Positions 1 through 33,825 of a stretch of 33,825 nucleotides of DNA are shown piece after piece. Under the pieces are notes generated by a model. It did not search any database. It worked only from the letters and a program-made list of their open reading frames with translations, and had not been told where the DNA came from. Made by a program: the position numbers and the translations under genes. The stretch comes from a virus (taxonomy: Duplodnaviria; Caudoviricetes): the IMG/VR virus record IMGVR_UViG_3300049017_000038, positions 1 through 33,825 of that record; one strand, given 5' to 3'. Position 1 is the first letter of the stretch. The number at the start of each line of letters is the position of its first letter.

Positions 1-591
1 GATACGAACAAGATACTCATCATTTCCCAGCGGCGTTGACGTGCCACTGAGGGCCGTCGCACCAGTACCGAAGGTTATAGCGGCAACGGTGACAGCTCCT
101 GTCGCGCAATTGAAAAGAGCCCTGAATCCGTTGGTGGCTGTCGCACTATCATTTACTTGCAGGCGCAAGTAGCGTTGAGCACTTCCGGGCAGCGCCTTCA
201 AGACGCATTCCCAAGTTAGCGTTTCACCAGGGACTACCGCCAGGGTGTTTTTGCGAATCTCGTGGGTGCTGGACCCAACAACCTCGGTCAGGCTGCCAAG
301 CGATTTGCCATCAGCTGACGTGTAAGCGCCGTCCACCGCTGTGGCACTTGTCTTCGCCCAGTACGCATTGGCTGGCTGCTCGCTGCGCTCGATCCAGTTG
401 CGCCGCACCAGCAGCGTGTTCGGGTCATAGGCTTCGTAGACCAGCCCCTGCTCGTTGTTGCGGAACCAGTCGCGGTAGTTCCAGCGTTTCGGCAACGCCG
501 CACGCCCGCTGCCGAACATGTGAATGAAGCCGCCCTGTCGCGCCCGCGAGGTGCGCTTGAGTCGGCCAGGAAACTTGCCGCTACCGAACAT
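1..591 (-). CDS. Putative virion head-spike/fibre protein with carbohydrate-binding-like domain; 3' end runs off the window, absent from the ORF track
   Basis: Hand translation from ATG at 591 is open to position 1: MFGSGKFPGRLKRTSRARQGGFIHMFGSGRAALPKRWNYRDWFRNNEQGLVYEAYDPNTLLVRRNWIERSEQPANAYWAKTSAT... The RRNW..SEQ..NA.W.K segment resembles the 'RNLL.xSE.F.NA.W.K' motif of phage fibre domains. Starts 2 nt after the upstream stop codon. Confidence 0.7.
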   Translation of the reverse strand, partial: MFGSGKFPGRLKRTSRARQGGFIHMFGSGRAALPKRWNYRDWFRNNEQGLVYEAYDPNTLLVRRNWIERSEQPANAYWAKTSATAVDGAYTSADGKSLGSLTEVVGSSTHEIRKNTLAVVPGETLTWECVLKALPGSAQRYLRLQVNDSATATNGFRALFNCATGAVTVAAITFGTGATALSGTSTPLGNDEYLVRI

Positions 592-593
592 GA

Positions 594-1541
594 TCAAGCC
601 ACCAGTTGAACGATCAGGTCGCGACCGGCGCCTTGGTTGACTGGCGTCGCTGACGTGCCGCTGCGAATCTTGATGTACCGGATGCCCAGGAAGTCGGAGA
701 TCGGCAGAATGATGGAGCGTGATGCATCGGCGACGACGGTGTACTCGACCCCGTAGCTGTCGTAGAGGTTGTTCCACGTCGCGTTGTCGTAGCTGGCCTG
801 GAAGGTAAGGTTCGCTGCCGTCCAGGTGGCAGGCATGGCGATACGCGCAGCCCGAGCCAGGCCCAGGTCGTAGCCGGTGCTCAGGCTGGCGCCGTTGGCG
901 ATGTTGACGGTGACGCTGGAAAGCTGGCCGGACGCGACCGTCCACGTCGTGTCGGAACCAGGTGCCACGCTCAGGCTGTTGGCAGCGGTCTTAATGCCAA
1001 GCGTTGTCGGAAGTTGCGCCCCGATGGCGATGAGCTTGTCCACCGCGTTCGACAACCAGCCGATGATGCCCGTGCCGCCAGCACCGAGGGCCGGGGATGC
1101 CGTGACCTTGGTGCCGATCTGCGCGTCGTCGGTTGCCAGCACCACCGGCATGCTGTTGGCACTGGTCGCCGCGCCGAGCGCTGTCGGCAAGCCTTTGACG
1201 AAGTTAGCGATGGTCGAAAGCCAACCGATGATGCCTGTGCCGCCCGCGCCGAGCGCCGTTACAGCCGTGACCTTGGTGCCGAGCAACGCAATGGCGCTCG
1301 TCCAGTTCTGCAAGCCGCGCTTGATCAGTGCGATGAGGCTGTAGACGCCTGTATCGTCAGCCGCGGCAGCATCGGCCTTCGCGCCGACGTTCGCTAGGTC
1401 GGCTTCATCGACGTTGATCGTGACGCCATCGAGCAGCAGATGCGCCGCGATGGTTTCGGCGTACACGCCGGGTGAGATTTCCTTCAGTTGCCCAACGGCA
1501 CGCGGCTTCTTGCCGCCGAAGTTAAATGTTTTGTCAGCCAT
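594..1541 (-). CDS. Putative virion appendage protein, 315 aa: internal 55-aa repeats and a C-terminal jelly-roll-like spike-base domain
   Basis: GGAG RBS upstream; rich in Ala/Gly/Thr; GTKVTA..ALGAGGTGIIGWLS occurs twice; C-terminal IANGASLS...MPATWTAANLTFQAS.D motif is typical of small beta-sandwich phage structural proteins. Confidence 0.6.
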   Translation of the reverse strand: MADKTFNFGGKKPRAVGQLKEISPGVYAETIAAHLLLDGVTINVDEADLANVGAKADAAAADDTGVYSLIALIKRGLQNWTSAIALLGTKVTAVTALGAGGTGIIGWLSTIANFVKGLPTALGAATSANSMPVVLATDDAQIGTKVTASPALGAGGTGIIGWLSNAVDKLIAIGAQLPTTLGIKTAANSLSVAPGSDTTWTVASGQLSSVTVNIANGASLSTGYDLGLARAARIAMPATWTAANLTFQASYDNATWNNLYDSYGVEYTVVADASRSIILPISDFLGIRYIKIRSGTSATPVNQGAGRDLIVQLVA

Positions 1542-1571
1542 GGTTTTTCTCCGTTGGGTCTGTGATCGAGG

Positions 1572-2237
1572 TTAGGGTTGCGTGACTTCGACAGACCGCA
1601 GCAGCAAGTTGCCTTGGATGTCGCCGTCGAGAATGAGGGTGCCTGCGGCCGACACCGAGCCTGCGATGTAGTTCAGCGATCCGACGCTCACGTCATCGAC
1701 GAACAGTTCCACCTTGGTCGGGCTCACGTCGTAGCGGAACGTCATGTCCACGCCGAAGTCGATAGGCACGTGCCACGGTGCCCCGAAGCCGTTCGCCCGC
1801 ATCGTGCTGTTGCCCACGACCATGCCGCCGATCTCCAGCGTGTTGGCGTCGGAGAACACATGGTCGAAATAGATGCGGTACGACTGGTCGGCCAGCGCGT
1901 TCATGTAGATGTCGAACCACATGTTGCTGTAGGCCGGGAAGTTCATGACGAACGTCGTGCTGTTCGTCTCGGGCATCGCCAGGCCCACGACCAATGCCGT
2001 GCCTTCGGCGCCGCCCGTTGTCAGGTTGCCGCTGCCATCCAGGGTGAAGTTCGCCAGCCCCGTCGCGTTGCCGTAGTTCGCGCTGTTGGCGTAGCTGTGG
2101 CCCGAGTCCGACGTGTGGGCCGACAGCGGGCCGGCCGCACCCGTGAACGTTTCAAGGAACAGCGCACTGATCGCGGCGGCAACAGCCGTGCGCCGGCTGA
2201 CGCCGGACGCACGAGTGGAGGTGGCACGTGAACGCAT
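1572..2237 (-). CDS. Putative fibre/lectin-like virion protein, 221 aa
   Basis: Arg-rich N-terminal peptide, then FLETFTG...LSAHTSDSG and a beta-rich ConA-like body (VELFVDDVSVG). TAATG overlap with the upstream gene at 2237. Confidence 0.55.
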   Translation of the reverse strand: MRSRATSTRASGVSRRTAVAAAISALFLETFTGAAGPLSAHTSDSGHSYANSANYGNATGLANFTLDGSGNLTTGGAEGTALVVGLAMPETNSTTFVMNFPAYSNMWFDIYMNALADQSYRIYFDHVFSDANTLEIGGMVVGNSTMRANGFGAPWHVPIDFGVDMTFRYDVSPTKVELFVDDVSVGSLNYIAGSVSAAGTLILDGDIQGNLLLRSVEVTQP

Positions 2238-2650
2238 TACGCGGCGTCGGCTTGACCCAAGCCCGTGATGTCAAGCTGGGCGGCTTCCACGCCGTCGTCG
2301 CAGATGATCGAGATGTGCGTCTCGGCCGCGTTCAGGATGAACTCCATGCGCTCGCCGTCTGCCATGGCGTGCGAAGTCGTCGTGGCTTCCACGTCCTCGT
2401 CGCCCAGCTTGAAGCGCAGCCGGCCACCGCTGGCGAGCACCGAGATCGCACCGCCGTTGTCAGGCAACACGACCGCGGCAGCAGCCACGCTGTCCGACGC
2501 ACAGGTGATCTTGGTTGCGCCGCCCAGCGGCCACAGGTTGACCGCGGCCATGGCCTTACCGAACGCAGAGCCACCGACGTTGCGGTATTCCTCGCGAAGC
2601 CTGGGCGCGCGGGTGTTGCGAGCGTTCACTGCGACATCGGTAGAAGACAT
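2237..2650 (-). CDS. Hypothetical virion protein, possible spike base, 137 aa
   Basis: Beta-strand-rich C-terminal ~90 aa (RFKLGDEDVEATTTSHAM...THISII); RBS-like AAAGGGGA upstream; coupled to the downstream gene. Confidence 0.5.
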   Translation of the reverse strand: MSSTDVAVNARNTRAPRLREEYRNVGGSAFGKAMAAVNLWPLGGATKITCASDSVAAAAVVLPDNGGAISVLASGGRLRFKLGDEDVEATTTSHAMADGERMEFILNAAETHISIICDDGVEAAQLDITGLGQADAA

Positions 2651-2662
2651 GCGTTGTCCCCT

Positions 2663-2881
2663 TTAGATGTCGCTGAACTGAGCCATCTTGGCCCACACCG
2701 GCTGCGCCTTGGTGCCGGTGTTCTTGTACCAGTGGCCGTTGGTCCGGTCGATGATCATCGAGCCCTTGCCGTACTCGCCTTCCCCGGTTGCGGGCGGCGT
2801 GCCGTCCGTGTAATCGACGGGCACGCCGTCCATGACAGCGATGGCGGTGTCGTCTTTTTCGACAAGCAAATGAACACTCAT
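2663..2881 (-). CDS. Small putative virion protein, 72 aa
   Basis: AGGAG RBS; G.G.YGKGSMIIDRTNG.WY.NTGT...P.W motif of the kind seen in phage fibre/head appendage proteins. Confidence 0.6.
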   Translation of the reverse strand: MSVHLLVEKDDTAIAVMDGVPVDYTDGTPPATGEGEYGKGSMIIDRTNGHWYKNTGTKAQPVWAKMAQFSDI

Positions 2882-2912
2882 GGGAATCTCCTAAGTAGCG
2901 TGGTTGAAAAGA

Positions 2913-3473
2913 TTAAGGACCGCCGCAGATCGCAGCGCGGTCGTTGGTGATGATGTTCTTCAGGGTTTCGACGGCGGCGTCTCGGGCTGCAAGAAGGCTT
3001 CGACCTTCGACAACCAGGCTGAAGCCTTCGCTTGCCAAGCCGTAGAGGACGCCGTTTCGATCTGCGACACGCTGGCAGGCAGCGGGGTCGTCTTTGGCTG
3101 CGTCGCGATCACGGGCGGCTGCGGCGGCTGCGTTGCCGCGCACCCGGTCAGCCCGAGCGAGATCAGCAACACGACGAGAATCAGCATCTCGTAGCTTTTG
3201 AGAGTAGGCATCGACGATCTCCTGTTGTTGCTTCGCGTGCGTGGCTTGCATCTCCGCGCGCTTGTCGGCGTACTGACGGGCAGCGTTTTCGCGCTCGGCC
3301 CGCAACGTCGCAGCATCGCGTTCGAGCGTGGCGACTTTCGTCTGGCCTTGCGACACGCGATAGGTTTGGACGGCCAATGCAGAACCGCCGCCGATCACGA
3401 GGACTGCGATGGCGGCGGCGTAGACGTAACCGGGGATCACGTCGAAGACTTTCAACCAGGGCAGCGGGATCAT
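2913..3473 (-). CDS. Rz: i-spanin (Rz-like), 186 aa
   Basis: N-terminal TM segment (YVYAAAIAVLVIGGGSALAV) then an Ala-rich coiled coil with late Cys residues; ATGA overlap with the endolysin stop at 3470-3473; contains the embedded lipoprotein gene. Confidence 0.85.
   Translation of the reverse strand: MIPLPWLKVFDVIPGYVYAAAIAVLVIGGGSALAVQTYRVSQGQTKVATLERDAATLRAERENAARQYADKRAEMQATHAKQQQEIVDAYSQKLRDADSRRVADLARADRVRGNAAAAAARDRDAAKDDPAACQRVADRNGVLYGLASEGFSLVVEGRSLLAARDAAVETLKNIITNDRAAICGGP
2960..3211 (-). CDS. Rz1: o-spanin lipoprotein (Rz1-like), fully embedded in Rz in another frame
   Basis: AGGAG then ATG at 3211: MPTLKSYEMLILVVLLISLGLTG|C lipobox, followed by a Pro-rich mature region (QPPQPP). 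Confidence 0.85.
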   Translation of the reverse strand: MPTLKSYEMLILVVLLISLGLTGCAATQPPQPPVIATQPKTTPLPASVSQIETASSTAWQAKASAWLSKVEAFLQPETPPSKP

Positions 3474-4105
3474 GCGCAGACCCTCACGCACAGGTCGGCC
3501 AGGCGCTGGCGTTCCTTCTTGCCGATCACCCCGCCGTTGACGGCCAGGGTTTCGTCGGTCACGTCATTGGTGTCGATGGCCTCGTCCGGCACGTCCGCTT
3601 CCCACAGCACGATGAACGAGCGCAGGGCGTAGGTCGGGTCGATCAACAGGTCGGGATCGGCCAGGAGGTCGATGCCCATCAGGTCGCCGATGCGCCGGTA
3701 GTTGTTCTTGCCGGTGATCTGCCCGCCGCGGCCCCGGAACTTCCAGCCGTCGCCGGGCTCGTCGTTGCCCATGCGGCCACCGTAGACGGCCTCAGCGAAG
3801 CCGCGAGGGTTGCGCCCTAGCTCCAGGGCACGCGGCACCAGTGAACGCCAGCGGGTGCCTGGCTTGGACGCCATGCCGATCTCGCTGATGCGGCCGGCGC
3901 TGTAGTTCAGGTTCTCTTCGAGGTGTTCGAGCATCCCCGTCTCGTGGAGGAACTGCGCCAGGAACACCGGGACTTCGGCGTCGCCGGCCGAGAACGTGTC
4001 GTCGGTGATCTCGGCAGCGAAGACGGGTGCCCATCGCTCGGCTACGGAGTGTCGAACCCCGCATTCGCCTAGCACCCGAAGCCATTCCGCTGCATCGCGC
4101 GCCAT
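3470..4105 (-). CDS. Endolysin, glycoside hydrolase family 19 (chitinase-like), 211 aa
   Basis: FLAQFLHET, EENLNYS, YGGRMGN..PGDGWKFRGRG.QITGKNNY and terminal VNGG motifs; lies directly upstream of the spanins. Confidence 0.92.
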   Translation of the reverse strand: MARDAAEWLRVLGECGVRHSVAERWAPVFAAEITDDTFSAGDAEVPVFLAQFLHETGMLEHLEENLNYSAGRISEIGMASKPGTRWRSLVPRALELGRNPRGFAEAVYGGRMGNDEPGDGWKFRGRGGQITGKNNYRRIGDLMGIDLLADPDLLIDPTYALRSFIVLWEADVPDEAIDTNDVTDETLAVNGGVIGKKERQRLADLCVRVCA

Positions 4106-4164
4106 AAGGCACCCCCGTCTTTTTTACCTGCTCTTTGGTGGACCCCTCCACCGTTTGTACCGGC

Positions 4165-4192
4165 ATTCTACAACTGATGAGCCATAAGGCAA
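4165..4192 (-). promoter_or_regulatory. Candidate sigma70 promoter for the lysis genes
   Basis: Minus strand TTGCCT-N16-TAGAAT, about 60 nt upstream of the endolysin ATG. Confidence 0.4.
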
Positions 4193-4217
4193 GAAAATGT
4201 GCTAGGCGGGCTCCGGT

Positions 4218-6284
4218 TTAGAGGTTAGGGAAGGGTGCGACAGGCGGGGTAAATGCCGATGTATAGCGGGCAAGACCTTTGGTGATGCGCAAGTCATCGA
4301 TGTGGCCTGACAAGTTGCTGACCGCGGGGTTCGTCCCGTTGGCACCAATGATGGGGCGAGACGCGCCTACGATGTAGTTGGCGCTATCGGCGTAGGTACT
4401 GCCTATTTGCGTGCCCGCTATAAAGGTCCGAAGGCTTCCGCCGGCCCTAGTGACTGCAACATGCGTCCACGTATTGAGGGACATGCCGTGCGCCGTGTCC
4501 ACCGCAGAAACGCTGTCCGTGAAAGTCCTAACGTTCGTGTCGCTGAGCCCCAGGAAGAGGTAAGGCCCGTTGGTGCCAGCCGGGCGAAAGTCGATCAGAC
4601 ATGAGTAAACCCCCGCTGACCAGGCCACCATGCGCACCCACATCTCAATGGTGAAATCACCCGTGCCGAAGGCGAATACGCTGGAGCCGTCCAGGGTGAG
4701 ATAGTCGCCCGTGCCGTCAAACAATGCCGAGGCTTCGCCCCATTTGCTTTGCGCAGTGCTGATCTGTGCGTTGCCGTTGGCTGTGACTGTTTTGCCGAGC
4801 GCAGAATCGGTGAAGGTCGTAGACCCGTTGGCGCCGTTGCAATGAAGAAGCAACGTGACACCGTACTCTGGAAAAGCCGCTGTCGGTGGAGTGAATGATG
4901 ACGTGTAGCGCGCCACGCCGTTGGTAATGCGCAAGTCGTCTACCCATCCATTGAACTCGCGGTCGCCGCTCGGAAAGCCGCCGAACAAACGCAACAACTG
5001 TGTTGAATTTGTCTTGCTCCAGGTCGCCCGACTAGCCTCTAGGACGCCGTTGATGAATAGCCTGAAAGTCACACCATCGTCTGAGACGGCAACGTGATAC
5101 CAAGTGCCCGCCGAAAGACTGGTGGATGACGGCAGCGAGGTAAACAACCAACTCGCGTTGTCGGTTGACCCGAAGCAGTTAAGCGTGCCGGCCGGGTCCA
5201 AGTCAATGCGAATCGGCGCGAATCCTCCCGTTCCATCACTCTGCTGGAAAAGCCACGAACTTGTCGCCTTTAAGGTTTCCGGTCGAATCCAAAACTCTAT
5301 CGTGTAGGCGCCAGCAAAGTGCCAGGCGGCTGAGTCCGCCAAGGACAAGCACGTGCTCGGAGTGTTCTGACCATCAAAATAGCAGCTTGCGGTCCCATAC
5401 TTATTTTGCGCCGTACTGATCTGCGCGTTCCCATTGGCCGTAACAGTGAGGGCGTCCGGTCCGCTGTCCGTGAACGTCGTTGACCCGTTCGCGCCGTTCC
5501 CATGCAATAACAACGACACATTGGAGAAATATGGATCGCCGAAGTACGGGTCAACGTGGTCAGGGAATTGCGCTGACGGTGGTGTGAACGTGGCCGTGTA
5601 GCGGGCAACACCTTTGGTGATGCGCAGATCGTCGATATAGCCAGAGAGATAGCCGGTAGGCGACGCCGTATGAGAGCCAATGGTCGGTCCGTAGTCAGTG
5701 TCGAACGCGCTTGCCGTCGTTGCTGTTGTCGCAAGGAGATTGCCGTCCGCGAACGTCAGCAACGCCGTCCCCGTATGGACATACGCGACATGAATCCATG
5801 TGTCTACGGTCGGGGAAAATACGCCGTTAGAGTGCATGGCGCTTGCCGACGTGCCGTCCGGGCTGACGCTGCCTTGCAACGTATACACCCCACCGCTGTT
5901 ATCTATGACCAAGCTCCATGAACGCTTGGGTGTGCCTGTGCTCCACCGCGCGACAATCGCAGCTTGGGTGCCGGGCGACGGCAATGCCGACAGGCGCACC
6001 CATCCTTCTATGGTGTAAACATTACCAAGGTCCCAATCAGCCGAGTCGGCCACCGACAAGTAGTCGCCTGAACCGTCCAGAGCTAAGCTGGCGCCGCCGA
6101 ATTTCGATTGCGCAGTAGCAATTTGCGCGTTGCCGTTCACGCTCCACGTCTTGGGACTAGGCGCGTTGTCGGCAATAGAGGTAGAGCCATTCGACCCGTT
6201 CAAATGCAAGAGCGTCACCACGTTCGCAATGAAACTGTCACCCGCGGCGCCACCGAAGCGATAAGGGTTAAGCAGGAAGCTCAT
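4218..6284 (-). CDS. Tail fibre / receptor-binding protein with three tandem LamG (ConA-like) domains, 688 aa
   Basis: Three copies of V.LLLH.NG.NGST...NGNAQI.TAQ.K.G...FDG...W.HVA...IDDLRITKG.ARYT..FTPP...FP; N-terminal MSFLLNPYRF; ATGA overlap with the upstream gene. Confidence 0.88.
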   Translation of the reverse strand: MSFLLNPYRFGGAAGDSFIANVVTLLHLNGSNGSTSIADNAPSPKTWSVNGNAQIATAQSKFGGASLALDGSGDYLSVADSADWDLGNVYTIEGWVRLSALPSPGTQAAIVARWSTGTPKRSWSLVIDNSGGVYTLQGSVSPDGTSASAMHSNGVFSPTVDTWIHVAYVHTGTALLTFADGNLLATTATTASAFDTDYGPTIGSHTASPTGYLSGYIDDLRITKGVARYTATFTPPSAQFPDHVDPYFGDPYFSNVSLLLHGNGANGSTTFTDSGPDALTVTANGNAQISTAQNKYGTASCYFDGQNTPSTCLSLADSAAWHFAGAYTIEFWIRPETLKATSSWLFQQSDGTGGFAPIRIDLDPAGTLNCFGSTDNASWLFTSLPSSTSLSAGTWYHVAVSDDGVTFRLFINGVLEASRATWSKTNSTQLLRLFGGFPSGDREFNGWVDDLRITNGVARYTSSFTPPTAAFPEYGVTLLLHCNGANGSTTFTDSALGKTVTANGNAQISTAQSKWGEASALFDGTGDYLTLDGSSVFAFGTGDFTIEMWVRMVAWSAGVYSCLIDFRPAGTNGPYLFLGLSDTNVRTFTDSVSAVDTAHGMSLNTWTHVAVTRAGGSLRTFIAGTQIGSTYADSANYIVGASRPIIGANGTNPAVSNLSGHIDDLRITKGLARYTSAFTPPVAPFPNL

Positions 6285-6994
6285 GTCGGACGCCCAATCA
6301 AATAGACCTTGAGGCCCGCAGCCGTACCGCTGCCGACTTGATCCACGTCAACGCTGATTTCCGCATCGTTCGCCAGCGACGTGTCCGACATGACTGCGGC
6401 GGTCGCGGCGGTCGTGCTCGTCAACTCCGTGTTGTCGATAGTGAGTTTTGTGGACAGGATGGTCGCGCCGGCTTCGTTGATGTCCACCGTGAAAATCGAT
6501 CCGCTGGATTGGGCCGTCGTCAGGGAACAGCGTACATCGAACAGCGAGAATGCATAGGGCATCCGAAACTTCACCTTGGCCGTTCCGGCCGTGATTGCGG
6601 TCGTCTCGTCGCTGCATGCAACCGCAATCACCTGAAGCCGTTCGCTGCGCGCCCAAGCAGAGCCGCTGTAGCGGTACATGTACGTCTCGTCCACCACGTA
6701 CACTTCCCATCCACTCTTGGGGGTGAAGAACTCCCATGCGTCAGGGCTCAACGCCGTTGACCAGCGCGCGATCTTGCCGGCGTTGCCGGCCCACGCACCC
6801 GTCGCACCCGCGGCCACGATGTAGGCGTCACCGTCTGCCGGCGAGCCAGGCGGCGCCGTCAAGTCTTTGTCGAGCACGCGGGACTGCACCAACAGATCGA
6901 ACCCGCGCCATTGCGCCATCAGTTCGTCGTAGTGCTCTTCGCCGGCATCTCCGTTGACGAGCAAGCCAAGGTTGGGTCCGTTGGTCAATGACAT
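6281..6994 (-). CDS. DUF2793-type tail fibre attachment/adaptor protein, 237 aa
   Basis: LLVQSRVLDKDLTAPPGSPADGDAYIVAAGATGAWAG...W.F.TP..GW is the DUF2793 signature; C-terminal SDETTAIT.GTAK..FRMPYAF...GLKVYLIG beta domain. Confidence 0.8.
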   Translation of the reverse strand: MSLTNGPNLGLLVNGDAGEEHYDELMAQWRGFDLLVQSRVLDKDLTAPPGSPADGDAYIVAAGATGAWAGNAGKIARWSTALSPDAWEFFTPKSGWEVYVVDETYMYRYSGSAWARSERLQVIAVACSDETTAITAGTAKVKFRMPYAFSLFDVRCSLTTAQSSGSIFTVDINEAGATILSTKLTIDNTELTSTTAATAAVMSDTSLANDAEISVDVDQVGSGTAAGLKVYLIGRPT

Positions 6995-7006
6995 TTTGCT
7001 TTTCCT

Positions 7007-7876
7007 TTAAGGCGTGACGCCGCCGAGAGATTCACCCAGGCGGAAGCCTAGGCCGTAGGGTTGAATGTAGTCGAGCATGAAATCGATGCGGTAGGCGTAG
7101 GTGGAGTCCAGGTCGTCACGCGATGACGCGAGCAGCGCGTACACGTTGATCGGATCGGCAAGTTCCGAGATCAACCCAACGTAGTCCAGTTGGGCCATCG
7201 CCATCGTGTAGGTAAAGCTGGTGCCGCTGATGGCGTCGTACTCGGCCACGAGGTTGTCGTCCTCGTCGTAGAACCGCACGACGTAGGTTGTGCCGGCTTC
7301 AGGGCCGACGCTCGCTTCCGTGTGGCCCACGAGTTGGTCCGACTGCACCACGCGGTCACGATGCACCCAAGTGAACGCAAGTTCGTCGTCATCGAGCAGC
7401 ATCATGAAGCCGAACGTGAACCACGGGTCGCCGTTGACGAGCACGTTGGCAGGCGGGTACGGCCTGGCGAAGCGGAAGTTGAAGGTCAACTCGTTGGGCG
7501 GGCTGCTACCCACCGGCACCATGCCGCCGCCCGACGTGTACGGCAGAATCTTCACGCCGATGGTTTCCGTGCCGATGTACGCGCGCCTGTCGGTGGCAAT
7601 CGAATTCTTGAACAGCCAGATGTCGGCGTTGGCCGAGTGCGGCGCAGGGATCGTGTCGTAGCAGCCGCGCGCCACGCCGATCACGCCCGTGCCGATGGAC
7701 GTGATGCGCATGATCTCGTCGTCCACCATCACGCCGTCGCCGACAACCGGGTCCGTGCCGTTGGTCTTGTAGTTCGTCCAGTACAGCGTGCTCGTCAGGT
7801 ACGACACGTCAGCGGCCAGGCGCGCGACGCCCGCGAACGCTCCGCTGCCTCGAATTGTGTAATCGCTGTCAGCCAT
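7007..7876 (-). CDS. Tail tip protein, C-terminal-type module, 289 aa
   Basis: VDDEIMRI...VARGCYDTIPAPH, RFARPYPP, WVHRDRVVQSDQL, VGPEAGTTY motifs typical of Chi/YuA-like tail tip C-termini; ends in a Gly/aromatic tail (YGLGFRLGESLGG). Confidence 0.75.
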   Translation of the reverse strand: MADSDYTIRGSGAFAGVARLAADVSYLTSTLYWTNYKTNGTDPVVGDGVMVDDEIMRITSIGTGVIGVARGCYDTIPAPHSANADIWLFKNSIATDRRAYIGTETIGVKILPYTSGGGMVPVGSSPPNELTFNFRFARPYPPANVLVNGDPWFTFGFMMLLDDDELAFTWVHRDRVVQSDQLVGHTEASVGPEAGTTYVVRFYDEDDNLVAEYDAISGTSFTYTMAMAQLDYVGLISELADPINVYALLASSRDDLDSTYAYRIDFMLDYIQPYGLGFRLGESLGGVTP

Positions 7877-7882
7877 GGGGCC

Positions 7883-9844
7883 TCACTCTTCTGGCGGCAC
7901 GTAGCCGCAATACGAACCCGTGCCGGTAGGCATGTCTTCAGGCAACACGGGCGCACCGTCGCGCACGGCGATCTTGAAGCCGGCGTTGATCGGCACGCCC
8001 TCGTCGGCCAGGATGCCGATGAACGAATCCGTGTCGTCGATCAACTCAAACTCGGCCGGCGCCGTGGTCCCGACAACCATGCCGTAGGGAAGCTCGAACA
8101 CCTTGTGGCGGGCCACGCAGGCGTTCTGGTTGGGCGGCGTCCACGAGCCCTTTTGCTCTTCGATGAAGGCCTGCGCCGGCAGCGAGAACACGTCCTGCAC
8201 GGCCACCATGTTGATCTTGCCGCTGGTGCCGGCAGCGTCTTCCACGTGGCCCACGCGCACCACGAGGTTCTTGATGTTGCGGGCCAGGTCATAGATGCGG
8301 ATCACGTCGCCCGGCGTCACGGCCCAGGCGCGGCGGTCGAACGTCAGGTTGAAGCGGCGAAGCTCCAGGCCCGACGCCCGCAGATCGCGCTGGGCCACAC
8401 GCAACCCAAGCGGCGCAGTCGGGATGCCTGGGTAGTTCTTCGAGATGGTGTTCATCGCCCCTTGCGATGCCTGGATGTTCGCCAGGTTGTCCACCTTGAC
8501 CATCGCGTCCTTGTTGCTGATCGGGTCGCGGAAGGTGACGCGCACCTCGTTGATGCACTTGCCGGTGGACGCGATGGTTGAATCGCGCACCTCCAGCAGG
8601 CCTGAGTCAGGCGAGAACGTGGGCAGCGTTTCCGGGTCGTAGCCGCCGCGGATCAGCTTCATCTTCAGCAGCGCCGTCGCACGGTCGGTATAGAGCGTCG
8701 CGCCGATGTGATCGAGCACGCTCTGCACGAACGACTCGATGCTGTCGCTGCGCGACCACCGCAGGCACAGGCCGAACCCTTCCGTGAATAACTGGTCGGC
8801 CGCTGCGGTGAAAGCCGCCGTATCGATGGCGGTGCGCGGCAGGCCCCTGCCCCACTCGCGATTGGTCAGGCACTCGAACACGATGTGCGCCGGGTTCATG
8901 GCCTTGATGATGTTCGTCGCGGCCACTTCGCCCGGCATTAACTCCCGGCTCAACGTGATGATCGCCTTCTCGGGGTAGAACACGTCGCCGTCCCAACCTT
9001 GCAGCGCGCGGCGCACGCGGAACTTCCACGGCTTCGGATACGGGTTCAGCGACGAGATCAGGCCGCTGTAGAACAGCGTGAACATGCGGCGGAAGCCAGG
9101 CTGAGGCGAGCCGAAGGACTCAATCAAGGCCTGCGGCGCAACCTGCGTGGGCTCGCCCATCATCACGTCGGCCCAGCCCTGGATGCCGCCTTCGGACTTC
9201 TCGCCGCCGAACAGTTCCGGCGCGTTGATGTAGATGCGGCCACTCGTGGTGACATCGCCTTCGATCTCGCCGCTGCCCACGCCGGCATCGACCGACATGG
9301 TGATGATCGCGTCAGGGTCCAGTGGATCGCCCGTCGCGCAGCGTTGCCAGTTGTCACGTATCGTCGTGTCGGTCGGCAAGATGATCTGGAGGTTGGCGGG
9401 CGTGTTCACGTACTCGCCACCCTCAGCGCCGTAGCCGGTGTAGCCCTCGTAGGCCGGCACGCGCATGAAGATCGTGTAGTCGCCGCTCAGGTCGATGGTG
9501 ACGGGCGTCGGGTCGATCTCGGATGTCGGCACGACGCGCACGAGGTTCTCGATGGTGAGCGTTTCGCCAGGCGCAAAGGTAGACGGCGAGTCGATGTTGA
9601 ACACGGCGAACCACGCATCGCTCGGCTCCGCGCCCGGGTAGACCGTGAACACGATGTTGGCGGGGTAGTCCTGCGACGTGGGCTCGGGCTCGGGCGTGTC
9701 ACCTGTCGTCGGCGGCGTCGGCCAGGCTTGCCGGTCGCTCACGTTGATCTGCACGAGTTGATCCACCGGACCGCGCGAGATGCCGGCGTGGATGTCGAAG
9801 TAATAGTTGAACCCGACTACCGGGTTGCTGTCGCCCTTGCTCAT
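7883..9844 (-). CDS. Tail tip / central hub protein (phage-tail_3-like), 653 aa
   Basis: GFNYYFDIHAGISRGPVD, APELFGGEKSEGG, NPYPKPWKFRVRR, MNPAHIVFECLTNREWGRG, EGFGLCLRW motifs. Confidence 0.82.
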   Translation of the reverse strand: MSKGDSNPVVGFNYYFDIHAGISRGPVDQLVQINVSDRQAWPTPPTTGDTPEPEPTSQDYPANIVFTVYPGAEPSDAWFAVFNIDSPSTFAPGETLTIENLVRVVPTSEIDPTPVTIDLSGDYTIFMRVPAYEGYTGYGAEGGEYVNTPANLQIILPTDTTIRDNWQRCATGDPLDPDAIITMSVDAGVGSGEIEGDVTTSGRIYINAPELFGGEKSEGGIQGWADVMMGEPTQVAPQALIESFGSPQPGFRRMFTLFYSGLISSLNPYPKPWKFRVRRALQGWDGDVFYPEKAIITLSRELMPGEVAATNIIKAMNPAHIVFECLTNREWGRGLPRTAIDTAAFTAAADQLFTEGFGLCLRWSRSDSIESFVQSVLDHIGATLYTDRATALLKMKLIRGGYDPETLPTFSPDSGLLEVRDSTIASTGKCINEVRVTFRDPISNKDAMVKVDNLANIQASQGAMNTISKNYPGIPTAPLGLRVAQRDLRASGLELRRFNLTFDRRAWAVTPGDVIRIYDLARNIKNLVVRVGHVEDAAGTSGKINMVAVQDVFSLPAQAFIEEQKGSWTPPNQNACVARHKVFELPYGMVVGTTAPAEFELIDDTDSFIGILADEGVPINAGFKIAVRDGAPVLPEDMPTGTGSYCGYVPPEE

Positions 9845-10059
9845 GGCCGGCCCTCTTGTTCTTCTTTCGCTACCTCGATCAGCCGCAGCGCGAATGCGTC
9901 ACCCGTGGCCGCGAGCGTGCTGGCGGGAATGCCGTTGTTCACGAAGTGCAGCCAGTCGATGCCATAGCGCTTGCACCATGTCCGACCGCCACGCGCGCAC
10001 AGTTTCGCTTGCTTCATGTGTTCGATTGTGACGATCAGGTCGGCTTCGGCCATGCTCAC
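9841..10059 (-). CDS. Small tail assembly protein, 72 aa
   Basis: CARGGRTW..RYGIDW..F...GI....L.ATGDA.A motif; 4-nt overlaps with both neighbours; conserved position before the tail tip gene. Confidence 0.75.
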   Translation of the reverse strand: MSMAEADLIVTIEHMKQAKLCARGGRTWCKRYGIDWLHFVNNGIPASTLAATGDAFALRLIEVAKEEQEGRP

Positions 10060-10292
10060 TTACCCCCGTCCGCGTGGATCGCGGATGTGCGATAGCCACC
10101 AAGCCCGATGACGCACCAGTCGCCCGACCAGCAGTCGCCGAAGATCACCGCCTGCGGCATGCCTTCCTCGAACGTCGGGAAGTCGATGTCCTTGAACGCC
10201 ACAGGCTCGGGTGCCTTGGCCTTCGGTGCCAGCGCGGCCGAGATGAGGAATGAAGCGATCAGCAGGTAGATCGCGGTGTCCCAACCCATCAT
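10056..10292 (-). CDS. Small tail assembly protein, 78 aa
   Basis: Hydrophobic N-terminus then DFPTFEEGMPQAVIFGDCW; AGGAGG RBS upstream. Confidence 0.75.
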   Translation of the reverse strand: MMGWDTAIYLLIASFLISAALAPKAKAPEPVAFKDIDFPTFEEGMPQAVIFGDCWSGDWCVIGLGGYRTSAIHADGGK

Positions 10293-10305
10293 GGTTCATG
10301 TCCTC

Positions 10306-11124
10306 CTAGAAAAGCGGCGTGCCGTCGAACGGCGACTTGCCGGGCAGGTTGATCACACCGCCGTAGTTGTCGAAGTTGTTGAACTTGTCCACGCACGAAA
10401 CTTTGGTGCGCGCGCAACCCGGGTAGATCGTCATGACCAGGCCAGGGTAGATGTCGTCGGTCATACCGAAGACCTGAATCGTGGTGGACACCTGGCTCTC
10501 GATGCCGCGGAACTCCATGCCGCGCGTGGGGTTCGACCACTCCATGAAGCCGCCGTTGAAGTAGCCGTCAGCCATGGCGTCTTCCGTATCCACGACGATC
10601 TCAAAGCCGTTGACGCTGAGCACCGTGACCGACACAGCGAAGAGGGTCTTGTCCACCTTGCACGTCAGCGGGTCGTACAGGGCATAAGGGCAACCACGCT
10701 GCCACGACAGCCGCAGGCCCTCGCGCTGCATGGACACCGACAGGGTTTCGCACGTGATGCGCGCCTGGCCCGGCAGCGGGAAGCCCACCTGGCTGATCTC
10801 GCCGACGTAGACCGTCACCACTTCAGCGTTGTCGTCGTGCTTGCGCAGGATCGCTACCTGAATCGGCGTGGCAGGCGGCGTGCCGAAGTGAACCTGCACC
10901 GGCCCGATGCTGACCGGGCACTGGATCGTGAGCGCGTCGGTCGATGCTTCGCCGGTCAGCTTCACGCCGTCATGACTGATCGCTACCGCTTCGTAGGTGT
11001 CGGCGCCCACGAGCAAGTCCTTCGCTGCCGACGTGTAGCGCCACACCACGCTGCCAAGCGTGAACCTGTAGAGGAAGATCGGCTTGCCGTCTTCGACCGA
11101 TGTTTCGAGCGTATCGAAGCTCAC
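10306..11124 (-). CDS. DUF2163/BR0599-family tail hub protein (lambda gpL-like, Cys cluster), 272 aa
   Basis: ETSVEDGKPIFLYRF, WQRGCPYALYD..C, IYPGCART...C..KFNN..NYGG motifs. Confidence 0.85.
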   Translation of the reverse strand: MSFDTLETSVEDGKPIFLYRFTLGSVVWRYTSAAKDLLVGADTYEAVAISHDGVKLTGEASTDALTIQCPVSIGPVQVHFGTPPATPIQVAILRKHDDNAEVVTVYVGEISQVGFPLPGQARITCETLSVSMQREGLRLSWQRGCPYALYDPLTCKVDKTLFAVSVTVLSVNGFEIVVDTEDAMADGYFNGGFMEWSNPTRGMEFRGIESQVSTTIQVFGMTDDIYPGLVMTIYPGCARTKVSCVDKFNNFDNYGGVINLPGKSPFDGTPLF

Positions 11125-11705
11125 GTGCGGCTCCCAAGTTCAAACTGCATGCGCCACTGCCGCGACATGCCGATGGTCTTCAACACCAGCTTCGAGTCCA
11201 GCCCGTCCACGAGCATTCGTTCGGTCAAGTAGCGGTCACGTTGCTGGCGGTAGTACAGCGCGCCGTCACGGATGTAGGCCAGAATCACGTCAGCAATGCC
11301 ACTGCGTGACGGACGGCGGTCGTCCAACGCCAGCTTCGGGCTCGCGCCCACGCCGAACGTGTCCACGCGGTAAGCGGACACGGTGGAGTCGTACCAGCGC
11401 AGCCAGAGCGATCCTGCTTGCGCCGCGGCCAAGACCGGCCGCATGTTCAGGTCGAAGGCCAAAGCGATGTCGGTCAAGCCCGAAGCGGTATAGACCACCG
11501 TGGGCTCGCCAACATCGGACGGCGTGAGGATCAGGTTGTTGAAGCTCAGGTGCAGCTTCCAATCCTGTACGTCCAGGCCCTGGCTTGCATCGTTGATCGC
11601 GACACCACCGCGCTCCCAATCGACCGTGCGGCTGCTCGCCTTCTCGTCGGTCGAGAGAAAGCGGCTGCTGATATCGACGGTTGACGCGCGGTTGTTCGGC
11701 AGCAT
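11121..11705 (-). CDS. Hypothetical virion protein, 194 aa
   Basis: MLPNNRAS...DWERGGVAINDASQGL...LAFDLNMRP...LDDRR...DVILAY...LYYRQQRDRY; tightly packed within the tail operon. Confidence 0.65.
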   Translation of the reverse strand: MLPNNRASTVDISSRFLSTDEKASSRTVDWERGGVAINDASQGLDVQDWKLHLSFNNLILTPSDVGEPTVVYTASGLTDIALAFDLNMRPVLAAAQAGSLWLRWYDSTVSAYRVDTFGVGASPKLALDDRRPSRSGIADVILAYIRDGALYYRQQRDRYLTERMLVDGLDSKLVLKTIGMSRQWRMQFELGSRT

Positions 11706-11706
11706 G

Positions 11707-12585
11707 TCAGGGCCTCCGTGCCCAGGACACGACCCAATTCAACGTCAGCACGTTGACATCGGTCTTCGGGATCGGCGGATCGAACTGGCACTGGTAGCTG
11801 CCCAGCGACGTGCTAAGCACTACCGAGCGGATGTCCATCACGTCATCGACCGGCACCGTGACGCGAAAGTGCTGTTCCAGGCTGTTGTTGCTGTAGGCCG
11901 GCGTGACCGTCGGGTTGCCGATGGCGATGTTCGTGCCGCTGGGCAACTGCATCGTGGTGCCGATGTCGCCCGTGTAGATGTAGCCGTAAGGCAGCGCGCT
12001 CACGTAGGTGTTGAGGTTCCTGAAGCTCGGCTCGTCCAGCTTGCACGCGCGCAGGATGCAGTCGTAGTCCGTGCCACTGATCGTGATGGTGAACTCGTTG
12101 TCGGCCGCAGGGATGTAGTGGCGCAACTCGTAGGTCACGTCGAGGTATTCATCCGACAGCACGGTGATCGTGGTCGGATCGCCCATGCCATCGAGGATCA
12201 ACGCACGGCTGAACAGCGTCGCGCCCGATGCCGCCCAACCAACGCCCACTTCGGCCAGGTTGCCTTCAGCGTCGCCGGCAGCGAAGCGGAACGTCTTGGT
12301 GTGCTTCGAGTAGAGGTTGCCCACGGTGTCGTAGCCGGCGACGTTTGCCGTCTCGTTGTTCGTGGATGCGACTTGCGCCACCAAGGCCGACTGCTCTGCG
12401 GACGGCGCCGTACTGCCGGTGCCCACGCGGCAATACGTCCAGAAGTCGGCTGTGCCCATGCGGTTCAACCCGCCATCGAGAATCAGGTTGTCGAACCAGT
12501 CGGCGACCACGCGCTGACCTGATCCGTCGATCTTGGTCGCAACCATCTTGAAGCGACCGGCGAGTTTGATTTGGGCGTTTTTCAT
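11707..12585 (-). CDS. Hypothetical virion (tail) protein, 292 aa
   Basis: WFDNLILDGGLNRMG, CRVGTGSTAP, GNLAEVGVG, LFSRALILD...PTTITVL.DE.LDVTYELR, PPIPK motifs; GGAG RBS. Confidence 0.7.
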   Translation of the reverse strand: MKNAQIKLAGRFKMVATKIDGSGQRVVADWFDNLILDGGLNRMGTADFWTYCRVGTGSTAPSAEQSALVAQVASTNNETANVAGYDTVGNLYSKHTKTFRFAAGDAEGNLAEVGVGWAASGATLFSRALILDGMGDPTTITVLSDEYLDVTYELRHYIPAADNEFTITISGTDYDCILRACKLDEPSFRNLNTYVSALPYGYIYTGDIGTTMQLPSGTNIAIGNPTVTPAYSNNSLEQHFRVTVPVDDVMDIRSVVLSTSLGSYQCQFDPPIPKTDVNVLTLNWVVSWARRP

Positions 12586-12610
12586 TTGCTAGGTACTCCG
12601 ACTGTTTAGT

Positions 12611-13043
12611 TCATTCCAATGTTCCACTGTCGATAACGCATGAAGAGTCCACACCTTCCGGCGCGTACTGCTCGTACTGAATCAGCACGTCGTCGAGACT
12701 TCCGGTATCGACTGTAGCCGACGTGTCGAAGGCTTCCGGTGCGCCGTCGCTGTATGTGACCAGTAGGTCTTCTAGCGTGCCGGTGTCGATGCCGACTTCC
12801 GTGTCGAAGCCTTCAGGCACGCCGTCCTCGTAAGTCACCAGCACTTCGTCGAGATCGCCGCTGTCGATCATCACGAACGACTCCATCTCTTCGGGCGAAG
12901 TGGGAGCCGGGCCTAACGCACCGCCGATGATGGTGACGCTCGAATCGATCATGTCCGTGCTGTCGAGCGCGTAGGGCTCGCTGGTCACGAAGCAGTCGTC
13001 CAGGTCGAGCATGCCTTCACCATCGACCACGCGAGTGACGAGG
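12611..13043 (-). CDS. Acidic 26-aa repeat segment; probably the frame-shifted C-terminus of the upstream tail protein
   Basis: VTSEPY followed by repeats E.FD....ID.G.L...L..Y....P. The frame is open back to ~13043, and the GTG at 13030 has no clear RBS. Confidence 0.6.
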
Positions 13044-15003
13044 CCACCGACACCGCGGCCGAATCGTCCACGTGGTGATGCAGTTCAAACGTGTCTTGAT
13101 CGAACCGTGCCGGCGAGACGAACTGAATGCGCCGGATGTCCGCCAGGTTCAGCGGCGGCATCGCCTTGGTGAACGTAAACCGCTCGCCCGTCATCTGGTA
13201 CGGCGGGCCTGTCAGGTCCACGGGCTCGACGCTCGCGATCTTGCGGAACAACGGCGGCAGGCCGTCCTTGAACACCACAGCGATCCACTGCTTGGACTGC
13301 TGGCTCACCCGCATGTTTTCCCAATAGCTGGTCGGCTTTGCGATCAAGGTGCCGGCGTCGATCTCGACGGCTTGCAGATCGGCGGTGAAGCTGGGCATGT
13401 AGAAGCGCTGTGCGCGGCCAGCGGCTTGCGCGATGAAACTGCGGAAAGCCCACACCTTCTCGCGGCCGAACAGCTTCATAGACAAGCGCTGGCCCTGCCG
13501 CGCCTGGTCGCTCAAGTCCGACACCAACGGCTCGCCCGTCTCGTTGTCGAAGCGGAAGTCCTTGCGGTCGTAGTTCACCGTGACCGGCTGGGACCAGTCA
13601 GGCGTCATCCAGAAGAACGGCACGCAGTATCCCCAGGACGGCACAGGCATGGCTTCTTCGACCACTTCGTCTGTGCTTTCCTCGACCACCAGTTTCGTAA
13701 GTAGAAGGAGTGTGCCGCCCCAGTTTTCAAACGACTCGACGCCGTTGCGATACATGGCGCAGGCTCCGGTGGTTTCAGTCACATCCTCTGCGACACCCAG
13801 CGTGACATCGGAGCCGGGATAACGCTCGTTGAAGATGGGCAATCCCATTGTGCAGGCGCCCTGCGCTGTCTCAGCGTAAGTATCGGGCTCATACGGTTCA
13901 CTACCGATCGAACCTCCTTCACTAAAGACCCACTTCGTTGACGAAGTTTCAGGAATCGTCACAACGTAGCTGTAGGTATTGTTGTTCTCCACCTCAAAAC
14001 GTGCTCGCACGCTACCCACGTGATCGGTCAGGTTGTCCAGTTGCGGCTGTTCCAACATGCGGGCCTTGCGCAGCGGCACGATGCGCGCGCCGGCCGACCA
14101 GTCGCGCTTCGGTGCAACCGACCACGTGATGTCGCCAGTCTCGTTGATGGATTCGATCACGGCCACGTCGAACACGTCAGGATCGCCGGCCGTGACCAAG
14201 ACCAACTGGTCGTTCCTGAACTCGCGCAACAGCACGTCTTCGGCTGGCAACGACACGCCGGTCAGCGCTTCAGCCACGATGTCGTCCGTCAGCCGGTACT
14301 GCTCGTGCCATAGCGGCAGCAAGAAATACTTGCCACCCACGCCCGTGAAGAAGGCGTCGATGCGTGCCCGGTGCGACCGCCTGCGCAGGAACGCGATCTC
14401 GAATGAGCGGCGCGGGAACAGCCGCATTTGCCGGCGCTGCTCGAAGGCTTCCTCACTGTCCATCACGTCAGTTAAGAACGACAGCCGTTCGGTGATCCCT
14501 TCTTGCCAGTTGGGCGGCACCGAGAACACAGGCAGGCGCAAACGCAGGTACGTGTCACTCGGCGGCGCGATAGACATGCCCGGCGTCGTCTCGAAGTTCC
14601 AGCCATCGGCCGACGATGTGTAGACCAGAACGCCGTCACGCCGAACCGAGAACGCCACGCCGCACGTGTCGGCAACGGTGTTCATGTTCTGCATGACGAA
14701 ATCGACTTGGTATTCCTTGTCGAAAATCTGGAACTCACCGACCACGGCACCGTCGTCGAACTCCGACGAGAACACCATGCGCATCGAATCCCTGCCGCGG
14801 CCGACCCACACGGTGACGGCATCGTCAGCCACGATCTTCATGGCGTAGCGGCCTGGCGGGAGCGACAGGTAGGCCGACATGTAGTAGGTCGTGCGCGCCG
14901 TAGCACCGCCAAGCGCGGCCGACACCGACAGCAACTTCTCGCCGTCAACTAGCGTCGCGTATTCAGGCGCTGCGGGAAGGTCGAGTTCGTAAGGGATCGG
15001 CAT
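12985..15003 (-). CDS. Distal tail protein (Chi-like post-TMP protein) with an N-terminal beta-sandwich extension
   Basis: Immediately follows the TMP; PNWQEGITERLSFLTDV...EQRR..R..PRRSFE, LPLWHEQ, GRAQRFYMPSF and ARFDQD.FELHH motifs. Confidence 0.78.
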   Translation of the reverse strand: MPIPYELDLPAAPEYATLVDGEKLLSVSAALGGATARTTYYMSAYLSLPPGRYAMKIVADDAVTVWVGRGRDSMRMVFSSEFDDGAVVGEFQIFDKEYQVDFVMQNMNTVADTCGVAFSVRRDGVLVYTSSADGWNFETTPGMSIAPPSDTYLRLRLPVFSVPPNWQEGITERLSFLTDVMDSEEAFEQRRQMRLFPRRSFEIAFLRRRSHRARIDAFFTGVGGKYFLLPLWHEQYRLTDDIVAEALTGVSLPAEDVLLREFRNDQLVLVTAGDPDVFDVAVIESINETGDITWSVAPKRDWSAGARIVPLRKARMLEQPQLDNLTDHVGSVRARFEVENNNTYSYVVTIPETSSTKWVFSEGGSIGSEPYEPDTYAETAQGACTMGLPIFNERYPGSDVTLGVAEDVTETTGACAMYRNGVESFENWGGTLLLLTKLVVEESTDEVVEEAMPVPSWGYCVPFFWMTPDWSQPVTVNYDRKDFRFDNETGEPLVSDLSDQARQGQRLSMKLFGREKVWAFRSFIAQAAGRAQRFYMPSFTADLQAVEIDAGTLIAKPTSYWENMRVSQQSKQWIAVVFKDGLPPLFRKIASVEPVDLTGPPYQMTGERFTFTKAMPPLNLADIRRIQFVSPARFDQDTFELHHHVDDSAAVSVASSLAWSMVKACSTWTTAS

Positions 15004-15004
15004 G

Positions 15005-18000
15005 TCAGCGCATCATCTGTTTGATCGTCGGGATGTTGCGGCGGATCGTCTGCACGATCACGTCTTCGCCTTCCGCGCTCGACATGGCTTCGGGAATCTT
15101 GCTGCGGTCGTCCACGAGCACGACCCGTTGGCCTTTGCTGCCGCCTTGCTGACCACCACCCAACAAGCCGCCGTTGAGGGCGTTGCGCGGGTTGTTCTTG
15201 TCCAGCACTTCCTCGTTCTTTTCGAGGATCGCCGGCACCTCGTTGGGCCGCAGGCCCGCGAACCCCCCTTCGTGGTAGCGCGGCGCGTTGGCGAACATGG
15301 CAGGGTTCACGCGGCGCATGCGGTTGCTCGGCCGGCCGATAATGCCGCCCGCGTGGTTCACACCCACCGACGCGGCGCCAGCAGTACCGATGGCCGCTAT
15401 GATCGGGTTGCCGGACTGCTTCATCAGGTTGAAGATTTGCAGCTTGATGATAGCTACCGCGATGTCCTGCAAGAACTTCGCGAACACGCCGGCCGCGCCG
15501 CGTGCGATGTCCTTGAAACCTTCAGCCACGCTCTTCTGGCCCTTGAACATTTCACCCAGGCTGTTGACGATCCCTTCGATGCCCGTGTTGAGCGCGGCCA
15601 AGCCACCGGACACCACCGTCTTTCCGATGGCATCGAACTCGGTCTTGACCTGGGTGGCCTTCAGCGCGGTCGCATCGAGCACGGCCAGGAAAGCAGCCAT
15701 CTGCTCGGGGTTCGCGAAGATCGTCTCGTGTGCCAGTGCCCATTCGCGCGTCGCCGCCGCAGCGGCTTGGATGCCAGGCACTGCCTGCGCGTTGATCGCG
15801 TTGATCTGGTCTGCCGCTTCGCCGCTGTCAATCTTGCCGACTTCCAGTTGCGCGCGCACCGCGGCTATGCGCTTGTCACGCGCTTCGATCTCTTCGGTGA
15901 CGAGTTTTTCACGGCGTGCGAGTTCTTCCGTCGCGAACTTGCGCAACTCCAACTGCTTGAGTTCAGCCACGCCGGCATCCAGGCGTTCCTTCGCACGGTC
16001 GGCTGGTTCGGGGTCACGGTTGTTCTCGATCAGCTTCTGGCGGAAGTCCGCGATCTGGCGGTACGTGGCTTCGTAGCCGGTCGAGATCGCGTTCAGGCGC
16101 TCTTGCAACTCGAACTTGCTCTTGCGGCCGGCCGCGGCGTCCACGGCTTCGAGCTTGCGCGTGATCGCTTCCTGCTCCTTGCCGATACCGTCGTTGAACT
16201 TGCGCAGCACGTCTTGCTTCGCCTGGAAGGTCAACTGAACAAGTTCGTCCAGGAACTTCTTCGACTCAGGCCCACCGAGCTTTTCGATCTGGCGCTTCAG
16301 GTGCTGGAACTGTGCGTCGATGGCATCGAGTTGCGGTTGCAACAGGTCTTTGTTCGACTTGTCGATCCGCGCGTCAATCGCTTCGAGCGCTGACTTGATC
16401 GCTTCGATGGCACGAGCGCGCTTGTTGATCTCGGCTTCCGTGGGTCCAGTCTTGCCGCTCGTCTTGCCAGGGCTTGCCGTCTGCCCGGCCACGGCCTTCG
16501 GTGCGACGGCAGCGACGGGAGGGTTGTCGATGTCAGCGAGTTGCTGTCGAAAGATTTCACGATCCGCCGCGATCTCTTTCTTCAACTGCTCGCGACGTTT
16601 CTCGAATGCCGCTGCCACGCCGCCCGTTGTCGTGACGGTCAGCGCGTTGGCAACCTTTTCCAGTTCGGCGACCACTGTGTCCATGCCGGCCGCTTTGGCA
16701 ATAGCACCAAACACACCGAGCAACTTGCGCACGAAGAACGTCGCGGCATTCAGGATGTCGACAAAAACGTTCTTCGCGATGATCGGCACTGCATCGAAAG
16801 CGAAGCCGAACGCCGCCTTGATCGTGGCCCAATAGCCGTTAAGCGCGAAGACCATCGCCGCGCCGGCCTTCTTCACGATGTCGAACTTGTCCGACAAGAT
16901 GGTGCCGATCTGCCAGCCGATCAGCGCAGCTTGCGCAATACCGACAGCACCGCCTATCGACTTGATCGACGTGCCGGCACCGCCTGCTGCGTCTTTCAAC
17001 TTCTTCAGGTCTTCGACCATGCCGTTAACACGGCCCAGCGCCCAAATTCCGAAGAACGTGGTTGCCGCTGCAATGAGCAGATCGATGTTTTCGAGGATCA
17101 GCACGATCCCCTTGGCGACCAAGGTGAACTTAGCCGACAGACCTTGTGCGAACTTCGCGCCCTGCTCGCTCTTCAGGAAGTTTGTAATCTCGATGAGTGC
17201 CTTGCGGAACTCGTCTGCGAAGCCGGCATCGGCGATGGCGTTCTTGAAGTCGAACACCGCGTTGTTCACGCGGGCTTGTTCGGCAGCGAGAGTTTTCTGC
17301 GCTGCCGGTAGTTGTTCGCCAACCATCTTCCGATACGCTTCGGCGATCAGTACCAGGTTCTCAACGCCGACCTTGCCCTCCTGCATCGCTTTATTCAGAT
17401 CGGGAAACTGCTTTTTCAAAGCCTGCTGTGCAACTTCAAATACACCGGCCAGGCCCGAGTCGCCAAGTTGTTGCCGCAATTCCTCGGCGCCAATTTTGCC
17501 CTTGGAGAAAATCTGTTCGAGAGCCTTGAACACACGCTCCGTCTGCTCGCCAGTGAGGTTCATCACACGGCCGGCTTCGGCGAACGACTCGAAGATGAAC
17601 CGAATCTCCTGCCGGCTGCGGCCTGACTTGGCTGCGGCCACGGAGAACTTTGCAAACTGCTCGGCCGTCTTGTCGAAGACCAGACCGATGCGATCCGATT
17701 GGCCCTTAACGTAGGCGTATTCCGCGTCGATGGTTTCGCGGTTGGTCGTGTCCAGCGACACGCCGAGAATGCTCTTGATGCTTGCGCGGGCGTTGAACGC
17801 GTCGAGCGAACCCTTCGCCAAGCTGATGCTGCCTTGCAGGCCCACGTAGGCCGATGCCAGCGCAAGAATCTCGCCGCGGAAACGCTGTGCCAGCGACAGC
17901 GTGGTGCGGCCTTCGTCGCCGAACAGACCGCCGCCCTTGCGTGCCCTCGTCGTCGCCTGCCCGTACTGATCGACAGCGGCGGTCAAGCCTTGCACCGCGC

Positions 18001-19312
18001 CCACCGTTGCGCGGGCCGTGTTTGCCAGGCGCGTCTCGGCGCCGGCCAGGTCGTTCGTTGCAATGCCGGCGTCACGCAGGCCGTCGCGTGCAGCACGGGT
18101 AGCCGTCAACTGGTCACGCAGGGCCGCAGACGCGAGCCTGGCGCGGTTTTGAGCGTCGGCCAAGGCCTTGGTGAACTTCTCGCCTGAATCGCCGCCCTGG
18201 CGCACGGCAGCGGCGTACTGTGTCACCTCTGCACGGGCTGCGACGAACTCGGCGCGCGCGGTGCGCAGGCCCGCGGCCTGCTGGCGAAACGTGTCGATCA
18301 GGCCCGCTTGCTCGATGAGCGCCTTCTGCGCCGACGTGAGCGATTTGAACGACGCCTCGTAGTCCTTCACCGGGCCTTTGATCTCGGCGACCGACGCGGC
18401 CAGCTTCTTGACTTCGGCTTCCACGCCGGCAAGCGTCGAGCGTGCAGCGCCGGATGGATTGAGGATGGACGCAACAGCGTCCTTCAGGCTCACGATCTTG
18501 GGCGTCAGGTCTGCGGCGGCACGGGCCAGTGTCTGGTATTGCAGCGTTGCGGCTTGGGCGTCGTCGGCTTGCTTGCGAAGCGAAGTGTCGGCCTTCAGGC
18601 GCTTCTCGGCGGCTTCCGCTTGTTCGAGCGCCCGTTCCCAAGTCAGCACGTAGTCGGCGGACTTGGCGAGCTTAGCGGCGTCGGCCAGCTTCTGCTCGAA
18701 GGCGTTGTTCTCGGTGAGTTCCTTTTCGGCCTGGCGTGCCTTGCGCACGTCGTCAGCGTATGTCGTGATCGCCTGGCTGGTCTTCGCCATAGCCACGCCG
18801 ATCTGCGCGGCTGCGGTGCGAACCTTGTTCTCGGCTTCGGCCAGTTCGGTCGTGGCGATGCCAGCGTCGCGCAACGATTGCGTGAGTTGAACCTGAGTGG
18901 CCTGCTGTCGCTGAAGCGCCTGCTGCGCGCGGTCGTGCGACGCGGACAGCTTGATCAGCTTCTCTTGCTGCTTGTCCGTCACCTCGCTAGCGGCGTCGAG
19001 CTTGGCCTTGTAGTCGGCGTATGCCTTCGACGTTTTCTCGACGCGTTCCTGGGCCTTCTGGATCGCGCCGGCCTGGCGCTCGAACTGGCCGATCAAGTCG
19101 GCCTTGCCCTTCAACTGTTCTTGCGCGATGCCCAGCGCCGCAAGGGACGCTTTCAGTTCGTCGATGGAGACTTCACCGCGTTTGGCGGCGCCGACCTGGC
19201 GGTCGATGGACGCTTCGACATCGCCGATGGACTTAGCGAGCCCTGACAGTTGCTGCTTGCTGCTGCCAAGGTTCGCTCGGACGAGTAGTTCTACTTCTTT
19301 GCGGTCAATCAC
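15005..19312 (-). CDS. Tape measure protein, 1435 aa
   Basis: Long Ala/Gln/Glu/Lys helical protein; tape-measure domain ALEQIFSKGKIGAEELRQQLGD; C-terminal PRYHEGG..GL.PNEVPAIL...EEVL; follows the tail chaperones. Confidence 0.95.
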   Translation of the reverse strand: MIDRKEVELLVRANLGSSKQQLSGLAKSIGDVEASIDRQVGAAKRGEVSIDELKASLAALGIAQEQLKGKADLIGQFERQAGAIQKAQERVEKTSKAYADYKAKLDAASEVTDKQQEKLIKLSASHDRAQQALQRQQATQVQLTQSLRDAGIATTELAEAENKVRTAAAQIGVAMAKTSQAITTYADDVRKARQAEKELTENNAFEQKLADAAKLAKSADYVLTWERALEQAEAAEKRLKADTSLRKQADDAQAATLQYQTLARAAADLTPKIVSLKDAVASILNPSGAARSTLAGVEAEVKKLAASVAEIKGPVKDYEASFKSLTSAQKALIEQAGLIDTFRQQAAGLRTARAEFVAARAEVTQYAAAVRQGGDSGEKFTKALADAQNRARLASAALRDQLTATRAARDGLRDAGIATNDLAGAETRLANTARATVGAVQGLTAAVDQYGQATTRARKGGGLFGDEGRTTLSLAQRFRGEILALASAYVGLQGSISLAKGSLDAFNARASIKSILGVSLDTTNRETIDAEYAYVKGQSDRIGLVFDKTAEQFAKFSVAAAKSGRSRQEIRFIFESFAEAGRVMNLTGEQTERVFKALEQIFSKGKIGAEELRQQLGDSGLAGVFEVAQQALKKQFPDLNKAMQEGKVGVENLVLIAEAYRKMVGEQLPAAQKTLAAEQARVNNAVFDFKNAIADAGFADEFRKALIEITNFLKSEQGAKFAQGLSAKFTLVAKGIVLILENIDLLIAAATTFFGIWALGRVNGMVEDLKKLKDAAGGAGTSIKSIGGAVGIAQAALIGWQIGTILSDKFDIVKKAGAAMVFALNGYWATIKAAFGFAFDAVPIIAKNVFVDILNAATFFVRKLLGVFGAIAKAAGMDTVVAELEKVANALTVTTTGGVAAAFEKRREQLKKEIAADREIFRQQLADIDNPPVAAVAPKAVAGQTASPGKTSGKTGPTEAEINKRARAIEAIKSALEAIDARIDKSNKDLLQPQLDAIDAQFQHLKRQIEKLGGPESKKFLDELVQLTFQAKQDVLRKFNDGIGKEQEAITRKLEAVDAAAGRKSKFELQERLNAISTGYEATYRQIADFRQKLIENNRDPEPADRAKERLDAGVAELKQLELRKFATEELARREKLVTEEIEARDKRIAAVRAQLEVGKIDSGEAADQINAINAQAVPGIQAAAAATREWALAHETIFANPEQMAAFLAVLDATALKATQVKTEFDAIGKTVVSGGLAALNTGIEGIVNSLGEMFKGQKSVAEGFKDIARGAAGVFAKFLQDIAVAIIKLQIFNLMKQSGNPIIAAIGTAGAASVGVNHAGGIIGRPSNRMRRVNPAMFANAPRYHEGGFAGLRPNEVPAILEKNEEVLDKNNPRNALNGGLLGGGQQGGSKGQRVVLVDDRSKIPEAMSSAEGEDVIVQTIRRNIPTIKQMMR

Positions 19313-19634
19313 TTTCGTCCATCCTTTCGAGGGTCTTCATCAGCAGCTTCCCCGTGTCCTTCGAGAAGATGCTGCCGATTACCAACTGCATCAACGCGGC
19401 GTCCCGCTGGACACAAAGCGCGTTGCGCTGACGGACGATGCGAGCCTCAGACCAGACATGCGCTACGGGATAGTGCCGTGCGTCAGCGTGCCCTGCGGCT
19501 AACAACAAGCTCACATCGCGGCGAAGCCCAAGGTAAAAGCGAATTACTTCGCTCTCTTGCTCGTCTTCGTGGCTGTCCCCGTCACTGCCTTCGTTTTGCC
19601 TAGGAGAGCCGCGATTGCCCCCAAGGCTTTTTTT
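19305..19634 (-). CDS. Tail assembly chaperone, -1 frameshift extension (gpT-like part of gpGT)
   Basis: The -1 frame is open from the A7 run (19628-19634) to the stop at 19305: KKSLGGNRGSPRQNEGSDGDSHEDEQESEVIRFYLGLRRDVSLLLAAGHADARHYP... Confidence 0.8.
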   Translation of the reverse strand, partial: KKSLGGNRGSPRQNEGSDGDSHEDEQESEVIRFYLGLRRDVSLLLAAGHADARHYPVAHVWSEARIVRQRNALCVQRDAALMQLVIGSIFSKDTGKLLMKTLERMDESD

Positions 19635-19996
19635 ACTTCACCGATCTCCGTGAACGTCAACTCGAACACCAGCATGAGCGCAGCAACCTGTGCGCTGAAC
19701 GGCCATGACTGGATCGTCGCTGCACCTTCGGGTTCGCCGGCAGCGCACGCGATGATGTTCGCGGCCAGGCCGGGCGCCTGCGTCACGACGGGCATCGCCA
19801 GCTTCAGCCAGTCTTCCGTCGTCAGCGATTCGAGCGAACCTTCCTTGCGGAACAAATCCACCACGGCTTCCAGGTCGGGCGCGTGCGCCATGACCAGCGT
19901 GGCAATGTGCTCAAGGGACAGGCCCTGGACTTCTCCAAGAACCTGCCCCTTGACTTCGATAACACGCTTTTCGGGCGTGTATGCGCGAAGAGCCAT
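19544..19996 (-). CDS. Tail assembly chaperone (gpG-like), about 150 aa
   Basis: Lies between the tail tube and TMP genes; GGAG RBS before ATG 19996; GEVKK slippery region. Confidence 0.85.
   Translation of the reverse strand: MALRAYTPEKRVIEVKGQVLGEVQGLSLEHIATLVMAHAPDLEAVVDLFRKEGSLESLTTEDWLKLAMPVVTQAPGLAANIIACAAGEPEGAATIQSWPFSAQVAALMLVFELTFTEIGEVKKALGAIAALLGKTKAVTGTATKTSKRAK
19628..19634 (-). other. -1 ribosomal frameshift slippery site (GTA AAA AAA GCC)
   Basis: In-frame A AAA AAA heptamer near the end of the chaperone gene, with an open -1 frame downstream. Confidence 0.78.
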
Positions 19997-20008
19997 CAAG
20001 CTCTCCGC

Positions 20009-20818
20009 TTAGGCCGCGCGACCGTCAACGTAGACGGCTTCGAGGTTGCCGCGCTTCAGCACCTCGAAGGTGAAGCCGATGTTCTGCCAGTCGTCACCCT
20101 TCAGGCTGAAGTCGCCGTCCGGGCTGATCTTCACGTAGGGGCAGTACACGTCGCGGTTCTTGCCCTTGGGGTTCTTGGCGATGAACTTGATCTGGCCGTA
20201 GATCGACTGCGAGGCCGAGATGACCTGTTCGCGCTCGACCGCCGTGGTGTCGTAAGTCAGTTGGACTTCGGTGCCGGCAGCGTCGATGCCGGGGGCGTCA
20301 GGCAGGACGTACAGGAGGGCCAGGTCTTCATCGACTTCCCAATTGGTAGCGGCAGGCACGTCGGTTGCATAGCTCACGCCCTTGCCGATGACCAGGTTGT
20401 CAATCGCGCGCACGCCGGTCGGGTTGCTCGCGCTTTGCCCGATCTGGTAGGTGAAGCCGCGCTTGAGCGTGATCACCTCGTCGATGTCCGCGACAGCGGA
20501 TTGGCTGACCGTGCCGGCCTCGCCCAGGAACAGCAGCGCCAGGTTGCCGATGTCGATGTTGTCGGTGTTGAACTTGCCCGAGCGGTCCATGGTCAGTTGG
20601 ACGGAATCGTCCTTGACCTTGACGCCGCTGTCGCTGTCGAAGTGATCGAGGTCTTCGGCGGAAGACGTGATCGACACCTCGGGCGTGTTGCCGATGTAGC
20701 GATAGCCGTCGCCCACGGTCGTGCTGTCAACTTCGACGTTCGCCGCAAAGCGGTCGAACAAGACTTCCCCACGGCCAAGGACATAGTTCTTGCCGTCGCG
20801 GTCTGCGGTGATTGCCAT
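20009..20818 (-). CDS. Major tail tube protein, 269 aa
   Basis: NYVLGRGEVLF, RYIGNTPE, DHFDSDSG..VKD, NPKG.NRD...P.V...PDGDFSLKGDDW motifs of Chi/Nazgul-like tubes; AGGAG RBS. Confidence 0.88.
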   Translation of the reverse strand: MAITADRDGKNYVLGRGEVLFDRFAANVEVDSTTVGDGYRYIGNTPEVSITSSAEDLDHFDSDSGVKVKDDSVQLTMDRSGKFNTDNIDIGNLALLFLGEAGTVSQSAVADIDEVITLKRGFTYQIGQSASNPTGVRAIDNLVIGKGVSYATDVPAATNWEVDEDLALLYVLPDAPGIDAAGTEVQLTYDTTAVEREQVISASQSIYGQIKFIAKNPKGKNRDVYCPYVKISPDGDFSLKGDDWQNIGFTFEVLKRGNLEAVYVDGRAA

Positions 20819-20883
20819 TTGAATGCTCCTGAAGAAAAGTGGATTGAATAACAGGCAGTGGAATTATCAACGGAACTGTTGAG

Positions 20884-21375
20884 CTATCCAACACCCAGCG
20901 CGAGGCCAATGCGCAACGGCAAAAGGAAACACGCCTTGGCCGCAGGCGTGGTGCTAGGGGGCCGCACCACTGGCGGCAGAATCTTGAAGTCCGTGAAACG
21001 CGGATTACCCTCGTCGTCAGGCAGCATGTACGCGTCATCGCCCACCAGCAGAATTTCGGCCAGGCGCGCTTCCACGTCGGTGAGCAACGGGTACAGCGGG
21101 TCTGTCGGGTTCATCACGTCATCGCTCGCCCAGCCTTGCAGCAGGATGTCCCACTGCTCGTGACGGACTGCGCCGCCGCCGCCGTAGATCGCGCCCGCAT
21201 CCGGTTTAGGCGCTTCGATGATCGACAGCATCGGAACAGGATCGTTGTTGCCGAATTCCAGCCGCCCACGAAACACCTTGCCGTCGAGATCGTGCGCGAA
21301 CCCATCATCGACGGTGATCCCTTCAAGATGCTCAGTGAGCGCCTTCAGGACGGCGAGACGAGGATGGTCAGCCAC
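20884..21375 (-). CDS. Tail terminator-like protein, 163 aa
   Basis: RL.VLKALT..L..IT...G, VFRGR..FG, QGW..DD..NPTDP motifs; precedes the tube gene. Confidence 0.7.
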   Translation of the reverse strand: MADHPRLAVLKALTEHLEGITVDDGFAHDLDGKVFRGRLEFGNNDPVPMLSIIEAPKPDAGAIYGGGGAVRHEQWDILLQGWASDDVMNPTDPLYPLLTDVEARLAEILLVGDDAYMLPDDEGNPRFTDFKILPPVVRPPSTTPAAKACFLLPLRIGLALGVG

Positions 21376-21961
21376 GGCGCGTCAACCTCGTGAAGTGATG
21401 CAGGAACCGGCGCGACAGGCGCCGACCGAGATCGGGCGCCACGTCGTGTGCGACACCCTTGAAGACTTGCTCGACGGACGGGCCGTACAGCAAGAACACG
21501 TTGTCAGCCAGGCGCACGGCCTTGTCCGAGTTGCGCAGCGACTCACCCGGCTTCAGGCGCACGGCGACGCCGCGGTTGCCGTTCTTCAGGTCCACCATGA
21601 AGCCCTTGGACAGCACTCGCGTCTGCCCCTTCTTCACCTGTACCCGCACGCCGCGACCGCGCGTGTTGGCGGGCGTCTGGCCGGCCGCGAAGCGACCCAG
21701 CGACGTGGCCCTGTCACGAGCCTTGATCGTGGCTTCCAGCATGCCCTTGGACGCACGCTTCCCCACGCGCAGGCGTTCGCCTTCGAGGTAGCCCGCGGGA
21801 AAGTCGATCTGCGAGCGCGTCTCTTTGCGGATCGCGACCATGCCTTCGCCACCCACCACGTCGTTGATCGCGAAGACGGCTGCGTCTTCAGCATCGTCAG
21901 GCAGTTGCGTGAAGAACTGCTTCACGTCGGCGAACGCGTTTTGCTGGATGAAGGCGCTCAT
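21368..21961 (-). CDS. Neck/tail completion protein (gpZ-like), 197 aa
   Basis: Basic protein; RATSLGRF, LLYGPSVEQVF motifs; ATG at 21961 overlaps the upstream stop. Confidence 0.7.
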   Translation of the reverse strand: MSAFIQQNAFADVKQFFTQLPDDAEDAAVFAINDVVGGEGMVAIRKETRSQIDFPAGYLEGERLRVGKRASKGMLEATIKARDRATSLGRFAAGQTPANTRGRGVRVQVKKGQTRVLSKGFMVDLKNGNRGVAVRLKPGESLRNSDKAVRLADNVFLLYGPSVEQVFKGVAHDVAPDLGRRLSRRFLHHFTRLTRRG

Positions 21962-22308
21962 GTTGGCGGCGCCTCTGTGACTTGCCACACGCGTTGCAGC
22001 GGACCGTCCTTCGGTTCCAACACGTTAAGGACGAACACCTGGCCTGTGGAGAATTCCACACGCCCACCGCGAATGAATTCAACGTCGGGCGTGTCTTCAG
22101 GAAACACCACGATCCGGTCAATGCCCTGGATGATCTGCGCGTAGCCTTCGTTGTTCGGATCGCCGAACAGTTCGAGCTTGTTGTGCCACCGCGCCCTGAT
22201 CTCGACAGGTTCACTCACCACATCGTCCGAATAGAGCGCGTCAATGCCATACACCTCGTGTACGACACGACGCGCTTTCTTCATCGTTTCAACGATGTCG
22301 AAGGCCAT
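21958..22308 (-). CDS. Head-tail joining protein (gpFII-like), 116 aa
   Basis: KARRVVHE...ARWHNK motif; position in the head-tail block. Confidence 0.65.
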   Translation of the reverse strand: MAFDIVETMKKARRVVHEVYGIDALYSDDVVSEPVEIRARWHNKLELFGDPNNEGYAQIIQGIDRIVVFPEDTPDVEFIRGGRVEFSTGQVFVLNVLEPKDGPLQRVWQVTEAPPT

Positions 22309-22311
22309 CGA

Positions 22312-22677
22312 TCAGATGTCCTCTTCCAGCGTATCGGGCACGTCCAGGCCGGTAGCCGCAGCCATCTCGACCACTTTGCCTTTGGCGTCGGCAGCAGCCT
22401 GCTTCAGCTTGTTGTCCGTGGGCGCGGCCTTGGCAGCGGTGGCGGCTTCTTCAGCGGCCTTGACCAGCTTGGCAAAGTCGTTCGCGACCTTCTTGCTCAC
22501 CGCGTTGGCGGGGACGTTGCCGCCTTCGTTCACGGGCTCGCGCACCTTGTCGCCCAAGTCCTTGACTTCGGCCGGGGTGAACTCGAACGGCTTGCCGCTC
22601 TTGGCCTTCACACGCTTGCCTTCACGCATGACCGTGATGCTGTGGTTCGGTACGCGGGTCATCATCTTTTCGCTCAT
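22312..22677 (-). CDS. Hypothetical protein after the capsid gene, 121 aa
   Basis: AGGAG RBS before MSEKMMTRVPNHSI; Ala/Lys-rich C-terminus. The track's longer ORF overlaps the MCP and is unlikely. Confidence 0.7.
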   Translation of the reverse strand: MSEKMMTRVPNHSITVMREGKRVKAKSGKPFEFTPAEVKDLGDKVREPVNEGGNVPANAVSKKVANDFAKLVKAAEEAATAAKAAPTDNKLKQAAADAKGKVVEMAAATGLDVPDTLEEDI

Positions 22678-22712
22678 CGCATTTCTCCTGAGAATTTGTT
22701 GTTGGCTTTCAT

Positions 22713-22740
22713 GAAAGAGAAGCCGCGCGTGCGGCCTCTC
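22713..22740 (-). terminator. Probable rho-independent terminator after the major capsid gene
   Basis: Minus strand GAGAGGCCGC-ACGC-GCGGCTTCTC-TTTC: 10-bp stem with one G-U pair and a short U tract. Confidence 0.55.
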
Positions 22741-22757
22741 GATCAGTCGTAGCTCGA

Positions 22758-23813
22758 TCAGCCGTTCACGTTGATCTTGAACGACGCGTTGGGGTTCACC
22801 GGCACCATCAGCGGAGCCGACTGGCTCAGCAGGTACTCGACGGACGGATCGTTCTCGCGCCAGTTCTTGAAGAAGAAGTCGAGCGGCTTGTAGTCCGCGT
22901 CGGCGTCCATGATCGCGCCGAAGCAGCGCACGCCACGGATGTCGGCGTAGCCACACACGGCGTCTTGATCAAGGAAGAACTGCTCGTTGCCGTCTTCATC
23001 GAGGTACTTGGACGTGTCCACCCAGGCCTCGATACGACCGCCGCCGTCGTTGCCCTGGATCACGCCCATGAACTCCTGGCCTTCATAGCCATCGGTCATC
23101 AGCGTGATGCGCGAGCCGTCGTTGCCGCCGTAGTTCTTGTTCATGAACTCCTTCAGGTCCACTTGCGCCGCGAAGAAGTCCCAGGCGTCTTGCCCGAACA
23201 CCATCTTGCTGACGCGCGCACCCGACAGGCCGTTCGCGAGCACGCGCACCTCCTTGATGTCGGCCAGGGGGTCGGAAGTGGTCTGCGACCAGCGGGCGCC
23301 GGTCGTCAGCGTGACCGTCAGGTCGGCGTCGCGACGGAAGTCGATGGTGACGGACGGGTAGTCCTCGCCCGAGATCGTCACAGCACCTTCGATCAGCGCC
23401 TTCGCGGCCAGCCATTCGTTCCGGTTCTGGAACTTGACCTTCGCCATGCGCAGCAGTTCGGCGATCACCGCGTCACGGCGCTGGCCGATGGTCAGCGAAC
23501 CGCTGATGGGGGTTTCGCCAGGCATGCGCTGGATGTGCATCGTCGGGTCCACGCGATCCTTGATCTTCACGTAAGCAGGCTTGAAGCGCTCCACCGTGTA
23601 GCCCGAGAGCTTCTGCGGACGGCCAGCCATCGTCGGCATGACGAACGGCGCAATGCCGCGGTCGTCGCCGAACACCTTGTCGAAGACGATTTCCGGCGTG
23701 TCGAAGTTGATCTGGCGCCCGAAGGCACCCAGGTAGAAAGGCTTGATGGTCGGCACTTGCGCGCGGAACACTTCCATCAGCGTCGCCAGGTCGTAGTAGT
23801 TCAGGTCGGCCAT
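22758..23813 (-). CDS. Major capsid protein, lambda gpE family, 351 aa
   Basis: GGAG RBS before MADLNYYD; IAPFVMP, FKPAYVK, EWLAA.AL..G...I.GEDYP...IDF.RD, DPS..YLLSQSAPLMVP motifs. Confidence 0.93.
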   Translation of the reverse strand: MADLNYYDLATLMEVFRAQVPTIKPFYLGAFGRQINFDTPEIVFDKVFGDDRGIAPFVMPTMAGRPQKLSGYTVERFKPAYVKIKDRVDPTMHIQRMPGETPISGSLTIGQRRDAVIAELLRMAKVKFQNRNEWLAAKALIEGAVTISGEDYPSVTIDFRRDADLTVTLTTGARWSQTTSDPLADIKEVRVLANGLSGARVSKMVFGQDAWDFFAAQVDLKEFMNKNYGGNDGSRITLMTDGYEGQEFMGVIQGNDGGGRIEAWVDTSKYLDEDGNEQFFLDQDAVCGYADIRGVRCFGAIMDADADYKPLDFFFKNWRENDPSVEYLLSQSAPLMVPVNPNASFKINVNG

Positions 23814-23851
23814 GTTGATTCTCCGTTTGTTTGAAGGTTGTGGTCCGCTGC

Positions 23852-24235
23852 TTAGGCCCCGACGGGGTTGTTCAGCAGATGGCCGATGTAGATGCTCGTG
23901 CCGTTGACGAACGCCTTGCGCTTGGCTTCGGTGTCGTACTCGGCCGGCCAGGTGAGCGCGGCGTGGTTGAAGTGGCCGGACTTGTAGTACGACACCACCT
24001 TGCTCGCGGCCGATGCGGCATTGGCCGCGACGACCATCTGGTCCTTGGTGTGCGTGGCGTCCACGTAGGGCGTGATGCCGGTCGCCGTCAGCGCACACAC
24101 CTCGTACTGCGCGATGGCAGCGAGCGACGTAGCGGTGTCGGTGATGACCGGCGCTTGGCCTGCGAAGGGCTGCGTCGGCGCTGCCGACGTTTGTTGGTCT
24201 TGACCAGCCAGGGGCGGGTAAACGGTGTTGCTCAT
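23852..24235 (-). CDS. Head decoration protein (gpD-like), 127 aa
   Basis: Between protease and MCP; YYKSGHFNHAALTWP motif; AGGAG RBS. Confidence 0.82.
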   Translation of the reverse strand: MSNTVYPPLAGQDQQTSAAPTQPFAGQAPVITDTATSLAAIAQYEVCALTATGITPYVDATHTKDQMVVAANAASAASKVVSYYKSGHFNHAALTWPAEYDTEAKRKAFVNGTSIYIGHLLNNPVGA

Positions 24236-24272
24236 GAATTTCTCCTGAGAGTTGAAGAGGGTTGTAGGCCGT

Positions 24273-24737
24273 TTACTTGGCCGCGTGCTTGATGCCGGTC
24301 ATGGCCGTCTGCGCTGCGAGGATGCCGGCAGCAGCGGACGGTGCGCCGTCTGCGGCCGGACCGCCTTCGGTGCCGACGTTGGGGCCACCGCCCGTTGCGT
24401 TCATGGCTTTTTCCAGCGGGTTCGCCGTTGCCTTGGCGGTCGCGGCCGGCGCAGCGGCCAGTGCCTTCTTCGCGTCATCCACCGACATGTCGGTGTGCAT
24501 CGCGAAGTGGTTCGCCAGACCTTCGCGACCCTTGGCTTCTTCGCAGCCCATGATGCCGCTCACGCGAGCACGTTCGGCAGTGCGAGCTTCGGCGGCAGCG
24601 GTCGCCGTTGCCGCCTGTGCGGTTGCAGCGGTTTGCGCCGCCGTGGATGCAGCGGCTGCTGCGGCTTGTGCAGCGGCTTGCGCTGCTGCGTCGGGTGCCG
24701 GCGTGGTAGATGCGCCCGGCTCGGTTGCTGTCGTCAT
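24273..24737 (-). CDS. Nested in-frame scaffolding protein (Nu3-like), 154 aa
   Basis: AAGGAG RBS inside the protease gene before MTTATEPG; Ala-rich; ERARVSGIMGCEEAKGRE.LA motif; same arrangement as lambda C/Nu3. Confidence 0.72.
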   Translation of the reverse strand: MTTATEPGASTTPAPDAAAQAAAQAAAAAASTAAQTAATAQAATATAAAEARTAERARVSGIMGCEEAKGREGLANHFAMHTDMSVDDAKKALAAAPAATAKATANPLEKAMNATGGGPNVGTEGGPAADGAPSAAAGILAAQTAMTGIKHAAK

Positions 24738-25640
24738 TGCTGACTCCTTCTTCACAGGTTGAGGTTTCGAGCCGGAAAGCTCGCCGAGAAACGCCTGCAC
24801 CGCCTCTTCAGGCGACGCAATTGCGTCGATAAGGCCGAGAGCCAATGCTTCTTCGGCGCGAAAGGTTGCAGCTTCGGTGTCACGCACCACGTCTGCTTTG
24901 AGATCACGGTGCTTCGCCATCAGAGCGACGAAGGATTCGCCTGTCTTGTTCACGCTGGCTTGGATGGACTTCTTCACGGACGGCGGCAGCGCCTCGTAAG
25001 GGTTGCCATCCACCTTGTGTTCGCCAAAGTGGATGAACGTGATATCGACGCCGAAGTCCTTCAGCATCTTGCTCATGTCCATGTGCATTACGACCACGCC
25101 GATGGAGCCGGCGCCGCCGCTGGGCGTTGACACGATTCGGCCGGCGCCGCTGGCAATCGCATAGCCTGCGCTGTAGGCCGACGAATCCACGAACGCCATG
25201 CTCGGCTTCTTGCCGCGAGCGTTGAAGATTTCAGCAGCAGTCTCGAAGCACCCGGCCACTTCGCCGCCATAGCTCGACACGTCGTAGAGGATGCCCTTCA
25301 CGTCGTCATCGGCCAGGGCGAGGTTGGTCTGCGCGCGCAGGAAGTTGTAGCCGGTCACGTAGCCGTAGCTGCCGCCGAAGCGGTTGATCAACGTGCCGGT
25401 CACAGGGATGATCGCGATGCCGCCTGCGAAGGCAAACGGCTTGTTCTGTTCTTGCGGGCTGAAGCCGTAGGCCGCGCACAGTTCGGCACGGCGATGCTCC
25501 ATGAACTTCGCGTGCTGTTCGACGGCATCGGCCTTCGACATCTGCATCAGGTCGTTGGAGATGTTCGAGTACGCCGCTGCAATCGCAACGGGGTTCAGGT
25601 TCATGCGCTGGAGCGCGCCGCGGGCGATAAGGTCGCTCAT
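24273..25640 (-). CDS. Prohead protease, S49 family (lambda gpC-like), 455 aa
   Basis: IAIIPVTGTL, DVSSYGGEVAGCFE, AYSAGYAIAS (catalytic Ser), GSIGVV, HKVDGNPYE. Likely start is MSDLIARG at 25640, overlapping the portal stop. Confidence 0.92.
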   Translation of the reverse strand: MSDLIARGALQRMNLNPVAIAAAYSNISNDLMQMSKADAVEQHAKFMEHRRAELCAAYGFSPQEQNKPFAFAGGIAIIPVTGTLINRFGGSYGYVTGYNFLRAQTNLALADDDVKGILYDVSSYGGEVAGCFETAAEIFNARGKKPSMAFVDSSAYSAGYAIASGAGRIVSTPSGGAGSIGVVVMHMDMSKMLKDFGVDITFIHFGEHKVDGNPYEALPPSVKKSIQASVNKTGESFVALMAKHRDLKADVVRDTEAATFRAEEALALGLIDAIASPEEAVQAFLGELSGSKPQPVKKESAMTTATEPGASTTPAPDAAAQAAAQAAAAAASTAAQTAATAQAATATAAAEARTAERARVSGIMGCEEAKGREGLANHFAMHTDMSVDDAKKALAAAPAATAKATANPLEKAMNATGGGPNVGTEGGPAADGAPSAAAGILAAQTAMTGIKHAAK

Positions 25641-27274
25641 AGTTCGTCGTCCTCGGTGTTGTTGGCGCTGGCCGGTTCTTTGGCGGCGGCGGGAGCGCCC
25701 TTCGTGTTGAATTCGAGGCCGTAGGACTCCATCAACTTCTTCTCGCGAGCGCGCTGTGCGAAGACCTTGCGGAAGTCGTCGCCCAGACGCGCGCATTCAG
25801 CTTCGTAGGTGGACAGGCCACCGTCGATGCGCAACAGGGCCGACTCCGTTTCCTTCTTCTCGTCGATCTGGCCGCGCGATGCGCCGATCCAGTTGCAGGC
25901 GCACAGGGCTTCCTTCAGCACCGGGTCGTAGAAGATGGACGCGTCGGCACCGGCCGGCAGCGGCAGGTTGCCGGCGCTCAGGTCTTCTTCGGTGTGCAGC
26001 ACGTAGACCGAAGTGGCGAACCTGTCGGCGACAACTTTTTTCCTGCTCGACATAAACTTCCACGTCTCGGCCATGCTGGCGCGAGCCGACGAGTAGTTCG
26101 TCTTCGTGTAGTCGCGTGAGAACTGTTCGTAGGACAGGCCCAGCGCAGCCGCGGTGTGGCGCAGCAGCGCTTGCTCGAAGTCCGTGCCGACGCCGCCCGG
26201 CGTACCCATAGGCTTCAAGTTCAGCTTCGTGCCGGGGAACAGGTGCGGAATCTTCGCGCCGTCCACGTTGATGTTCTGCGACGAGCCGACGTAGGCTTGC
26301 AGCGCGGTCATGTACTCGGCCATGGCGGGGTTCAGGCCATTGCCGCCAGCGCCGAGAGCGCGGTAGACCATCTCGCTCGGAAGCTCCGATTCAATCGCGG
26401 CGGCGTAGCTCGCGTTGACGACGGCGTTTTGCAACGTCACGTCTTGGAACTTCTTCGTCATCTTCATGTTCTTCAGGACCGACACCATGTCGGCCACGCC
26501 GCGAGTCTGGTCAACCTCGCGTTGCTCGACGATGTGGATCACCTGAAGACGGCCCCACGGCTTGCGCACGGGCACCTCTTTCCACTCCGCATAGCGCGGG
26601 TCGAAGATTTCGCCCGGATGCGCGATGCGAATGAAGTAGCTGACGGGTGCGCCGTACGAGTCCTTCTTCACACCACGGCGCAGGAAGCGGTCGTCCTGCC
26701 GGCCGTCAGGGTTGGACAGGCGGATCGGCGCGACCATCTGGATCGCGGTCTTGAAGGGACGGGTGCTCTGGCGAATCCACTCGGCCGTCGCGAGCACTTC
26801 GCCCGTCATGACGAAGCCGCCGACCGCCAGGCGGATCAGCCCGGTGAGCGTGTTCATGCGCGTCGCGTCGAACCAGTTCTCGTTCGAGTCGGACAGCAGG
26901 TTGAAGCGTGATTCGACTACCCGTTGGTACTCTTCGGCCCAGGCTTCGTCGAAGCCCTTGATGCCGCTGACACGTTGCAGCGTTTCCCAATCGGGCTGAG
27001 CGTTGAGCCGGTACTGCGATCCGACGATGCTGTCACGGTGCGTCGCGATGACGCCCGTCGCATAGCCGTCGTTCTCCACCATCTCGCGGCCACGGGCGTC
27101 GCCCACGTCCTTGTTCCGGTTGATCCGCATGTCCGCGGACTGCGTGTTCGGACTCCACAGGAACGTTTCACGGCTCGTGCGTTCCGCGCCTTCCGCGCCG
27201 CCGCCCATTGCGAGTTCACGGAGGGGCGAGCCATCCGCGTTTGCGACGATGGCTGGGAGCTTTTTGCGGCCCAT
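25637..27274 (-). CDS. Portal protein, lambda gpB family, 545 aa
   Basis: RGREMVENDGYA, PWGRLQVIH...QTRGV, GLSYEQFSRDYTKTNYSSARAS, WIG..RGQID..KE motifs. Start MGRKK at 27274, just after the gpW stop. Confidence 0.93.
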   Translation of the reverse strand: MGRKKLPAIVANADGSPLRELAMGGGAEGAERTSRETFLWSPNTQSADMRINRNKDVGDARGREMVENDGYATGVIATHRDSIVGSQYRLNAQPDWETLQRVSGIKGFDEAWAEEYQRVVESRFNLLSDSNENWFDATRMNTLTGLIRLAVGGFVMTGEVLATAEWIRQSTRPFKTAIQMVAPIRLSNPDGRQDDRFLRRGVKKDSYGAPVSYFIRIAHPGEIFDPRYAEWKEVPVRKPWGRLQVIHIVEQREVDQTRGVADMVSVLKNMKMTKKFQDVTLQNAVVNASYAAAIESELPSEMVYRALGAGGNGLNPAMAEYMTALQAYVGSSQNINVDGAKIPHLFPGTKLNLKPMGTPGGVGTDFEQALLRHTAAALGLSYEQFSRDYTKTNYSSARASMAETWKFMSSRKKVVADRFATSVYVLHTEEDLSAGNLPLPAGADASIFYDPVLKEALCACNWIGASRGQIDEKKETESALLRIDGGLSTYEAECARLGDDFRKVFAQRAREKKLMESYGLEFNTKGAPAAAKEPASANNTEDDEL

Positions 27275-27275
27275 G

Positions 27276-27500
27276 TCAGAACAAGAATTGCGCCGGACCA
27301 GGGTAGTGGTCGAGCGTGGCGTCGGGCAGTTGGGCTTTGAGATCGAGGATGTAGCGGTACAGGTCGGCTTTGTTGGCGGCGGTGAACTCCACACGCTGGC
27401 CGTTCTGATCGACGACAACGCGCGGCATCACACCCGTCTGAAGGTTGTGATACGCGCTCTCAGCTTCGCTCAGCTTCTCCGCGAGTGTCTGTGTTGCCAT
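27276..27500 (-). CDS. Head-tail adaptor gpW-like, 74 aa
   Basis: L.EAESAYHNLQTG...VVVDQNGQRVEFTAAN...L..YI..L; between TerL and portal. Confidence 0.85.
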   Translation of the reverse strand: MATQTLAEKLSEAESAYHNLQTGVMPRVVVDQNGQRVEFTAANKADLYRYILDLKAQLPDATLDHYPGPAQFLF

Positions 27501-27565
27501 GCCCCGTCCTGTCCTCTTTTTCCTGGCTCCACTTCGGGGTGACGACTCACCTTTTTGTGGAATTT

Positions 27566-29644
27566 CTAGCCAAGGCTTTTGCCGAATTCCGCGAAATCAT
27601 AACCGCCTTGCTGAGCCAAGGCAAATCTGCTAGGCGCCGCCGCCTGCCGCACCAAGTCGTTTTTGTCCCATTCCGCAGCCCAGGTCGGCGGGTTTTGCCA
27701 GTCAATGCTCTCGACGCGAACCATCTCGGACACGCACAAACCAACCATGTAATAGGCCAAGTCCCAGGCCTCGTTGCGGCGCTTGCCGGTCGGGTCTTCC
27801 CAGCCTTTGTCCGTCCGAATCTCGGCGCACAGTTCGGCGTAGAAGTTGTCGCCAAGCCAGTCGGGGAAGCGGAACATCCCCTGCCCTGGCACCAGCGATT
27901 CGAGCCGTCCGTTCAGTTCGTCCTTCAACAAGTTCGAGTTGAACATCAGCACAGGGATGTCGCCACGCGCGCCCGACTTCACGTCCTTGCGGCTGGAGTC
28001 GGGATACGCGATACGAGCGCGTGGGTTGCCAGGCTTCGGGTCGCCCTTCAGCAAGATGAAGCGACGGTGCTTGTTCTTCGCAACCAAGCTGCGATAGAAC
28101 TCGTATGCCTTGGTCGTCACGCCTTCTTTACCGCCCGAGTCACAACCTGTGACCTTGATCTGCATGAAGCGGCCACTGCCGTCCGCGAGTTCGTATTCCT
28201 TCTCGATCACGTGATCGATCAACTCGTCCCAATCTTCCACGTAGGTGTGCGGCTTCACCCATGCGGCGTCGCCGTCGCCGTCAGTGCGCTTGGACTTGCG
28301 AACATCGAAACGGTCGATCACCACGGAGTCGAACGGACGGCCCGGCAGGATTCCGAACACTTGCACGACCCACATGTTCTTTTGCACGTCGATCAGCGCG
28401 ACGAGGAAGCGCACGCCGTGCGGCACCTTACGCACCTCAGTCTCGGGCACACGCTCTGCGCGCGACTTCAGCACTTCGGGAAGGCGCAGGTTCTCCAACG
28501 ACTTGCGATAGTACGGCTCGCCCAGGTCGTTGTTGTAGAACTTGCGCAGCGCGTCTTCCGAGCCCGTGCGCTCGAAGTCGTCCATTGCATCGAGGTACGT
28601 GGCGACGAGAGTCTTCCAGTTGGTGAATACCGCCGCGACGCCGTTCTGCCAGAACGACGCGATCATCGTGCGCGGCTCGGGACCGAACACGCGGCCGATC
28701 TCGTCGATGCCCTGCCCGTCCTTGACCCACTGGCCCCAAAAGTTCATGTCTTCGCGGTCGTCGGGATGAATCTTGTGATCGCAATGCGGGCATTGCATGC
28801 GAGTCGTCTCGGCCACTTCGAGATTGGTCTGCCCTTCACGCCGCTCGTAGTTCAGGTGCTTGAAGTTTCCCTCGAAGTAGCCGTTGCACTTCGGGCACGG
28901 CCAGTACCAACGGCGACGATCCCCGCGGTTGTAGAGCGCCAAGATGCCCTTCGCTGGCGGCGCTTCGTGGGCAGTGCGGCGTACCCACATGATCGACGGG
29001 TCCACCTCGCGCGACGGTGACGACTCAGCGACGACCTTGCCGTAACTGCCGAAACTGCGCGTGCGCGCCATCGCCAGGTCGAACCCTTCGCCAGCACCCT
29101 CAACGTCATCCGGCATGCGGTCACGATCCGTCAAGATCATGCGCGGGATCGGCTTGCCGGCAAGCTGCGACTCAGTAGGCCAGCCGATGGTGAAGAGCAC
29201 GCCGTTGCGGTACTGCTTGTCGAACTTGTTATCCGCATCGGCCGTGGGCAGCAACATCTCGCCGATCTCAGGGCTGTGTTTGTGCAGCCGGTCCACGCGA
29301 CGCATCGAGAAGTCTCGACCGTCCACCATCGTCGGGCACACCAGCATCAGGTCCATCGGATCGACCTTGACGCTGTAGGCCAGCGTGTTGATGCACAACG
29401 AATCCGTTTTGCCTGACTGCGCCGGGCCGACGAAGACCAGGCCGCGGTACTGGCGGGCCGTGAACTCGTTCATCGGCTCAACCATCATCGGCGCCATGGA
29501 ATTCAGCCACGGCCCGACGTAGGAGCCGGGGTTGTTCACGTAGCGGTACTTCGCTGCTGCTTCAGACACCGACAAGCGCTCGGGCGGTTGCAAGATGTCT
29601 GCGACATCGCAGATCAAGTCGCCAAGCGACTCATAGGTCGCCAT
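27566..29644 (-). CDS. terL: Terminase large subunit, lambda gpA family, 692 aa
   Basis: Walker A GPAQSGKT, ESSP, RGDRRRWYWPCPKC...CPHC, IDVQ, CDSGG, RNEAWDL motifs. Confidence 0.95.
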   Translation of the reverse strand: MATYESLGDLICDVADILQPPERLSVSEAAAKYRYVNNPGSYVGPWLNSMAPMMVEPMNEFTARQYRGLVFVGPAQSGKTDSLCINTLAYSVKVDPMDLMLVCPTMVDGRDFSMRRVDRLHKHSPEIGEMLLPTADADNKFDKQYRNGVLFTIGWPTESQLAGKPIPRMILTDRDRMPDDVEGAGEGFDLAMARTRSFGSYGKVVAESSPSREVDPSIMWVRRTAHEAPPAKGILALYNRGDRRRWYWPCPKCNGYFEGNFKHLNYERREGQTNLEVAETTRMQCPHCDHKIHPDDREDMNFWGQWVKDGQGIDEIGRVFGPEPRTMIASFWQNGVAAVFTNWKTLVATYLDAMDDFERTGSEDALRKFYNNDLGEPYYRKSLENLRLPEVLKSRAERVPETEVRKVPHGVRFLVALIDVQKNMWVVQVFGILPGRPFDSVVIDRFDVRKSKRTDGDGDAAWVKPHTYVEDWDELIDHVIEKEYELADGSGRFMQIKVTGCDSGGKEGVTTKAYEFYRSLVAKNKHRRFILLKGDPKPGNPRARIAYPDSSRKDVKSGARGDIPVLMFNSNLLKDELNGRLESLVPGQGMFRFPDWLGDNFYAELCAEIRTDKGWEDPTGKRRNEAWDLAYYMVGLCVSEMVRVESIDWQNPPTWAAEWDKNDLVRQAAAPSRFALAQQGGYDFAEFGKSLG

Positions 29645-30185
29645 CGTCTTCCTCCATCTTCGCTTCTTTTTGCGCTTCCAGAACGAGCCGTCGATAGTCG
29701 CGCACCATGCCGTCCGCGTGCTGCTTGATCAGGTCACGTTGTCGGTCGGTTAACTCCACTTGGCGTTCCACCGTGTCCACCATCAGCTTCGCAGACATGC
29801 TGACCAACTTGAACAGTTCGCCGATGGTCTTCACCACCTTTTGCGTCGGCCACAGTTCGCCTTCCTTCAGCATGTATTCCTGGCGCGAGCGCAGGCCGGC
29901 CCAATACTCTTTCGTGAGCGACTTGGGTAGATCGTTGTGATTGAGCCGCATCATCGCGGCGTCCACCTGTTCCTCGGTCAGCTTGCCCATGCGCGCGGCG
30001 ACTTCAGCCACGTCGTAGATCGCAGCGTTGCCTCGCTTGCCGACCGGCTGGATGCCGTACATCTTCTCTTTGAGAATCCGGTCATCGACCTTGAATAGGA
30101 TCGACAACTGCGACATGTTCGCGCCCTTGTAGAGGATTGACGCACCCTCTTCGTCCAGCGTGGACGCTGCGTTAGCTCTTCCCAT
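29631..30185 (-). CDS. terS: Terminase small subunit (DUF1441/Nu1-like), 184 aa
   Basis: N-terminal wHTH-like segment, DLPKSLTKEYWAG..SRQ.Y....GELW.T motif; overlaps the TerL start. Confidence 0.82.
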   Translation of the reverse strand: MGRANAASTLDEEGASILYKGANMSQLSILFKVDDRILKEKMYGIQPVGKRGNAAIYDVAEVAARMGKLTEEQVDAAMMRLNHNDLPKSLTKEYWAGLRSRQEYMLKEGELWPTQKVVKTIGELFKLVSMSAKLMVDTVERQVELTDRQRDLIKQHADGMVRDYRRLVLEAQKEAKMEEDDGDL

Positions 30186-30426
30186 GGCAATACTCCAGAA
30201 TGAACTCGGCGAGCAGGCGCGCGTCCACGCGCATCAACTGCTCGACGTGTTGCTTGTGATACTTGGGAACCGGACGCAGACCAGATCGGTACTGCGCGTA
30301 GGTGGCATAGGCGCAACCGATCAGACGAGAGGCAGCGACCGGGCCGATGCCCGCGTGCTTCTCGAACGCGATCAAATTTCGATCCACCTGAGCCCCTATG
30401 TGCATTGCACTTATGGCCCTGATCAT
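30172..30426 (-). CDS. Small HTH DNA-binding protein upstream of TerS; true start may be GTG 30387
   Basis: GIGPVAASRLIGCAYATYAQYRSG.R.VP fits an XRE-like HTH; AGGGG lies before GTG 30387. Confidence 0.65.
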   Translation of the reverse strand: MIRAISAMHIGAQVDRNLIAFEKHAGIGPVAASRLIGCAYATYAQYRSGLRPVPKYHKQHVEQLMRVDARLLAEFILEYCHGKS

Positions 30427-30474
30427 AGCTCATCCGTTCAGATGCCTGTCAATGTGGATGCGTGGTGGAAAGTT

Positions 30475-30711
30475 TGTGCCGCCAGGTGTGCCAGCGTTTT
30501 GCTATCTATTTGATAGCAAAGGGATTTTCTGAGTTCACGCTGTACTCGGTCATCGGGCTGTGATTATTCTTTCCGCGACCTAAGTCCCTGATTTCACTCG
30601 CGCCACTCGTCGGACGGCCTGCACGTTGCGACATTTTTCGGCTCGCATAAGTGCCTGATTCCATTCATCGTCACTTCAGGCGATTTACCGCACTGTGCCA
30701 ATCGTGTGCCA
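30475..30711. other. Putative attP region: arm repeats, IHF-like sites, candidate core at ~30540-30560
   Basis: TGTGCC(A) direct-repeat pairs at 30475/30487 and 30694/30705; WATCARNNNNTTR matches on the minus strand at 30581-30593 and 30648-30660; immediately upstream of int. Confidence 0.65.
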
Positions 30712-30747
30712 TGCGTTACCTTGAGAACTCCACTGGAGAAGGGACAC

Positions 30748-31797
30748 ATGGGCACGATCAAGAAGCGCGGCGACAAGTACAGAGGCATGGTCCGCAAGAC
30801 GGGCTTCCGAGCACGATACAAGACATTCGCAACGTCGAAAGCAGCGAAGGAATGGGTCGCCGATGTCGAGCGCGATCTGCGCAACAGCATCCCCACCGAT
30901 CCCAACATCCAGATCGTAAAGTTGATCTCGATCTACGTCAGCGAGATCGCACCGAAGCGCCGCGGGCTTGCACCAAGTCACCTCAAGCACGACGTGCCTG
31001 CCATCCAGAAAAAGTTCGTCAACATGAAGATGCGCGACCTTCAGGGCGACGGCCTAGTCGATTGGGTGTTCCGTGAGAACTTGAGCGGGCCGACCACGGG
31101 TTGGCACATCAATCGTCTCTTCGGCGTGTTGAAGCAATGCGAACTGGCGTTGAAGGTCCGCGTGCCTTGGCAAGACATGCGGCGCTGCTATGAAAACCTG
31201 AAGGAAGGTGGCTACATCACACCAGCACGCATTCGCGAGCGTCGCATCAGCGACGTGGAGTTGGACAGGATGAAAGCCAAGTTGTCGCCGACCACGGCAA
31301 CATGGGCATGCGATCTCTTCGACTTCGCCGTGACGACGGCCATGCGCATCAGCGAGATATGCCGCATCACGTGGGAAGACTTCGACGAGGAAAGGCGCAC
31401 GGTCATCATCCGCGACCGTAAGCATCCCAGGAAGAAGATCGGCAACCACAAGGTCGTGCCGCTGCTCAGCGAAGCGTTCGAGATCGTGCTGCGCCAACGC
31501 GGCATGCGCTATCGCAAGGACAAGAAGATCAAGGACCGTATCTTCCCGCGCTTGCCGACACACGTGTCTCGGCTCTTTCACGACGCCGCGACGGATGCCG
31601 GCATCAAAGACGTGGTGCTGCACGATCTGCGGCACGAGGGGATCAGCAGGTTGTTCGAGCTAGGCTTCCAGATTCAGGAAGTCGCGCTGATCTCAGGGCA
31701 CGAGGACTGGAAGATGTTGCGTAGATACACACACTTGCGGCCGGCGACGCTGATCGAGCGGGAGCGCCAATTGCGGGCAGTACAGGTCGCGGCTTGA
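30748..31797 (+). CDS. int: Tyrosine integrase (Rci-like / dusA-associated-integrase-like), 349 aa
   Basis: GGAG RBS before MGTIKKRG; catalytic set TAMRISE (R), RDRKHP (K), HDLRHEG (HxxR), SGH, RRYTH (Y). Confidence 0.93.
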   Translation: MGTIKKRGDKYRGMVRKTGFRARYKTFATSKAAKEWVADVERDLRNSIPTDPNIQIVKLISIYVSEIAPKRRGLAPSHLKHDVPAIQKKFVNMKMRDLQGDGLVDWVFRENLSGPTTGWHINRLFGVLKQCELALKVRVPWQDMRRCYENLKEGGYITPARIRERRISDVELDRMKAKLSPTTATWACDLFDFAVTTAMRISEICRITWEDFDEERRTVIIRDRKHPRKKIGNHKVVPLLSEAFEIVLRQRGMRYRKDKKIKDRIFPRLPTHVSRLFHDAATDAGIKDVVLHDLRHEGISRLFELGFQIQEVALISGHEDWKMLRRYTHLRPATLIERERQLRAVQVAA

Positions 31798-31798
31798 G

Positions 31799-31860
31799 AA
31801 AAATACGGGCGTCGCCAACTGGAGGAGACTTGCATGACGCCGATTTGCGGCGACGCCCGT
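31799..31860 (-). terminator. Hairpin/terminator between the convergent int and xis-like genes
   Basis: Perfect 12-bp inverted repeat ACGGGCGTCGCC (31805-31816) / GGCGACGCCCGT (31849-31860), followed on the minus strand by ATTTTT. Confidence 0.55.
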
Positions 31861-31950
31861 GGCGTGAGCCAAAGATGGTCTGAAAGAAACCGCCCGGTGC
31901 CCCGGTCAAAGCAACGAGCAGCGCGATTATCCGCCTCAGCAGTACGCGCG

Positions 31951-32175
31951 TCAACTACCTGTGGATTGGCCCATTGAACGAAGCCCCTTCTCGCGCATGC
32001 CGCGGAAGTAGGCCGCGTGGACTTCCTTGTCGATGACCCACAGCTTGCCGACCTTGTACGTCGGCACGTCGAACGTCTCGGCGTGAATCTTGTTCTTCGC
32101 CGTTTCGTAGGTCACGCCGTACATCGCGCACACGTCGCGCACAGCAACCCACGGCACTTCCAAGTTCGTCGTCAT
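31951..32175 (-). CDS. Excisionase-like / PrtN-like small wHTH protein, 74 aa
   Basis: MTTNLEVPWVAVRDVCAMYGVTYETAKNKIHAETFDVPTYKVGKLWVID; ATGA overlap with the regulator stop; convergent with int. Corresponds to the C-terminus of track ORF 31951..32709. Confidence 0.72.
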   Translation of the reverse strand: MTTNLEVPWVAVRDVCAMYGVTYETAKNKIHAETFDVPTYKVGKLWVIDKEVHAAYFRGMREKGLRSMGQSTGS

Positions 32176-32855
32176 GCGATTTCCTCGAACGTCTTGATCT
32201 TCGGCCACTGCGCACTCCCGGTCATGAAGCGGTTCGCGTCCACCTTCGAGATGGTGAGCGAGAACAACCCTGTCTTGCGAGCCTTGTATTCCTCGATCAT
32301 CGGCAGCGGCATATCGAGGAATTGGAACTTGCCTTGCCCCATCGGCAACACGGCGATGCTGCGCACGTCGCGATATTCCTTGGGCAGCAGCACCTCGAAG
32401 GTGTCCTTGCCCACCTCGCGCGCAAGGGCCACGTGGATCGGGTACACCGACCCGCGCATCGTCGCGTAGAAGTCCACGTAGCCGCGGCGCGGATCGTTCG
32501 GGCTGGGCTCGCCGCAGTGCCCACCGGCCAGGAGGATCATGCCGAAGACGATGTGGACGGCACCGTTCGATTCCTTGGCGTGCAGCCGGCGCTCGCGCGG
32601 ATTCATCTCGGGTGAGATGCCGTAAGCGAGCCACGATTGATCGACTTCGAGCAGTTCGGCCAGAAGTGCCATCTTGTCCGGCTTGGGCATTGCAACGCCC
32701 TTGAACCACTTGCTGACCGCCTCGGGCGCCAGCTTCAGCCGATCCGCTATGAATTGCTGCCGGCCTTGGCCGGGCAGCGGGATGATCTTCGACTCGTCAC
32801 ATGCCTGCTTCAGCCTTGCTACGAAGGCCGACCTGAACTCGGGCGTTGAGCCCAT
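32172..32855 (-). CDS. XRE-family HTH regulator (repressor candidate), 227 aa
   Basis: GGAG RBS before MGSTPEF; F..RLKQAC...GRQQFIADRLKLAPEAVSKWFKG.AMP.PDKM..LAELL.VD..WLAYG. Confidence 0.85.
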   Translation of the reverse strand: MGSTPEFRSAFVARLKQACDESKIIPLPGQGRQQFIADRLKLAPEAVSKWFKGVAMPKPDKMALLAELLEVDQSWLAYGISPEMNPRERRLHAKESNGAVHIVFGMILLAGGHCGEPSPNDPRRGYVDFYATMRGSVYPIHVALAREVGKDTFEVLLPKEYRDVRSIAVLPMGQGKFQFLDMPLPMIEEYKARKTGLFSLTISKVDANRFMTGSAQWPKIKTFEEIA

Positions 32856-32964
32856 CGCGAGTGCTCCGACGTTTGGCAACGGTGAAACACTATCACAGGC
32901 GATTCCACATATGGTGGACTTTTTAACCTTCGTCGCGGCATACAACACACACCACCCTTCACAG

Positions 32965-33825
32965 TCACAAGTCGTCGGTAGATGGTTCCTTCACTGTTTT
33001 TGTTCGGTATCGAACCAACTTCTTTAGCAGTGTGAACAGTCGGTCTTGCGCGTCTTCCTTGATAGATAGCGCCTGCCAAACGGCGTAATCCAACGTTCCA
33101 ACGGCAAGCAGCAACTGGACGACGACAGGATGCCGTTGACCTTGACGTGCTAACCGACCGATCAACTGGAGGAAGAGTTCGAGCGACCAGGGGATGTCGA
33201 AGAACACCAGGTGATGCCCGCCCTTCTGCATGTTCAATCCGTGCCCTCCGCTCTGCGGGTGAATCAGCAGGATCGGGATTTTGCCGGCGTTCCATTTTTT
33301 GACGCACTTGCCTTCGCGGTCCATCACGACGGCTTCAGGGAACGTTTTGCGCAGCCGGTCGAGCGACGACTTGAAGTGGTAGGCGATCATGAGCGGTTGC
33401 CCCTGTGCCTCTTCTACGATCTCCTGTAAGGCCTCGATCTTCTTGTCGTGGATCGCGTGGACCTTCTTAACCTTCAACGTGTCGCCGGTAGCGTCGTCCA
33501 AGAAGTTCTGCGTCTCGTAGAGGACGCCGCTGGCAATCTGCAACAGCTTCTGCGACAGCGCCGCCGCCGTCTCCGCTTCGATCTCACTGCCGTCGTCGAG
33601 CGTGACGATGAAGTCGTCCTGCATGCGCTTGTAGATCGACATCTCGTGGGCACCGAGATGCACCGGCCGCGGCACGATGACCGGCTTCTCAAGATTGAGA
33701 TAGTCTTCGGCCTTCATGACGAGGCAGATGTCGGCGATCTTCGCGAGGATTTCGTGTTCAGCGTCGGGTCGAAGCGTGTACTTGCGGCTCCACTGGCTGT
33801 AGGTGAAATAGCGGTTGCGGTACTG
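32965..33825 (-). CDS. SNF2-family helicase, C-terminal part; 5' end lies beyond the window
   Basis: Frame open to the window edge (QYRNRYFTYSQWSRKY...); KLLQIASG, WNAGKIPILLIHPQSGGHGLNMQ, WSLELFLQLIGRLARQGQ motifs. Confidence 0.92.
   Translation of the reverse strand, partial: QYRNRYFTYSQWSRKYTLRPDAEHEILAKIADICLVMKAEDYLNLEKPVIVPRPVHLGAHEMSIYKRMQDDFIVTLDDGSEIEAETAAALSQKLLQIASGVLYETQNFLDDATGDTLKVKKVHAIHDKKIEALQEIVEEAQGQPLMIAYHFKSSLDRLRKTFPEAVVMDREGKCVKKWNAGKIPILLIHPQSGGHGLNMQKGGHHLVFFDIPWSLELFLQLIGRLARQGQRHPVVVQLLLAVGTLDYAVWQALSIKEDAQDRLFTLLKKLVRYRTKTVKEPSTDDL

Follow-up and report, generated by a model that had tools for sequence, protein, structure and literature searches.

A lambda-type attP with a DAI-family integrase and a non-dusA core in a probable Chi-like phage

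Introduction

In the lambda-type model of integration, the integrase acts on arm repeats and a core, IHF bends the DNA, and an intasome is formed. The closest described counterparts of the locus studied here are the dusA-associated integrases (DAI) and the dusA-specific islands and prophages (Farrugia et al. 2015, PMC4482086). As in the present locus, the integrases are Rci-related tyrosine recombinases, and the att core and a divergent int gene lie about 200 bp apart, with the core on the upstream side. In that survey, 213 of the 258 homologues were located at dusA and 32 at other genes, the β1 strand is the part of DusA which the element must replace, and phylogeny alone does not predict the target; phage AH2 is listed among the phage homologues. 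The shufflon recombinase Rci, the nearest characterised relative of the DAI family, differs by its C-terminal extension and by acting on plasmids, segments of which it inverts (PMC4482086); it is 23% identical to the integrase described below. The core of the present locus contains an ATG in the same register as the dusA, dusB, rluA and abgT sites of Fig. S4A of PMC4482086. It differs in its overlap, ATGA(C/T)CGA instead of ATG(A/C/T)TNGA, in the absence of a β1 strand and of an APM motif, and in a junction partner which is not dusA; nor is it one of the non-cognate sites (rluA, dusB, abgT) given in that figure.

Lysogeny modules are also found in the Casjensviridae, of which we compared Burkholderia phage AH2, Klebsiella phage YMC16/01/N133 (N133), Marinobacter phage PS6, Pseudomonas phage vB_Pae-SS2019XI (SS2019XI) and Achromobacter phage AchV4. 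They share with our locus the helicase-repressor-excisionase block and, in SS2019XI and N133, the position of int and attP beside terS, and the integrases of AH2, N133, PS6 and SS2019XI are 29-40% identical to ours. Unlike our locus, AH2, N133 and PS6 carry plain dusA attPs, reading WRFAIAPMMDWTDF, KIFAIAPMMDWTDCF and TFSVAPMMDRFH, respectively, and in N133 and PS6 existing annotation already shows the dusA-mimic attP as a small ORF. The core of SS2019XI is a different one, and the integrase of AchV4 is of the P4 type. An initial annotation of the DNA considered such a module unusual in a Chi/Nazgul-type genome; the DAI-type integrases and dusA attPs of AH2, N133 and PS6, together with the lysogeny module carried by AchV4 (PMC7996906), are precedents, and it is therefore not unusual. 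Compared with these phages, the clade described here forms a separate, long-stem lineage. Our literature search, which most subscription journals lay outside, returned no paper on this core or on dusA integrases in Casjensviridae lysogeny.

Results

The genome and its lysogeny module

The window, that is, the whole stretch of DNA analysed, is a linear IMG/VR virus record of 33,825 nucleotides (55% complete, 61.6% G+C) with lambda-like terminase, portal, protease and capsid genes. Its TerL is 57-58% identical to those of Proteus, Aeromonas and Salmonella phages of about 58 kb, and 44% identical to that of N133. The gene order is helicase, repressor, putative excisionase, int, attP, small gene and terS, and the block from the helicase to terS is syntenic with SS2019XI and N133, both Casjensviridae in GenBank; on this synteny the phage is probably Chi-like and is named so here. 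As to the traits of Casjensviridae membership, judged on a 55% complete window and apart from any whole-proteome comparison, the lambda-like module is present and the relatives measure 61 kb. The genes around the attP are the following:

30172..30426, minus strand: small gene separating attP from terS, conserved, its product HTH-like when judged by eye
30748..31797, plus strand: tyrosine integrase (Int), 349 aa, DAI/Rci group (PF00589, 3.5e-23), with a purine-rich RBS upstream
31951..32175, minus strand: putative excisionase, 74 aa, from its likeness to SS2019XI and N133 loci
32172..32855, minus strand: XRE-type repressor (PF01381)

The putative excisionase matches the SS2019XI locus at 57% over 54 aa and the N133 locus at 46%, and the syntenic gene of N133 is annotated as an excisionase. 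The repressor matches those of SS2019XI (46%) and AH2 (42%). No Pfam or PHROG family matched the product of the small gene, which is kept in six loci of our collection (L005, L006, L007, L025, L046, L166) and in SS2019XI (31-50%). In three loci (L006, L165, L166) additional cargo, including a DNA methyltransferase-like gene, is found to the left of attP or close to terS; at this position the window has the small conserved gene only.

Elsewhere in the window we noticed a chitinase-like (GH19-type) endolysin with an overlapping Rz/Rz1-like pair (3470-4105 and 2913-3491, minus strand). The closest named relative of the endolysin, and the only named one, is from Variovorax (55%), a likeness which may be a weak hint of a Burkholderiales host. 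A 688-aa tail protein with three Laminin G-like domains (4218-6284, minus strand) is a candidate adhesion protein.

Int belongs to the DAI family

The catalytic set of tyrosine recombinases is complete in Int (R200, K225, H292, R295, H318, Y327), and its best phage matches are the integrases of SS2019XI (40%), N133 (35%), mEp460 (32%) and PS6 (31%). Among 324 sequences, Int falls in a clade of 70 (support 0.999), for five members of which the DNA context is available. A tree of 56 sequences, rooted on two Rci-type proteins rather than on a lambda- or Xer-type outgroup and with FastTree values as supports, places it within the DAI family, inside a 54-leaf ingroup (31 dusA-type leaves) from which Rci is excluded. 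The resemblance to dusA-associated integrases that had been recognised from sequence motifs is thus borne out. The Int clade (support 1.0, stem 0.61) lies in a 17-leaf group (0.997) made up mostly of phage loci, which also holds three dusA-type leaves, four ybgC-mimic leaves and five others of unknown target; deep nodes have supports of 0.5-0.9, and L025 and L032 shift between trees. No integrated clade member was seen among the best 80 of 553 GTDB genome matches (best 41%). Four phage loci of the same tree group (L008, L022, L062, L032) have attP-like regions upstream of int in which we could recognise no target motif.

The attP architecture is conserved at fixed offsets

The region upstream of int contains the following elements:

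30475..30493, plus strand: left direct repeat pair TGTGCCG / TGTGCCA (starts 30475 and 30487, 12-bp spacing), presumed arm-type sites
30497..30521, plus strand: terminator-like element, a 10-bp inverted repeat with a T-rich tail after it
30506..30634, minus strand: 42-codon mini-ORF across the core, its frame also open from an ATG at 30664 (52 aa)
30540..30553, no strand assigned: 14-bp crossover zone common to the partner DNA, holding the 8-bp core
30581..30593, plus strand: IHF-type site 1, TAAGTCCCTGATT, at +35 from the core
30648..30660, plus strand: IHF-type site 2, TAAGTGCCTGATT, at +102 from the core
30694..30711, plus strand: right direct repeat pair TGTGCCA (starts 30694 and 30705, 11-bp spacing), just upstream of int, presumed arm-type sites

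The repeats, the two IHF-type sites and the minus-strand ORF, as well as the integrase motifs, are all where the initial annotation had placed them. Counted alone, the motifs are not significant: the IHF-type pattern YAANNNNYTGATW has two matches for 0.5 expected, a number reached in 11 of 100 shuffles, TGTGCCA occurs seven times for 5.4 expected, and terminator-like sites number three for 1.6 expected. Their position is significant. Indeed, both IHF-type matches of the whole 33.8 kb fall within the 270-bp gap, and the arrangement is kept in all five clade loci with an intact int upstream region (the window, L005, L006, L007 and L165), although the integrases of the four relatives, three of which are complete 61-kb genomes, are only 50-54% identical to Int. 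All five share the 8-bp core TCGRTCAT (30546-30553 in the window); measured from it, the two IHF-type sites stand at +35/36 and +102/103, the arm repeats occupy +148/149 and +159/160, and int starts between +199 and +209. The left repeat pairs are similar in L005 and L006, and reduced to single matches or variants in L007 and L165; the terminator-like element overlaps a near-IHF site, at which the relatives have a third IHF-type site. Two probable clade members without attP (L166, L167) were excluded from these counts, and five loci with 47-55% identity over the C-terminal half only (L054, L116, L196, L201, L237) were excluded from the clade.

We take the attP to be real because this architecture, a core flanked by arm repeats and IHF-type sites as in lambda-type attPs, is conserved at fixed offsets, and not on account of motif counts. 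No Rfam or tRNA/tmRNA match was found. Single-protein locus scans recovered no relative, clade-specific viral scans returned L005-L007 and no further loci, a profile search gave no further clade DNA context, and none of the 120 loci matching a core-plus-IHF pattern had an integrase.

A junction contig maps the crossover to 14 bp

We examined seven (X1-X7) of 24 listed metagenome runs. X1 may be the run from which the window derives. The attP is unbroken in X1, X3 and X7; coverage in X4 and X5 misses the core, and in X6 it begins too close to the core to be informative. Run X2, an independent rhizosphere metagenome from another study than X1, contains a 222-nt contig (depth 4) which is identical to window positions 30540-30627 and has 134 foreign letters before 30540, of which 30 were available for comparison, and a 1067-nt contig of the other arm which stops at 30553. 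The two contig ends bracket the conserved core within a 2401-base stretch, and of 16 loose ends no other lies on a long match free of errors. Since the X2 contigs diverge before 30540 and stop at 30553, the crossover is placed in the 14-bp stretch 30540-30553. In our reading, the short contig spans an integration junction at which phage and partner share 14 bp, seen on one side in one low-depth contig, and we infer that the partner DNA is host chromosome. Together with the conserved offsets, this junction supports an unintegrated attP with its crossover at the core noted at the outset.

As an alternative, the X2 contig may be chimeric, or may come from a secondary site or from a variant phage whose left arm differs; the true target would even then be other than canonical dusA. 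It is a single contig of depth 4, its foreign letters match none of the genomes searched, and by eye the 30-mer contains a 6-of-9 IHF-type match at -33, close to the L165 site at -32. Nevertheless, the 14-bp identity exceeds what the overlap alone would give, the left-arm contig ends where the zone ends on its opposite side, as a fork beyond the core would produce and the merging of two left arms would not, and the 30-mer is absent from the window and from the viral contigs (no exact match in either). We consider this explanation improbable.

The partner was sought with the 30 foreign letters at up to three mismatches, without a match in 1310 genome searches (5, 401, 251, 201, 201 and 251, in overlapping samples) covering Burkholderiales, Xanthomonadales, Pseudomonadales and Alphaproteobacteria as judged by the titles of the centre genomes; plasmids and phages gave chance matches only (E 2-8). 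The 14-bp core itself occurs in 4/201, 3/201 and 2/251 genomes, the control occurring in 2, 6 and 3, and the nine flanks show no likeness to the foreign letters. With a 12-bp consensus, 10 genomes yielded 39 loci, among which no gene recurred from one genus to another. By eye, the X2 letters do not fit the starts of SucD, LpxA, NuoH, a secretin or a glutamine synthetase-like gene.

The core does not fit the dusA att profile

The initial annotation had described the core as dusA-like and proposed insertion of the phage into the start of dusA, the mini-ORF rebuilding the DusA N-terminus. Several features agree with integration at dusA: Int is of the DAI family with three dusA-type leaves in its 17-leaf group, the core lies on the same strand at about 200 bp from int (204 and 213 bp in N133 and PS6, respectively), and ATG..GA matches the register of the dusA ATG NTN GA. 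The core itself argues otherwise. From 246 integrase loci we built a dusA att profile of 121 distinct sites (106 integrated junctions and 15 attP-like sites), all of which, by selection, read APM(M/L/I)(D/E). Scored against this profile, the sites themselves range from 18.2 to 43.6 bits; the window core has -34.5, a score equalled or exceeded at 1384 of the 67,530 window positions, and the cores of the relatives -34 to -55. The overlap ATGACCGA is found in none of the 121 sites.

The encoded peptide is equally distant. SPMTEYS shares only P-M with APM(M/L)DWT. In nearly all dusA-type sites APM is preceded by a hydrophobic-S/C/A-V/I strand, the codon two before APM specifying S, C or A and the codon just before it V or I, where the window reads N-N-H; all 15 distinct attP-like sites have a hydrophobic-S-V/I strand ahead of APM(M/L)D, where the window reads KNNH-SPM. 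None of the four relatives with context carries APM; they read MGMIEYR, SGMTESL, LGMTEYMG and AVMTDPL. Neither the semiconserved 21-bp att of dusA-specific elements nor a replacement β1 strand is present. Finally, the sole junction runs into sequence other than dusA: by eye, the foreign X2 letters in the mini-ORF frame give MTEY followed by RLALNTTPTC, where DusA has WTDRHCR, so that the int-side arm joins DNA not encoding DusA, elsewhere than the initial annotation had expected. Integration at dusA is thus very improbable, and phage takeover of this tRNA-modifying gene, with which it had been coupled, is not supported; phage control over a tRNA-modification gene is not demonstrated here.

The mini-ORF

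The 42-codon ORF proposed to rebuild the 5′ end of a host gene is indeed present, but neither its DusA likeness, nor its conservation, nor a length beyond chance could be upheld. In 1000 shuffles, 19% give an ATG ORF of at least 42 codons. Its peptide has no Pfam or PHROG family and is not DusA-like, and the peptides upstream of the core are unrelated among the five loci. A consensus scan, which could miss one, found no sigma-70-type promoter (0.6 expected), and no clear Shine-Dalgarno precedes either ATG. We lean towards an open frame without a conserved product rather than a selected leader.

The target could nevertheless be the start of another minus-strand protein-coding gene, opening with or running through M-T/I-E-Y-R, for which the mini-ORF would supply a phage-made start, as DAI elements do for dusA. 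Of the six frames, that of the mini-ORF alone combines a start codon with an open int-side run in all five loci (9 to 37 open codons), it stays open through the 10 visible foreign codons, the L005 attP reads MIEYR where the X2 partner reads MTEYR, with synonymous differences at E and R, and sister lineages mimic a gene start (ybgC). On the other hand, the upstream peptides are mutually unrelated, the 30 foreign letters leave four of the six frames open, another frame (DRVQARAKYNTNLC, with DRIPA in L005) fits equally, the foreign codons of the mini-ORF frame are AT-rich compared with the 62% G+C of the phage, and neither the promoter nor the Shine-Dalgarno is apparent. We hold this possibility as a tentative one, and rather doubtful.

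Discussion

The conserved architecture, the family of Int, the failure of the core on the dusA profile and one junction contig lead us to interpret the region as the unintegrated attP of a Chi-like soil phage, next to a lysogeny module (int, likely xis, and repressor) whose DAI-family Int likely recombines 30540-30553 with a non-dusA host site. We put the probability of this reading at about 0.8.

By analogy with lambda, Int would bind the TGTGCC arm repeats and the core, IHF would bend the DNA at +35 and +102, and an intasome would form with the arm-bound Int. Strand exchange would take place across the 7-8 bp TCGGTCA(T) overlap, and excision would be driven by the putative Xis encoded at 31951-32175, under the neighbouring repressor. 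The ATG..GA register agrees with that of dusA, as it would if the overlap of an ancestral dusA-type site had been altered: the lineage may derive from dusA-type integrases, the inner letters of the overlap having changed from ATG ATG GA to ATG AYC GA in the register of the initial annotation, and this change may have moved it to a new target, as the sister lineages moved toward ybgC.

Our conclusion is that a DAI-family lineage of about 70 integrases has probably switched to a non-dusA site, with a real attP and a mapped crossover zone. A further step would be that this lineage, carried by temperate Chi-like phages, has exchanged dusA for a conserved host gene not yet described as a target, and writes it a new start through the mini-ORF; this we regard as a speculative proposal, with the odds somewhat against it. 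If true, a two-base overlap change redirects integration, and the Chi-like phages together with their ybgC-mimicking sisters would illustrate how a single integrase family has, in nature, changed target several times over. The result corrects the dusA call that integrase likeness alone would suggest, and public data sufficed to narrow the crossover to 14 bp although the phage is uncultured. Chi-like phages are often treated as lytic, and the locus adds evidence that some of them integrate. Close integrases with dusA, ybgC and other targets would also be a handy series for the study of specificity change in tyrosine integrases.

The sister Chi-like lineages L025, L041 and L046/L197 and the MAG island L121 resemble the window in their place in the 17-leaf group, in genome context and in the style of arm and IHF sites. 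They differ by a motif on the int strand, RVY(W/Y)(E/D)D(T/P), of which the window has no counterpart; in the three host genes compared, YbgC begins with a matching sequence. The motif lies on the plus strand upstream of int (L025:3842, L041:3868, L046/L197:3862, L121:3805). From this motif, the phages and the island probably form a ybgC-targeting lineage; an attB in ybgC is reported for Bradyrhizobium ICEs (PMC9174649).

The DAI-like family appears to use many targets, with gene names assigned by eye. We take L175 and L219 to lie by the starts of lolC/E-like genes, L179 by prfB, L231 by a pgl-like gene, and L226, L239 and L242 by abgT. Another 12 loci (L019, L047, L051, L063, L194 and others) presumably have a tRNA-Arg-type att by a DAI-like int, again by eye. 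The site of L029 is attP-like. Lastly, L085 of Pseudomonas citronellolis, whose Int is the closest relative of that of SS2019XI, has a dusA 5′ remnant (RRFSVAPMMDWTHF, then a stop) about 165 bp upstream of int on the same strand, the reverse of the usual DAI layout; the SS2019XI attP is only faintly alike.
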